Shown here piece by piece: positions 1 through 64,000 of a DNA stretch of 64,000 nucleotides; within the stretch, counting starts at the first letter, position 1; each line of letters begins with the position of its first letter. A program made the translations under genes and the position numbers. Location: NCBI GenBank assembly GCA_030740155.1, contig JASLXV010000023.1, positions 29,611 through 93,610 on the forward strand, read 5' to 3'. The notes under the pieces were generated by a model. It searched no databases and had not been told where the DNA came from. It saw only the letters and a program-made list of their open reading frames with translations. Origin of the DNA: Dehalococcoidia bacterium (GTDB lineage Bacteria > Chloroflexota > Dehalococcoidia > Lucifugimonadales > UBA3495).

Positions 1-1
1 T

Positions 2-391
2 GGTCCCCCGCACTTCCTGATGGCCCCGGTGCCCCACCAGCAGGACCTTCCTTCCTTCCTGGTGGTACTTCTTGGCCTCGTTGTGGACCCGGGTCACCAG
101 AGGGCACACGGCGTCGATTACCCGCAAGCCGCGCTCTTTGGCCTTTTCGAAGTCTTCGGGCGGGGAGCCGTGGGCGGAGAACACTACCCGGGAGCCGCGA
201 GGTATCTCATCGACGGTCTCGACGGTAATCGCCCCTTTCCGCTCCAGATCGGCGACCACATAGGGGTTGTGGACGATCTGGTGTTTGACGTAGACGGGCG
301 GGCCGTACTTGCGGAGGCAGATCTCCACGACATCGATCGACCGCACCACCCCGGCGCAGAACCCCCGGGGAGAGCTGAGGGTCACTTTCAC
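2..391 (-). CDS. ispH: 4-hydroxy-3-methylbut-2-enyl diphosphate reductase, N-terminal part (runs off the window)
   Basis: Not in the ORF track. Manual translation from GTG at 391 (AGGAG SD upstream) gives MKVTLSSPRGFCAGVVRSI...HQIVHN...FSAHG...DAVCPLVTRVH...GHRGHQEV, the IspH motifs. Confidence 0.95.
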   Translation of the reverse strand, partial: MKVTLSSPRGFCAGVVRSIDVVEICLRKYGPPVYVKHQIVHNPYVVADLERKGAITVETVDEIPRGSRVVFSAHGSPPEDFEKAKERGLRVIDAVCPLVTRVHNEAKKYHQEGRKVLLVGHRGHQEVRGT

Positions 392-421
392 TGGGCCACT
401 CCTAATGCAGTCAGCCGTCGG

Positions 422-1603
422 CTATCCGCTCTGGTCCGCCATTAAATGCAAATACTTGTACCCGGAGCCGGTATTCAGCAGGACGATCGTCTCGTCGGCC
501 TGCAAGAAACCCTCTTGGACCAGGCGATTGAGCCCCACAACGGTGGCGGCTCCTTCGGGACAGGCGACAACTCCCTCGGCGGCGGCGAGTTCGTGCATGG
601 CTTCCACCATCTCATGGTCCTCCACCGCCAGTGCGGTGCCCGCCGTCTCCCGGATTATCTGAAGGATGAGGTAATCGGCGAAGGGGCCCGGCACCCGGAG
701 GCCGTCGGCCACCGTCGCGGCTTTGGGCCAGGGCTCGGCGGCGGGAGTTCCTTCGTGAAACGCCTTGACGATGGGTTGGCAGCCGACGGCTTGCACCGCG
801 ATGAACTTGGGCTGCCGGCCTTCGACCCAGCCCAGCTCCATCAACTCCTGGAATGCCTTGTGCATGCCGATGATGCCGGTTCCGCCGCCGGTGGGATAGA
901 CGATGGCATCGGGCAACTTCCAGCCCAGCTGCATGGCGATTTCCAGGCCCATCGTCTTTTTGCCCTCGGCCCGGTAGGGTTCCTTCAGTGTCGAGAGGTC
1001 GAAGAGCCCTTGCTCCTTGGCTACCGCCACCGCTATCCGGCCGGCGTCTCCGATCAGCCCGTCAACCAGGTTCATCTCAGAACCGGTGAGAAGGCACTCC
1101 TTCTTGTTGGCGTCGGGGACATCCTTCGGCATGAACACTTTGAGCGGCATTCCACCCCGGGCGCAGTAGGCGGCGGCGGCCCCGGCGGCGTTGCCGGCGG
1201 AGGGCATCGTGAAACCGGGGGCGCCCAGCTCACCGGCCCGGGAGATGGCTGCCGATATTCCCCGGGCTTTGAAGGTCCCAGTGGGGTTCAGCCCCTCCTC
1301 TTTGATGAACAGGTGGTTCAATCCCAGACGCTTCCCCAGGTTCGGCGCCTTCAGCAAGGGGGTCCCCCCTTCGCCCAGGGTGACCACGTTCGCCGGGTCC
1401 TCCACCGGTAGCAGCTCGGCGAAGCTCCACATTCCACCGGGCCGGCGCGCCACGGCGTCCCGGTCCACCTCCCGGCCCAATTTGGGCAGGTCATAGCGGG
1501 CATACAGCACTTTACCGCAGCAAGGGCTAACCGTGCTCAGGGCGCCGGCGGAATAGGTCTTGCCGCATTGAGTGCATTCCAGGTGGGCCAGATAGCTGGA
1601 CAC
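422..1603 (-). CDS. thrC: threonine synthase (PLP fold II)
   Basis: N-terminal CxxC...CC, TLGEGGTPL, NPTGTFKARG (PLP Lys), SAGNA, YPTGGGTG, LNTGSGYK. Start moved to GTG at 1603 after GGAGG. Confidence 0.85.
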   Translation of the reverse strand: MSSYLAHLECTQCGKTYSAGALSTVSPCCGKVLYARYDLPKLGREVDRDAVARRPGGMWSFAELLPVEDPANVVTLGEGGTPLLKAPNLGKRLGLNHLFIKEEGLNPTGTFKARGISAAISRAGELGAPGFTMPSAGNAAGAAAAYCARGGMPLKVFMPKDVPDANKKECLLTGSEMNLVDGLIGDAGRIAVAVAKEQGLFDLSTLKEPYRAEGKKTMGLEIAMQLGWKLPDAIVYPTGGGTGIIGMHKAFQELMELGWVEGRQPKFIAVQAVGCQPIVKAFHEGTPAAEPWPKAATVADGLRVPGPFADYLILQIIRETAGTALAVEDHEMVEAMHELAAAEGVVACPEGAATVVGLNRLVQEGFLQADETIVLLNTGSGYKYLHLMADQSG

Positions 1604-1752
1604 GGGCTGGTAACCTCCATTTCTCAGACAGGCGAATAGCCTGGATACGGTGGCGATTATCTCGAAGATATCATACTCTATGTTGGGTACCTCTGGCACG
1701 GGGTGGAATCGGTCCCCGGCCAGTTTCCCCCGCTTTTGTGGTCAAACCTCCT

Positions 1753-1762
1753 ATGCTATAAT
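1753..1762 (+). promoter_or_regulatory. extended -10 promoter element (TGCTATAAT) for the ECH-prs-amidohydrolase operon
   Basis: TGnTATAAT about 35 nt upstream of the ATG at 1798. Confidence 0.5.
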
Positions 1763-1797
1763 CCGTGGTGCCGCCGACCCGATCACGGAGAGAGACC

Positions 1798-2616
1798 ATG
1801 CCGTCCTACCAACACCTGCTGCTGGAAAAAGACCCGGTCGCGCACATTGCCAAACTCACCATCAATCGTCCCGACCGGCGCAACGCCATGAACGATCAGA
1901 CCACCGATGAGATGTCCGACGCCATCGAAGACGTGGAGGCCGACGACTCCATACGAGTTCTCATTCTCACCGGGACCGGCAATGTGTTCTGCGCCGGCGG
2001 CGACCTGCAGGCGCTGCGGGGAGGCAGCGAGCTGGGTACCTGGGCCGCGGACACACCGGATGAAATCCGCCGCAGTTTCCGTCGGGCCCAGCGCCTGATG
2101 CTGGGATTACAGCGGATGGAAAAGCCGGTCATCGGCATGATCACCGGCGCCGCCGTGGGCGCGGGTTTCGACTTGGCTGCCGTGTGTGACATTCGGATAG
2201 GGTGCCCCCGCTCCCGATTCATGGTAGGCTACGTGCGGTTGGGCCTGTTTCCCGGCTTCGGCGGCACCTGGCTTTACACCCGAACCCTCGGCAGTTTGGG
2301 TAAGGCGGCTGAGCTGTTGTTCACCGGCGATTTCATGGAAGCGGATGAGGCGTACCGTGTGGGGTTTCTAAACCGGCTGGTGCCGGAAGAAGACCTGGAA
2401 AGCGCAACCATGGAAATGGCCCGTAAGATCGGGGACGGCCCGCCAATCGCCCTCCGGTTGGCCAAGCTGATGCTCTACAAAGGCCTGGACTTCGACCTGG
2501 AGACGGCGATGAAGATGGCGGCGGCGGCGGAGACAATTACCTTGACCTCGAAGGACCACGAAGAGGGCATCGCGGCCTTTCGGGAGTCCCGGAAAGCCGT
2601 TTACGAGGGCCGATAA
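1798..2616 (+). CDS. enoyl-CoA hydratase/isomerase family protein
   Basis: NRPDRRNAM, FCAGGDL, GAAVGAGFDLA crotonase motifs; stop overlaps the prs start (TAATG). Confidence 0.9.
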   Translation: MPSYQHLLLEKDPVAHIAKLTINRPDRRNAMNDQTTDEMSDAIEDVEADDSIRVLILTGTGNVFCAGGDLQALRGGSELGTWAADTPDEIRRSFRRAQRLMLGLQRMEKPVIGMITGAAVGAGFDLAAVCDIRIGCPRSRFMVGYVRLGLFPGFGGTWLYTRTLGSLGKAAELLFTGDFMEADEAYRVGFLNRLVPEEDLESATMEMARKIGDGPPIALRLAKLMLYKGLDFDLETAMKMAAAAETITLTSKDHEEGIAAFRESRKAVYEGR

Positions 2617-3566
2617 TGGTTTCGGTGATCGACGACCTCAAAGTATTTACCGGCAACGCCCACCGGCAATTGGCCCAAGACGTTTGCCGGTACCTGGATT
2701 TACCTCTGGGCGAGGCTGAGGTGTTCAAGTTCGCCAACGACAACACCTTCGTCCGCATCCAAGAAAACGTCCGTCAGAGGGACGTTTTTATTATTCAGCC
2801 CACCTGCTACCCGGTCAACGACAACCTGATGGAACTCCTCATCATGATCGACGCCTGCAAGCGGGCGTCGGCGGGGCGCATAACCGCGGTGGTCCCCTAC
2901 TACGGTTACGGCCGCACCGATAAGAAGGACCAACCGCGCGTGCCGATAACTGCCCGCCTGGTCGCCGACCTGTTGACCGCGGCCGGCGCCGAGCGGCTGC
3001 TGACCGTCGACCTCCACGCCGGACAGATACAGGGCTTCTTCAACATCCCGGTGGACGAGTTGACCGCGCTGCCCATTCTGACCGACTACTTCCAATCCAA
3101 AGAGATCAACGACCTGGTGGTGGCGGCGGTGGACATCGGCATCAGCAAACGGGCCAGGGACGTTGCGGAGCGGCTCCACGCTCCCCTGGCAATCATCGAG
3201 AAACGCCGATTGGGCAATAACGAGCGCACCGAGACCCTGAACGTCATCGGCGATGTGCGGGGCAAGGTGGCCCTCCTCTTCGACGACGAAGTCGATACCG
3301 GAGGCACCATTGTCGCCTCCGCCCGCACCCTGGTGGAACGTGGCGTCAAAGAGGTGTACTGTTGCGTGACCCATCCGGTCCTGTCCCGCGACGCCTCCGA
3401 TCTCATGGCCCACAGCAATTTCACCGAAGTAGTGGTCTCGGACACCATCCCTCTGCCGGCGGAGAAGCGCAACGGCAAGATCACCGTGTTGTCGGTGGCC
3501 CCCCTGTTGGGCGAGGCGATCCATCGCATCCATAAAGGGCTCTCGGTCGGGGAGATGTTCAACTGA
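2616..3566 (+). CDS. prs: ribose-phosphate pyrophosphokinase
   Basis: PYYGYGRTDKK, DLHAGQIQGFF, DDEVDTGGT. Confidence 0.97.
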   Translation: MVSVIDDLKVFTGNAHRQLAQDVCRYLDLPLGEAEVFKFANDNTFVRIQENVRQRDVFIIQPTCYPVNDNLMELLIMIDACKRASAGRITAVVPYYGYGRTDKKDQPRVPITARLVADLLTAAGAERLLTVDLHAGQIQGFFNIPVDELTALPILTDYFQSKEINDLVVAAVDIGISKRARDVAERLHAPLAIIEKRRLGNNERTETLNVIGDVRGKVALLFDDEVDTGGTIVASARTLVERGVKEVYCCVTHPVLSRDASDLMAHSNFTEVVVSDTIPLPAEKRNGKITVLSVAPLLGEAIHRIHKGLSVGEMFN

Positions 3567-3586
3567 CTCAGGAGGTAGGTTTCGGC

Positions 3587-4762
3587 ATGTACGATTTGCT
3601 GATCAAAGGTGGCACCGTAATCGACCCATCTCAGGGCATCCACGGCGTCAATGATGTGGCGGTGGAGAAAGGCAAGATTGCCCGGGTCGCCTCTAGCATC
3701 CCCATCGAGGAGGCCCTCCGGGTGGTCGAGGTTCGCGGGAAGCTGGTTACACCCGGCCTGATCGACCTGCACACCCACGTCTACGACGGGGTGAACAACA
3801 ATGGCGTGGCGCCCGACCTCGGTGGGGTTCGCGCCGGCGTCACCACCATGGTGGATGCGGGCAGCGCCGGGTGTGACAATATCGGAGGCTTTCCAAGACA
3901 CATCATTCCCAACAACCACACCGAAGTTATCTGCTTCTTGCATATTTGCCGTACCGGCCTGACCACATCTCCCGACATCTTCAGCCCGGCCAGCATTGAC
4001 CTGGAGAAGACGATCCAAGTAGCCTCGGAGAACCGCTCGTTTATTTCCGGCATCAAGGCGCGGATGGTGTCGCCGGCGCTGGAGATCATGGGAATGGAGA
4101 TGCCGCGTCTGGCCAAACAGGCCGCCAAGGAAGCCGGCATCAAGCTCATGGTCCACATCGGGGACACGGAGAAGCGCTATGACGCCAACGTCATCCGCCA
4201 ACTGCTGCCGATAATGGAGGAAGGGGACATCGTCACCCACTTCTTTACCGCCAACCCGGGTGGGGTGCTGGGCGCCGATGGCAAGCTGGTCCCCGAGGCC
4301 AAGGAGGCCAACGACCGGGGAGTGTGGCTGGATACGGCCCACGGCCGGATGAACTTCAGCTTCGACGTGGGCGAGCGGATTCTGGACCAGGGGCTGTCGC
4401 CCCACTGCATCAGCACCGACCTGACCCAGCCCGGCCGGCTGCGCACCGTCCACAGCATGACGGAGATGATGAGCCGGTTCCTGGCCATGGGGTTCACCAT
4501 GGATCAGGTGGTCACCATGTCCACCTTGAATCCCGCCAAAGCGGTCGGCGCGGATGACCGCCTGGGCACCCTGGCCGTTGGCCGGCAGGCCGATATCTCG
4601 ATACTGGAAGTCAAGGACGGTGAATGGGTGGTCTACGACGTGGTCGGCGACTCCCGGCGGCTGGACAAGGCGTTGGTGCCGGTGATGACCGTCAAGAGGG
4701 GTGAGGTGTTCGAAGCCGCCTGGGGTCCCCGCCCCTGGGGTTGGGAGCCGGACCAGTCCTAG
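3587..4762 (+). CDS. amidohydrolase/deacetylase family metallohydrolase (dihydroorotase-like)
   Basis: PGLIDLHTH, GVTTMVDAGSAG, GIKAR, MVHIG, ISTDL. Confidence 0.85.
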   Translation: MYDLLIKGGTVIDPSQGIHGVNDVAVEKGKIARVASSIPIEEALRVVEVRGKLVTPGLIDLHTHVYDGVNNNGVAPDLGGVRAGVTTMVDAGSAGCDNIGGFPRHIIPNNHTEVICFLHICRTGLTTSPDIFSPASIDLEKTIQVASENRSFISGIKARMVSPALEIMGMEMPRLAKQAAKEAGIKLMVHIGDTEKRYDANVIRQLLPIMEEGDIVTHFFTANPGGVLGADGKLVPEAKEANDRGVWLDTAHGRMNFSFDVGERILDQGLSPHCISTDLTQPGRLRTVHSMTEMMSRFLAMGFTMDQVVTMSTLNPAKAVGADDRLGTLAVGRQADISILEVKDGEWVVYDVVGDSRRLDKALVPVMTVKRGEVFEAAWGPRPWGWEPDQS

Positions 4763-4822
4763 AGCCGTTCCCAGTTATTGCCGGCCGCCTCGAATCGGGC
4801 GTCGGCCCAATAGACGCACCAA

Positions 4823-4850
4823 GTAGGGGCGAGGCATTTCTCGCCCCTAC
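4823..4850. repeat. REP-like GTAG palindrome
   Basis: GTAGGGGCGAG-GCATTT-CTCGCCCCTAC, perfect 11-bp stem; related copy at 7041-7067. Confidence 0.75.
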
Positions 4851-4957
4851 TCTTGTCGGCGGACCTGCCTCGAAACCGTCATTACGAGCGAAGCGCCGGG
4901 TGACATGTTCCAGCGTACTCCAGAGGCAAAGCTGCTGGGAGCCGACGCGGGGTTGGC

Positions 4958-5018
4958 CACAGGAGGCAACAGAGGCATTAGCTCCTAATTAAATCTCTGT
5001 GCCTCTGTGTCTCTGTGG
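4958..5018. repeat. intergenic inverted repeat, CACAGAG/CTCTGTG family
   Basis: ccacaggaggcaacagaggca...ctctgtgcctctgtgtctctgtgg; related copy at 52756-52824; both lie between convergent genes. Confidence 0.6.
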
Positions 5019-5053
5019 TCATTTCCCCGTGAAGCGCTTTTGGAGCACGCGGT

Positions 5054-6016
5054 TCAGGAAACCGTCTTGCCGGCGGGTCGCTTCTTCCCACGGAAGGGCC
5101 GGGTCAGCCGGCGAAGCTTGGCGGAAAGCCGGAACCTGGGCCGGATGCTGTGGGCGATGAGGGGCGCCACCTGCCGGTTGCCCGCTACCAGGGGAGCCAC
5201 CCAGCGCCTCAATTCCTTCATGCTTGGCGAACGTGTCTCCCAGCTGGGCACCAGGCATTCCAGGGGATTCCACCGTTTCTCGCCGGGCAGTCGCGCCATC
5301 ACGGTTCCCTGGGCCTCCGTGACCGCCAGCACCCCCGCCGCCACGTCCCAGAGGTGGGGAGAGCCTTGAATCGAGTATTGCAGCACGCCGGAGGCAGTCA
5401 TCGCCAACTCATAGGCGGAGCTGCCGGTGGTCCGTGGCTCTCCTCCGTTGGAGTGGCCGCTCCCAGTTAATCTGCCGGCGAACTTGGAGGTGTGGGCGAA
5501 GGAGCCCGGCAGGCCGACGAGGCGGTTGTTTACCGGTTCTTTCGACTGGTAAACGGTAACCGGTTCCCCGTCGGCGAAGCAGCCGCCGCCCCGGCGGCAG
5601 TGCATGACGAACCCGCCGCCCGGCTTGGGCCAGGGGATGTAGAGCGCACCCGCCAGGGGCCGGCCCCGGTAAAGGACGCCGATTGACGACGCGTACACCG
5701 GAAGCCCGTTGATGAAGTTGGTGGTCCCGTCCAGGGGGTCGAGTACCCAGAGGTAGTCGGGGCAGGCCGTGTCGGACGCGCCGGCGTCCTCCTCCCCAAG
5801 GATGCCGTGGTCCGGAAACCGCTGGGCTATCTCCGCCACGAGAAACTCCTGGCAGGTGGTGTCGGCAGCGGTCACCGGGTCCCGGTGAGCCTTGTCTTTG
5901 TACTCGATGGAGATCTGGCGTCCGAAGTGGGCGGAGAGGATTTCCCCGGCTCCCTCGGCCAGCCGCACGGCGAAGGTCTCGATCTCCTGGGCCAGCGTGT
6001 CAGCGGGGAACGCCAC
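5054..6016 (-). CDS. inositol monophosphatase family protein
   Basis: DPVTAAD, ILGEE, WVLDPLDGTTNF, WDVAAG. Confidence 0.92.
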   Translation of the reverse strand: MAFPADTLAQEIETFAVRLAEGAGEILSAHFGRQISIEYKDKAHRDPVTAADTTCQEFLVAEIAQRFPDHGILGEEDAGASDTACPDYLWVLDPLDGTTNFINGLPVYASSIGVLYRGRPLAGALYIPWPKPGGGFVMHCRRGGGCFADGEPVTVYQSKEPVNNRLVGLPGSFAHTSKFAGRLTGSGHSNGGEPRTTGSSAYELAMTASGVLQYSIQGSPHLWDVAAGVLAVTEAQGTVMARLPGEKRWNPLECLVPSWETRSPSMKELRRWVAPLVAGNRQVAPLIAHSIRPRFRLSAKLRRLTRPFRGKKRPAGKTVS

Positions 6017-6133
6017 TGCTGCTTCCTCTTGTTTCAGCCATCGTGGGAAGATTCTTTGGGTAGAGCGAGGGGAACCCTTTCTTGCAGTAAAGGGTTCGCC
6101 GGAGGCGCCTTTCTTGGGGTTTTCCAGCAGGGA

Positions 6134-6598
6134 TTATGGCCCGGCGGCGGCCTGTAAGGCCTCCAGGTGCCCGGTCCAGTGCCGGGCGATGGTGCGCATC
6201 CGGTCTTTGCCGGTGGGGGCTGAGCCGTCGGCCCGGTACATCAGCACCGCGTCGGGGTTTGGCAGGGCCCGGATCGCTTTGATCAATTCTTGATGTGACT
6301 GTTTGAGTTGAGCGACGATGTCGGCGAGGGTTGAACCGGCGGTCTTTCCGACGGCGTCCTCATTGATCGCGTCGACGGAGATCGTGTGGTAGAGTGCGGG
6401 CCCGCCCTGGCCCACGGCCAAAGCAGCTTCGGTGGTGGCCCGGTGCCAGAAAAGCATGTGGGCCGCCACCTCCCACACCCCCCAGCGATCGACGCGGGCC
6501 GATGACTGGGCCCCGGGACCCTCGAAGTACTGAAGTGTCTTCTGCACCACCTGATTCGCCAGGTCGATTAGCTGATCAATCGTTTCGGACTCGGCCAT
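6134..6598 (-). CDS. DinB-like / maleylpyruvate isomerase N-terminal domain protein
   Basis: WGVWEVAAHMLFWH ... HWTGH His pattern; helical; 154 aa. Confidence 0.6.
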   Translation of the reverse strand: MAESETIDQLIDLANQVVQKTLQYFEGPGAQSSARVDRWGVWEVAAHMLFWHRATTEAALAVGQGGPALYHTISVDAINEDAVGKTAGSTLADIVAQLKQSHQELIKAIRALPNPDAVLMYRADGSAPTGKDRMRTIARHWTGHLEALQAAAGP

Positions 6599-6955
6599 TT
6601 AGGTGCCCTCCTCATCGCAGTCTGGCGGCGAACCTCCCAGCGACGCCCGCGGTTGGAGCAGTTTCACCGGAGTTATTGCCGGGGTATTGATTGGAACTAT
6701 TTGCTCCGGAACGGCGGCGCTGGGCTGGGGACAACCCAGTATAACATGGGCTGTCGGCGTCGCCGTTGCCGAACGTCTTGCCTGTCCGGAGGGAGCGGCA
6801 GCTTGCCCGGAGGCGCCGGGTCCGCCGTGACTTCCGCGAAATATGAAATAGCTCAATTCGTTATGGGGTTGGCGCATGTCAGTTGATTCCGCGCCCAAGA
6901 TGCGAATTGAGGGAATGTTCGGCGGGTCAAGGCTCCGATGGAGGGACCCCGCGCC

Positions 6956-6986
6956 GGATTCCTCGTCGCTTCGCTCCTCGGAATGA
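6956..6986. repeat. half-copy of the GTCATTCCGAGGAGCGAAGCGACGAGGAATC repeat family
   Basis: Reverse complement of 23360-23389 with one mismatch. Confidence 0.75.
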
Positions 6987-7040
6987 AATTTCTTGGACAA
7001 GCCCATCTTCAGGCGAGGGGTTCGGCAGGGGCGAACAGAA

Positions 7041-7067
7041 GTAGGGGCGGGTATGAAACCCGCCCCT
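7041..7067. repeat. REP-like GTAG palindrome
   Basis: GTAGGGGCGGGT-ATGAA-ACCCGCCCCT. Confidence 0.7.
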
Positions 7068-7096
7068 TTTGATTGCGTCCAGGTTATGCGCTCAGG

Positions 7097-7507
7097 TTAT
7101 GCGGCCGGTTTGAAGTACGGGATGGTGACCTGCTCGGTGGCCCGGACGAAGGTCACCTCCACCGGCATGCCGATCTTCACGTCCTTCGGGTTGCAATCGA
7201 CGATGTTGGTGAACATCTTCACCCCTTCATCCAGCTCCACCAGGGCCAGGACGTAGGGCACTTCTTCGGCGAAACCCGGCGTCCGGTTCTGGTAGGTAAC
7301 CGTATAGGTCCAGACGGTGCCTTTGCCGCTAGCCTCGAACCACTTGATATCGCTGGACCAACAGTGAGCGCAGATTCCACGGGGATAGAACTGGAACTCG
7401 CCGCAGCGATCGCACTTCTGGATAATCAGGCGTCCCTGACGGCAGGAGTCCCAGTATGGCTTGGTCTCGCCAACGATGGTCGGCAGCGGCTTCTTCCATT
7501 CAGGCAT
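7097..7507 (-). CDS. Zn-ribbon/OB-fold protein (DUF35 family)
   Basis: CDRCG...YPRGICAHC, GTVWTYTV, PYVLALVELDEG. Confidence 0.93.
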   Translation of the reverse strand: MPEWKKPLPTIVGETKPYWDSCRQGRLIIQKCDRCGEFQFYPRGICAHCWSSDIKWFEASGKGTVWTYTVTYQNRTPGFAEEVPYVLALVELDEGVKMFTNIVDCNPKDVKIGMPVEVTFVRATEQVTIPYFKPAA

Positions 7508-7510
7508 GGT

Positions 7511-8692
7511 CTAATCCCTCCCCAGAATCACTGTTCCGCCGCTGTGCCGGGTCGCCAGGGTGCCACCCGTTCCGTGGCATAGGGCGACCCGGCAGTTGGG
7601 GACTTGGCGTGGCGTCCCCTCGAACTGGTTGCGGAGTTGCCGCGTCGCCTCCAACAGCAAGAAGATGCCTCGCATTCCCGGGTGGTTGGACGAGAGGCCG
7701 CCTCCATCGGTGTTGATGGGCAGCTCCCCGCCGACCTCCAGCCGGCCGCCGGATACGAATGCGCCGCCCTCACCCTTCTGGCAGAAACCCAGGTCCTCCA
7801 ACGTTTCGATTACCGTGATGGTGAACGAGTCGTAGACCATGGCCATGTCGATGTCCTGATGGGTCACCCCGGCCATGGCGAAGGCCGGCTCGTGGCTCTG
7901 CTTCGCGGCGATGTACATCAGGTCTCGCTTGCCCGCCCCCTGGTGGGCCAGCGCTTCACCCGTGCCCAGCACCCATACCGGCTTGTGCCGGCAGCCCCGG
8001 GCGACCTCCGGCGAGGCCACTACCACCGCGCCTCCGCCGTCGCTGATCAAGCAACAATCCGGGAGGTGCAGAGGAGACGATATCACCCTGGAGTTGACCA
8101 CGTCCGCGACGGTGATTGGGTCGCGGAACATCGCCTCCGGGTTCATGGAGGCGTGCTTGCGTATCGAGACGGCCACCTCGGCCAGTTGCTCCGAGGTGGT
8201 CCCATACAGGTGCATGTGCCGCTGGGCGATCATGGCGTACATGCCCACCGTGGTCAACCCGTACAGCTCTTCAAAGCTATCCGGCGACGGCTCAAGCTTG
8301 GGGTGGCCGAACCGGGCCACACCGCCGGTGCCCACCGAGACGCCGCCCGACCGGGCCTGGGAGCTGTAGGTGATGACGGCGCAGTTGATGCGCCCGCTGG
8401 CGATGGCGTTCAAAGCGTGGGCCAGATGGAACTCGAAGGAGCCGCCACCGACGGTGGTGTTGTCCACGAACTTTGGGTAGAGGTTCAGGTAGTCGGCCAG
8501 GTTCATCCCGGTGTTGCGGCCGGCCGAGTGGGCGACGAGCAGGCCGTCAACATCTTTCTTCTCCAGGCCCGCGTCCTCCAGCGCCTTGATGACGCTCTCC
8601 CCCTTGATCTGTAGCTCACTCTTGTCGGGCGCGTAGCGGGTGACGTGCTCGTGAATGCCGACGATGGCGGCGGCGCGCCTGAGATCCACCAT
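7511..8692 (-). CDS. thiolase-fold SCP-x / nonspecific lipid-transfer-like protein
   Basis: SSPLHLPDCCLISDGGGA, YDSFT, INTDGGGLS; paired with DUF35. Confidence 0.9.
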   Translation of the reverse strand: MVDLRRAAAIVGIHEHVTRYAPDKSELQIKGESVIKALEDAGLEKKDVDGLLVAHSAGRNTGMNLADYLNLYPKFVDNTTVGGGSFEFHLAHALNAIASGRINCAVITYSSQARSGGVSVGTGGVARFGHPKLEPSPDSFEELYGLTTVGMYAMIAQRHMHLYGTTSEQLAEVAVSIRKHASMNPEAMFRDPITVADVVNSRVISSPLHLPDCCLISDGGGAVVVASPEVARGCRHKPVWVLGTGEALAHQGAGKRDLMYIAAKQSHEPAFAMAGVTHQDIDMAMVYDSFTITVIETLEDLGFCQKGEGGAFVSGGRLEVGGELPINTDGGGLSSNHPGMRGIFLLLEATRQLRNQFEGTPRQVPNCRVALCHGTGGTLATRHSGGTVILGRD

Positions 8693-9013
8693 ATTTGAGG
8701 TACCTCCGTACCAGATTGTCGCCGAGGGAGTTCGCCCTTTCTTATCTCAGAGCATCCATGGAAGGGGAGGCTCGGCATGGGTGCTGAACGCCGGCAGCGG
8801 AGCGCTGACCGCTGATCATCATGGCCACCTGGAGCGGCATTATCATAGGTGCGGGGCTGGAGGGTGTCAAGGGCCGGTGCATCCGGCGGTCTCGGGCTGG
8901 GGGCCTCTTCCTAATCCCCGGGATACCGGATATAGTTGGGTGCGAGGCATGCCTCCCTCACCCGGAGTCAAAACAGGGCATGCTGGTGGCGGCCAATAAT
9001 TTCAGGAGGCTTC

Positions 9014-9661
9014 ATGCTGGCGTTTTTGGGAGGCACCGGACCGGAAGGCAGGGGACTCGCCTTGCGGCTAGCCCTGGCAGGGCAGCAGGCGATCATCGGG
9101 TCTCGAGACGCCGGCCGGGCCGCCAAAGTGGCGGAGGAGCTGCTTCAGCTCGCCCCCGGAGCCCGCATCGGGGGAGCCACCAACGCCGATGCCGCGGCCC
9201 GGGCCGACGTGGTCTTCTTGACTTTTCCCTACGAAGGGCAGCGTACGGTGCTGGAGCAGTTGCGGGAGTCCCTTGACGGCAAGGTGGTGGTTAACGTCAT
9301 CGCCCCCATGCTCTTCGAGCGAGGCCGGGGCGCCAGCGCCGTGGCGGTGCCGGCGGGCTCCGCTGCCCAGGAGGCGCAGGAGATATTGCCCGGCTCCCTG
9401 GTCGCCGCCGCTTTTCAAAACGTCAGCGCCGAGGACCTGCAGAAGCCGGAGATTATGCTGGAGGGGGATGTGATCGTCTGCTCTGGCCATCGGGAAGCCA
9501 AAACCCTGGTGATGGACCTGACGCGGGAGATCAAGAACCTGCGCCCGGTGAACGGAGGCGGCCTGGCCAACGCAAAATACGTGGAGCAGCTAACCCCCCT
9601 GCTGGTCAACATCAACCGGATACACAAGATCCACGCCGGCATCAAGATAGTCGGACTCTAG
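9014..9661 (+). CDS. npdG: NADPH-dependent F420 reductase
   Basis: LGGTGPEGRGLA, IGSR, GSAAQE, AAFQNVSA, INRIHK; GGAGG SD before the ATG at 9014. Confidence 0.9.
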   Translation: MLAFLGGTGPEGRGLALRLALAGQQAIIGSRDAGRAAKVAEELLQLAPGARIGGATNADAAARADVVFLTFPYEGQRTVLEQLRESLDGKVVVNVIAPMLFERGRGASAVAVPAGSAAQEAQEILPGSLVAAAFQNVSAEDLQKPEIMLEGDVIVCSGHREAKTLVMDLTREIKNLRPVNGGGLANAKYVEQLTPLLVNINRIHKIHAGIKIVGL

Positions 9662-9677
9662 GGAAAAGTTCTTTAGG

Positions 9678-9719
9678 AGGGGTCTGGGGGACCCTTTCTT
9701 GGAAGAAAGGGTCCCCCAG
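9678..9719. repeat. palindromic repeat / possible bidirectional terminator
   Basis: tggggaccctttctt-gg-aagaaagggtccccca between convergent genes; similar to 6068-6102. Confidence 0.55.
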
Positions 9720-9744
9720 CGTTCCAGCATTCAGGAGTTGATCG

Positions 9745-10011
9745 TTAAAGCCAGCTTTCTTCTTCGTCTTCCTCCGGCTCCCGGAACGTATACCCCAATC
9801 CTTCAAGCTCGGCCCGGAGCCGCCCAGAAAACTCCTCGATGGTGCCGCTCTCCGGCACGGTGATTTCAATCTTGCCGTCCGCGGTCCGGCCGATGGAGCC
9901 GGGGTCTTCCTTGGACAGTTCCACGCTGACAGACTCCCGGTGGATGCCCAAGGTATCGGTCACCGAGAAGATGACCTCCATGTCTCCCATGTCGATTATT
10001 CCTTCGGCCAT
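9745..10011 (-). CDS. hypothetical acidic protein (88 aa)
   Basis: MAEGIIDMGDME...; AAGGGG SD upstream; coding-like composition. Confidence 0.65.
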   Translation of the reverse strand: MAEGIIDMGDMEVIFSVTDTLGIHRESVSVELSKEDPGSIGRTADGKIEITVPESGTIEEFSGRLRAELEGLGYTFREPEEDEEESWL

Positions 10012-10313
10012 AGCTGGCACCCCTTTTGACCCTAGAAGTGTGGGAAGGCATTGATCCTGAACCAAGTATACAGTCGCCGGTCGCGGACCCTGGTTCCCGG
10101 CCGGAATGGATTTCAATTTTTCCTTGATGCATGTATATTTCCTGAAAGGGTTGCGACGGCACGGCGGCATTGTGTCCCGAGGCTGCGGAAGGGCCGGGCC
10201 GCTCGCCTGACCCCTGGAATGCAACGTCACGTATAAGAATGTAACGTTACGGACAAGGTTGAGGCTCTGATACCGGGCGGCCGGCCGGCCGCCCCTACTG
10301 AGGTTTGCTAGTT

Positions 10314-11480
10314 ATGCGACAGAGCGCCGACGTGGTCATCATTGGCGGTGGGGTTATGGGGTGCAGCATGCTGTATAACCTGGCCCGGTTGGGAGTCACC
10401 AACTCCCTGCTGGTGGAACGGGACGTGCTGGGGTCCGGCTCCACCGGCCGCTCCCAGGCCATCTGCCGGATGCACTACTCCAATCCGGTGACGGCCTCGA
10501 TGGCCTGGGAGAGCCTCAAGGTCTTTACCAACTTCGACGACGCCGTCGGCGGCAGCTCGGGGTTCGTCAAGACCGGGTATCTGGTCATAGTCGAGGATGT
10601 CGATCGGCCTGGGCTCGAACGAAATGTGGCGATGCAGCAGGAGCTGGGCATCAATACCAGCCAGGTCACTGCCGCCGATCTGAGAGAGCTGGCCCCGATG
10701 CTCGCCGTCGATGAGACGGAAGCCCTGGCCTGGGAGCCGGAGTCGGGATATGCCGACCCGTACATGTTGACCACATCCTACGCGGCGCGAGCCCGTGATA
10801 TGGGCGCGGAAATCATGTTGCGGGCCCCGGCTCAGATGATAGAAGTGTCGGGGGACCGGGTCCGCGCGGTGGTGACCGATCAGGGCAGGGTGGAGACACC
10901 GATCGCCGTGGTGGCCGCCGGCCCCTGGTCCAAGATAGAACTGGCCAAAGTGGGGGTCGACGCGCCTCTGGTTCCGGTCCGCCACCAGGTGGCACTGCTC
11001 ACCCGGCCGCTGGACCGGATACCCGATCACCCTATCGTCGGAGACATCGCCCAATCCTTATCGTTCCGGCCTGACGGCTCTTCCATGACCATGCTGGGGG
11101 TTGGCGAGGACGAGGTGGCAGACGTCGATAGCTACAACCAGGGTGTGGAGATGTCGGGCATCGCCGATGCGCTGGGCCGGATGGCCCGCAGAATGCCCGG
11201 AATGGCCGATTCATACGTCCGTGGCGGCTGGGCCGGCCTCTTCACCACCACCCCGGACTGGCACCCCATCCTGGACCGGGTCCCAGGCATCGAAGGGCTG
11301 TACTGCGCCGTGGGGTTCAGCGGGCACGGGTTCAAATTGTCACCCATGATCGGCTTGGCCATGGCCGAGTTGATCGCCCAGGGGCGGGCCACGTCCATCG
11401 ACATTTCGCCGCTACGCTTCACCCGGTTCGCTGAGGGGGACCTGCTTTCCTCCAGCTTCAGGTACCGGGTGCTTGCCTGA
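10314..11480 (+). CDS. FAD-dependent oxidoreductase (DAO / sarcosine oxidase beta-like)
   Basis: VVIIGGGVMG, GSTGRS, TPDWHPILD, GFSGHGFKLSP. Confidence 0.9.
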   Translation: MRQSADVVIIGGGVMGCSMLYNLARLGVTNSLLVERDVLGSGSTGRSQAICRMHYSNPVTASMAWESLKVFTNFDDAVGGSSGFVKTGYLVIVEDVDRPGLERNVAMQQELGINTSQVTAADLRELAPMLAVDETEALAWEPESGYADPYMLTTSYAARARDMGAEIMLRAPAQMIEVSGDRVRAVVTDQGRVETPIAVVAAGPWSKIELAKVGVDAPLVPVRHQVALLTRPLDRIPDHPIVGDIAQSLSFRPDGSSMTMLGVGEDEVADVDSYNQGVEMSGIADALGRMARRMPGMADSYVRGGWAGLFTTTPDWHPILDRVPGIEGLYCAVGFSGHGFKLSPMIGLAMAELIAQGRATSIDISPLRFTRFAEGDLLSSSFRYRVLA

Positions 11481-11531
11481 CGCCGCCGGCCTGACGCCAT
11501 TGCACAGAGGAACGGGACCGGAGCACCAGCG

Positions 11532-12851
11532 ATGCTGAGAGGTGGCCGCAGGGTGCTGCTGGCCGTTTTCCTGGGCCTCTTGGTGCTGGCCGCCGGAAAC
11601 GGCGATTACCGGCCCTCGGCGTTGGACCTGGCGGTAGCGCCCTACCGGTACAGCCTGGTCCGCTGGGAGCTGTCCCACTTCCTGGAAAAATGGGTCAACA
11701 AGCTGGAGGACCTGCTGCCCTGGGCCTCGACGCCGTCGCGTGAGGACCGAATCGCCCGGGCGGTGGAGTTCTTTGACCTGGGCGAAACGTTGCGGGGCCT
11801 GGAGCACCGGCTCCGGTTCCCCGAGTCGAACGCCGGGAGTCCGTCGCCGGAGGATCAGGGCCGGCCTCTCCGGGCCGAGATTGAGGAAATCAGAGAGCGG
11901 CGACGCCACCTGCGGGAGGGTGTGGAGGAGACGATAGAGGGCGAGATCAGCGCCGTGCTCGCCACGGAAGGGTTCGCCTCCCGGATCGGCCTCATCTTTC
12001 CGCCGGTGGACACCGTCTTTTCCGGGTCTCCCGGGGCGCTGATACTGTCGCCGAGGGACCGGATCGAGCGGCAGTTGACGGTCTTGCTGATTCCCGGCCT
12101 GGACGACGACGTCCGGGAACAGATCGAGGAGCAGATCTTCCAAGGGGAAAACATGGCGGCCCTGGTGGCAAGCACCGGCGGTGTGGCCACCTACCCCAGC
12201 GTGGTTTCCGATTCCGGCAGTCTCCACCATGCCGTGGTGACCACCGCTCACGAATGGCTCCACCATTGGTTCTTCTTCCAACCGCTGGGGCAGCACTTCT
12301 GGGACAGCTCCCAAATGACCACCCTGAACGAGACGGCAGCGACACTGGGCGGCCGGGCGATCGGGGACCGGGCCTTCACGGCCATGACCGGGGAGCGGAT
12401 AAACCGCGATCCGCCACCGGAGCCCGTGGCCCCGGACCCCGAGGCCTTCGACTTCAATGCCGCCATGCGCGAGACCCGGGTGAAGACCGAGGAGCTGCTG
12501 GCCGAAGGCAACATCGAGGAGGCGGAGGCGTATATGGAGGAGCGACGCCGGTTCCTGGCGGACAACGGCAGCTTCATTCGGAAGATCAACCAGGCCTTCT
12601 TCGCCTTTCACGGGTCCTACGCCACCAGCGCGGCGTCGATCAGCCCCATAGACGCTCAACTGAGGGAGCTTCAGGACCGCAGTGGCTCCCTGGAGGGCTT
12701 CATCAAGTCCGTCGGCCGGTTCGGCAGCTACCAGGAGTTCCTGGACCACCTGGAACAGCCTCAGGCGGGGCAAGGCCGGGCGGCGGGGGACCAGGGCGCC
12801 GGCATCGAAGACCCGGCCGGCAGGCCCGAGACCTTGGCCTCCGCACCCTGA
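11532..12851 (+). CDS. exported or membrane-anchored hypothetical protein with a zincin HExxH motif
   Basis: N-terminal hydrophobic segment; AHEWLHH followed by NETAA; IRKINQAFFAFHGSY. Confidence 0.7.
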   Translation: MLRGGRRVLLAVFLGLLVLAAGNGDYRPSALDLAVAPYRYSLVRWELSHFLEKWVNKLEDLLPWASTPSREDRIARAVEFFDLGETLRGLEHRLRFPESNAGSPSPEDQGRPLRAEIEEIRERRRHLREGVEETIEGEISAVLATEGFASRIGLIFPPVDTVFSGSPGALILSPRDRIERQLTVLLIPGLDDDVREQIEEQIFQGENMAALVASTGGVATYPSVVSDSGSLHHAVVTTAHEWLHHWFFFQPLGQHFWDSSQMTTLNETAATLGGRAIGDRAFTAMTGERINRDPPPEPVAPDPEAFDFNAAMRETRVKTEELLAEGNIEEAEAYMEERRRFLADNGSFIRKINQAFFAFHGSYATSAASISPIDAQLRELQDRSGSLEGFIKSVGRFGSYQEFLDHLEQPQAGQGRAAGDQGAGIEDPAGRPETLASAP

Positions 12852-12866
12852 CGGCTTCTTGACCGG

Positions 12867-14150
12867 TCAGCGCTCGTCCTCGGCCCAGAATTCCTCCGGC
12901 CGCTTGTTATACTTCCCATAGCTCAGCACATCGTCGAACCACAGCCAGAACCGGTTCAGCCACCGCCAGCGCCAGTGTTTGATGGAGATGCGAGCCGCCA
13001 CGTGCACCCAGTGGGTGGACTTGGTCCAAGGGCAGGTCCGGGTGCAATTGGAGCAGGTGGTGCCGACCCGGTTCTGGTACCCCATGCACTTCTTCGCGTC
13101 GACCATCCACTGGAGGACCCCGGTGGTGTTGCACTCGTTGTTTGGCTGATAGCTTCGCTCGCCCGTCGGAATGGCCCCGGCACCGCACTTCCGGGTGCAT
13201 TTCAGACAGATATCGCAGAACTCGGTGATGCCGAAGTCCCGGGCGCCGTCGGGCTCCAGCGGCAGGTCGGTGATGACTTTGGATATCCGCAGGCGGGACC
13301 CAATCTTGGGGTTGATCAGGTTGCTGTGCCGGCCCACCTGACCGAGCCCCGCGTCGACGGCCAGGGGGATGCTCAGCGCCACGTCGTTGCCGCAAGGGAT
13401 TGCGTGGTACCCCAGGCCTCGAATAAACTCGGCCAGCATCCAAACGGTTGGCGCCAGCCTGGTATAGGCCATGGTGCTGAACGCCTCCGTGAGGAGGGTC
13501 GGCGCGTACTCCGCGCCCTTGGAGCCCCCGGGCCATTCGTGCAGCATCACCACCACGTACTGCATCTCCTTTGGAATGACGCGAGTCCCATCTTCCAGAA
13601 GAGTGGGCGCATCGTACTGTTCCAGGCCGGGCTCGTCGGAGAACTTGATGGGGTACTGTTTCATCGCCTTCTTGTCGAAGTAATGGGAGTACACCCAACG
13701 CCGGTCCAGCCTGGCAATACCGGCCTGGTTCGCGCCGAACACCCTGGCGGCCTTACGCACGACCTTGGATGCCTCTTTGGTGGGAGCCTCCCAGCGCTGC
13801 CCTGGCGCGGGTCCCAACTGGGACTGCCAGGCGGTGGAGGGCTGATCCGGCTCATTCTTCGAGAACCTCAGCAGATTGAGGAAGGAATCTGCCGCGGCGT
13901 CCAGGCTCCAGGCGGGCCGGTCGTAGCCGCTCCGCCCCTTTTCAACAAGCAGGTGCTGCTTGGTTTTTAGCTTGGCGCGTTCCGCGAAAGCCACCGGATC
14001 ATAGAGCGCCTGGGTGCCCATATTGTTCATCTGGTTGAACCTTACGTACGAGCTTTGCACCTCGTACATTTCGGCAGCCGTGACAAAGCCGTTTGGGCTC
14101 GGGTTCTCTGGTTGTTGCACCTTAGGGGCCGGCCGCTGCTTGATCTTCAT
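12867..14150 (-). CDS. reductive dehalogenase (RdhA-like corrinoid/Fe-S protein), no Tat signal
   Basis: LDRRWVYS, LAEFIRGLGYHA, IPLAVDAGLGQVGR, KVITDLPLEPD, FCDICLKCTRKC, C-x10-CSNCTRTCPW. Confidence 0.85.
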   Translation of the reverse strand: MKIKQRPAPKVQQPENPSPNGFVTAAEMYEVQSSYVRFNQMNNMGTQALYDPVAFAERAKLKTKQHLLVEKGRSGYDRPAWSLDAAADSFLNLLRFSKNEPDQPSTAWQSQLGPAPGQRWEAPTKEASKVVRKAARVFGANQAGIARLDRRWVYSHYFDKKAMKQYPIKFSDEPGLEQYDAPTLLEDGTRVIPKEMQYVVVMLHEWPGGSKGAEYAPTLLTEAFSTMAYTRLAPTVWMLAEFIRGLGYHAIPCGNDVALSIPLAVDAGLGQVGRHSNLINPKIGSRLRISKVITDLPLEPDGARDFGITEFCDICLKCTRKCGAGAIPTGERSYQPNNECNTTGVLQWMVDAKKCMGYQNRVGTTCSNCTRTCPWTKSTHWVHVAARISIKHWRWRWLNRFWLWFDDVLSYGKYNKRPEEFWAEDER

Positions 14151-14296
14151 GCCGTAAGAACTCCAATGGGCGCCAAATTATCGGTCGCCGCTCCGGATAC
14201 CGGATCAGGGACGTACAAATCTCTGGCCTCTCTACCCTCCAAGGCCACGGTTGCCTCCGCTAGTTTAGTGCCGTGTAATTGGCTTGTCACCCAGCC

Positions 14297-14346
14297 GGTA
14301 ATCCCGGCGGCGCTTCTCTGGATTCCGGCCTTCGCCGGAATGACGG
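14297..14346. repeat. GTCATTCCGGCGAAGGCCGGAATCC-type palindromic repeat
   Basis: tggattccggccttcgccggaatgacg; relatives at 48666-48687 and 59507-59570. Confidence 0.7.
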
Positions 14347-14438
14347 GAGCGGATGGGACTACCGCCCAGTTTCGCCGATTTAGATTCATTGCACAAAATA
14401 CGCTAATCCCTGGTTTCGGTCACGGCCGTTAAGCTCAT

Positions 14439-14502
14439 CCGTTGTCCCAGAGCCTGTCGAAGGGCGCCGCGCCGGTGGTTCGACAGGCTCACCACGAACG
14501 GT
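14439..14502. repeat. GTGGTTCGACAAGCTCACCACGAACGG-type repeat
   Basis: Near-identical 28-mers at 14475, 47809 and 47861; partner arm CCGTT...TGTCGAAGG at 14439 and 47903. Confidence 0.75.
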
Positions 14503-14602
14503 CGAATTTCGTCGCGGTTCGTTCTCCCGGCATCGCCCGGAGGGGCGTAACGGCGCTCACCGCGAACGGCGCCGGTGGAGCCGATTATCACGAGACAGCC
14601 GG

Positions 14603-15379
14603 CTAGCCGTCCCCCAGGTGTCTGATCTCCCGCAGGAACTCCGCGCCGGCGAGTGCGACAAGGTCCGACAGGCCCAGGTCGAACTTCTTGACCCCCAACT
14701 CGTATCGACGTTTGGTTGCCTCGCGATCGAACACCACGCTGAGGCTGACATCCACGCCCGCCTTGACGATCTCCACGATCATGGCGTCCATGGTCCGGTC
14801 GACCTCTGCCTGGTCCGGCATGCCCATGGACTGCCACAAGTCCCTGGGGCCGATCTGAATACAGTCGATACCCGGCACGGCGAGAATCTCCGACAGATTC
14901 TGAACCGCCTCGACCTCCTCCAGTTGGCACAGGACGAACACCTCCCGGTTGGCCATCTCGGTGTATTCGCGTCCGATGACGTCCAGCCCAAACCACGCCC
15001 CCCGGCCCTTTTCGTACACGGTACGCGAACCCTCGGGGTAGAACCGGCAGGCCTGGACCACGGCGCGGGCGTCCACGGCCGTGTTGATTCGAGGGATATG
15101 GACCCCGGCGGCGCCCACGTCCAGGTAGCGTAGTATTTGATCCTCTGAGAACGCCATCCGGATTATGACCGGGATGTTGAAGGCGTCTCCGGCCCGAATG
15201 AGGTTCTCCACCTCCCGCTCGTCCATGGGCAGATGCTCGCAGTCGATGGTCACGTAGTCATATTCCAACGCCCCAAACAGCTCGACCATCTCGGGACAAT
15301 ACGAACCGAGTCTCCCACCCACCACAATCTGGTTCTCTTTGAGCTTTGCCTTCATGCTATTGCTGCGTATTCTCATCAT
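14603..15379 (-). CDS. HpcH/HpaI aldolase family protein
   Basis: IDCEH, YLDVGAAGVHIP, QLEEVEAV, IGPRDL; start could be 15376-15382. Confidence 0.9.
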   Translation of the reverse strand: MMRIRSNSMKAKLKENQIVVGGRLGSYCPEMVELFGALEYDYVTIDCEHLPMDEREVENLIRAGDAFNIPVIIRMAFSEDQILRYLDVGAAGVHIPRINTAVDARAVVQACRFYPEGSRTVYEKGRGAWFGLDVIGREYTEMANREVFVLCQLEEVEAVQNLSEILAVPGIDCIQIGPRDLWQSMGMPDQAEVDRTMDAMIVEIVKAGVDVSLSVVFDREATKRRYELGVKKFDLGLSDLVALAGAEFLREIRHLGDG

Positions 15380-15456
15380 CACCCCTTGTGAGTTGCTCTT
15401 CGGCCGCTTGACCGAGCGGCAGGAACGCGACTTGCCGTCGGCCGCGGGTCAACAGT

Positions 15457-17454
15457 CTACAGGTACCGGCCGGCCCGGGCGCCGTCCAGCACCGCGTGGA
15501 ATATCCGGCGCGGGGCCAGGCAGTCACCGGCCAAATGGAGTTCCTTGACCCGGCCTTTCAGCGCCCTCGCAAGCTGGGTATTGGCGCGGCTGCCGCACGC
15601 CAGCACGACCGTTTCTATGCCCTCTATCCGGCGCTCTCGCCTGGTCAAGGTGTTCCGGACCACGATGCTTTCCTCTCCTATCGCTTTGAGCCCAGTCAAG
15701 GGCGAGAGGGTAACTCCCTTTTCCAAGAGCCGCTTGGTCAGCAGGTACTTGGTGGCATCCTCGATACCCTGACCCACGGTCAGCAATTCCGAAATCAGTT
15801 CCACGTCTTTACCCTGGTCCGCCAGGAACTCGGCAATCGATGGGGCGGGCAGATGGTCCTCGACGCCTCCGACAACCAGCACCTTCTGCCCAACCTGGGC
15901 CTCCCCCTGGAGGACCTGCATGGAGGTCACCACCCGTGCGTCATCCACGCCGGGAACCGGAGGAACATAGGGCTCGGCGCCGGTGGCCAGCACCACGGCG
16001 TCGGGAGCAAGCTCGGCCACCAATTCCGGGGTTATCTCTTCGCCCAGTAGTAGCTCCACTCCCAGTTTCTTGAGTTGAGAGTGGAGATAGACAATCATAT
16101 CTCCCAGTTGCCGGCGGTTGGGGTCACGAGCGATGATGCTAACCTTGCCGCCGAGTTCGGTCCGGCGCTCACTCAGCAGGACACGGTGTCCCCTGAGGGC
16201 GGCCAGCCGGGCCGCCTCCATCCCCGCCGGGCCGCCTCCCACGATGAGGACGAGCTTCTTGGCCCGAGCCGGCGCAAAATCCATCTCCTCTTCCCGGCCC
16301 GCCGCCGCGTTCACCGCGCACATCACCGGCCGTCGCCGCCCCACGTAATGGCATTCGTTGGTGACGATGCAGGTCCTGATGTCCTCGAGCCTGCCCTCCC
16401 TGGCCTTGTTGGCAAATTCTGGGTCGGCGATGAAGGCCCGGGCCATCCCCACCATGTCGGCGGAGCCTTCGGCGATGATGCCCTCGGCGAGCGACGGGTC
16501 GTTGATCCTGCCGGCCACGATTACCGGAATGTCCACCACCGCCTTGATCGCGGCGGCCATGGGAACGTTGGGGCCGGGCGGCACGTAGGACGGGCTCGTG
16601 TAGGCCAGCTTTAGCCCATCCTTGGTGAGTCCCATATGAGTTCCGCCGCTGATATTTATGAAATCGATGTGCTGGTTCAACCGCCGGGCGAGCCCTTTCA
16701 CGTCCTCCAGCGTCAGGCCGCCTTCGAAGCGCTCGTCGCCGGTGATGCGCACCCCCACCGGGAAGCTTGGGCCCACCAGTTCCCTGGTGGCCTCCAGCAT
16801 CTCCAACAGGAAGCGGAGCCGGTTGTCCGGGTTGCCCCCGTATCGGTCGTTGCGCCGGTTGGTATGGGGCGATAGGAACTGGTTTACCAGATACCCGTGA
16901 GCCGCGCCGATCTCCACGCCGTCCAGGCCCGCTTCCTTGATCCTCCTGGCGCCATGGGCGAATACCCGGACCAGCTCCGCGATCTCCTCTGCCTCCAACT
17001 CGTGAGGCACTTCCAGGTCGTACTCGTCGATCACCTCGGAGGGTCCCATAGCCAGACGCAGGGCGCCCGCATGCTGGATCGCGATCCCCAGGTGGAGCAC
17101 CTGCCCAACGCAGACGGCGCCATGGCGGTGCACCGCTTCGGCCCGCCTTCGAAACACCGGAATCAGCGCATCATCGTAGTGACGGATGCCCTCAGGCGTG
17201 GCCGGATTGAGGGGCACTACGTCGGGATCCGACGCATGGCCGGGGACGAACCGCCCCGGACCCACCGAGTAATGGTGCACTCCCTCGCCCGAATTGATCC
17301 CGATCAGCCCCACTCCCCCACGGGCCCGCTCCTCCAGATAGCGGAGGTTTCTGCCTTCCGACAGGCGGGTGTGATGGGTGGTCATCATCAACCGGTTGCG
17401 CACCAGCAGGGAACCGAGATTGATGGGCTGAAAGAGATGCTTGAAATCGGACAT
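15457..17454 (-). CDS. NADH:flavin oxidoreductase (OYE TIM barrel + Fe-S + FAD domain, FadH-like)
   Basis: AHGYLVNQFLSP, NRRNDRYGG, CIVTNEC...CAVN, VGGGPAGMEAA; start at MSDFKHLFQP. Confidence 0.9.
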   Translation of the reverse strand: MSDFKHLFQPINLGSLLVRNRLMMTTHHTRLSEGRNLRYLEERARGGVGLIGINSGEGVHHYSVGPGRFVPGHASDPDVVPLNPATPEGIRHYDDALIPVFRRRAEAVHRHGAVCVGQVLHLGIAIQHAGALRLAMGPSEVIDEYDLEVPHELEAEEIAELVRVFAHGARRIKEAGLDGVEIGAAHGYLVNQFLSPHTNRRNDRYGGNPDNRLRFLLEMLEATRELVGPSFPVGVRITGDERFEGGLTLEDVKGLARRLNQHIDFINISGGTHMGLTKDGLKLAYTSPSYVPPGPNVPMAAAIKAVVDIPVIVAGRINDPSLAEGIIAEGSADMVGMARAFIADPEFANKAREGRLEDIRTCIVTNECHYVGRRRPVMCAVNAAAGREEEMDFAPARAKKLVLIVGGGPAGMEAARLAALRGHRVLLSERRTELGGKVSIIARDPNRRQLGDMIVYLHSQLKKLGVELLLGEEITPELVAELAPDAVVLATGAEPYVPPVPGVDDARVVTSMQVLQGEAQVGQKVLVVGGVEDHLPAPSIAEFLADQGKDVELISELLTVGQGIEDATKYLLTKRLLEKGVTLSPLTGLKAIGEESIVVRNTLTRRERRIEGIETVVLACGSRANTQLARALKGRVKELHLAGDCLAPRRIFHAVLDGARAGRYL

Positions 17455-17989
17455 CTTGTTGCACGCTCTACTTCGCCAGGGCGACGAGACTACCGCACTA
17501 TCAATGCCAAAATTCAGGATCAGGATTCGGGCGTCGCAAAAACTCGCCTCCCCAACGGTGATGATTCTATGGACCCACCCATATCGTGTCAATCGCGGCG
17601 TCTCTCCTCTGGGCCGGACCTGGTTCGCTCCGACGTGGATGCTCGCCCGCGCCGGTACGACACCCTCCTCTGTGAGTTGCTCCGGAGAGGCCGGAAAATT
17701 ACCTGAAAGTTCGGCCGGAATGCCGGGGATACCATCCCATCCGGGCATGTGCTACTATTCCGGTTGCGCCAGTACTCGAATGGGGATGTCGCCGTTTACC
17801 GTCGGCCAAGGGAACACCACGTCCGCAAAAACGGGCGCAAGAACGGCCGTTTTCCCCACATCACCGGATAATCCGGGGCGCGCCTTATGGGCAACGCGCC
17901 TCTGTACGATCACTCCAATATCCACTTGAGATACGGGATGAACCACGGGTCCTCCGATGCAGGCCCATTCATCCAACTGGAGGGCGTTC

Positions 17990-20401
17990 ATGGCCGATCA
18001 AGCGCTGGCCGGCGTACGAGTGCTGGACCTTACCCAGGGCGTGGCGGGTCCTTTCTGTACCCGGCTGCTGGCCGACTACGGGGCCGAAGTGGTGAAGGTG
18101 GAGGCCCCCGGCGAGGGCGACAAGACCCGTCACCTGGGCCCTTTTCCCGGAGATATCCCGAACCGGGAAAAAAGCGGCTCCTTCTGGTACCTGAACTTCA
18201 ACAAGAAAGGCATCACCCTGGACCTCGAGGACCCGGAGGACGTTCAGAGCTTGAGGTGCCTGGCCGGCGAGGTGGACCTGCTGGTCGAGAGCTTCCGGCC
18301 CGGGGTCCTGGCCCGGTTTGGGCTGGACCTTGGGGGGCTGCAGAAGGCGAACCCGGGCCTGGTGGTGACCTCCATCACCGACTTCGGCCAGACCGGACCC
18401 TACCGCGACTACCGGGCCTGCCAGCTGGTACTCAGCGCCCTGGGAGGGCTGCTCTGCAACAACGGGTACCCGGAGCGGCCCCCGGTGCAAACCGCCGGCT
18501 GGCTCTGCGACTACGTGGTGGGCACATTGGCAACCGCGGGAGCCCTGGCCGCCCTCTACCATCGGAACCGGGGCGGACAGGGGCAACACGTGGACATTTC
18601 CGCGATGGACTGCATCGCCGCCATAGTGGGGCGGCAGGTCACGGAGCTTTCCCTCACCGGCCAGCAGGAGGGCCGGCGCGGCTCTGGCTTCCAGCTCATC
18701 CCCTGCCCCGACGGTTACATTGGCGTCAACATCCTGAACTTCCGCCACTGGGAGAATTTTTGCCGGATTATCGGGGCCCCCGACCTGGCTCAGGACCCCC
18801 GCTTCGAGATCAGCCTGGGACGCCAGCGCCACGCCAAGGAGTTGCACCAGCGGATCTTCCAGGCCCTGGAAGGCCGCACGCGGGCGGAGCTTTTCGCCCA
18901 GGGACAGGACCAGGGTGTCCCCATGGGGCTGGTGGCCACTCCCGAAGAGATCCTGGATTTCCCTCAGCATAAGGAGCGTGGCTTCTTCGTGAAGATGGCG
19001 CAGCCCGGAGCAGACAGCCTGCTGGTCCCTGGGGCCCCATTCCGGCCCTCGGCCACGCCGTGGAGGATGTCGTGTCTCGCTCCCACCCTGGGCCAACACA
19101 ATGGGGACCTCCGGGATAGCAGCCTGTTCTCTCCCCGGCGAGGCCCTGCGGCGGCCCCGGCGCCTCCGGGCCGGCTGCCCCTCGAAGGCATCCGTATCCT
19201 GGACTGCACCCACTGGGTGGCGGGTCCCTCGGCCACCCAGTACCTGGCCGCGCTGGGGGCCGAGGTGATCAAGGTGGAGTCGGTGCAGCACTTCGACGGG
19301 GCGCGAACCTCCGTGTACCAGATGGAGGGGATGGCCTACGAACAGTCGGCCAGCTACATCTTCCGCAACCGTAACAAGAAGGGGATAACCCTGAACCTCG
19401 CGGACCCCAGCGGACAGGAGCTCTTCCGGGGGCTGGTGCGGGAGTGCGACGTGGTGACCGAGAACTACACCCCGAACGTGATGCCCCGCTTCGGCTTGAG
19501 CTATCAGGACCTGAGGCCCCAGAACCCCACGATGGTGATGCTATCCATGTCCGGATACGGCGCCAGCGGGCCTTGGAGCCGCTACCCGGCGTTCGCCAGC
19601 ACCTTTGCCCAGATGTCCGGAATCTACCATCTGTCCGGCTATCCGGATTACCTGCCGACACCCCTCGGTGGAGGTGGCGTGGACCCCATCAACGGGATCA
19701 TGGGCACGGTGGCCGTGCTGGTGGGCCTGCTCCACCGGCAGCGTACCGGCCAGGGGCAGCACGTGGACTTTAGCCAGCTCGAGGCCATCACCACCATGCT
19801 GGGAGACTCGTTCCTGGACGTGGGGCTCAATGGACGGGTGCCGATGCGGCAGGGAAACCGCCACCCCAGGGCGGCCCCCTACGGGTGCTACCCCTGCCAG
19901 GGCGAGGACTCCTGGGTCACCATTGCCGTGTTCACCGACGACGAGTGGCGGCAGCTTTGTCGCGTCATGGGAACGCGCGAGCTGGCGGGCCAGGAGCGGT
20001 TTGCCAGCCTGGAAGCGCGGCTGGCCCATCAGGACGAGCTTGACGAGCTGGTAGGCAAGTGGACGGCGGAGCGCGAAGGCTACGAGGTCACGCGAGTGCT
20101 CCAGGAAGTTGGCGTAGCATCCGGCCCCGTTCTGCCGCCCGCGTTGCTTCCGAAAGACCCGCACCTGGAGGCAGGAGGATTGTTCGAGGAAGTGGAGCGG
20201 GCCTGGGTGGGCAAACTTCCCTACACCAAAGTTCCCATCCGCTTCTCCGCAACGCCCCTCGGCCCGTCGGCCCCCGCGCCATGCCTGGGAGAGCACAACG
20301 GCCCGGTGCTGGGGAGCCTGGTGGGGTTGGAGGAGGGAGAGCTTCAGGACCTGGAAGCGCGCCAGATTATCGGCACCGAACCCCTGACGGTGCGGGTCTG
20401 A
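17990..20401 (+). CDS. family III CoA-transferase with two fused CaiB/BaiF domains
   Basis: Two repeats (LAGVRVLDLT...AGP, LEGIRILDCT...AGP), each with NKKGITL and APxLGxHN. Confidence 0.92.
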   Translation: MADQALAGVRVLDLTQGVAGPFCTRLLADYGAEVVKVEAPGEGDKTRHLGPFPGDIPNREKSGSFWYLNFNKKGITLDLEDPEDVQSLRCLAGEVDLLVESFRPGVLARFGLDLGGLQKANPGLVVTSITDFGQTGPYRDYRACQLVLSALGGLLCNNGYPERPPVQTAGWLCDYVVGTLATAGALAALYHRNRGGQGQHVDISAMDCIAAIVGRQVTELSLTGQQEGRRGSGFQLIPCPDGYIGVNILNFRHWENFCRIIGAPDLAQDPRFEISLGRQRHAKELHQRIFQALEGRTRAELFAQGQDQGVPMGLVATPEEILDFPQHKERGFFVKMAQPGADSLLVPGAPFRPSATPWRMSCLAPTLGQHNGDLRDSSLFSPRRGPAAAPAPPGRLPLEGIRILDCTHWVAGPSATQYLAALGAEVIKVESVQHFDGARTSVYQMEGMAYEQSASYIFRNRNKKGITLNLADPSGQELFRGLVRECDVVTENYTPNVMPRFGLSYQDLRPQNPTMVMLSMSGYGASGPWSRYPAFASTFAQMSGIYHLSGYPDYLPTPLGGGGVDPINGIMGTVAVLVGLLHRQRTGQGQHVDFSQLEAITTMLGDSFLDVGLNGRVPMRQGNRHPRAAPYGCYPCQGEDSWVTIAVFTDDEWRQLCRVMGTRELAGQERFASLEARLAHQDELDELVGKWTAEREGYEVTRVLQEVGVASGPVLPPALLPKDPHLEAGGLFEEVERAWVGKLPYTKVPIRFSATPLGPSAPAPCLGEHNGPVLGSLVGLEEGELQDLEARQIIGTEPLTVRV

Positions 20402-20422
20402 GCGCCGGCGAGGATTGCGAGG

Positions 20423-20552
20423 AAATCCCCCTCGGTCCCCTTTTGCAAAGGGGGATGCACGGTGGCCCTGGTCTCATGGGCCTCACGTTGGCAAGGATTG
20501 CGAGGAGGCCCTCCACGGTCCCCCTTTGTTAAAGGGGGATACAGGGGGATTT
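20423..20552. repeat. CCCCCTTT-N-AAAGGGGG palindromic repeat pair
   Basis: Two copies here; related copy at 56410-56456. Confidence 0.65.
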
Positions 20553-20896
20553 GGCCCCAACCAAGTTCCAGAACAAGTATAACTGTCCATTCAAAAGCCG
20601 GTGATTCACGAACTGCGAATGGGTCTGCATCCATGTCGCCAGTATCAGTCGTGGCTTGGCCTGGCGGCTTCCCTGACCCGCGATAACACTGTTCGGGGCA
20701 AAGGCACGCGGGACTCCCCCATCGATACTCGGTGAGCGAGGCGGTTCTGGACAAATCTTCCCAGTTGACGCTACTATTCCTCCATCACTGTCCTGATGAT
20801 GGATCCTACCCAGTTTACCGGGCTGAACGCCTGCTTTCCGGGAAGATGTTCGCGGGCGAAGCGACGGTGGTGCAACCAAGATAAGGGGGGAGTCGT

Positions 20897-22267
20897 ATGG
20901 ATAAGCTCCAGGAACGGTTGGCCACTTATGCCTGCGCTCTGAACTACGAGGACCTGCCTCCGGCGGTCATTCACGCCGCCAAGGTGAGGGTGATCGACAC
21001 CATGGGCGCCCTGGTTGGGGGCTTCTCCGGAGAACCGTGCCGGATCGTACGGGCCATGGCTGCTCTTTCGTCCAGCCCCATGGCGGCCACCGTCCTGGGC
21101 ACTCGGGAGACGAGTTCTCCTGAGATGGCGGCTTTCGCCAACGCCGCCACGGCCCGGTATATGGAATCCAACGACGTGTATCACTGGCCGGGGAGTGGCG
21201 GAGGGCACCCCAGCGATACCCTCACTCCGGTCCTGGCGGTGGCCGAGCCGACCCACGCCAGCGGGCGGGAGTTCATCAACGCCATCGTGTTGGCCTACGA
21301 GATCTACCTGCGGGTTGGCGATGCCACCCGGACTCCGGGCTGGGACGCCGCCACCAGAGTGGTCTTGGCCGTCGCGATCGCGGCGGGGAAGATTCTGGGC
21401 CTTTCCCAGGAGCAGATGGCTCATTGCATCTCCCTGGCAGTCGTGCCCAACAACGCCCTCGGGCAGACGCGCAGCGGCCGTCTCTCCATGTGGAAAGCGG
21501 TGGCCGCGGGCCAGGCGGGAAAGGCGGGGGTGTTCGCCGCGCTGCTGGCCCGTCAAGGGATGGAAGGGCCGAACCTCCCGTTCGAGGGAGCGGCTGGGTG
21601 GTTCCGCAAGGTGTCCGGGGAGGCCTTTGCCCTGGAGAGCATGGGCGGCCGTGGCGCCCCTTTCAAGATATTGGACACTATTATCAAGGCCAGGGCTTCC
21701 TGCGGGTCTACCATCTCGTCGATTATGGCGGCTGAAAGAGCGCACGCCAGCCTGAAAAGCACCAGGGACGTGGAACGGGTCATCGTGGAGGTCTACGAGC
21801 CGGCCAAGCGAGGCATGGGCACCGATGAGGTGAACTGGCGCCCCGAGACCCGGGAGACGGCGGACCACAGCATACCCTACGTGGTGGCGGCGGCCTTGCT
21901 GGACGGCACCGTGGGGCCCCGCCAGTTCACGATGGAGCGCATCCGGGACCCGGAGCTAATGGCCCTGCTGCAGAAGGTGGAGGTGGTGAGCAACCCTGAG
22001 TTCACCAAAGCCTACGAGAGCGTTCCCGTGGGCCACTCCACTCGGGTGGAGGTGGTGACCACGAGCGGTCAGCGGCACGTGGGCGAGGTGAACAGCATCA
22101 AGGGAGACACCAGAGACCCCATGAGCGATGGGGAGATCGAGGACAAGTTCCGCATCAACACCCTGGGCATCCTGAGCGATGAGCGGGTCCGCTCCATCCT
22201 GGACCGCCTGTGGCAGTTGGAAGAGATGGAGAATGTAGCCGAGATACCGCCGGCTTTGGTTCTGTAG
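20897..22267 (+). CDS. MmgE/PrpD family protein
   Basis: ND...GHPSD, RSGRLSMWK, RETADHSIPY. Confidence 0.92.
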   Translation: MDKLQERLATYACALNYEDLPPAVIHAAKVRVIDTMGALVGGFSGEPCRIVRAMAALSSSPMAATVLGTRETSSPEMAAFANAATARYMESNDVYHWPGSGGGHPSDTLTPVLAVAEPTHASGREFINAIVLAYEIYLRVGDATRTPGWDAATRVVLAVAIAAGKILGLSQEQMAHCISLAVVPNNALGQTRSGRLSMWKAVAAGQAGKAGVFAALLARQGMEGPNLPFEGAAGWFRKVSGEAFALESMGGRGAPFKILDTIIKARASCGSTISSIMAAERAHASLKSTRDVERVIVEVYEPAKRGMGTDEVNWRPETRETADHSIPYVVAAALLDGTVGPRQFTMERIRDPELMALLQKVEVVSNPEFTKAYESVPVGHSTRVEVVTTSGQRHVGEVNSIKGDTRDPMSDGEIEDKFRINTLGILSDERVRSILDRLWQLEEMENVAEIPPALVL

Positions 22268-22361
22268 CCTCTGACGCCGCGGGTCCGAACGGGGCCTGGC
22301 CGGGCATCGGCAGAGAGGAGCCGGCAGGAAGCCGGAACGCAACGAAATGAGAGGAGGCACC

Positions 22362-23147
22362 ATGGAATACGAGAACATTCTGTACGAGAAGCGGGACCAC
22401 GTGGGCATCGTCACCCTGAACCGTCCCCGGAACATGAACGCCCTGGCGCCGGGGATGCACGAGGAGATCAAGGACGTGCTGGGGGTGATGCAGGAAGACG
22501 ATGACGTGCTGTGCACCATCCTGACTGGAGCCGGAGACCGGTCGTTCTGCGCCGGGGCCTTCGTGAAGAGTGATAAGACGCACCACGCGGATGGCCCGGC
22601 GGACTATCTGGTCCGGCGGGGCCGCAGCCCTCTGGAGGCGCTGGACAAATACCCCAAGGTTGTCATCGCGGCGGTCAACGGTTATGCCATCGGCGCCGGG
22701 CTGAACCTGGTGGTCTTGTCCGACCTGGTGATCGCCTCAGAGAACGCCAGCTTCGGCTTCCCAATGACCAGGCTCGGCATTATTCCCGCCTACGCCGGCT
22801 CGGCGCGCCTGGCCCAGTGGGTGGGCAAAGGCAAGGCCATGGAGATGGCCATAATGTCTCGCCGGATCGACGCCCAGGAGGCGTACCGGGTGGGCTTGGC
22901 CAACAAGGTGGTGCCCGCGGAGGGCCTGATGGCCGAGGCCATGGTCTGGGCGAGGGAGATCACCGAGTTGGCTCCCATCTCGGTGCGGCTGACCAAGGAG
23001 GATATCAAGCAGGGCATGGACACCGGCCCGGACAGCGCCTGCGACGCCAACTTTTTCCGCTTCATGGCCACCGTGCTCAGCGAGGACCGGGTCGAGGGCC
23101 ACGCGGCCTGGCGCGAAAGGCGGACGCCGGAGTTCAAGGGCCGCTGA
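22362..23147 (+). CDS. enoyl-CoA hydratase/isomerase family protein
   Basis: LNRPRNMNAL, FCAGA, AVNGYAIGAG; GAGGAGG SD. Confidence 0.9.
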   Translation: MEYENILYEKRDHVGIVTLNRPRNMNALAPGMHEEIKDVLGVMQEDDDVLCTILTGAGDRSFCAGAFVKSDKTHHADGPADYLVRRGRSPLEALDKYPKVVIAAVNGYAIGAGLNLVVLSDLVIASENASFGFPMTRLGIIPAYAGSARLAQWVGKGKAMEMAIMSRRIDAQEAYRVGLANKVVPAEGLMAEAMVWAREITELAPISVRLTKEDIKQGMDTGPDSACDANFFRFMATVLSEDRVEGHAAWRERRTPEFKGR

Positions 23148-23357
23148 CCGGCATACGAGCCTGGCTGATTGCGACCGCTGGGCGGTTGGTGTTCCAGCCA
23201 GCTGAGGTGTTGCCGTCCGGAGAAACGGTGGCCGGTGTGCCGGAACGGACCTGCCGGGTTCGTCCGGCACCTGGCCGGCCCAACCTGGAGTCCGGTATTG
23301 GTAACGGCTGAGGAGCTACCCTGGGGGGAGTGAATTGGTCAGGGGTTCCCTCTAGAC

Positions 23358-23457
23358 TGTCATTCCGAGGAGCAAAGCGACGAGGAATCTGGTGCCGGGC
23401 TCCCCATTTGAAACCTGGACCCACCGCCCCAGACCCCTCGCTTCACTCGGGGTGACA
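23358..23457. repeat. MITE-like element with imperfect terminal inverted repeats
   Basis: tgtcattccgaggagcaaagcgacgaggaatct ... agacccctcgcttcactcggggtgaca. Confidence 0.65.
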
Positions 23458-23648
23458 TTGTCCAGAGTACTTTTGGGGCAAGGCCATTGGTCAGGGACAG
23501 GCGATTGTTCGAGGTTACGCCGGGATTGGGAGGAGAGGTTGTTACCCCATGATAGTGGGGCAATTCCGCGAACCAGATGGCAGTGGACGCACTCGGGATA
23601 CCGGTATGCGGTTCACGGCGTCCTAGGGCGGGGTCGCGGAAATCGAGG

Positions 23649-24035
23649 TTAGGAGTTCCAGCCCAATACGGTTGCCACTTCGTCAGGCAATTCGATGACA
23701 TCGAAAGGTTTGGGGATGAGCCAGGTGGCCCCCAATTCCCCATAAATCCGCCGGTCTTTTTCGCCGGACAAAGCGGTCATCATGATTACCGGAATGTGCC
23801 GCGTAGCTTCGTCGTGCTGGAGTTCTTGAAGGGCCGTGACACCGTCCATCTCGGGCATTGAAACATCCAGTAGGATTACGTCCGGTTGCTCTTCTTTGGC
23901 GGCCGCGAAGCCGGCAATACCGGTGTCGGCCTGTAAGACTTTCCAGCCTTTTGTAGATTCGATTCCGATCTGAATGCAATCTCTAATGATGGCCTCATCG
24001 TCGACTACCAAGACAGTCTTATCAGGTATTGACAC
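23649..24035 (-). CDS. single-domain response regulator (receiver only)
   Basis: VLVVDDE, ILLDVSMPEMDG, MTA, PKPFD. Confidence 0.9.
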   Translation of the reverse strand: MSIPDKTVLVVDDEAIIRDCIQIGIESTKGWKVLQADTGIAGFAAAKEEQPDVILLDVSMPEMDGVTALQELQHDEATRHIPVIMMTALSGEKDRRIYGELGATWLIPKPFDVIELPDEVATVLGWNS

Positions 24036-24684
24036 TATTCACCCCTAATCTTGATATGCGTCATTGCCATCCACTATTCGGATTACGACCTCGAACGCTC
24101 AGTGAACGGATTGACGGGGTCTTCCAACTCTCCCTGCTTTTTTGGCGCCTTTCCCGACTTGACATAAACATAAACCTTGATCCCGTGGCATTGTCAACGC
24201 TTCACAGGCCGAGCTAATGGCATCTTTTGGGTCGCTCCGCCCTAGTGGAAAAGCCGGACTCGATTCGTACCCCAAATCCTGACAGGCACCAGCTTCCATC
24301 TCTCTAGCCACTCCGGGAGACCTCCCCACCAGCGGTCCGGGAAGCAACTCCGCCTCGCCGTTGCCGCATATGTGCGAAACTTGAGAACCCCCCCTCCGCC
24401 TGCCCGAATTTAGCGCGTCGCCATCAATTCAGCTTCAAATGACTCGTAGACCTGATCCAAATTGAAATGCAGCCGGGCGGTTGCCTATTTCGAGACAGGT
24501 GGATACACGGAGAACAGGCTGGGGCTTTCCGGCTTTTCGGCTAGAGGGGGCCGTGGGTGGCCACTCGACGCGGTGGGCTAAGAGCAGGGCCCCGGCAGGA
24601 GCGACTCAGCTTGCGGCTCCCCGCGCCCTGCGGCTAGGCTTAGGGTGAACGGATGGTCATAAGGGCAATTTTCGATATTTGGCG

Positions 24685-25413
24685 TTAGATACCCGCACCG
24701 CGAGTAAACTCAGCCAACAGGGCTTCTTCACGCTCTGGGCGGTGGTTCGTTGCCGTTGCCTTTTGCACCACCCCAAGCTTCTCCTCGAGTTGACCTACTC
24801 GGTCCTGAAGTCTTTCGTGGCTGCGCAGTACCAGCGTGATAGCCTCCGCAACCGGATCCGGAAGGTCTGCATGGTCAAGAACGGCCATCGGGTGTGGTTT
24901 CTCTTGGACCACTTTGCCGGGGACGCCGACGACCGTCGCGAACGGAGGAACGGTTTTCACGACAACAGAGCCGGCGCCGACCTTCGCGCCATCACCCAAA
25001 ACCACTGGGCCAAGGACAGCGGATCCACCTCCCATCACAACATTGCTGCCCACGGTTGGGTGACGCTTACCCTTATCCAGCGAAGTCCCCCCCAGCACGA
25101 CTCCCTGGTACATCAAGACATCGTCGGCAATCTCCGCGGTTTCTCCGATCACGACTCCGGAGCCATGGTCGATAAAGAACCGCCGGCCGATCGTGGCCCC
25201 CGGATGTATTTCAATCCCGGTTAGAAACCGGCCGATGTGGGAAAGCAAACGGGCAAGGAAATAGATCTTGTGCCGCCACAGGTAATTCGAGACTCGGTAT
25301 ATCCACACCGCGTGGAGACCCGGATAGCAGAAGACTATCTCGAGTCTGGTCCGCGCGGCTGGGTCCATCTTGAAGACAGTTGCTATATCTTCTCTCAGTC
25401 TTCCAAACATCAC
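24685..25413 (-). CDS. cysE: serine O-acetyltransferase
   Basis: [38 protein letters not shown]. Confidence 0.96.
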
Positions 25414-25481
25414 AGGCCTGTCCTAATTGTGGTTTTACTGCTCCGGCGAAGCTTCAGACTTTATTGAGAACCAGGTTTGGA

Positions 25482-26402
25482 TTACGCGAAGAGTCCCGTG
25501 GATAGATATCGCTCCCCGGTATCGGGTGCGATCACCACGATAAGCTTGCCGGCGTTCTCCGGTCTCTTGGCAACCTGTATGGCAGACCAGACCGCGGCGC
25601 CTGAAGATATGCCTGCCAATATCCCTTCTTCTCTGGCAAGCCGCTTGGCCGTCGCCGCGGCATCTTCGTTAGATACCTGGATGATCTCGTCAATCAGGTC
25701 CGTACGGAGGACCTGCGGAACAAACCCGGCTCCTATTCCCTGTATCTTGTGGGGCCCGGGACTTCCACCGGAAAGGACCGGCGAAGCCACAGGCTCGACT
25801 GCAATAGCTTTGAAACTTGGTTTTCGCGGTTTGATTACTTCGGCAACTCCGGTTATCGTCCCGCCGGTACCCACTCCCGACACTAGGATATCCACCTGGC
25901 CATCGGTGTCGTTCCAAATCTCCTCGGCAGTGGTGAGCCGGTGAACCTCGGGGTTCGCCGGATTCATGAACTGTTGTGGCATGAAGGCGTTCGGGTCTTC
26001 TTTCACTATCTGCTCAGCCTTGCCGATGGCCCCTTTCATTCCCTCACTTCCCGGAGTCAGAACCAACTCGCAGCCAAAAGCAGCCAGGAGTTGCCGCCTT
26101 TCCTCCGTCATCGTCTCCGGCATGGTTAGAAGCAACCGGTACCCCTTGGAGGCACAGACCAGGGCCAATCCAATCCCAGTATTGCCGCTTGTCGGTTCAA
26201 CAATGACGGTGTTTGGCCCGATCAGACCGGCTTTTTCCGCCGCCGCGATCATCGACAGGCCGATTCTATCTTTGACGCTGCTGCAAGGATTGAACGATTC
26301 AAGCTTGGCCGCCACGGTGGCCGCTGCTCCGTCCAAGATGCGGTTCAATTTTACCAACGGCGTCCCACCGATCAGGCCAGTAATATCATCAGCTATTCTC
26401 AC
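25482..26402 (-). CDS. cysK: cysteine synthase A
   Basis: [47 protein letters not shown]. Confidence 0.97.
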
Positions 26403-26433
26403 GGTTGTGCCTCCTCAAAATGATCATTACGCC

Positions 26434-26462
26434 AAAAACCCCCAGTGATTTCACTGAGGGTT
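26434..26462 (-). terminator. intrinsic attenuator terminator upstream of cysK
   Basis: mRNA AACCCUCAGUG-AAAU-CACUGGGGGUU then UUU: 11-bp stem and U tract about 30 nt before the cysK start. Confidence 0.85.
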
Positions 26463-26523
26463 CTGGTCTTTTCAGCCTGGTTTTCTTTGGACAATCATTT
26501 ACAGGCGAAAGACCTCACCCTCA
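26455..26523 (-). promoter_or_regulatory. antiterminator helix, mutually exclusive with the terminator
   Basis: Leader UGAGGGU / GGUCUUU / GCCUG pairs with ACCCUCA / AAAGACC / CAGGC; ACCCUCA is the terminator's 5' arm. Confidence 0.8.
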
Positions 26524-26593
26524 AAATACAACAAGTGCAACAAGTACAACAGGTACAACAACAACCGGGGTTTCGGTCGACTTGGCTACACAT
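26495..26593 (-). CDS. cysteine-rich attenuator leader peptide MCSQVDRNPGCCCTCCTCCTCCILRVRSFACK
   Basis: Manual translation: 32 aa with 11 Cys, 9 of them within 12 codons; AAGGA SD 7 nt upstream; alternative in-frame ATG at 26620. Confidence 0.88.
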   Translation of the reverse strand: MCSQVDRNPGCCCTCCTCCTCCILRVRSFACK

Positions 26594-26629
26594 CTCGGAA
26601 TCCTTCGCGGTGATTGCCATGGCGGACAG

Positions 26630-26658
26630 AATATATCACATTCCATGACCATTGTGAA
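26630..26658 (-). promoter_or_regulatory. sigma70-type promoter of the cys leader
   Basis: TTCACA-17 nt-TATATT with extended TG. Confidence 0.6.
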
Positions 26659-26812
26659 AGTATGGTGGGGGGGCGGACCAATTGTCCGAGGTGGACTCAG
26701 CCAGTCGGAAAAGATTGGGGCAATATCAGGCGACAGTCTCGCCTTTCCGCCACAGTCTACCGCTGCTCTTTGGGCGGGCCACTTCTGCTAGCGTCTTGAT
26801 GCGCCGCCCCCC

Positions 26813-28024
26813 TCACACCCACGGCGTGCGCTTGGAGCGCTCTTTTTCCGAAGTGTAGGCGGGAAGTCCCTGGCGTTCCAGGACCTCGGTCAGCGTTTCC
26901 TTGAACAGCCGGCGGTCGGAGGCGCCGATCACGGCCTGCTCGTGGGCCTCGGAGATCGCCACCGGGTACCCCTGGCCCCGGCGGCACTGGTCCAGGATCA
27001 GGCTGTGGCCCAGGGACAATAGCGTCTCGTCCAGCGCGACCCACCGGGGGACCTCCACCCTGGCTATCTCCTCGCCGCCGTGCAGGTAGTAGAAATAGAC
27101 CTGCTGGGCCTCCCCGTAGTTCTCCCTGGGGACCGAGGAGTTGGTCCGGTAGATGGGGGAGCGCCACCCTGGGGGCAGCCGCCGCTGGAACAGGTCCCGG
27201 TCCAGGACGCCTCCGGCCAGGTCGCAAGGGGAGCGGACGGAGCGCCGGTTGCCGCAGGACTGGCGGCACACACCCAGGTCGTGGGGGCAGAGGCAGCATC
27301 TGATGGCGTTGACCACCTCGGTGCTCCGGGGCAGGGAGACGTAGGCGGCCAGGGTGACCGGACGGCGCTCGGCCAGGTGCCGTAGCCGCTCCAGCGCCGG
27401 AATCAGCCGGTCGCGAATAATCGCCTCCCTCACGAAGGGCCGGTATCCCTGGCCGGACAGTCCCCAGAGCACCAGGGAGCCGTCGACCAACGCCAGGACC
27501 GGCGTATCGGAGGGGCACTCGGCGACGACCTCGGCCAGTTGCTCCAGCTCCCGCACCGTCCGCACCAGGCCTAGAAGGGGGCCGGTTACGGCCTCTTCCT
27601 GGGCGGGATTTCCGGGGTCAACGAGGTAGAGTTCCGACGGGCCGGCCCCGAGTTGGGGATGGCTGAAGAAGCTGGCATCGGGACGTCCGCCGTAGGTCAG
27701 AACGCACCCGCCGAGGTTGATCAAGTGGCAGCTAACCGGAAGGTGCCGGTCAACGTCGATGTGGGAGCCGTCCACCGCCGTCACCGACCAGTCCGCCGGC
27801 GGTGGCGGCGGCGCGTAGCTGCCCACCAGGCGGTCTTCCACTTGGGCGGCCAGAAAAGGCCGGTCGGTGGAGGTGCGGGTGATCTCGGCGGCCTCGGCGG
27901 GGTCGACTCCCTGGGCCGCCTCCAGCAGGGCGGTCAGCCGGGCTTCCCGGTCCTCCCGGGACTGGCCCAAACCCTGGGCCACCCGGTCCAGTTGATGGAG
28001 GGTCTCACCCAGGTCCAGGGGCAT
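26813..28024 (-). CDS. nurA: NurA-domain nuclease
   Basis: AVDGS, LVDGSL, ARVEVP, GYPVAISEAHEQAVI. Confidence 0.85.
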   Translation of the reverse strand: MPLDLGETLHQLDRVAQGLGQSREDREARLTALLEAAQGVDPAEAAEITRTSTDRPFLAAQVEDRLVGSYAPPPPPADWSVTAVDGSHIDVDRHLPVSCHLINLGGCVLTYGGRPDASFFSHPQLGAGPSELYLVDPGNPAQEEAVTGPLLGLVRTVRELEQLAEVVAECPSDTPVLALVDGSLVLWGLSGQGYRPFVREAIIRDRLIPALERLRHLAERRPVTLAAYVSLPRSTEVVNAIRCCLCPHDLGVCRQSCGNRRSVRSPCDLAGGVLDRDLFQRRLPPGWRSPIYRTNSSVPRENYGEAQQVYFYYLHGGEEIARVEVPRWVALDETLLSLGHSLILDQCRRGQGYPVAISEAHEQAVIGASDRRLFKETLTEVLERQGLPAYTSEKERSKRTPWV

Positions 28025-28030
28025 CGCGGT

Positions 28031-29896
28031 TTACCTCAACACGCGCTCGTCGCCAACGCGACGGGTGATGTGCTGCTGGTCCAGGTATTCCAATAGGGGC
28101 AACACGTACTTGCGGCTGGAGTTGAACATGGTCCTGGCCTCGGCGACGGTGATGCTTTCGTTGGACTGAAGGTGGGAGACGACCCGGTCCGCCATCTCCC
28201 GGTAGGCGGCGGCGGTGAACACCACCGACGGGTTCACCCTCACCACCTGGCCCTGGTCGATCAGCACCCCCAGCAGCTCCGCTTCCAGGGGTTGGTCGCC
28301 GGGAGGCGTGTAAGGCTCCCGGCCCAGGATTTTCAAATATTCGGCCACCTGCTGCTGCATCTTGGGGGTCAAGGTTACCTGGTGGCCGGGGAGCCGCAGG
28401 AACGGGGCCTCTTCCACCACGTAGCTTTCGCCGGCCAGACGGGCCAACGCCCGGGTGAACGCGGGCTGAGACAGGCCGAGGCGGCTGCGGATTTCCTGGA
28501 CGGGCGCCCCCCGCCGCAAGGGGTATTGGCCGTGGTAGGTCTGGAGGGACACAAACATCTTGCTCTTGAGGATGTCCCAACTCTGTGCTGAGTAAACGAC
28601 CGCGTCGTTATCGGTCCCCAACTCTCCCAGGACCACCACGTCCCCGTCGTCCACGAGGCTTGCCGTACGCTCCACGACCTCGGACGCCGGCAGGTTGGAG
28701 CGCCGGGATAGGGTCGTCAGATCGCAGGGGCCCCACTGCTCGGCGACGCTGAGCAGTATGTCTTCACCGGTGCCCTGGTCCAGCATCATCAGCCTTTCTT
28801 CCACCTCTGGGCTGAAGCGCCGGTGCCGCCGCCGGGGGTTCGGGTCCACCACCTGCCCCCCGCCCAGGGTATCTTCGGCGGAGCGGATGACGAAGAAGTC
28901 CCCTTTTACCATCGGCAGGGATTCGTTCAACAGAATCTGCACCCAGCCTTCGGCGCCGGGGGCCAGCCGGTCGGCGTCCAGCAGCCGGACCCTGGCGGTA
29001 GTCTCACTGGTGAACAGATGGAAGGTCACCCCCTCGTTGTGGCGCAGGGAGTGGGGCGCTCCCCGGACCATCCTCAACTGGGCGTCCAGCCTTCTGGTGG
29101 GCCTCAACCATCCGGGGGTGGTCAAGATTTCCCCTCGCTGGACCTCGGTGCGGGCCAGCCCGGAGATATTTACGGCCAGCCGGACTCCCGGCTGGGTGTT
29201 CTCCACCTTGGTCTTGTGGCTCTGCAATCCGCGAATCCTGCCCCGGCGGCCCGAGGGGGCTAGCTCTACCTCCTGCCCCACGGCCAGGACCCCGTCGATG
29301 AGGGTTCCGGTGACCACGGTCCCGAAGCCGGAGATGGTGAAGCAGCGGTCCACGGGCAGCCGGGGACGCCCCAGGTCGCGCCGCGCCTCGGTGTCGTCGA
29401 GTATCCCGTCGAGGGCGGAGCGCAGATCGTCGAGCCCGGCCCCGGTGTTGGCCGATACCCCAACCATTGCCGAGTTTTCGAAAGAGGTCCCTTTCAGGGC
29501 GTCCTCGACCTCGGCCATGACCAGCTCCACCATCTCTTCATCGACCAGATCGGTCTTGGTGATCACCACCAGGTTGCGCCGGACCTGGAGGATGTCCAGG
29601 ATGGCCAGGTGCTCCCGGGTTTGAGGCATGACGCTTTCGTCGGCGGCCACGATCAGCATAGCCAGGTCGATGGCGCCGACGCCGGCCAGCATGTTCTTGA
29701 TGAACCGTTCGTGGCCCGGCACATCGACGATGCTGACCTCCCGCCCGCTGGGCAAGGTCATCCAGGCGAATCCGAGGTCGACGGTCATCTCCCGCGCCTT
29801 TTCTTCGGGCAGGCGGTCCGGGTCGATGTCAGTCAGGGCCTTGACCAGCGTGGACTTCCCGTGGTCCACGTGGCCGGCGGTGCCTATCACGTACAT
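28031..29896 (-). CDS. selB: selenocysteine-specific translation elongation factor
   Basis: [24 protein letters not shown]-terminal [13 protein letters not shown] winged helix; start MYVIG. Confidence 0.97.
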
Positions 29897-30126
29897 TAGG
29901 GCATGATCGCTATGCGGGTGTCTTCGGGTCCAAGTACGTCGATGGCATGATGAAGGCACGCACGAATGTCCTCGGCTTTGAGGCCAGGGTAGTAATCCTG
30001 GGTTATCTTCCCGAAGGAAAGACCTTCCCTCACCAGTTCAAGCACACTCAATACCGGAATCCTGGTACCTGTAACACATGGCTTCCCATAACGGATATCC
30101 TGGCTTACCGTGATTCCTTCGCTCAT
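29896..30126 (-). CDS. DUF433 family protein (putative antitoxin)
   Basis: [12 protein letters not shown]...[13 protein letters not shown]. Confidence 0.88.
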
Positions 30127-30174
30127 GTCTCCCCTTAGTGAGGGTCTGCGTCAAGAATAGCACCAATTCGACCC

Positions 30175-31404
30175 TCACCCCACAAACCGGGTGAAAACCT
30201 GGTTGGCGATGAAGTAGGCCGATTCGGTCAGGCGTAGGCGTCCGTCTTGCCGCTCCAGCAGGCCCAACCCGGCCAGGTCCTCAATCTCCGGCCGGTACTT
30301 CGCTTCCAGGTCGGCCCCGGCCCCGGCGGACGCCTCCGCCAGGTCCATTCCGTCCAGGAGGCGTAGCCCCAGGAACATGGTTTCGGCGCACGCCGTGTCC
30401 CGGTCGATGTATTCCTGGCCGGCCACCGGCGCGACCGTGCGCAACTCCGCCTCCGTGAGGGAGTCGAAGGGCCCCGGCTGGGTGGCCTGCCACCGCTTCA
30501 CCCGCGAGATGTAGGTCCGGGGCGAATTCGCTTCCCAGAACCGGTACCGGCCCAGACGGGAGTGGGCGCCGGGCCCAACGCCGAGATAGGGCCGATTGAG
30601 CCAATAGCCCAGATTGTGCCGTGCAACGTACCCGGTCCGCGCCCAGTTGGATATCTCGTAGTGATGGTATCCGGCCCCGGCCAGCAAAACCCGGGCAAGG
30701 CCGTACATGTCGGCGGCCAGGTCCGGGTCCGGCTCCGGCAGCTTCCCCTGCTCCATCTGGTGGTGCAGGGGGGTCCCCTCTTCCAGGGTCAAGCTGTAGA
30801 GTGAAAGGTGAGTGGGGCCGAGGGACACGACGGCTTGCAGCGTCTCCCGCCATTGGGCCAGCGATTGGTGGGGCAGGCCGTACATCAGGTCCAGGCTGAT
30901 GTCGGTGAACCCGGCATCGCCGGCGGCCCGGTAGGCGTGCACCGCCTCCTCGGAGTTGTGGCGCCGGCCCAATAGGGTCAGCAGGCCATCGTCCAGGCTC
31001 TGGACACCCATGCTGAGCCGGTTGATTCCCTGGGAGAGCAGTCTCCGGCAGGCGGCCCGGTCCAGGTCCCCCGGGTTGGCCTCCAGGGTTACCTCGGCAT
31101 CCTCCTCGACGTTGAAGGCAGCGCGGATCGCGGCCAGCATCCGGCCGATGTATCCGTCGGGCAGATAGGAGGGCGTTCCTCCGCCGAAGAACACGGTGTT
31201 GACCGCCGGTTGTTGCAGCACCCGGCCCCAGAGGCCGAACTCGGCGGTCACGGCCTCCAGGTACGGCGCAATAAGGTCTTCAATCCCCTGGTAGGTGTTG
31301 AAATCACAGTAAGGACATCTGGTCTGGCAGAACGGGACGTGCACATACAGACCCATTCCGGTATCTGGAACGATTCGTGGGGTCGGTAGTGGTCTTGTTG
31401 CCAT
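30175..31404 (-). CDS. hemW: radical SAM heme chaperone (HemN-like)
   Basis: YVHVPFCQTRCPYCDF, GGGTPS, YEISNW, HNLGYW. Confidence 0.9.
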   Translation of the reverse strand: MATRPLPTPRIVPDTGMGLYVHVPFCQTRCPYCDFNTYQGIEDLIAPYLEAVTAEFGLWGRVLQQPAVNTVFFGGGTPSYLPDGYIGRMLAAIRAAFNVEEDAEVTLEANPGDLDRAACRRLLSQGINRLSMGVQSLDDGLLTLLGRRHNSEEAVHAYRAAGDAGFTDISLDLMYGLPHQSLAQWRETLQAVVSLGPTHLSLYSLTLEEGTPLHHQMEQGKLPEPDPDLAADMYGLARVLLAGAGYHHYEISNWARTGYVARHNLGYWLNRPYLGVGPGAHSRLGRYRFWEANSPRTYISRVKRWQATQPGPFDSLTEAELRTVAPVAGQEYIDRDTACAETMFLGLRLLDGMDLAEASAGAGADLEAKYRPEIEDLAGLGLLERQDGRLRLTESAYFIANQVFTRFVG

Positions 31405-31542
31405 ACAAATCCGCTGGGATCGTCGAGGTCTTGGGGCAATTACCGGAGAGGACGCCGCGATTGCCCGCCGCCGGCTCGGGCCGGGTCCGCCGGTAGGCCC
31501 AAGCCCATCGCTCAGCTGGCCAGGGTGTGGCCTGGCGGGAGG

Positions 31543-31914
31543 CTACTCATCGTCAAGGAGCCTGGAGGAGCCGTCCACCACCTTCGAAGGGTCTTTGTCC
31601 TCGGGTCGATCGGAGCGGGGGGGCCTCCCCAGGTGAAGGTCGACCAGGTGAGGGGGAGAAAGCTTTATCAGCATGAGGACCGCTAGGCCAAGGACGATCA
31701 CGTCGTCGGCTTTACCCACGATCGGGACCTTCCAATCGTGAGCTAGGTCGATGGGCGATACGATGTAGACAAGGGCCAGCGGGACCAATGCCCTTAGCAC
31801 TATGAACACCCGCTTGTCGAAAGTGAGCCGCCATACCAACCGTACATACCGCATGATGACCGGCATCAATCGTGGGGCCATGAAGAACAACAACGGGATT
31901 ATCCGATGCAGCAT
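31543..31914 (-). CDS. DUF1232/YkvA family membrane protein
   Basis: YIVSPIDL...PIVGKADD. Confidence 0.8.
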   Translation of the reverse strand: MLHRIIPLLFFMAPRLMPVIMRYVRLVWRLTFDKRVFIVLRALVPLALVYIVSPIDLAHDWKVPIVGKADDVIVLGLAVLMLIKLSPPHLVDLHLGRPPRSDRPEDKDPSKVVDGSSRLLDDE

Positions 31915-32123
31915 GGTTGCAACTCCGAAAAATCGGCTACCGCATATAATTATAAGGCAGTCCGGGTGCCTTGGGAACCGGGGCCGCTTCCGCCGCGGGA
32001 CCATACGCTATACTATTACTGGTGCGGGCGCGAAATGCGTCCCCGCTTTTTTCGGGGTCCCACACAACAGCCGCAAACCTCGGGCCCAAGATCGGTGTCC
32101 GAGGCGATGATGGAGCGTTGAAC

Positions 32124-33524
32124 ATGGCGCCTGTGACTCAATCCCGGACCATCGGCCAGCTTCGTAAGTCCCGTTACCAGGTGCTCCCGGTGCGGGAAGA
32201 ACTGAGGAATAACCTGATTGCCAAGATCAGGGCGGAGGAGATCGTCTTCCCGGGCATCATCGGGTTCGAGAACACGGTGATCCCCCAACTGGAAAACGCA
32301 ATCCTCGCCGGGCAGGACGTTATCCTCCTGGGAGAGCGAGGGCAGGCCAAGTCTCGTCTGATCCGGAGCATGGTCAATCTGCTGGACGAGTACATCCCCA
32401 AGATCGCCGGTTGTGAGATCAACGATAACCCCTACAGCCCCATTTGCCGGGCCTGCCGTGATAAAGTGGCCAAGGCAGGCGACGAGACAGAGATCGAGTG
32501 GGTGCCCCGGGAGGACCGCTACTCGGAGAAGCTGGCCACGCCGGATATTTCCATCGCCGACCTTATCGGCGAGGTAGACCCGATAAAGGTGGCCGAGGGC
32601 CATTACCTGTCCGACGAGCTGGTCATCCACTACGGCCTGGTGCCTCGCACCAACCGGGGTATTTTCTGCATCAACGAGCTGCCCGACCTGGCGGAGCGAA
32701 TTCAAGTCGGCCTGTTCAACCTGATGGAAGAGCACGACGTGCAGATCAAGGGCTACCGTATCCGCCTGCCTCTGGACGTCTACGTGGTGTCGACCGCCAA
32801 CCCCGAAGACTATACCAGCCGGGGCCGCATCGTGACCCCGCTAAAGGACCGGTACGGGTCGCAGATCCACACCCATTACCCCAAGGACATCGAGGACGAG
32901 ATCACCATCATGGAGCAGGAGCGGTCCCGCTTCCCCGAAGAGGACACCATAGTGGTGCCCGACTATATGAAGGAGATACTGGCGGAGATAACTTCACTGG
33001 CCAGGCAGAGCAGCGAGATCAACCAACGCTCCGGGGTGAGCGTCCGGGTTTCCATATCCAACTACGAGATCCTGCTGAGCAACGCCATGCGACGGTCCAT
33101 TGTCCACGGGGATCAGTGGGTCTGCCCCAGGGCCAGCGACTTGCCCTATATCGTTGCTTCTTTTTCCGGGAAGATCGAGCTGGAGACCTTCGAGGAAGGC
33201 CGGGAGAGCAAGGTGACCGACGACCTGACCCGGCGGGCGGCGCTCCGGGTATTTGGCAATTATTTCGACGTGAGCGATCTGGAGCAGGTGATAACCTCTT
33301 TCGACCTGGGGCACACGGCGGAGACCGGCAGCGAGAGGCCGGCGTCCGAGTACCCGGCATTGCTGACGAGGGTAGAAGGCCTGTCCGACGCGGTGAAGCG
33401 GTTGACCGACGACGAGCGGCCCGAGGTGCTGGCTTCGGCCATCGAGTTCATCCTGGAGGGCCTGCACCTGAACCGGCGGCTGAACTGCGAGCGGAGCCCG
33501 GAGGGGTACCTCTACCGGAGGTAG
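32124..33524 (+). CDS. magnesium-chelatase-like AAA+ ATPase
   Basis: LGERGQAKS, EKLATPD, RGIFCINELPDL, ANPEDYTSRGRI, LKDRYGS. Confidence 0.85.
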   Translation: MAPVTQSRTIGQLRKSRYQVLPVREELRNNLIAKIRAEEIVFPGIIGFENTVIPQLENAILAGQDVILLGERGQAKSRLIRSMVNLLDEYIPKIAGCEINDNPYSPICRACRDKVAKAGDETEIEWVPREDRYSEKLATPDISIADLIGEVDPIKVAEGHYLSDELVIHYGLVPRTNRGIFCINELPDLAERIQVGLFNLMEEHDVQIKGYRIRLPLDVYVVSTANPEDYTSRGRIVTPLKDRYGSQIHTHYPKDIEDEITIMEQERSRFPEEDTIVVPDYMKEILAEITSLARQSSEINQRSGVSVRVSISNYEILLSNAMRRSIVHGDQWVCPRASDLPYIVASFSGKIELETFEEGRESKVTDDLTRRAALRVFGNYFDVSDLEQVITSFDLGHTAETGSERPASEYPALLTRVEGLSDAVKRLTDDERPEVLASAIEFILEGLHLNRRLNCERSPEGYLYRR

Positions 33525-33731
33525 GCCTCGCCGGAAAGCAGGCTTGGCCGGCCGTTCGCCGCCCGGTCTCGGCACGACCTAATTCCCTCATGTTCTGCGT
33601 CGCCAGTTACGGCTACACCCCTCATTGGATCCGAGTATCCGAGCCCTCTATTTCTCCTCTGCAAACCTCTTTTGCGGAACCTGCGAATGGTAAGTGGGGA
33701 TTTCTACCACGCCGATTCTGACCGCCCCCCA

Positions 33732-33774
33732 TTGAACTTAAGCCGGCCCGGATTTATGATTAGTACAGATGTTC
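33732..33774 (+). promoter_or_regulatory. sigma70 promoter with adjacent LexA-like box
   Basis: TTGAAC-17-TATGAT then GTAC-AGAT-GTTC (GAAC-N4-GTTC with one mismatch). Confidence 0.65.
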
Positions 33775-33784
33775 CCATAAGTTC

Positions 33785-34708
33785 ATGAATCAGGGAGGTT
33801 TGATGGGCGTCGCCGCAGTCCGGGCAGTCTACTGCAAAACCTTGCTGAACCGCACCGACGTTCCCGGTATGCCCTTTCGCTGGTCGCTGAACCCCTACCG
33901 GGGTTGCAGCCACGCGTGTAACTATTGCTTTGCCCGCCCCACCCATCAGTTCGGAGGCCCCGACGCTGGCCGGGAGTTCGAGCAGCGGGTATTCGCCAAG
34001 GTAAACGCGCCGCAGGTGCTGTGCCAAGAGCTTTCCCGCCCCCAGTGGCATCGAGAGCCCATCATCATCGGCACCGCCTCCGACCCCTACGAGCCGGCCG
34101 AGGCCGAGTACCTGCTGACCCGCCGAATCCTCCAGGTATTGGCGGAGTTCGAGAACCCGGCGGCAATCACGACAAAAGGGGTGCTGGTGCGGCGTGATGT
34201 AGACGTATTGCGGGACCTGGGCCGGGTGGCCCACGTGCGGGTGATCTTCAGCGTTGGGAGCATCGACGAACGGGTGTGGAGGCTGACTGAACCGGGGGCC
34301 CCGGACCCGTGGGCCCGGCTTGAAGCCATGCAATTTCTGGTGGAGAACGGCATCTCCGCCGGGGTGGTTATGGCCCCCTTGCTTCCCGGCATCTCGGATA
34401 GCTCGCAAAGCATCGACGCGGTGGCCGCCGCTGCCGCCAGTCACCAGGCCCAGTTCCTGGAGGCCAACCTTCTTTTCTTGAACCCCGGCTCCAGAGAAGG
34501 TTTTATGCCGTCGCTGGGAGAGGCTTACCCCCGCCTGGTCCCGGCTTACGCCAGGTTGTACCGCAGAACCTACGCGCCCCAGGCGTACAAGAACAGCGTG
34601 CTGAAGGTGGTCGCGGAGGCGCGGCGAAAATGGGGACTGCCGGCCAGTGCACCGTGGCGGTCGGTGCAGGCTCCCCAGCGGCAGCTACAACTCGCTCTGA
34701 GCGCGTGA
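33785..34708 (+). CDS. Rv2578c/SplB-like radical SAM protein (putative DNA repair)
   Basis: SLNPYRGCSHACNYCFAR, GTASDPY, ITTK; the real start may be the ATG at 33803 after GGAGG. Confidence 0.85.
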   Translation: MNQGGLMGVAAVRAVYCKTLLNRTDVPGMPFRWSLNPYRGCSHACNYCFARPTHQFGGPDAGREFEQRVFAKVNAPQVLCQELSRPQWHREPIIIGTASDPYEPAEAEYLLTRRILQVLAEFENPAAITTKGVLVRRDVDVLRDLGRVAHVRVIFSVGSIDERVWRLTEPGAPDPWARLEAMQFLVENGISAGVVMAPLLPGISDSSQSIDAVAAAAASHQAQFLEANLLFLNPGSREGFMPSLGEAYPRLVPAYARLYRRTYAPQAYKNSVLKVVAEARRKWGLPASAPWRSVQAPQRQLQLALSA

Positions 34709-34757
34709 AGGTCCGGCACCGGCGGTGGCGGCGCGGAGGGCGAGGCGGCAGCAGCGC

Positions 34758-35423
34758 TCAGTAGTTTGAAGCCTTGGTCTCGACCAGCTTGCCGGTGACC
34801 AGGAAAATGACCCTCTCGGCTATGTTGGTGGCCCGGTCGGCGATCCGTTCCAGGTCGTGTGCCACCCATAGCAGGTAGGTCGCCCTTTTGATGGTTTCCG
34901 GGTCCTTGATCATCAAGAGAAGCAGGTTCCGGTACACCTGATCGTACAACTCGTCCACATTGTCGTCGGCCTGGCACACCTGCTGGGCTTTCACAACGTC
35001 CCTAGTGAACAGGGCGTCCATGCTGTCGTGCAGCATCGCCGTCGCTTTTTCGGCCATGACGGGTATGTCGACCAGTGGTTTGACCGGGGGGTCCTCCCCC
35101 ATGGCCAGACTGATTTTGGCGATCCCCTCGGCGTAGTCCCCCATCCGCTCCAACTCCACCGCGATGTGAAGCAGGGCGAGGATGACCCGCAGGTCCCGGG
35201 CCATCGGCTGCTGACTTGCGATGAGGTCGATGCATCGCTCCTCGATTTCGAACCGCTTCTGGTCGATGTAGTCGTCGTCCCGCACAACCTGGTCCGAATT
35301 TGCCAGGTCTCGCTCCTTCAGGGCGTCCACCGCCAGGTTGATCGACTTTGCGACAGTCGTGGCCAGGACCTCCACTTCTTTCTGAAGCAGATCGAGTTGA
35401 AGGTCAAAATCTGCCCTTGGCAT
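34758..35423 (-). CDS. phoU: phosphate signalling protein PhoU
   Basis: QQPMARDLR, ELERMGDYA, DLERIADRATNIAE. Confidence 0.95.
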   Translation of the reverse strand: MPRADFDLQLDLLQKEVEVLATTVAKSINLAVDALKERDLANSDQVVRDDDYIDQKRFEIEERCIDLIASQQPMARDLRVILALLHIAVELERMGDYAEGIAKISLAMGEDPPVKPLVDIPVMAEKATAMLHDSMDALFTRDVVKAQQVCQADDNVDELYDQVYRNLLLLMIKDPETIKRATYLLWVAHDLERIADRATNIAERVIFLVTGKLVETKASNY

Positions 35424-36161
35424 TCCTGCCCCTCCTGATGTTCCACTCCCTGGGATGGGAGACTTGTTCTCGGGCCGCTCCGAGAGCGCCGGGGCTGAGG
35501 ACCAGGTCACGGCGGCGGCGCCCTTGTCGCCTTGCGGCCTGGCGTCCCCCGGTCCACGCCGCCTGGATTACGGATTCGCCGCCAGGACCTCTAGCTAGAT
35601 TGGATGCCGGAAAACGCCCGGAGACTCCAGCGCATTAATGCGAGGTCTGACCACTTCCAGACGCAACCAGTCGTTCTTGCGTCCCCTTGAGCCGTACTCC
35701 CGGACCGCTAGGGTTGGTGCTTTCGGACACCGGGTCATCCGTCCCCAAGATTGAGGAGAAAGACTCGCCCCTTATGCCCCCGTTGCGCATGCTTGCGGGT
35801 GGTAGAAGGATACTCTCGGGGGGTAGAATGAGTCAATTCGCCAGACCGGCGTTTTCCTTCTTCCCTTTGCTCGGAGTGTCTGGTATCATCTTAGGTTAAT
35901 CACGCCGGGAAGGCGCCCGGTTACGAATTCCAGCGAGCGACGGCGATGGCTACGTGGAACGTCATGGCCCTGCTGCGGGAGAGGAGCGGCGGACCGGAGT
36001 GGAGGGGACGCTAAAGTCTCGGCTTTTGTGTTCGAAGCGGTTGCCGCCCGGTTACTGCCGGAGTTATGATAGGTTTGCGGTCGCGGCCGAGTGAGGTTTT
36101 CGATAGGGAAACTGCGCGATAGCTCCTTTTCCAGAGGTACCATGGTTCGATATGGTGCCGT

Positions 36162-37430
36162 ATGACTAATCCGGCCCTTTTGCTGCTCAAGCCGGCTGCT
36201 TGGCTAACGGATAAGCTGCAAGTCAATCGCAGTGTGGTTGGCGCCCTCGCCGAAGGCCGGAGCGACCAACGCTTTAGGCTGGCTTTTCGGTACTTCTCGT
36301 GGAAGAAGCTGTTCAATGTCATCCTGGTTGAGGCCCAGCTACGGATAGGGCGCGCCAAGACCTGGGGGGCGCCCTTCGAGTGGGAAATCGACACGACCAA
36401 CATTTGCCAGTTGAAATGCCCCTTGTGCCACACCGGTTTGGGCACCATCCGGCGGGATAAAGGGACCATGCATTTCGACCTTTTCACGAGGACTATCGAT
36501 CAGATCAAAGACTATTGTGTGTGGCTGACCCTTTATAGCTGGGGAGAACCTTTCTTAAACCGGCGAATTCATGAGTTTGTGGCCTATGCTCATGAGAATA
36601 AGATTGCTACAATTATGAGCACGAACCTCAACAAGCAGTTGAGCCCCGAGACGGCGGAGAATATCATCAAATCGGGATTGGACGTGATGATCATCTCGCT
36701 CGATGGACTCACTCAGGAAGTCTACGAGACCTACCGTGTTGGCGGGCGGCTGGAGCGGGTCCTGGACAATATCAAGCTCCTGGTGCGAAAGAAGAAGGAG
36801 TTGGGCTACATCACTCCCAACCTGGAATGGCAGTTCATCGTCATGCGGCAAAACGAGTTCCAAATGGACGACGCCCGGCGCATGGCGGTTGAGCTGGGGG
36901 TAGACTCCCTGGTGTTCAAGAAAGTAGACTTCCCTCACGGTGAAAAAACCCAGGAAACGGCGGAGCGCTGGCTCCCGCGGGAGCATCCGGAATACCTCCG
37001 GGGTGATCCGTTTTCAAAGCCGTACCAGGAGGATGGGGATAGGTGTTGGCGGCTGTGGCGCAGCGCCGTGGTCAACTGGGATGGCGGCCTTGCACCTTGC
37101 TGCTACCTGACCGACAAGGCCGAGGATTTCGGCGACGCCGGCACCACCCCGGTCAAGGAAATCTGGACTGGCGAGCAGTACACCACCGCCCGGGGCCTGT
37201 TCAAGAACGGCTATGTACCGGAGAAGTGGGTCGGCTGCGCGTCGTGCGGCGTGTATCTTGGGAGCCAGGCGGCCAGGAAAAGGGGGCCGATGGCGCTGCA
37301 TCCGGAGCCGGCCTATGCGGGTTCAACCGGAGTGACGGGCCGGAGCGGTGCAGGCGAGGGACCTCAAGTGCCGGGCGGCTGGCGCTTTCCCATGGCAAGC
37401 AATTGGAAAGAAGAGTCCGATGAAGAGTGA
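36162..37430 (+). CDS. radical SAM / SPASM(twitch) domain protein
   Basis: CQLKCPLC, WGEPFL, CWRLW...WDGGLAPCC...CASC. Confidence 0.88.
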   Translation: MTNPALLLLKPAAWLTDKLQVNRSVVGALAEGRSDQRFRLAFRYFSWKKLFNVILVEAQLRIGRAKTWGAPFEWEIDTTNICQLKCPLCHTGLGTIRRDKGTMHFDLFTRTIDQIKDYCVWLTLYSWGEPFLNRRIHEFVAYAHENKIATIMSTNLNKQLSPETAENIIKSGLDVMIISLDGLTQEVYETYRVGGRLERVLDNIKLLVRKKKELGYITPNLEWQFIVMRQNEFQMDDARRMAVELGVDSLVFKKVDFPHGEKTQETAERWLPREHPEYLRGDPFSKPYQEDGDRCWRLWRSAVVNWDGGLAPCCYLTDKAEDFGDAGTTPVKEIWTGEQYTTARGLFKNGYVPEKWVGCASCGVYLGSQAARKRGPMALHPEPAYAGSTGVTGRSGAGEGPQVPGGWRFPMASNWKEESDEE

Positions 37431-37639
37431 CGGCGGGTTTCGTGCCGGGGAGTGGGCCAGTGTTGGGAAGTGTCGAAACCTGCGGGTCATTCAGGTATCC
37501 GCCCACGGAAGAAGGTGTCAATCCTGGTCTCCAAGGAATGGCTCGCGATAAAACGCCGGTGGCGATACCATACCAGTCACCGCTCTTTGACGTCGACGTC
37601 AGGTCGACTGGGGTCTGGGCGGTAGGCGGGCATAGCTGA
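37427..37639 (+). CDS. possible small protein (70 aa)
   Basis: GTGA overlap with the rSAM stop and ends 12 nt before the next gene; no recognisable motif. Confidence 0.3.
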   Translation: MTAGFVPGSGPVLGSVETCGSFRYPPTEEGVNPGLQGMARDKTPVAIPYQSPLFDVDVRSTGVWAVGGHS

Positions 37640-37651
37640 GGGTGGAGAGGC

Positions 37652-38545
37652 ATGATGCTTCCCGAGCGCTTCAACCCCTTCAAAAAGTTCCCGTTTCGGA
37701 CCTGGCTTCACCACTTCCGGGAGTTGCTCCTTGTCGTAGGTGCCTACTTCATCTACATGTACTCCAGAGCGCTGGTGTTCGATGACATCGAAGCCTCTGC
37801 CCTGGCCAATGCCAGCACGATCATTGCACTCGAAAAATCTCTGGGTTTCTTCTGGGAGCCGGATTGGCAGGCGTGGGCCATCGCCAGCGCCAAAGCCGTG
37901 GTGGTCTTCTTCAATTGGGCCTACATATTCACTTTCTGGCCGATTATCCTGATCGCCGCCCTCATCCTCTACATCGGCAACCGGCCTCGCTACATTTACT
38001 ACCGCAACGTCCTGCTGCTCAGCTTCGTCTTGGCCTTACTGGGCTTCATGCTGTTCCCCTTGGCCCCGCCCCGCATGATGGCCGGGCAATTCGTCGATAC
38101 CATCAAGGCCTTTGGGCCGGCCTTCTACGCCAGCAGGGAGTTTGCCAACTACTACAATCCCTACGCGGCCATGCCCAGCCTGCACTTTAGCTGGACCATT
38201 ATGTTCGGCATCGTGTTTCTGCGATCGGGCAACCGGTGGGTGAGAGTCCTCGGAATCCTCTACCCATTGGTGACGCTGCTGGCTATCACCATCACCGGCA
38301 ATCATTACATTATCGATGCCATTGCTGGTGGCCTCTTGATCGCGGGGGCCTTCGCCACGTTGGAGTTGGGATTCCGCCGCCGGTTCTTCTTGCCGAGGTT
38401 GCGGAAGTACCTTCGAGAATCTTCCGGTAGACGCCGGTTGCCCAAGTCCGGCGCGACCGGGCCGACGGATGCGCCTGCCGCGGGCTTCATACAAAATGGC
38501 CTGGACGGGTATCCGAATAATCCCGGCAATCCCTCGGGCCAATAG
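37652..38545 (+). CDS. PAP2 superfamily membrane protein (PAP2_3 / IPC synthase-like)
   Basis: FPLAPPR, AAMPSLH, GNHYIID. Confidence 0.88.
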   Translation: MMLPERFNPFKKFPFRTWLHHFRELLLVVGAYFIYMYSRALVFDDIEASALANASTIIALEKSLGFFWEPDWQAWAIASAKAVVVFFNWAYIFTFWPIILIAALILYIGNRPRYIYYRNVLLLSFVLALLGFMLFPLAPPRMMAGQFVDTIKAFGPAFYASREFANYYNPYAAMPSLHFSWTIMFGIVFLRSGNRWVRVLGILYPLVTLLAITITGNHYIIDAIAGGLLIAGAFATLELGFRRRFFLPRLRKYLRESSGRRRLPKSGATGPTDAPAAGFIQNGLDGYPNNPGNPSGQ

Positions 38546-38573
38546 GGCGCCCGGCCTAGCCAGCCCGCGCTGA

Positions 38574-39424
38574 ATGGACGACGACGGCGAACGGAGGCAT
38601 CACCCGGCGGACCCTCTCGAAATCCGGCCTGCCCCGGCCGGAAGGTCCCGGGCCGGCAGCATCCCGATCCTCTCCGCCCTCGGGGCCTGGAAAGGCCACT
38701 TCCTTGAGCTTGCCCTGATTCTTGGGGCCTACGCCGTGTTTCTTCTCACCCGCGGCCTGGTGTTCTCCGACCTGGATGCCAAAGGGCTGGAGAACGCGGA
38801 CCGGCTCATCTCCCTGGAAAAGTCCCTGGGCATTTTCTGGGAGCCGGGGTGGCAGTCCTGGACTTTGGACAACGCCAAGGGGATTGCCACGTTCCTCAAC
38901 TGGGTCTACATCGTCACCTATTGGCCGGTGATCATGGCCATGGGGCTGGTCCTGTACGTCACCGACCGGCCCCGGTATCACTACGTTCGCACCGTCGTGT
39001 TGATCACCCTGCTGTTCGCGCTACTCATATTCATGTTGTTCCCGGTTGCCTCGCCGTTCAACATGACCGCATACTTTGTGAACACCATCCAGGAATTGGG
39101 CCCTTCGATGTATGGGGGGCCTGATATGGCTACCTTTTACAACTCCAGCGCGGCCATGCCCAGCCTCCACTTCAGTTGGACGGTCATCCTGGGCGCCGTC
39201 ATCGTCCGGTCGTTCGGCGGCTGGATCAGGCTTCTCGGAATGTTGTATCCGGTGCTAACCTTTTTGCCATCACTATCACGGGGAACCATTTCATCGTGGA
39301 CGCCATGGCCGGCGGGGCTCTCTCGGCGCTGGCGTTCGTGTTGATGGAATTGGGGGCCCGCCGCCGGTTGCTCCCCATGAGGCCGGGTTGGTTGGGCCGG
39401 CCGGGTCCCAGCCCCCGGCGGTAG
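38574..39424 (+). pseudogene. second PAP2_3 paralogue, frameshifted near 39261-39266
   Basis: AAMPSLH in the first frame; AITITGNHFIVDA continues in another frame after a T run. Confidence 0.8.
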
Positions 39425-39428
39425 ACGG

Positions 39429-40646
39429 TTACCCGACGACTTTCTGGTCTCTCAACTGTTGGATGCGGGCGGCATCGTAGCCCAACTCTCCCAGCACTTC
39501 CGAGGTGTGCTGGCCCAAAAGAGGAGCCGGGCGGCGCAATCCGCCGGGGGTTTCCGAGAGGCGGACGGGTACGTTGAACATTTCCACCTGCCCCGCCATG
39601 GGGTGCTCTTGAAAGGTCAGCATCTCGTTGTCCCTGACTTGGGGGTGGTCGAAGACCTCATTCCGGTCCAGCACCGGCGCTGCCGGGAGGTCGTGCCGTT
39701 CCAGGATGCTCAACCACTCCTCCCTTGGCTTCGTGGACAGGATGCCTTCGATAAGCTCGCGGAGTTCCCCGCTTCGTTGCGCCCGTTTCAGGTTGTCGTC
39801 GAAAGCCGGGTCGTCGATCAGGTGCTCCAATTCGATGGCCCGGCAGAGGGCGGCGAACTGCTGGTTGTTGAGCACCACCATGATCAGGAACTTGCCATCC
39901 TGGCACCGGTACGGGGAGTAGAGGGCTTGGCTGGCGAAGTCCACAGAGCTTCCCGTGGAGCTCTCCCGCTCGACCCGTACCATGTCTACCGACTGCATGG
40001 CCAGGGCCATGTGCAGCAGCGACGTCTCCACCCGCTGGCCGCGGCCCGTCCTCTGGCGCACCAGTAGGGCCAGGGCGACGCCGTAAGCCATCGCCATCGG
40101 CGCGGAGGCGTCGGAGATCCAGATACCGCTGGAGATCGGTACGCCCTCCGGGGTGCGCCGCTTGCCGAGGATTCCGGAAATGGACTGGAAAAGCAGGTCA
40201 TACCCCCGGCGCTGGGCGTAGGGGCCCCGTTCGCCGAAGGCGGAGACCCCCACATAAATAAGCCCGGGATTTCGTTGGCTCAAGGTCTCGTAGCCGTACC
40301 CCAGCCGTTGCTCCACGCCGGGGCGGAAGTTATGGATGAAGACATCGGCCCGGTCCAGTAGTTGGTACACGATCTCCCGGCCCTCGGGGCAGGAGATGTC
40401 CATGGCCATGCCTCGTTTGTTCCGGTTCACCACCAGGAAGGACCGGCTTTCTCCCTGGGCCGTGGGCGGTTGGGTGAACAACCGGCGGGCGTCGTCGCCC
40501 CAAAGGGGCTCGATCTTGAGCACCTCGGCCCCTTGGTCGGCCAGGTACATGCCAATTCCCGGTGCGGCCCAAACCTGGGCCACCTCCACTACATTGACTC
40601 CTTCCAGGGCCTGGTGCCCCATTCCAGTTTGATCATCCAGCGTCAT
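39429..40646 (-). CDS. family III CoA-transferase (CaiB/BaiF)
   Basis: LADQGAEVLKIE, NRNKRG, HNFRPG, APLLGQHT. Confidence 0.92.
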   Translation of the reverse strand: MTLDDQTGMGHQALEGVNVVEVAQVWAAPGIGMYLADQGAEVLKIEPLWGDDARRLFTQPPTAQGESRSFLVVNRNKRGMAMDISCPEGREIVYQLLDRADVFIHNFRPGVEQRLGYGYETLSQRNPGLIYVGVSAFGERGPYAQRRGYDLLFQSISGILGKRRTPEGVPISSGIWISDASAPMAMAYGVALALLVRQRTGRGQRVETSLLHMALAMQSVDMVRVERESSTGSSVDFASQALYSPYRCQDGKFLIMVVLNNQQFAALCRAIELEHLIDDPAFDDNLKRAQRSGELRELIEGILSTKPREEWLSILERHDLPAAPVLDRNEVFDHPQVRDNEMLTFQEHPMAGQVEMFNVPVRLSETPGGLRRPAPLLGQHTSEVLGELGYDAARIQQLRDQKVVG

Positions 40647-40957
40647 TGCCTTGGCCCCCTCTGCCACGCGCACGGTTTGCCGATACCGGGTTCATAATTC
40701 CTGCGAATACTAGGCGCTAGGCACCCCAACCGGGACGCATTCCACCCCAGTTGGCGAGCCCGCGCCGGCACCAAGTCTACCAGCTTGCCCTGTCTTTTCC
40801 CACCCACCCGCACTTGCCGGCTCCTCACGCCATTCGGGAAGATTTGGGCGCAGACTGAAGCCGGCCGGGGCCGTGGATTGGCGAACGCCGCACGTCAGGT
40901 TGCGAAAGCCGCCGGACAGTCCTAGAATTGGGGCGCCCATGCTGGCGGAGGAGTTGA

Positions 40958-42247
40958 TTGACCACGGCACCTTCTACTGAAGAGAAAGTACGGCGCCCCC
41001 GGAGCGGCGCCTTCATCCTGACCAACCTGTCCATCGGCCACGGTATCACCCACTGGTACATGGCCAGCATGATGTTCTTGCTCCCACGCATCCAGACCTC
41101 CCTTGGCTTCAGCGACTTTCAGTTTGGTGCGCTGAACGCCATCCGGCAGGTTTCCAGCGGGTCCGCCACCGTCCCCGCGGGCCTGATCATCGATATGGCG
41201 AAGAACCAGTGGGGGGCGATCCTGGTCGGGTGCATGCTTATGCAGGCCATTTCGTTCGGTTTGATCGCGGTCAGCCCCAACTTCATGGTCCTGGCCTTCG
41301 TGATTGTGCTTCTTCCCCTCCCCGGCACCATCTGGCACATGCCCGCCATCGCCGCCATATCCCAGCGCATGCCGGACAGGCGGGGGTTTGGGCTGTCGGT
41401 TCACGGGATCGGGTCCCAGGTGGGGAGCAGCCTCGGCCCAGTGGCAACCGGAGCCCTGATCACGCTGATAGCGGGCAGGTTGGCGATGGCGGCCTGGCGG
41501 AGCGTCACGCTCCTGTACGTCCTGCCGGCGATTGTCATGGCGGTAGTGGTCTGGTGGTCCCTTCGAGACCTGGGCACCAGCGGCACCACGGCCAATGAGC
41601 CGACGCCGCTGAAGGACCGGCTCCGGGGTGTTCGGAATCTGCTGCGAGACCGGACCATCCTGGCGCTGATGCTGGCCATCCTGCTGCGTAGCATGGGATT
41701 CAACTCCCTGAACATCTGGCTGCCCAAATACCTGCAGGATTCGGTCGAGCAAGGCGGGCTGGGAATGTCAGCATTCATGGCCGGTCTGAACTTTTCGCTG
41801 CTCACTACCCTGGGAATAATCTCTTCCCCAGTACTGGGCATGCTCTCGGATCGATACGGCCGGAAGATGGTGCTGCTCCCCTGCCTCACCGTCGCCGCGC
41901 TTTTGGCCCTGGCCATCGGACAGGCGGGCGACGGGGTCCTGTTGACCCTGACGATTCTGGCTTCAGGGATGTTCACCTATTCGCTGGCCCAGATAATGCA
42001 GGCCACGGTGTTGGACCAGGTAGGCCGGGGCACCGAGGGCGCCACCATGGGAACGGTGATGGGTCTGACTCACATTTTCAGCGCCATGTCTCCATTGATC
42101 GCCGCTGGGATCGTCGATGCCTACGGGCTCGGCTCGGTGTTCTACTACAACGCCGCCCTGTGGGCCGCAACGGTGGTGGTGCTTGTGTTCACTCCCTTGA
42201 GGCCGCCGCCTCGGCTAGCCGGCCCGGCGCCGGCAACCGACGGCTAA
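40958..42247 (+). CDS. MFS transporter
   Basis: Multiple TM segments; LSDRYGRK; TTG start after GGAGGAG; promoter TTGCGA-17-TAGAAT at 40900-40928. Confidence 0.9.
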   Translation: MTTAPSTEEKVRRPRSGAFILTNLSIGHGITHWYMASMMFLLPRIQTSLGFSDFQFGALNAIRQVSSGSATVPAGLIIDMAKNQWGAILVGCMLMQAISFGLIAVSPNFMVLAFVIVLLPLPGTIWHMPAIAAISQRMPDRRGFGLSVHGIGSQVGSSLGPVATGALITLIAGRLAMAAWRSVTLLYVLPAIVMAVVVWWSLRDLGTSGTTANEPTPLKDRLRGVRNLLRDRTILALMLAILLRSMGFNSLNIWLPKYLQDSVEQGGLGMSAFMAGLNFSLLTTLGIISSPVLGMLSDRYGRKMVLLPCLTVAALLALAIGQAGDGVLLTLTILASGMFTYSLAQIMQATVLDQVGRGTEGATMGTVMGLTHIFSAMSPLIAAGIVDAYGLGSVFYYNAALWAATVVVLVFTPLRPPPRLAGPAPATDG

Positions 42248-42472
42248 TTTCTCCCCTGGGGTCACCGGGACTCCGCCGTGGGTGAGCGGCCTGACCCCAC
42301 CGTGGTCTACCCGCCCTCGTCGTCACGGACTCTCCGACAGTTGCAGCAGAGGTTTTCGCCGTGCCTCATCGTTGCGAGGCGGCGGGTTGAAGAGATGCCT
42401 CGCCCGGTGCTCCGAGGCAGCGAGAACCGCGTTGCGTGTTGCGAATACCGATGGACCGCCATAAAATGGGGA

Positions 42473-43774
42473 TTGCGATTTTGCGGAGGCACGGCATCCC
42501 CTGCTGAAGAGAAAGTCCGGCGCCCCCGGAGCGGCGCCTTCATCCTGACCAACCTGTCCATCGGCCACGGCATCACCCACTGGTACATGGCCAGCATGCT
42601 GTTGATGCTGCCCGTCATCCAAAAGTCTCTGGGCCTCAGCGATTTCCAGTTCGCTTCTCTGCACACCATCCGGCAGGTCTCCAGCGGCTCCGCCACCATC
42701 CCCACCGGCGTTCTCATCGACATGGCGAAGAACCAGTGGGGGTTGATTCTGACCGGGTGCATGATCATGGCCGGAATAGCATCCGGCCTGATCTCGCTCA
42801 GCCCCAGCTACCTGTACCTTGCCGTCGTAATCGTTCTTCTTCCTCTCCCGGGCACCATTTGGCATATTCCGGCCATCGCCGCGATATCCCAGCGCATGCC
42901 GGACCGGCGGGGGATGGGACTGTCCATCCACGGTATCGGGTCCCAGCTGGGGACCAGCCTCGGTCCCTACGGCACCGGCCACTTGCTGGCCTTGATGGCG
43001 GGGTGGTCGGCGATGGAGGCCTGGAGGAGCGTAACGCTCATCTACGTTGCGCCGGCCATCGTCATGGCGGTGGTGGTGTGGTGGTCTCTGCGAGACCTGG
43101 GCAGCAGCGGCACCTCGCCCAACCTGCAGACGCCGCTCCGGGAACGGATCCGGGGTGTTGGGGGCCTGCTGCGGAACCGGACCATGCTGAAACTGATGCT
43201 GGTCATCATGCTGCGCAACATGGGGTTCAACTCCCTGACCATCTGGGTGCCCAAGTACCTGCAGGATTCGGTCGAAGATGGCGGCCTGGGGATGTCCACG
43301 GTCACGGCCGGCATGAACGTTTCGTTGCTCACAGCCCTGGGGGTGCTCTCTTCCCCCTTCCTGGGCGCGCTCTCCGACCGCTACGGCAGGAAGAAAGTGC
43401 TGATTCCTTCTCTCAGCCTGGCCGCCGTGCTGGCCCTGGCTATCGGGCAAGCGGATGACGGGGTGTGGCTGACCCTGACGATTCTGGCCACTGGGCTGTT
43501 CACCTACTCACTGGGCCAGATACTGCAAGCCTCGGTCTTGGATCAGGTTGGAAAGGGCACCGAGGGCGCCACAATGGGGTTGGTGATGGGCCTAAACAAT
43601 ATATTCAGCGCCCTGTCTCCAATCGCCGCGGCGTTCGTCGTCAGTGCCTACGGTCTCAGCGCGGTGTTCTACTACAACGCCGGCTTGTGGGCTGCCGCCG
43701 TGGCGGTTCTCTCGTTGATTAGCTTGAAACCGCCTCCCCTGGCAGCCGGCACGAAGCCGGTAGCCGCCGGCTAG
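42473..43774 (+). CDS. MFS transporter, tandem paralogue with uncertain or lost start codon
   Basis: Closely similar to 40958-42247; promoter TTGCGA-17-TAAAAT at 42439-42467. Confidence 0.75.
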   Translation: MRFCGGTASPAEEKVRRPRSGAFILTNLSIGHGITHWYMASMLLMLPVIQKSLGLSDFQFASLHTIRQVSSGSATIPTGVLIDMAKNQWGLILTGCMIMAGIASGLISLSPSYLYLAVVIVLLPLPGTIWHIPAIAAISQRMPDRRGMGLSIHGIGSQLGTSLGPYGTGHLLALMAGWSAMEAWRSVTLIYVAPAIVMAVVVWWSLRDLGSSGTSPNLQTPLRERIRGVGGLLRNRTMLKLMLVIMLRNMGFNSLTIWVPKYLQDSVEDGGLGMSTVTAGMNVSLLTALGVLSSPFLGALSDRYGRKKVLIPSLSLAAVLALAIGQADDGVWLTLTILATGLFTYSLGQILQASVLDQVGKGTEGATMGLVMGLNNIFSALSPIAAAFVVSAYGLSAVFYYNAGLWAAAVAVLSLISLKPPPLAAGTKPVAAG

Positions 43775-43956
43775 CCGCTGGTCAGGTTGTCGGAGGGATC
43801 TCTGCCCTGAGGCCCTAATCGATCGGAAAATCCGGCTGCCGCATCGAGCCGGCCGCTCTTTCTGGTATACTACCCCGACGAATCATCCACGGGCCCCACT
43901 TACCACTTTGGCATGGCCCTGAAACCCGGCCCAAAACCTGCAATAAAGGAGCAACC

Positions 43957-44247
43957 ATGGCTCTGTTTGTCGTTACGCATCGGCATACCGCGGATAGGTG
44001 CCCGGCAGGGGACCCTCGGAAGGCGCCCATGCTGCTGCGGTGCCTCACCAATGAACACGCCGCCAAGTTCGGCGTTCAAATCCTGGCCGAGGCGATGGTG
44101 GGTGGGCAACACTCCCTTCACCTGATTTTGGAAGCTACCGACACGGACGGGGTTCAGAAATTCATGGCCCCCTTCGCCCAGGGTGGGAGTGTAGCGGTAC
44201 TGCCCGCGAGCCCCTGCGAAACCGTCGTCTCACGGGGAAAATGCTAG
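43957..44247 (+). CDS. small hypothetical protein (DUF3303-like, HxHxxxxCP)
   Basis: AAGGAG SD; MALFVVTHRHTADRCP; 96 aa. Confidence 0.7.
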   Translation: MALFVVTHRHTADRCPAGDPRKAPMLLRCLTNEHAAKFGVQILAEAMVGGQHSLHLILEATDTDGVQKFMAPFAQGGSVAVLPASPCETVVSRGKC

Positions 44248-44265
44248 CAGGGGAGGGTCTCCGCC

Positions 44266-44800
44266 CTACTTGATCCCCACAACCATCGAGTCGGGCCCCA
44301 CCAGGTGTTCCACGTAGGTGTCGTGGAACCCCGCGTCGCGGAGCCACGATTGGCAATCGGCGCCGGTATAGTCGAATCCGTCCGGCGTGTCGATCAGCAT
44401 GTTCAGGCTCATCAGCAGGCCGAAGGCGTTCTGGCTGCGGCCGTCGTCGATCACGGCGTCATAGACGATGAGGGCGCCTCCCGGTTTCAAGGCCTCATAC
44501 GCTCTCGCGATGAGTTTCCGCTTCCCATCAAGGTCCCAGTCATGGAGAATATGGCCCATCAGGAGCACGTCCGTCTCCGGCAGTGGAGCCTTGAAAAAGT
44601 CCCCCAGATAGAAACTCAGGCGTTGGGCCAGGCCGAAGGAAGCCACGTATTCTTCAAAGACAGGGGCCACCTCGGGCAAGTCGAAGCCGCCACCGGACAG
44701 GTGGCCGTGGGCCAGGGCGATCTGGACCGCGGTGCAACCCTGGGCCGTTCCGACATCAATGAAGCTCTGGTACCTGCCCCAGGGGAATTTCTGTCCAATG
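44266..44800 (-). pseudogene. O-methyltransferase C-terminal remnant without its N-terminal half
   Basis: [18 protein letters not shown]...GDFF...GHILHDW; no start codon upstream of motif I. Confidence 0.75.
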
Positions 44801-44823
44801 GAAAGACAGAGGTCCGGGGCTCT

Positions 44824-45477
44824 TCAGCCGCCGCCGGTGGTGGCGTAGCCGCCAAAGAAGTGCCGCACCAGCACCCGGAGCCGCGCCCAGTGGTCTTGCA
44901 GCGCCTCCAGTTCCTCCGGTGAGAGTTGGTTGTAGGTCTTGCCGAACTGGGGGAAGTACCACACGGAGAAAGCCCAGAACCCGGTCGCCCGGGCCGTGTC
45001 GCCGGGGCCGTCCGCGATGACGCCGGTGGCGCCCCGCAACTCCCACGAAGCCAGCACCTTCCCTCGGTCGGCGATGGCCACGGCCTCAATCCACGAGGCT
45101 TCACGCTGGGGACCCTGGTAGGGCCGCATCAAGTTCAGCAGCCGGCGCAACCGATGGGCGTCGTCCGCCTCCGGACCGGCAAACCTGTGGGTGTGGCGGC
45201 TGTCCCACCGGGTACCCAGAGCCGGCAGCAACAGTCCCCCGTCGGAAGCGATTGCCAGCGCCGAGGCGGCCCGGGACCAATCACGCGCCTTGGCCCGCGC
45301 GATAGCTTCGTGGGTATCGCCCCTTTCCCGTGGGACGGTGCGCAGGCCGAGCCGGCCGGGCGTCACCGGGGAGAGAGGCAGGCCTTCCAGCAACCACTGC
45401 AAGGTTTGCTGCTTTGCCGGGTTACCGGTGCCCAGCAGGATGGGCGTTGCACCTAGGGGAGCGGGTTGACCGGCCAT
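44824..45477 (-). CDS. Ham1/RdgB-like non-canonical purine NTP pyrophosphatase, divergent
   Basis: LGTGNPAK, ERGDTHEAIARAKA, SDGGL, GKTYNQL. Confidence 0.7.
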   Translation of the reverse strand: MAGQPAPLGATPILLGTGNPAKQQTLQWLLEGLPLSPVTPGRLGLRTVPRERGDTHEAIARAKARDWSRAASALAIASDGGLLLPALGTRWDSRHTHRFAGPEADDAHRLRRLLNLMRPYQGPQREASWIEAVAIADRGKVLASWELRGATGVIADGPGDTARATGFWAFSVWYFPQFGKTYNQLSPEELEALQDHWARLRVLVRHFFGGYATTGGG

Positions 45478-45567
45478 GTTGATCCGTTGACCCACGCTTC
45501 GTTCACCGAACAACAGCCACTATCCGCCCACTTGCGAGACCGCGGGTGACGCCCCATGCGCCCGGCA

Positions 45568-46242
45568 CTACAGGATTCGAGCCACGGCGCGGGCGGCGGC
45601 GCCGTCACCGCCCTGAAGCTTGATGGGCAGGGCCCAGAGTTCGAAGGTTTCTCCCACCAGCCGGTCCAGATTTATCAGGTTCTCGATGAGGGGTATGTCT
45701 TGGCCCAGGAGCAGCCGGTGCACCGGAAAATCATGAATGGTGGATGGGGCCGTCTGAGGATGCTTGTCGATGGGAAAGTCGACGGCGACGGCGTTGACCG
45801 AGCACTCGGCCAGGTAGCCCGCGCCCTCGCTGCTGAGGTAGGGGCCCGCAGTGTAGTAGCGGTCGCCGCCGGACTCCCGTTCGGCCCAGCCGGTGAACAG
45901 GACGGCGATCTTGTCCCGCAGGGTCCCCTCCTCGCCGCCGGCCTCCCGCAGGTTGGCGACGGAGATGGGGGTGCCGCGACGCGCCAGCTTCCGTAGGTCC
46001 AGAAGGAGGGCCGGCCCCATGTACCTCTCCAGGGGCATATCGTCCACGGTAATGCCGCCGGGGTGAAAGTGGTATGGGGCGTCCACGTGGGTGCCGACAT
46101 GGGTCGCCAGGGTTAGCTTGGTATTGGACCGGGCATGGCTCTCGTGGGTCATCAGCGGTTCCATTTCCACCGAAACCAGGCCGGGCACGGCGGTGATCCG
46201 GTTGCCGCCCAGGGTCAGGGTCAGGTCAATCAGCTCGGGCAT
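45568..46242 (-). CDS. cyclase family protein (kynurenine formamidase-like)
   Basis: HVGTHVDAPYH, IENLINL, GDGAAAR. Confidence 0.92.
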   Translation of the reverse strand: MPELIDLTLTLGGNRITAVPGLVSVEMEPLMTHESHARSNTKLTLATHVGTHVDAPYHFHPGGITVDDMPLERYMGPALLLDLRKLARRGTPISVANLREAGGEEGTLRDKIAVLFTGWAERESGGDRYYTAGPYLSSEGAGYLAECSVNAVAVDFPIDKHPQTAPSTIHDFPVHRLLLGQDIPLIENLINLDRLVGETFELWALPIKLQGGDGAAARAVARIL

Positions 46243-46340
46243 GATACCCCCTCAATTTGACCGTCTATGGTGCACCGGTCCCCCACGCCGTTGAACCGCG
46301 GGCGGGTAACCGGCGCTGCTGTTCGCCCTGTTGGCTTCGC

Positions 46341-47738
46341 CTAGTCTACCCCAGGCAGCAACTCCAGGAGGTCGGCCCGGTCGGCCTCGGCCCTGGCCCT
46401 GGCGGACGTGGACCGGGCCTCCACCGGCAAAGATTGCTCCCAGTCTGGAATCAGCAGGCGGGTACTGGGCGCCAGGCTCAAGATTACCAGAACCCCGACA
46501 AAGCTGAAACCCATGGACAAGACCAGGATCACGGTGAAAGAGCCGGTTGCGAAGATAACGAAGCCCGCCAGAATCGTGGCCACGGCGTGGCCCAACAGAG
46601 CGCCGGTTATCTCGATGCCGTAGAAAGTGCCCAAAGGTCCGGAGCCGAAGTATTGGCGGTTCACCACGGGATAGGCAGACATCTCGCCTCCATAGCCGAT
46701 GCCGAAAAGAACGGCGAAAGCGTAAAACACCGAAGAGTCTTGGGCCCAGAACAGGACCAGCACGGTGAGCCCCTGGATGCCCAAGGCCGCCGCCATCACC
46801 GGTTTGCCGCCGAAGCGCTCGGTCATTATGGGGGTGACGAAACGGCTGCCGATGCTGAAGATGTTGATGAGGCTGAGAATCAGGGCGGCCCCGGTCAGGC
46901 TGATTCCCTGCTCGACGGCCAGGGGAATCGAGTAAATGAGTATGACCCCGTGGCCGGCGCAACCCAGGCTGTGGATGAGGGGCAAGTTCCAGAACTCTTT
47001 GGTGCGCCGCAGGTGGCGATTGAACACCTTGAGCCGGAGCTTCAGTACCTCTTTGGCCCAGACGGCCTCCAGGGGGGCACCATCGACGGCCCCATAGGGC
47101 TTGATGCCCAGTTGGGCGGGACGGTTTCGGAAGAAGGGCGCCGCCAGGAATATGGCGCCGCCGCCCGCGACACCGATGGTCGAGAAAGTGGCCTCCCACC
47201 CGACGCTTTCCAGGAGGTATCCCACCGTGGGCGCGATTGCGGCGGACCCCAGGCCGCCGGCGGCCCATAGTATCCCGACGCAAAGGCCCAGCCGCCGCTC
47301 GAACCACCCGTCCAACGCTGCGATCAGCGGGACCATGGCTATCGTCTGGGTCAGGGCGAGCATCACGCCGAAAACCAGGAAGAATTGCCACAGGGCGACG
47401 ATCTGCCCCAACAGGACCATGCTGGCGGTGAAGAGGACCGCGGCCGTAACCATCATCTTGTGGGCGCCGTACCGGTCGGCGAGCCACCCGGCGATGGGAG
47501 AGAAGATGGCCCCGGTGAGATAGTAGGTCGCCAGGCCGGCGCCGATGGTACCGATGCTCCAGCCGAAACCGCCATCGGGATCGTTCAGCGGCGGAACCAT
47601 CACTCCGGCCGCCATGCCGACGGACTGGGCGACGATCTGCACCACCGACAACACGGCCACGATTACCCAGCCGTAATGAATCCCGCCGGGCAGCCTGACT
47701 GCCTTGACCGATGGTTTAGGTTTTGCGTCGATGGTCAT
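46341..47738 (-). CDS. MFS transporter
   Basis: HYGWVIV, LADRYG, about 12 TM segments. Confidence 0.9.
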   Translation of the reverse strand: MTIDAKPKPSVKAVRLPGGIHYGWVIVAVLSVVQIVAQSVGMAAGVMVPPLNDPDGGFGWSIGTIGAGLATYYLTGAIFSPIAGWLADRYGAHKMMVTAAVLFTASMVLLGQIVALWQFFLVFGVMLALTQTIAMVPLIAALDGWFERRLGLCVGILWAAGGLGSAAIAPTVGYLLESVGWEATFSTIGVAGGGAIFLAAPFFRNRPAQLGIKPYGAVDGAPLEAVWAKEVLKLRLKVFNRHLRRTKEFWNLPLIHSLGCAGHGVILIYSIPLAVEQGISLTGAALILSLINIFSIGSRFVTPIMTERFGGKPVMAAALGIQGLTVLVLFWAQDSSVFYAFAVLFGIGYGGEMSAYPVVNRQYFGSGPLGTFYGIEITGALLGHAVATILAGFVIFATGSFTVILVLSMGFSFVGVLVILSLAPSTRLLIPDWEQSLPVEARSTSARARAEADRADLLELLPGVD

Positions 47739-47808
47739 GTTTCGAGTCCGTTTTCGCTTCCCAGGCCGGAGGGGGTCCAATTGCCGGGCTTGGCGACTAT
47801 TCGAGAAT

Positions 47809-47930
47809 GTGGTTCGACAAGCTCACCACGAACGGTGGAGGAGGGTTCCCACCTGACCAGGTGGTTCGACAAGCTCACCACGGACGGTGGTAGAGTTCCC
47901 CGTCCGTTCGTCCCGGGCGTGTCGAAGGAC
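47809..47930. repeat. cluster of GTGGTTCGACAAGCTCACCACG repeats
   Basis: Two direct copies plus an inverted partner arm. Confidence 0.75.
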
Positions 47931-47965
47931 CGTCCGCGCCGCATCCCGCGGATTTGCATGGCTGA

Positions 47966-48283
47966 TCAATGAAGGGGGCACGCGGTGAGAAAGGCCTTCC
48001 CCCACCAGGTATCGCCCGTGCTGTCTTCGCCGGCCTCTACTGGTGTGGGGCTACTCTGGGCCGAGTCCAGGGGACTCGCATCGGTGCTTGCGCCACGGTT
48101 GGCGAAGCCGAAGGACAGCTTCCTATCTTGCTCGTCCACATCGGCGGAAACCGCCCAGGCGCCGAAGAAAATGATGAGGAATACCGTCGCCGCCGCCACC
48201 ACCAAGAAGGTGGCGGGGATGGGAAAACGCTTCACTCCTTGCCTCGCGTCCTTCACCGTGTCTTCCCCGTTCATGAGGCGCAC
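47966..48283 (-). CDS. hypothetical single-pass membrane protein ending ACPLH
   Basis: Hydrophobic FLVVAAATVFLIIFFGAW segment; start uncertain. Confidence 0.55.
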   Translation of the reverse strand: MRLMNGEDTVKDARQGVKRFPIPATFLVVAAATVFLIIFFGAWAVSADVDEQDRKLSFGFANRGASTDASPLDSAQSSPTPVEAGEDSTGDTWWGKAFLTACPLH

Positions 48284-48815
48284 CGTGCCGCTAGCCCGGC
48301 TGCGCCGCCCGGTTGGCGGACGGCCGCCGGGGCGGCCTGCAGGGCGGGATGGCCGTATGGGTTACTATCAACACCGGGCACTATCCGGTCCGCGCCCGGT
48401 ATGAGAGTCGTCGCCTGTGTGGTCGAGCGGGTGTGCAGCAAGCTTCCCTTTCGGATTTGGCGGTCAGCTAGTTAATCACGATGATAATTAATGATACAGC
48501 ACCAACGACTGTCGATACCAGTCACGCTTAAGTGCAAATTCTTGGACTGGGGGATGTTGCCACGATCGTTGCCTTGGTCGAGTCTCACCGCCAAGGCAAC
48601 GATCGGTCGAAAATCTCAGAGGGCTTTGAATCTGGGCTGATCCTGGTGTCCCCGGTTGCTTGGCTGCCGGCCTGCGCCGGAATGACGAGGGTGAGTAGGG
48701 AACGTCACACATCTTCTTCGCCGATGAAGAGAGATTGGCTAGATAGCACCCTAGTCGCTCCGCTCGACCGACCGGTCACCGGGGGGCCCAGGAGCAGATA
48801 GCTGACCGCTGACCG

Positions 48816-50405
48816 CTATTTCCCCCCTTGCGCCTGGTATTTGTCGCCCAAGGCAGTCTCCCAGCGGAGGTAGTGCATCATCTCCGCGGGGTTGCGGTCC
48901 ACGCCGAGAATCACCACGTCCGTCGGCGAGGTCATCACGCCGGCCAATCCGTTTTCCACCGGTAGGCCCTCCCGCCGCCAGGCTTGCATCCCTCCCTCCA
49001 GCACCGAAACGTCCCGGTAGCCCAGCTCTTTCAGGGTGGCGCCGGCTAGGGTTGAGGCCCGGCCGTCGCTGCAGATGACGCCGATGGCGGCCTCCTTGGT
49101 TGGGGCGACATCACCAACTTGTAACTCGAGGGAGCCCCGTGGCACCCAACGGGCGCCGGCCACGTGCCCCTGGGCGAAGTCCTGGCTGGTATCGACGAAA
49201 ATGACCACCGGCGGCGGGTTCTGGTAAAACTCCCGGGGGGACAGGAAACCCATACTGGAACGGGCTTCGGCCAGCCCGTGGGGAGCCTCTCCCGGCATCC
49301 CGTTCTCCAGGGCCAGGCCGGCGGCGGTCCAGGCGGCGGTGCCGCCGTCCACCGCGTAGGCCTCCTGAATTTCCAACTGCCGGTACCAGGAGGCGGCGTA
49401 GGTGGCCCGGGCCTTGCCGTCGCAGGCAAACACCACGGTGCTGTTATGTACCACCGCCAGTTCGTCGGACCTCTGCAATGCCTGGCCTCCGGGGAACCAT
49501 TGGAAGCCAGGGATGTGCCCCGCCTCGTACTCTTCTCTGGTCCGAACGTCGATCAGGTAGACGGTCTCCCGGTCCCGCCTGCCCAGCGTAGCCTGGAGCG
49601 CCGGAATGTCGAGATAACGCACGCCATCTTCGGCGGCCAGCCGGGCCGCGTAGGTCTCGGCGGCGGCCAGACCCTCGGGTGAGGCCTCCGGCAGCCGGAC
49701 CCGGTCGGCGCCCCGCTCCACTTCATAACCGGCCAGCACCCAGCCTGAGGTGCCGTTCTTCAAGCCCTGGATGTTGGAGAGCCCCATCCGCTGTAGCACC
49801 CTGGTGCCGACGATGCTGCGGGTGCGGCCGGCGCAGTTAACGATCACCGTCGTGTCGGGGTCCAGGTCCTTGACGATGTCGGTGATTCGCAAGGCCAGCT
49901 CCCCGCCGGGCACGCTACGGCCGCCGGGAATGCAGAAGCGCTGGTACTCCTCGGGGGTCCTGGTGTCCAGGATGACCAGCTTGTCGCCCCGTTCGATGCG
50001 CTGATGAAGGTCCGTGGCCTCGATCTCGGGCACCTGATGCACCACCTCCAACATTTCGCCCAGGTCTTTGCTGGGCACGTTGGTGCCCCACTGGGTGGGG
50101 TAGCCCTGGGTAGTCCACCGGTTGATGCCGCCTTCCAGAATGGAGACCCGCGTGTACCCCATCCGCTCCAGGGTGGCGCCGGCCAACCCGGCCCGGCGTC
50201 CGTCGTCGTCGCAGAGAACCAGGGAAGCTCCCTGGAACGGGACGGCCGCCGGCATCCGGACCTCCAGTTGCCGCCGGGGTATCAGGCTGGAGCCCGGAAT
50301 GTGAGAGCTGTTGTACTCGCCTGCCTCCCGGACGTCGATCAAGGCGAACTGGGAGTCGCCGTCGAGCAGGCTTCTGAGGGCTGCCGGGGAAGTCATTTCG
50401 GTCAT
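48816..50405 (-). CDS. multi-domain rhodanese-like sulfurtransferase
   Basis: Four rhodanese repeats (IDVRE, LDTRT...NCAGRTRS, IDVRT, LEGGMQAW); GAGGAGG SD. Confidence 0.9.
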   Translation of the reverse strand: MTEMTSPAALRSLLDGDSQFALIDVREAGEYNSSHIPGSSLIPRRQLEVRMPAAVPFQGASLVLCDDDGRRAGLAGATLERMGYTRVSILEGGINRWTTQGYPTQWGTNVPSKDLGEMLEVVHQVPEIEATDLHQRIERGDKLVILDTRTPEEYQRFCIPGGRSVPGGELALRITDIVKDLDPDTTVIVNCAGRTRSIVGTRVLQRMGLSNIQGLKNGTSGWVLAGYEVERGADRVRLPEASPEGLAAAETYAARLAAEDGVRYLDIPALQATLGRRDRETVYLIDVRTREEYEAGHIPGFQWFPGGQALQRSDELAVVHNSTVVFACDGKARATYAASWYRQLEIQEAYAVDGGTAAWTAAGLALENGMPGEAPHGLAEARSSMGFLSPREFYQNPPPVVIFVDTSQDFAQGHVAGARWVPRGSLELQVGDVAPTKEAAIGVICSDGRASTLAGATLKELGYRDVSVLEGGMQAWRREGLPVENGLAGVMTSPTDVVILGVDRNPAEMMHYLRWETALGDKYQAQGGK

Positions 50406-50635
50406 GTCCGGTACCTCCTCGGTTGTATTCTCGATTGTATTCCAGGATGCCTTGCGACCGGCGAGCGCCGCCCGCCTTTGGATCAGGCCGAGGCAATTAT
50501 GGATAGCACCATTTCCGGTGTCAAGGGAGGCCGCTCGACGCACGACGCCCCGCCGATGGAGGCTCCCGGGGGCCGGTAAGGGGGCCGGGGCGGGGTCTGG
50601 GTTCCCTTCTCCGGCGGGCGGATGATAGAATAGAC

Positions 50636-51076
50636 TTGGTGCTATCGCGGCTACAACAGTACCTCCACCGGGCAACCGGAGTGCTTCGGGCAGGTCGTTC
50701 CCTGTTCGAAGCGGAGGCCAACCGAGGCCGGCGGAAGCCACGAGTCAAGCGGCCTGCCCCGAGGGCGGTGTCTTCCCCGGCGCCATATTCGCGGAACCAG
50801 GAGACCCCCGGTTTGGATGACGAGGCTTTCGTTCGACGGATCAGCGAGAAGATTGAACGGCTGTCGGGACGCCAGGTCGAGCTGCGGATCGACGAGCAGG
50901 AAGCCAGTCAATTGCAGTTGGAGCTGAAGCGGGAGATCCCGCTGGTGGTGCTGGGCACCAACGTGATCCGCTACGCCGGTTTCGCCCGAATGTGCATTGA
51001 ATACGCCGCGGCATCCATCCAGGAGGAGCGGCCCATCGATATGCTGGAGTTCCACCTGCTGCTGGCGCGTAACTAG
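50636..51076 (+). CDS. hypothetical protein
   Basis: Coding-like C-terminal half (GFARMCIEYA...LLARN); start uncertain. Confidence 0.6.
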   Translation: MVLSRLQQYLHRATGVLRAGRSLFEAEANRGRRKPRVKRPAPRAVSSPAPYSRNQETPGLDDEAFVRRISEKIERLSGRQVELRIDEQEASQLQLELKREIPLVVLGTNVIRYAGFARMCIEYAAASIQEERPIDMLEFHLLLARN

Positions 51077-51094
51077 CGCCTCGCCACCGGGCTA

Positions 51095-51559
51095 ATGACA
51101 CAAGGGCCGCCATCATCCCCTGAAATGCGCCGTCCCTGGTTCTACCAGAACTGGTTCCTTATCGGCGCGTTCATTCTGGGCTGGCCGATTGCTCCCCAGT
51201 TCGTCCTTTGGCCCGTGGGGGCTATCCTGGTGATCCGTTCCCCCTGGCATCAGGGTATGCCCATCAGAGTCCTTGCTTGGACGATGTTGCTCACCGGGGG
51301 GGGAATGTTGGGATGGCGGCTCCAGAACGCGCCCAGCCCGGTCACGGTTGCCGTCATGGTGATACCCGGCTTGTTCCTGACCGTGGTGACTCAGGCATTG
51401 TGGGTCCGTTACCGGGCGGACCTCCTGGCGGAGGGTAGACGGTCAACTACAACGGCGGCCTCGGAAGAGGTTCCGCTAGCTGCATCCAGCCGGGCCCGGT
51501 CCCGCCGCCGGGTACGTCGCAGGCGCGGCGCCGGACGCACCCCGCGCCGGCCTTCATGA
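51095..51559 (+). CDS. hypothetical membrane protein with Arg-rich tail
   Basis: PWFYQNWFL followed by hydrophobic helices. Confidence 0.7.
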   Translation: MTQGPPSSPEMRRPWFYQNWFLIGAFILGWPIAPQFVLWPVGAILVIRSPWHQGMPIRVLAWTMLLTGGGMLGWRLQNAPSPVTVAVMVIPGLFLTVVTQALWVRYRADLLAEGRRSTTTAASEEVPLAASSRARSRRRVRRRRGAGRTPRRPS

Positions 51560-51994
51560 TGCCGCCGGCCCTTTTCTTGTCTTCCTTCAACAAAGGCGCC
51601 AAAGGTGCTGGTTCACACCGGTGACGGTGAGAATTTCAGGCAGGGCCCCCGGTAGGTGTCAAGGAGAACCCGCCCGAGGCGGGAAGAGGACCTGGGTCTG
51701 CTTGGGACCCCACTTCCTTCCAGACTCTTTGCGGAGCTTGCGCCGAGTCTGGTCGAGGGGTGCAGCAAACGAGTGACAATCGGGGTCGAACCGGCCCCGG
51801 CAACCGATCTCTTATCTGGTATCCGGCCCGGTCCAGGCTGAATGCCAGATTTTTTCTTACAGGCTTGTCAGCGGATTGGCGATCGGTTTAAAGGCGGGCT
51901 TTGTTGGACGACCAGTCCATTGTGAAAAACGCGGCGCCCGGCAGGCCGGTGGTTTCATCAGAATATACCGGAGAATATATGGGGGTAAAGATAG

Positions 51995-52705
51995 ATGGCT
52001 CAACAGGAAGAACCGTTTCGGCGCGGGATGGTCGTGGTGGCCCACGCCGATGATGCCGAGTGGGGTTGTTCAGGTACGGTGGCCAAATGGTGTGCCGAAG
52101 GGTGGGAAGTCGTCCACGTCTTGTGCACCGATGGCAGCAAGGGGAGTGACGACCCAGGGATGACCAGTGGCAGGCTGGTCGAAATTCGCCAGGAGGAACA
52201 GCGGAACGCTGGAAAGGTGCTGGGTCTGCACGACGTGGTGTTCCTGGGGTACGAGGATTCGATGCTTGAACCCACCCTCGATCTGCGCCGCGATATCGTA
52301 CGGGCGATCCGCCGCCACAAGCCCGACGTGCTGATTTGCATGAGTCCATTGCGGCGCCTGAGCGGCGACGATTACCTGGGCCATCCGGACCACTACGCCT
52401 CCGGAGAGGCGGCCCTGTCCGCCGTTTTTCCTTCGGCCCGGGACCGGCTGACCTTCCCGGAGTTGCTCGAAGAAGGGCTGGAGCCCCACAAGGTCCGGGA
52501 GGTGTGGGTTATGGGCCACCCGGACCCGAACAACTACGTCGACGTGGCCGGCTACATGGACATCGCGATCAAGTCGCTGCAACAGCACCAGAGCCAGGTC
52601 CCCGGCGAGAATGCGGAGAACCACATGAGGAGCTGGCGAAGCCGGACCGGCGAGAAGGTGGGTTTCCAGTACGCCGAGGCATTCAAGCGCTTCCGGCTGG
52701 GCTGA
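51995..52705 (+). CDS. PIG-L family deacetylase (MshB/BshB-like)
   Basis: AHADDAE, TDGSKG, GHPDH, HQSQ. Confidence 0.92.
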   Translation: MAQQEEPFRRGMVVVAHADDAEWGCSGTVAKWCAEGWEVVHVLCTDGSKGSDDPGMTSGRLVEIRQEEQRNAGKVLGLHDVVFLGYEDSMLEPTLDLRRDIVRAIRRHKPDVLICMSPLRRLSGDDYLGHPDHYASGEAALSAVFPSARDRLTFPELLEEGLEPHKVREVWVMGHPDPNNYVDVAGYMDIAIKSLQQHQSQVPGENAENHMRSWRSRTGEKVGFQYAEAFKRFRLG

Positions 52706-52866
52706 CCTCAGGTCTGGACTCATTGGAATTGGCTCAAACCGGTCACGAAATATTGCCACAGAGACACAGAGAACACAGAGACGTTAAATCAAGAAAGACT
52801 CTGTGACCTCTGTGCCTCCGTGGCTAACCCCGGGTCTACCAGCTGCAACCAGCCACGCAGCCGGAC

Positions 52867-53649
52867 CTAGGCCGGTTTCTTGGCCACCACCTTGACGCTG
52901 GACACGTTCAGGGGGGAACCGTCTCCCTTATCGAACCGGACCTGCTCGTCGGTGATCTCGATGTCGACGAACCCGGCGCCGCGCAACCGCCCCAGGTAGA
53001 CTTCCCGGTCCTCGGCGCCGGCGATGCATGAGGCCCAGGCTTCCGGATCGGTGCGGCTGGGTCCATCGCTGCTGAGGGCCATGACATCCGACAGGTGCAG
53101 CCGGCCGCCGGGGGACAGCACGCGGAAGGACTCGCCGAAAACCGCGTCCTTGTCGGGGGAAAGGCAGACCACGCAGTTGGAGATGATCACGTCGACGCTG
53201 CCGTCGGGCAGGGGCATGTCCTCCATCTCGCCTTTGACGAACTCCACGTTGGTCAACCCCAGGTTGGACTGGTTATGGCGGGCCAGATTCAGCATGTCAT
53301 CGGTCATGTCCAGACCGGTAACATGACCTTCCTCGCCAACCTGCTGGGCCGCCAGGAAACAGTCGATGCCCCCGCCGGAGCCCAGGTCGAGCACTCTCTC
53401 TCCTTTCCGCAGATCGGCCAGGGCGGTGGGGTTTCCGCAGCCCGCCGACGCCGCCACTGACTCGGTGGGCAGGCCGGCCAGTTGCCCTTCACTGTAGAGA
53501 CGCAGCGCCCGGTCCATGTCGGCGGGGCTGCAGCATCCGTCGCCGCAATTGTCGGCTTGGGGCGCCTCGGTAAGCTCAATCACGCCTCTGGCTCTGGCCC
53601 CGTACTTTTCCCTCACCAGTTTCTTGATTTCCTGTGAATCAGTCGCCAT
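52867..53649 (-). CDS. arsM: arsenite S-adenosylmethyltransferase
   Basis: N-terminal [31 protein letters not shown]. Confidence 0.88.
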
Positions 53650-53669
53650 GTGGCTATACCTCCTGCGGG

Positions 53670-54041
53670 CTATTTTACGGTTGCGGCGGCCGCCGGCTCG
53701 GCCAGGGCCTGGTTCACCGTTTCTTCTACTTTCGGCAGCATCTTCTCCCAGACGCGGGCGGCGGCGCGGAATGCGGCAAAGCCGGAGGGAGTCAACCAGC
53801 AGAGCCGGCGCCGGCGTCCCCGATGCTCCTCCTCCCGGCACTCCACGTAGCCCCCTTCCAGAAGCTCTTTCACCGTGGAGTAAACCATCGCCTCGGTGGG
53901 CTCGCAACACCCCTGGCAGGCCTCGCGGATGGCCAGGTTGATGCCATATCCGTGGACCGGCCCTTTGGCCAGTTGGGCCAGTAACAGGAACCGGCAGAGG
54001 CTGCGTTTGACCAGGTTTTCCCAATATGCTTCTTGCTGCAT
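53670..54041 (-). CDS. PadR family transcriptional regulator, Cys-rich
   Basis: GPVHGYGI, MVYSTVKELLEGGYV, RRLCWLTPSG; ACQGCC. Confidence 0.88.
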   Translation of the reverse strand: MQQEAYWENLVKRSLCRFLLLAQLAKGPVHGYGINLAIREACQGCCEPTEAMVYSTVKELLEGGYVECREEEHRGRRRRLCWLTPSGFAAFRAAARVWEKMLPKVEETVNQALAEPAAAATVK

Positions 54042-54137
54042 AATGCTTGATCTCTCCGGGCTGTCGAAAAACCCGGCTCCCTGGGGCTCGGAGCAGAGGT
54101 TCGCTCTGAACGGCTACCCGGGAGCAGCCCGGCATTC

Positions 54138-54185
54138 ATACTTAACTGCGTTGAGTATTGTAGACATCGCGGCAAACCTTGTCAA
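54138..54185 (-). promoter_or_regulatory. padR-arsM promoter with overlapping palindromic operator
   Basis: TTGACA-17-TACAAT; ATACTTAAC-TGC-GTTGAGTAT at 54138-54158. Confidence 0.75.
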
Positions 54186-54253
54186 CCCCTCGAATCTCGT
54201 CCTCGCTTCCCGCCGGCCGTTCCGTCTCGAACGCGGCGGCCCGGCAAGAATTC

Positions 54254-54282
54254 TTGACAACCTTTCAGGCCCACAATACAAT
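54254..54282 (+). promoter_or_regulatory. divergent sigma70 promoter
   Basis: TTGACA-17-TACAAT. Confidence 0.7.
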
Positions 54283-54398
54283 CTGCCTAATGGCCCGGAA
54301 GCCAACCGAAGGTGATTTCGCCCACGGGTGGCCTGCCCCATTCCCGTACAGTTTCCGCGTCGTAACCGGCCCGTGTCGTAACCGGAAAGGAGGAACCC

Positions 54399-55589
54399 AT
54401 GGCTAGCTACCCAACGGTAAGATACAAGGAAGAAGGCATGCGTGAGGGCATGCAGATCGAGGACTCTGAGATATCGGTAGAAGATAAGGTCGAGCTGCTC
54501 GACGCCCTCTCTGAGACCGGATTGAATCACATCGTCGTCGGCTCGTTCGTCAGCCCCAAATGGACGCCCCAGATGGCCCGGATCGATGAGATCGTAACCA
54601 AGTTCAAAGTCGTTCCCGGTGTCACGTACACGGCCCTGGCTTTGAACCCCCGGGGCGTGGAGCGGGCCAAGGCCTACTCGCCGCCGCTGACCATCGAGCG
54701 TGACGCTTACCCACGGCTCAACTGCCACTTCTGCGACGTATTTACCCGGCGCAACACGAACCGCTCCCAGGCACAAGAGATGGAGCGGTGGCCTCAGGTC
54801 GTGGCCCAGGCCATGGAGGCGAATGTTAAGGAAGCCGGCATCGGCTGCAACGCCACCTGGGGCTCCAACTTCCTGGGGCCGTTCCCGGTGGACGCCGTGA
54901 TGACCTTCTTCGAAGCCCAGCACAATTTGTGGGACGAGGCGGGCATTAAGGTGAAGAGCGTTGCTATGGGCGACCCCATGAGCCATTGCACCCCGGCCAA
55001 GGTTGAGGAGAGCGTGTACCGGGTGAAGGAGCGCTGGCCGGATATCACCCACTTCCGCCTGCACCTCCACAACGGACGCAACATGGCTATCGCCTCGGCC
55101 TACGCCGCCATTCGCGTCCTGGGTCCGGAGGATACCCTGGACCTGGACGGCACCATTGCCGGCTACGGTGGTTGCCCCTACTGCGGCAACGGCCGGGCCA
55201 CCGGCATGGCCCCCACCGAGGACATAGTTCACATGTTCGAGGACATGGGAATCGACACGGGAGCGGACGTCGAAAAGCTCATCGACTGCGCCTGGATGTG
55301 CGAGCGCATCGTGGGCCGGGAGCTTTACGGACACGTCTCCAAGGCCGGCCCCCGCCCCAAAACGGTGGACAAGCTCTACGATATCAACATGCCCTTCGTG
55401 GAGACGTTGGACCAAGCCAAACACTTCAAGAAGGGTCCAAGCACTTACGAAGGCGGCATTTACCCTTACAGTCAGCCAGTCACTAGCCCCTACCGGGACC
55501 GGTTGGAGCGCGGGCTGCCCGCTTACGACCCAGCAGGTGGCGATTTCCCCTGGAAAGAGGACTGGTTCGCCGGCAAAAATAGCTCGTAG
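54399..55589 (+). CDS. HMG-CoA lyase-like DRE-TIM metallolyase
   Basis: EEGMREGMQ, GSFVSPKW, LHLHN, GYGGCPY, PTED. Confidence 0.85.
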   Translation: MASYPTVRYKEEGMREGMQIEDSEISVEDKVELLDALSETGLNHIVVGSFVSPKWTPQMARIDEIVTKFKVVPGVTYTALALNPRGVERAKAYSPPLTIERDAYPRLNCHFCDVFTRRNTNRSQAQEMERWPQVVAQAMEANVKEAGIGCNATWGSNFLGPFPVDAVMTFFEAQHNLWDEAGIKVKSVAMGDPMSHCTPAKVEESVYRVKERWPDITHFRLHLHNGRNMAIASAYAAIRVLGPEDTLDLDGTIAGYGGCPYCGNGRATGMAPTEDIVHMFEDMGIDTGADVEKLIDCAWMCERIVGRELYGHVSKAGPRPKTVDKLYDINMPFVETLDQAKHFKKGPSTYEGGIYPYSQPVTSPYRDRLERGLPAYDPAGGDFPWKEDWFAGKNSS

Positions 55590-55620
55590 ACGGCTGACAC
55601 CAACCGCTGGCCGATCTAAA

Positions 55621-55670
55621 GCCGGGGCTGCCCTTGAGAATCGGGCGGCCCCGGCCATTTTCTTGTTTTC
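55621..55670 (+). terminator. intrinsic terminator
   Basis: gccggggctgccc / gggcggccccggc stem followed by a T-rich tract. Confidence 0.6.
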
Positions 55671-55781
55671 TGTTGTACGGAGGGGGAGTTTCGGCACGTT
55701 CCGCCCGGTAGCCCGTCGCGGCCAGGGGTGCTAAGATGGTCGCCAGAATCAGATGTCGAACAGAATAGGGGAGGCCCATCC

Positions 55782-56369
55782 ATGACGACGACGAATCCCA
55801 CTGATCCCAACCAGGTGCGGGTCACCGGCGAGAACTCCTTCATCCGGCTGTCCCAGGAGGATGGAGGCCCCCTGACCACCCGGGTCAGCCACTGGCGGGT
55901 GCTTCTCTCGCCGGGCGGTCCGGGCCACGTGCTCTTCGCCAAAAGCGAGGCCATCGATGACGAGGTCCGGATCTATTCGGATAACATCGCCATGGCCCGC
56001 TGGCTCCAGGAGGAGATCGAGAGCATGCTGTTCCCCGAGTTCGCCGATCAGAGCCTACCGGTGATCGACGCTTTATTCGAGAAACGCGGCGATGGCATCT
56101 CCTTTTGGACCGAGATCGTTGAGAGTGAGGAGGACTCGATCATCCTGACCTGGCACGACTTCGTCGAGCCCTTTATGGTCGCGGCCACCGTCGGCGTCAT
56201 TCCGGGGCGGACCCATGGGGTCTACAGCTGCTTCCTGCCAGCCCGGCGGGCCCAGATCACCATCAACGGTCTGGTGCCCGGAGGCTCCGTGTTCCCGTCG
56301 ATGCGGGGCGACCGGGTCAGCAGCACCGCCTGCGTGGCCTGGTCCGAGACCTGGGTCCGGCCTTATTAA
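55782..56369 (+). CDS. hypothetical protein
   Basis: GGAGG SD; strong GC3 bias; no family recognised. Confidence 0.75.
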   Translation: MTTTNPTDPNQVRVTGENSFIRLSQEDGGPLTTRVSHWRVLLSPGGPGHVLFAKSEAIDDEVRIYSDNIAMARWLQEEIESMLFPEFADQSLPVIDALFEKRGDGISFWTEIVESEEDSIILTWHDFVEPFMVAATVGVIPGRTHGVYSCFLPARRAQITINGLVPGGSVFPSMRGDRVSSTACVAWSETWVRPY

Positions 56370-56531
56370 CCGGTCCAGCAATTTCAGATGAAACCACCGC
56401 ACCAAGGGTAATCCCCGCTAGTATCCCCCTTTGTAAAGAGAGACTGAGGGGGATTTCACCCATCAATCAACTATAGGTTTCCGTGCCAGGGTCCGTTACC
56501 GGCTGGCCATCCGGGAAAAGGGAGGTAAACC

Positions 56532-57194
56532 ATGACAGGGTTGGACATGTCCGACAGCGCTCCCGCGACCGCCTTGCTCCCCGAGTTAGAGTCCGAGCTG
56601 TACCGCATGATCTCCGCCGAAGTGGAGGGGCTGAGCGACGAGCAGCTCGACTTCGAATCGGACCGGTGGGAATGGAGCAAGTGGAGCATCCGGCGCAACT
56701 TGAGTCACGTGGCATCGGGGGACTACCGGTGGCTGCTCCTCCGGTGGGGGCCCCAGCTATTCCCCGAGGGCCTGCCCGACATCGCGGACCTGGACAACAT
56801 CATGAACTCTCCCTACGACCGGCGTCTGGACGAGAACGTGTATTGGGAGGTGTCGTCCATACTGGCGGTGCTCCGCCGGGGCTTGGAGCTTTGCCACTCC
56901 GTGCTGGCCGGAGAGACGGTGGGCACCTCGCGAAGCAAGGAACTCAAGTTCGACGATTCCGGGAATTGGGCCGTCTTCGCCCAGGCCCATCCCCGGGGCA
57001 TCCGCTGGGACCCCGATGATCCCTCTCAAGTTTACATAACCCTGGAGGCAACCCTCCGCCACCGGATTTTCGAGCACACCACCCACCTTTACAACATTCA
57101 GCGCCTGAAACGCGCTCAGGGGCTGGAGGCTCGGGTCGAAATTCCCTTTGAAGGATATTTCGCCCTCCCCACCTGGGACCGGAGCGAGCCATAA
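56532..57194 (+). CDS. DinB family protein
   Basis: WSIRRNLSH ... EHTTHLYNIQR. Confidence 0.75.
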   Translation: MTGLDMSDSAPATALLPELESELYRMISAEVEGLSDEQLDFESDRWEWSKWSIRRNLSHVASGDYRWLLLRWGPQLFPEGLPDIADLDNIMNSPYDRRLDENVYWEVSSILAVLRRGLELCHSVLAGETVGTSRSKELKFDDSGNWAVFAQAHPRGIRWDPDDPSQVYITLEATLRHRIFEHTTHLYNIQRLKRAQGLEARVEIPFEGYFALPTWDRSEP

Positions 57195-57285
57195 GCCATC
57201 GATGGGCGTGCCGGCTTCAAGATATTCTGGGACCCCGGCAAGAGAAGCCGGCCGGCGCGCGCAATAAACAGCATATGGAGGACCA

Positions 57286-58320
57286 ATGACCAGTCCCTAC
57301 TCCGGCCGGGACCACGTGAGGGCGGCGTACAAGAGGGAGTTCACCGACCGGGTGCCCAGCTACCCCATCCTGGGGGCCTACAACGCCAGGGAGTTCGGCT
57401 ACACCATCCGGGAATACCTGACCGATGCCACCAAGCTGGCCCAGTCTCAGATTGGGTCTTTCGATATTTACCGGCCCGACGTGGTGGTGGTGATGGCGGA
57501 CCTCAACATGGAAGCAGAGGCAGCCGGGAACGAGTTGATCTTCCCCGAGGACGCCATTTGTCAGATAAAGCAGCACGTGCTGCGGGACAAGGGCGCGCTG
57601 GGCCGGCTTAGCGTTCCGGACCCTGGCAAGGACGGCCGGTTACCCTACTACCTGGAGGCCTGCGAAAAGGTGAGCCAGGCCATCGAGGAGTCCCCGGTGG
57701 GGAGTGTCATCGTGGGCCCCTGGGCCATCGCCGTGACCATGCGGGGCGCGGAGCAACTGATCATGGACACCGTGGATGACCCGCCATTCGTGCACGAGCT
57801 GATGCGTTTCACCACCGAACTGGCCACCAAATTCGGAGACGCGATCTCGGCGCTCCGGGTGGGGCTGAGCTATTCGGAGGCCCCCGCATCGTGCAGCCTC
57901 ATCTCGCCTCCGATATACCGGGATTTCATCAAGCCCTACCACACTCAACTCGTGGACCACTTCAAGGAGCGCCGGACAGGCATCGCGATGCACGTGTGCG
58001 GCTATATCGACCCCATTATGAAAGACATTGTGGAGACGGGCTGCTCGGCGATCAGCATGGACACCCCTTCATCTCTGGAAAAGATGGTGCGGGAAGCCGA
58101 GGGCAAGTCGGTCATCATCGGCAACGTCGCGACCGATATCTTCCAGGCGGGCATGGAGCAGGAGATGGAGGCCGAAATCAGGCGCTGCGTGGACGCCGCC
58201 GCCTCCGGCAGCGGCTTCATCCTGGCCACGGGGTGCGAGGTCCCACCTGACGCCAGCAAAGAGCTGGTGCAGCGCTTCTGCGACTTCGCCCGCGCCTACG
58301 GTCGTTACGACAAGAGCTGA
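57286..58320 (+). CDS. uroporphyrinogen decarboxylase-fold protein (MtaA/CmuA-like methyltransferase)
   Basis: DRVP, EAEAAG, DGRLP, LISP, MHVCG, ATGCEV zinc ligands. Confidence 0.85.
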   Translation: MTSPYSGRDHVRAAYKREFTDRVPSYPILGAYNAREFGYTIREYLTDATKLAQSQIGSFDIYRPDVVVVMADLNMEAEAAGNELIFPEDAICQIKQHVLRDKGALGRLSVPDPGKDGRLPYYLEACEKVSQAIEESPVGSVIVGPWAIAVTMRGAEQLIMDTVDDPPFVHELMRFTTELATKFGDAISALRVGLSYSEAPASCSLISPPIYRDFIKPYHTQLVDHFKERRTGIAMHVCGYIDPIMKDIVETGCSAISMDTPSSLEKMVREAEGKSVIIGNVATDIFQAGMEQEMEAEIRRCVDAAASGSGFILATGCEVPPDASKELVQRFCDFARAYGRYDKS

Positions 58321-58342
58321 TGGTGCATCAAGGAGCGGACCC

Positions 58343-59134
58343 ATGCCCGAAGAACCGGTCCTGCCGGTCCTACCGGCTCTTTTAGATGTGATCGACGGCA
58401 TCGCCATCCTGACGATCAACAACGCCAGGAAACGTAACGCGCTCTCCCTGGCGGTGCTGGCGGCCCTGAAAACCCATCTGGAAGACATTCGAGAGGACCC
58501 GGGCGTCCGGGTGGTCGTCGTGCGGTCCCATGGTCCGGCTTTCAGCTCGGGGTATGACCTGAGCGAGATGGCGGGCCGCGACGAGGAAGGCTACAGGAGC
58601 CTCTTTGCCGCCTACGCCGAGGTCATGGAGGCCATCCGGCTGTTGCCCAAGCCGGTCATCGCCCAGGTCCAGGGCCTGGCCACCGCCGCCGGCTGCGAGC
58701 TGGTCGCCCGCTGCGACCTGGCCGTCGCGTCCGACACCGCCTCCTTCGCCACTCCGGGAGTCCTGATGGGCATGTTTTGTACCACCCCCGCCGTTGCCGT
58801 CTCCCGTGTCGTGCCGGTCAAAAAGGCCATGGAGATGCTGCTGACCGGCACTCCCATTCCGGCCCGGGAGGCCCTGGAGGCCGGTCTGATCAACCGGGTG
58901 GTGCCGCCGGAGGAACTGGAGGAGCGGGTGATGGCCCTTGCCCGCCAGATCAGCGGCGGGAGCCTCAAGGCCGTGGCCACCGGCAAGCCGGCCTTCTACC
59001 GGCAGCTGGAGATGGACCCTCCGGCGGCCTACAAGTTGGCCGAGAGAGTAATGATGGACGACCTGCTGGCTGGGGAAGCCCAGGAGGGGATTGCCGCCCG
59101 CCTCGAGAAGCGGGAGCCCCGGTGGTCCGGCTGA
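58343..59134 (+). CDS. enoyl-CoA hydratase/isomerase family protein (ECHDC3-like)
   Basis: KRNALS, FSSGYDL, ATAAGCELVA, FCTTP. Confidence 0.88.
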   Translation: MPEEPVLPVLPALLDVIDGIAILTINNARKRNALSLAVLAALKTHLEDIREDPGVRVVVVRSHGPAFSSGYDLSEMAGRDEEGYRSLFAAYAEVMEAIRLLPKPVIAQVQGLATAAGCELVARCDLAVASDTASFATPGVLMGMFCTTPAVAVSRVVPVKKAMEMLLTGTPIPAREALEAGLINRVVPPEELEERVMALARQISGGSLKAVATGKPAFYRQLEMDPPAAYKLAERVMMDDLLAGEAQEGIAARLEKREPRWSG

Positions 59135-59220
59135 CCGCTTCATTTATAGCGACTATCCCCTAAAGCGATGATCCCCGGAGCGACGCGGCTATATGCCATG
59201 GCCGGGTGAAACTGACTAAT

Positions 59221-59612
59221 GTCATTCCGGCCCCAGAGAGAGACCTCATTGATACGCTGAGATTTTTCGCTTTGCTCAGAATACTTCATGCTGGCTGCAA
59301 CCAGCACTACGGCCGACGAAAATAAGAGTCATCCCGAATCCTTTGCGGGAAGGAAGAGGGATCTGGGGAGGCGGAGGAGAAGCCCCAACGCAAATGCCTA
59401 GCCGCTGCGGCTGGCGCGGCATGACACTTTCGTACCAATGACAGCTTTCAGTATTTGGTTGACCAGGTATTGGTCCAGTGTTTAGTAACCGGCATGATGC
59501 CCGGCCCGTCATCCCGGCGAAGGCCGGGACCCAGAGAAACTGGCTGGATTCCGGATTACGCCGGAAAGACGGTCGTAGCGCCGGAAAGACGGTGGTGTGG
59601 CCGGAGTGACGA
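59221..59612. repeat. cluster of GTCAT-family palindromes and three 20-nt tandem units
   Basis: gtcattccgg 59221, gtcatcccg 59328 and 59508; ccggaaagacgg at 59561 and 59581, ccggagtgacg at 59601. Confidence 0.65.
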
Positions 59613-59671
59613 TCGGGGCGAGGGAAAGTCGCCCAATTTCGCCGATGTAACCCTATTTGCAGGACAATACC

Positions 59672-60193
59672 CTATCGGTTCTGACCCGCATGGCGGCTGT
59701 CGCTGCTGAACCACCTTTCGTCCGCCAGGACCACGGAGGTGTCCATCTGGCGCAGAGGAACCGACCAGTAGCGCCTCAGCAGCCTATCCTTCTCCGCCGG
59801 TGAGACCAGGCTGAAACCGCGCTTTTCGTAGAAGCGAATGGCCCAGGCCGCGTCGGCCCAGGTGCCGATCAACACCGGGCGAGTGGCGCCGGTGACCAGG
59901 TGGGAGAGCAGCCGGTCACCGATGCCCCGGCTCCGCCGGGCCGTACGGACGTAGGCGTGCCGTATGAGGGTAACGTCCTCGACGTGTTGGATTCCCATGA
60001 CCCCGGCCAACTCCCCGTCCTCCAGGAAGCCCCGGAACTCGACCCCCTCCCGCATCTCCCGCCGCAGCTCGTCTTCGGACATGTAGGGCTCCTTCCAGCA
60101 GTCGGCGGGAATTGTTCCTTTATAGGCTTGGGCCGCGTCGTTGATGATCTCGCAGATCGTCTTGAAATCGGCGTCTTCGCATTGGCGGATCAT
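59672..60193 (-). CDS. GNAT family N-acetyltransferase
   Basis: HAYVRTARRSRGIG, AIRFYEKRGF. Confidence 0.9.
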   Translation of the reverse strand: MIRQCEDADFKTICEIINDAAQAYKGTIPADCWKEPYMSEDELRREMREGVEFRGFLEDGELAGVMGIQHVEDVTLIRHAYVRTARRSRGIGDRLLSHLVTGATRPVLIGTWADAAWAIRFYEKRGFSLVSPAEKDRLLRRYWSVPLRQMDTSVVLADERWFSSDSRHAGQNR

Positions 60194-60402
60194 GTGTATC
60201 CCCCATTCCGGGAGTCTTCGGATTTGTCGATGCCGGTGGTGCGCCGCCCCGTCGACCTTGATTCTACTCGAAACGGAGGGCTGGAGTATTCCGGCCCCAA
60301 GGATATGATGGCCGGGCGAAGGCTAGATGCGGCGACGCTGGGAACGGGCATGCCTGGGAGCCTTCCTAGACAAACCAATTTCGACGCCACATAATGGCGC
60401 CC

Positions 60403-61440
60403 ATGAATCACCCAATATTCATTATCGTCACCTTGATGATTGCGATGGTGGCCGCGGGGTGCTCCACACTGAAAACGGAGCTAGCGCCAACGTCGAGACC
60501 CACATCCCCTCCGGCGCTCACCCGGGTGACGGCGACACAACCCACGGCCCCGGGTGACGGCGACACAACCCACGGCCCCGGTGGGCGGCCACGCAACCCA
60601 CGGCCCCGCCGGCAACCGCGCAACCGTCAGCCTCTCCGGTCTTCACCCCGGCCGCGACGCCTCCCATGACCGAGGAGCCACCTATTGCCAGGGACGCCGC
60701 GCCGCGGCAGCTCACCACCGGCCCAGACCTGGACCCAGCCTGGGACCCGCGGGGAGGCGCCATCGCGTTCATGACCAGCAAGCCCGGCGCCACGGACCGG
60801 CCCTATGATATCGGCGCCGTAGCGCCGGACGGGACCGGCGAGCGGGTGATGGCCTCCGGCCCCAACCGGGACATCGGCATCGGCGGCGAACTCTCCTGGG
60901 TGGGGAAGACCGGCCTGCTGATGACCAACGAGCGGATTTTCATTCACGAGTACATGACATTCGATTCAGCAAAGGCGCCCTTTGACCGGACCGTTCAGGA
61001 CGGCAATGATGCCGCGTTCACCCGGAGACTGGTAATTCCCGGCGGCATGGGCGGTGACGGGGTTTCGGTTTCCCGGGACGGCAAGACCGTCATGTGGATG
61101 ATTCGCACGTCCCACAACCCGGCGAGCTGGGTAGTAACAATCCGCACGGCTGATGTTGGAGCCCTCAACGGTCAGTCTGCCATCGACTTCGGCAATGTGG
61201 TTTGGACCCACTCGGGGGCCACCGATGGCCCTAACATTCCCCGAGGTTTTAGCCTGGCGCCGGATGCCGGGTTCTTTGTTATGAGCATCAGCATTAAGAC
61301 CGGTGATGGCACGCGGGCGGGGGAAGGCTACGATCTCTTCGTCTTCGACAGCTCGACCGAGGAGGAGATTCGCCGTCTCACGACCAGCGGTTCCGGCGGC
61401 GTACATAACCTCTATCCGGATGTCTCGCCAGACGGCCAGC
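60403..61440 (+). pseudogene. lipoprotein with Pro/Thr linker and TolB/PD40-like propeller; frameshifted and truncated
   Basis: Lipobox VAAGC; frame lost within tandem repeats; DPAWDPRG, SRDGK, YPDVSPDG. Confidence 0.6.
60521..60576 (+). repeat. exact 28-nt tandem duplication followed by degenerate units
   Basis: cccgggtgacggcgacacaacccacggc x2. Confidence 0.9.
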
Positions 61441-61577
61441 AGCATCTCCCGCATCTGGGCCTCATGGAGGGGGGGCGAACCGGGCGCCCATCAGCTTGCA
61501 ACCCTCGCCGGCTCCCGCCCCGGAAGCACCCTCTTGTGGGGGCGGATGAAACGACAGGCACGTACGGAGCGCCTCCC

Positions 61578-62257
61578 ATGACGGAACAGCCGCGTTGTAC
61601 AAATTGTGGGGCAGTGCTGGGCAGTGATGCGTCATTCTGTGCATCGTGCGGGGCGCCCACGCAATCCACGGCTGGCATCAAATGCCCTACCTGCGGCGGC
61701 GATAACCCAGATCACGCTCAGTTGTGTTGGGTGCGGGGCATCCCTAAGTGCCCCCGCCGCAATTGGCGCCACTCCGCAGGGTATGGTGAGCTTTACAACT
61801 GCCATCTCCCTTGGGTTCAAACGCTATTTTGATTTCAGCGGCAGGTCGACGCGAGCTGAACTCTGGTGGTGGATGTTGTTCTGCTGGGTGGTTGCCGCGG
61901 TCTTGAGCATTTTCGCCACCGGCGCAACAGCGCTATTCTCCCTCGCCGTGGTTGCGCCCTCGTTCGCCGTGGGTGCCAGGAGACTGCACGACACCGGGCG
62001 GTCAGCATTGTGGCTGCTACCGTCTTCAGTGGCAGTCGTCGTAATTCTCCTGTACGTTGCCGCTGTTTGAGGAGGGTTTAGCGATGCTTGAAGACGCAGG
62101 CGCGATAATCGTGGTGTTGGTTCTGGTTGGCGTGGGTGGCCTCGCTCTGCTCGTCGGCATGATCTCGTCGATGGTTTTGATAGTTTTCTGGACCAAAGAG
62201 GGCAACCCCGGCCCTAACAAATACGGACCAGACCCACGACTGCCGGCTTCCCATTAG
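61578..62257 (+). pseudogene. double zinc-ribbon + DUF805 membrane protein with two frameshifts
   Basis: CTNCG..FCASCG, CPTCG in frame 1; FDFSGRSTRAELWW..RRLHDTGRS in frame 2; GPNKYGPDP in another ORF. Confidence 0.75.
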
Positions 62258-62455
62258 ACTGAAAACCCTTGGTGCATCTTCGCCGTTTTTGACGCCTCAA
62301 CCGGAAAGCCGGTCCATCTTCTTACCCTGGTCGACGAATCCCTGACGCCCTCAACATCGACCCGGCATATCGCCCGACTGCGCGGAAATCGCCTACCAGG
62401 AGCAGGCCCACACCGGTGCGGCTCCCAACTGGGCCTGCTTCGCCATTGAGGCGCC

Positions 62456-63217
62456 CTAAGCGTTTTCCAATCCCGCGTTGCGCAAGAAGGCCAGCAGCAT
62501 CTCCCGCATCTGCGCCTCGTGGCGGGGAGCGAATTTGGCGAACTCCCTGAGGTGCCGGGCCGCCTCCTCGCCGGGGTCGAATTCGGCGCCCATCAGCTGG
62601 TAGTCGTCGCCCAACTCCCGGTCCCATACTCGGAGTTCTTCCAGGGTTAGCTGCGGCTCGAACTGGAAGGCGTAGGAGTTGCCGTGGCGAAACGCCATGT
62701 TGATCCGGCGGTAGAGGCCGTCCCGGCAAAGCATGAAGCCCTCGGCCAGCTTGACCGCGCCGGAGGGAATGGTGAAGCAGTCGCCGTGCAGCGTTGGCAC
62801 CAGCGGGACCGCGATCTTGCTGAACACGGGGTCCGCGTCTCCTTCGGCGGTGACGGATATCCGGCGCAGGCCGAACTGGTAGCCGCCGGTGGGCTCCACG
62901 GCGCCGCCGAGAGCCCTGGCCATCAACTGAGCCCCCAAACACACGCCGAACACCGGCTTGCCCTGGTCCATCGCCAACTTGAGATAGGCGCGTTCCCTGT
63001 GGAGAGCGGGATAGTCGTCGTTGGCGGACAGGGGCCCGCCCAGCACCAGTATCAGGCTAATCTCAGACGGGTCCGGTGGCGAGAAACTGTCGTAGGCCGG
63101 CGCGGATTCGAAGACGTTCAGCCCAACCAGCTGAAACCCCTGCTTCTCCAGCACCGGCCGGTAGTTGGCGGCCAGCGATTCCGGTTCCGCATGGCGGATG
63201 ATAAGCGCACGCTTCAT
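62456..63217 (-). CDS. type 1 glutamine amidotransferase (GMP synthase-like)
   Basis: LGGPLSAND, GVCLGAQL, HGD, QFEPQ (the usual HPE is altered). Confidence 0.85.
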   Translation of the reverse strand: MKRALIIRHAEPESLAANYRPVLEKQGFQLVGLNVFESAPAYDSFSPPDPSEISLILVLGGPLSANDDYPALHRERAYLKLAMDQGKPVFGVCLGAQLMARALGGAVEPTGGYQFGLRRISVTAEGDADPVFSKIAVPLVPTLHGDCFTIPSGAVKLAEGFMLCRDGLYRRINMAFRHGNSYAFQFEPQLTLEELRVWDRELGDDYQLMGAEFDPGEEAARHLREFAKFAPRHEAQMREMLLAFLRNAGLENA

Positions 63218-63563
63218 AACCTTTGTCCCCTCACGCTATAGCGCCGAAAACCCCTCGGCGTCGACCGGTCCCAAAACCGCGTTGATCGCCCGGTTCGCCG
63301 CGAGTGCGATCCTGATTCTATCGCCGCCGCGGAACGCGTGCATCCCGCGGCGGCCTCCAGCATGCGCTGGAAAGCACCGAAAACCGGCGGTTTGCCTAGG
63401 TTTACAACATTGGGAATTCCGGTATACTGAACCCCGGCAGTTTCGGGTGCTCAAAAGCGTCTGTTTCTCCACAGCCGGGCAGGGTGTGGGTAATGTAAAT
63501 GGCTCCGGAGCATGACGGATCGGCCGACGGCTCTCCCCATCACGGGCCGCTGAGGCTGGAGTA

Positions 63564-64000
63564 TGTAGACCGTCAGCGATAATGGGACACATTGGGGTGT
63601 AAGAAAACCCGAGAAAGTGGAAGTGGCGTGAGCTCCTGGAATGAAGGTACATTACTTCCAGAAAGGAGCAGATGTGTCCCAGTCAGAAAACATTAAGGCC
63701 AATGCAGCAGAAGCTCGGACCGAGGAGACCCGCTCCTTCGTTCGCACGGTGAAGGGTGCCACTCGGCGCAAGTACCCTCCTGAAGAGAAGATTCGTATCG
63801 TGCTGGAAGGCTTCCGCCGGGAGGTGACAGTGAATGACCTCTGTCGGCGGGAGGGGATAAAGCCCCACTCCTACTACGCCTGGACCAAAGAGTTCATGGA
63901 GGCCGGGAAGGAAAGGCTGACCCGCGACACTGTGCGGGACGCCACCCAGCAGGAGATCGATCAACTCAGGCGGGAGAACGGTGAACTGAAGCATCTGGTT
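63564..64000 (+). mobile_element. IS3-family insertion sequence, left end
   Basis: Probable terminal repeat TGTAGACCGTCAGCGATAATGGGACAC followed by an OrfA-like gene. Confidence 0.75.
63674..64000 (+). CDS. IS3-family transposase OrfA (HTH), runs off the window
   Basis: Not in the ORF track. GTG after AAGGAG; RRKYPPEEKIRIVLEGFR..LCRREGI..YYAWTKEFMEAGK..LRREN. Confidence 0.9.
   Translation, partial: MSQSENIKANAAEARTEETRSFVRTVKGATRRKYPPEEKIRIVLEGFRREVTVNDLCRREGIKPHSYYAWTKEFMEAGKERLTRDTVRDATQQEIDQLRRENGELKHLV

Follow-up and report, generated by a model that had tools for sequence, protein, structure and literature searches.

A putative cysteine-sensing transcription attenuator upstream of cysK-cysE in a Dehalococcoidia bacterium

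Organization of the cysK-cysE leader

The window, a 64,000-nucleotide stretch of contig JASLXV010000023.1 from a Dehalococcoidia bacterium of the order Lucifugimonadales, carries on its minus strand a cysteine synthase gene followed by a serine O-acetyltransferase gene. Both score above the curated TIGR cut-offs, which bears out their earlier naming as cysK-cysE. They are preceded by a promoter, an open reading frame with a long run of Cys codons and two RNA pairings that exclude each other. In the direction of transcription the elements are as follows.

26653-26658, minus strand: -35 box TTCACA (promoter motif search)
26630-26635, minus strand: -10 box TATATT with an upstream TG, 17 nt from the -35 box
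26618-26620, minus strand: alternative in-frame ATG, 9 nt past the -10 box, which would give a near-leaderless 41-aa leader
26601-26606, minus strand: SD-like GAAGGA preceding the second ATG (26593)
26495-26593, minus strand: leader ORF by translation, 32 aa counted from the second ATG
26562-26579, minus strand: 6-bp hairpin within the leader ORF (folding)
26528-26563, minus strand: Cys run, 9 Cys in 12 codons (8 UGU, 1 UGC), ORF codons 11-22
26502-26523, minus strand: antiterminator 5' strand, with the outer block at 26523-26517 and inner blocks at 26514-26508 and 26506-26502
26455-26479, minus strand: antiterminator 3' strand, of which 26461-26455 is shared with the terminator 5' arm
26434-26460, minus strand: intrinsic terminator, 26460-26452 paired with 26447-26439, 4-nt loop, 5 U (26438-26434), -14.6 kcal/mol
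26410-26416, minus strand: cysK SD GAGGAGG
25482-26402, minus strand: cysK, cysteine synthase A, 306 aa (TIGR01139, 470 bits, cut-off 351)
24685-25413, minus strand: cysE, serine O-acetyltransferase, 242 aa (TIGR01172, 234 bits, cut-off 211)

The promoter (TTCACA-17-TG-n-TATATT, 26658-26630) is of the sigma-70 type with 10 of 12 matches, in agreement with the preliminary description, and 1.2 kb of sequence held two promoter-like sites compared with 0.4 in shuffles. Judging from the usual -10 spacing, the transcript would start near 26623-26620. Translation likewise confirmed the 32-aa frame from 26593 to 26495 with nine Cys in codons 11-22, and no Pfam family matched this ORF. A single SD-led start had been described; the SD-like sequence and the 32-aa frame are indeed present, but the in-frame ATG at 26620 had been overlooked. 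The near-leaderless 41-aa version is as plausible as the SD-led one, because in a family of leaders upstream of sulfite reductase genes (see below) the ORF starts 7-10 nt past the -10 box at 30 of 30 loci. The 6-bp hairpin at 26562-26579 could possibly act as an RNA-polymerase pause hairpin. The outer antiterminator strand at 26514-26523, which codes for R-V-R, is itself SD-like and might delay the ribosome as it approaches the leader's end.

Nine Cys in 12 codons is a rare composition: among all six-frame 12-codon windows of the 3.6-Mb genome it occurs in only two frames, the other being a repeat-like stretch on contig C67, and at least five Cys are reached in 108 frames. UGU makes up 9 of the 10 leader Cys codons compared with 19% genome-wide (1554/8025 in 1717 long ORFs), an excess with a binomial value of 3e-6, which exaggerates the case since these codons form a repeat within a low-GC stretch. 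The genome encodes one tRNA-Cys(GCA).

Competing helices and the modelled effect of ribosome position

The antiterminator pairs in three blocks as had been drawn (26523-26502 with 26479-26455) at -26.5 kcal/mol, with a z-score of -4.45 and none of 200 shuffles as good. The terminator region has a z-score of -4.89, and its value was also reached by none of 200 shuffles. An 11-bp hairpin with a U-tract had been reported here. The hairpin stands, but its core comprises 9 bp including one G-U, 11 bp being obtained only when pairing extends into the U-tract, and the tract is weak, with 5 U in 8 positions compared with 7-8 in the E. coli controls. This terminator was absent from the output of a simple terminator scan.

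To model the switch, the RNA under and behind the ribosome (A-site plus 12 nt) was removed, the RNA was ended before the terminator 3' arm, and the strength with which the terminator 5' arm is held was read out in kcal/mol. In the cysK leader this sequestration amounted to 11.0 kcal/mol with the ribosome at the first Cys codon and 1.1 with the ribosome at the stop codon (3/200 shuffles). The corresponding E. coli values were 9.6 and 0.0 for thr (7/200), 8.4 and 0.0 for trp (0/200) and 7.3 and 0.5 for phe (5/200). Since the E. coli his (72/200) and leu (70/200) leaders fail the shuffle criterion, the test has false negatives. Folding with and without a masked ribosome footprint thus gives a contrast between stall and stop like that of thr, trp and phe, and the sequestration of the terminator 5' arm after a stall in the Cys run, as earlier proposed, is recovered. 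Moving the ribosome codon by codon gave a sequestration of 10.3-12.9 kcal/mol throughout codons 11-20; this dropped to 6.3 at codon 21 and to 0.2-1.1 from codon 22 on, so that the predicted switch occurs where the Cys run ends. With respect to both geometry and energetics, the leader matches E. coli controls run in the same script.

At equilibrium the terminator was favoured in the cysK leader and in all five E. coli controls. This preference was considered as an objection and dropped, because the controls act alike; it follows that the choice between the two helices would have to be kinetic. In untranslated nascent RNA, the antiterminator formed with a probability of 0.98, and sequestration reached 5.9 kcal/mol compared with 0.2-1.4 in the five controls. 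Based on this folding, no protector (1:2) helix is predicted for the cysK leader. Protector helices cause termination of untranslated leaders, and are usual in trp, his and thr leaders without being universal. The attenuator had been called complete, which holds for the ORF, the Cys run and both helices but not for the protector, which is not predicted, nor for the U-tract, which is short. As the antiterminator forms without translation, a start-codon knockout would be expected to read through rather than to super-attenuate. When the footprint was placed on the stop codon but the RNA 5' of it was left available for pairing, the outer block of 7-8 bp re-formed (probability 0.72; 1.9 kcal/mol) in a calculation that ignores the bulk of the ribosome.

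Proposed mechanism

Taken together, the leader most probably functions as a ribosome-mediated transcription attenuator that senses Cys-tRNA ahead of cysK-cysE. With a ribosome stalled at Cys codons 11-19, the strand 26523-26502 would stay free to pair with 26479-26455. This antiterminator would form before the terminator 3' arm is made, and the terminator would then come too late. A ribosome that has reached codon 22 or further would cover 26523-26502, allowing the 9-bp hairpin to form and RNA polymerase to stop near 26434, while the short U-tract would leave some basal readthrough. The anatomy of the leader is evident in the sequence and switching between the two pairings is a computed result; the folding supports the earlier chain from low Cys-tRNA through stalling and the antiterminator to readthrough, from which regulation by cysteine is inferred. 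No T-box, SAM or other Rfam riboswitch matched at gathering score in the window.

Alternatively, the target of the stalled ribosome could be translation initiation, through a change in how accessible the cysK SD is, and not termination. Control of this kind, described in mycobacteria, is the sole experimentally shown Cys leader mechanism that was found in the available portions of the literature (10.1101/834739), and the weak U-tract of the cysK leader would agree with it. However, opening the cysK SD and start costs 4.6 kcal/mol whether the terminator is present or not, no leader pairing that hides the SD was found, and the switch helices end at least 18 nt before it. In addition, the leaders of the sulfite-reductase family end in a hairpin followed by 7 U in 8 positions. 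Translational control at cysK is thus very improbable, and termination at the hairpin is the reading followed here.

Further Cys leaders in the same genome

The genome was scanned for amino-acid-run ORFs with terminators. Beyond Cys leaders, no convincing His, Trp, Leu, Phe or Thr leader with a terminator was seen genome-wide. Two further Cys leaders are present on other contigs.

C99:28614-28755, plus strand: second Cys leader, a near-leaderless 27-aa ORF with 5 Cys, antiterminator and terminator
C25:122451-122594, minus strand: third Cys leader, a 19-aa ORF with 3 Cys, with terminator (match to covariance model R1, E 7e-4)

The leader on C99 has the promoter TTGACA-17-TAGACT and precedes a nitrite/sulfite reductase-family gene that is present in 195 of 203 family genomes. 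Among the best 30 loci, a promoter and a 16-27-aa ORF with 1-6 Cys occur in all 30, and a terminator of -12 kcal/mol or better in 26. Twenty-seven of these loci were aligned after removal of two that contain long insertions and of one near-duplicate. Protector and terminator are paired in 96.6% of cells compared with 48-57% in slid controls; 6 of the 12 base pairs showed changes in both partners, and the paired share was reached by none of 500 shuffles, a count that treats kin as though they were independent. The family antiterminator is paired in 83% of cells compared with 41-60% when slid, and showed no compensatory change in the 27-locus alignment.

The covariance model R1, built from this alignment, identified the leader on C25, which sits between an Rrf2-family gene and moeB-cysM. 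R1 sites occur in 18 of 150 order genomes and precede genes for sulfite reductase, moeB-cysM, PAPS reductase, a DUF4395 protein and a cysteine-dioxygenase-family protein. The Cys leader before the DUF4395 (PF14340) gene points to a sulfur-related role of that family, and Lyubetsky et al. reportedly made a Cys-leader prediction at PF14340/PF00480 genes in 2014. The cysK leader scores 10.3 bits against R1 (E 1.7) and E. coli pheL 11.8 bits; at about 10 bits, the cysK leader is not detectably a member of the sulfite-reductase/moeB family. Neither the leader on C99 nor that on C25 passed the single-sequence switch test (59 and 37/100 shuffles), the range being 37-80/100 when two family members are included, so that support for these leaders and their family is comparative. 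Together, the leaders of cysK-cysE, the sulfite reductase-type gene and moeB-cysM would form a cysteine regulon coordinated by the ribosome.

In five families of the order, the peptide motif D-D-L-F-x-L-C recurs in a total of 16 short leaders, which precede sulfite reductase (10), moeB-cysM (4), PAPS reductase (1) and a cysteine-dioxygenase-family gene (1). Its first six codons vary synonymously, and all 13 distinct codon strings use UGU for the Cys. Conservation at the level of the peptide suggests a role for the nascent chain, making this leader subfamily a candidate nascent-peptide sensor. A class-wide search for the motif at the codon level gave hits in 6 of 301 genomes and 7 control hits, with only one true leader, and the motif was not found in a literature search.

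Perhaps the whole of sulfur assimilation in this order of marine-type Chloroflexota (sulfite reductase, PAPS reductase, the cysteine synthases and cysE) is under leader-peptide attenuators, with an unrelated leader serving a foreign cysK-cysE and D-D-L-F-x-L-C acting as an arrest sensor. The single-UGU arrest motif, a sensor so far undescribed, would then have replaced the Cys run in part of the order, would sense cysteine or a sulfur metabolite, and would also serve the cysteine-dioxygenase-family gene. This joint picture is tentative, and we regard it as possible though doubtful.

Origin of the cysK-cysE cassette

The GC content of cysK and cysE is 57-58%, compared with 65-70% for the upstream genes selB and nurA. 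The NurA protein itself belongs to clusters in which Chloroflexota is the most frequent phylum. A low-GC stretch at 23200-26800 (52-58%) contains, besides the leader and both cys genes, a solitary receiver-domain gene (23649-24035); the stretch is possibly an insertion beside selB-nurA. Searches for close homologues of the cassette were negative in 60 relatives, where the best match had 50% identity; 400 order genomes, with five candidates scored in each, gave no cysK relative at E 1e-110, 202 family genomes gave no DNA match to the cassette, and nhmmer detected no close homologue of the leader among the collected loci. Different genes follow nurA in the four relatives that were inspected. The nearest CysK relatives, known as proteins alone, are 92-94% identical, and a quick tree grouped CysK with four relatives (support 98) and indicated no donor. 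The cassette was likely acquired from outside the order.

These features bear on a different explanation, in which the hairpin would terminate constitutively but leakily, or would end transcription from the upstream genes selB-nurA, the Cys run would be left over from an earlier function or have arisen by repeat slippage, and any regulation would belong to a DNA-binding protein, e.g. of the Rrf2/CymR type. At the DNA level, the Cys run repeats a 9-nt unit almost perfectly, which together with its place in a low-GC cassette lacking a close relative in the order would agree with a relic, as the Rrf2-family gene upstream of the moeB-cysM operon would with a DNA-binding regulator. However, the hairpin lies downstream of the leader promoter and 380 nt past the nurA stop codon, and a chance repeat would not account for the open frame, for an antiterminator that fits or for the two independent Cys leaders found with other sulfur genes. 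We therefore consider this explanation very improbable compared with an attenuator that reads the Cys codons.

Contigs assembled from RNA libraries match the window identically across cysK and cysE. One contig spans the terminator (26511-26359) without differences, which confirms the sequence independently and fits either readthrough or DNA. Seven of the eight RNA runs listed contain part of the stretch, and they include seawater and marine metagenomes. As ends, strand and level are not visible in assembled contigs, the missing cover of the promoter-proximal leader at high identity does not constitute a finding.

Cys leaders in other lineages and in metagenomes

In a sister genus, a Cys leader between moeB and cysM is present in 4 of 4 genomes, and all four pass the switch test (0-5/200 shuffles). 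Its antiterminator strand changes together with the terminator arm; MAFFT misregistered these stems, and pairings were taken sequence by sequence. This leader begins at the moeB stop codon. The genus also presents two tandem Cys attenuators in one operon, one before moeB (3/4) and one in the moeB-cysM gap (4/4).

At 80 named cysK loci, a clear leader with a terminator was found at four, one in Caldilineaceae and three in Syntrophales, with weaker shuffle counts of 10-27/200. The Syntrophales leaders precede metY-cysK(-metX). Within the family of the Caldilineaceae genome, a short Cys-bearing frame with a terminator-like hairpin was recognized by eye at about 15 of 24 loci, and the helices are conserved with little covariation (6 sequences). 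The leaders of this family before cysK-cysE-metY contain extra alternative helices that by eye resemble a cascade of the his-operon kind. No clear leader was present within 1.5 kb of the 30 top phylum-wide cysK loci, two of them being borderline, and a loose Cys pattern in five class genomes was uninformative.

Metagenomes were scanned for cysteine-synthase motifs preceded at 140-200 nt by three Cys codons, yielding at least 119 hits. An 11-aa Cys leader before cysK, terminator-less by the test, recurs in about 21 of the 119 matches listed. Among the matches listed, where a Cys run is present by construction and some of the other hits are partial cysK genes, a short ATG ORF accompanies 60 of 72 cysteine-synthase hits compared with 8 of 47 others, and a short ATG ORF with a terminator 19 of 72 compared with 1 of 47. 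Counted as distinct leaders, again among the matches listed, 40 of 52 lie in a short ORF and 19 have a terminator as well.

Such terminator-less cases raise the question of whether Cys leaders work through Rho-dependent termination or polymerase pausing, with the hairpin being secondary. Among the matches listed, 41 of 60 short metagenomic Cys ORFs showed no clear terminator, and Seliverstov et al. 2005, who predicted Cys leaders before cys operons in Actinobacteria, suggested Rho dependence for leaders that have no terminator (PMC1262725, available text). In the cysK leader, on the other hand, both competing helices stand far above shuffles and the switch point matches the end of the Cys run. 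A Rho- or pausing-based mechanism is therefore highly improbable at cysK-cysE, where an intrinsic terminator controlled by the translating ribosome would account for these features.

Comparison with known systems

The concept of attenuation is old, and the switch proposed here is of the textbook type. To our knowledge, textbooks do not list cysteine among the amino acids that terminator-type leader-peptide attenuators sense. The Lyubetsky group is said to have published large sets of predictions that include cysteine leaders. In a search that covered literature other than subscription papers, no report of a Cys leader attenuator in Chloroflexota or SAR202 was found. The preliminary description knew of no intrinsic-terminator Cys attenuator in Chloroflexota. 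This holds for the phylum as far as searched, but the combination of a Cys uORF and a terminator has already been predicted for Rhodobacterales cysS (PMC8632094). One supplement of that paper gave no hits, and its full motif tables, which lie outside the search, could bear on novelty. The accessible text of PMC2965389, PMC4833913 and PMC13236596 contained nothing on Cys terminators. As represented in the available portions of the published work, the translational version of Cys attenuation has been shown in mycobacteria, while the terminator version has only been predicted elsewhere. The cysK leader is distinguished by an unusually long Cys run and a clean switch geometry that fits within 230 nt. 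If the interpretation is true, the three leaders would amount to regulon-wide control by cysteine without a transcription factor, in a phylum for which no report was found.

Like thrL, trpL, hisL, pheL and leuL of E. coli, the cysK leader combines a promoter with an ORF rich in codons for the end product, and its antiterminator overlaps an intrinsic terminator before the first gene. It differs from these attenuators in that it would sense Cys, is possibly leaderless, has a tract of 5 U and has no predicted protector. A kinetic-race model of leader-peptide attenuation is set out in the available part of PMC1183508.

A close likeness in logic is uORFC-8-2, a Cys uORF with an intrinsic terminator predicted by Brewer et al. 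2021 before cysS in Rhodobacterales (PMC8632094, seen in part). Both are predictions and share Cys codons in a uORF, an intrinsic terminator and the same proposed mode of action. The alphaproteobacterial leader differs in having two tandem Cys codons and a cysteinyl-tRNA synthetase gene as its target.

That Cys-rich leaders are known in Actinobacteria, as the preliminary description had stated, is supported by two sources, each available in part (PMC1262725, 10.1101/834739). The actinobacterial leaders of PMC1262725 resemble the cysK leader in placing a Cys run before a cysteine synthase operon, but have no conserved terminator according to the portion available. Canestrari et al. demonstrated translational Cys attenuation in mycobacteria and coined the term 'ribulon' (10.1101/834739). 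Similar to the mycobacterial 'Cys ribulon', where poly-Cys sORFs stand at several sulfur or cysteine operons per genome, the genome studied here has Cys leaders at more than one such operon. The mycobacterial leaders are leaderless and sense charged tRNA-Cys, and the start of the cysK leader is possibly leaderless too. The difference lies in the output: the dissected mycobacterial locus, as described in the accessible text of 10.1101/834739, frees an SD and does so without an intrinsic terminator, whereas the cysK leader has no predicted change in SD access and instead contains a terminator/antiterminator pair.
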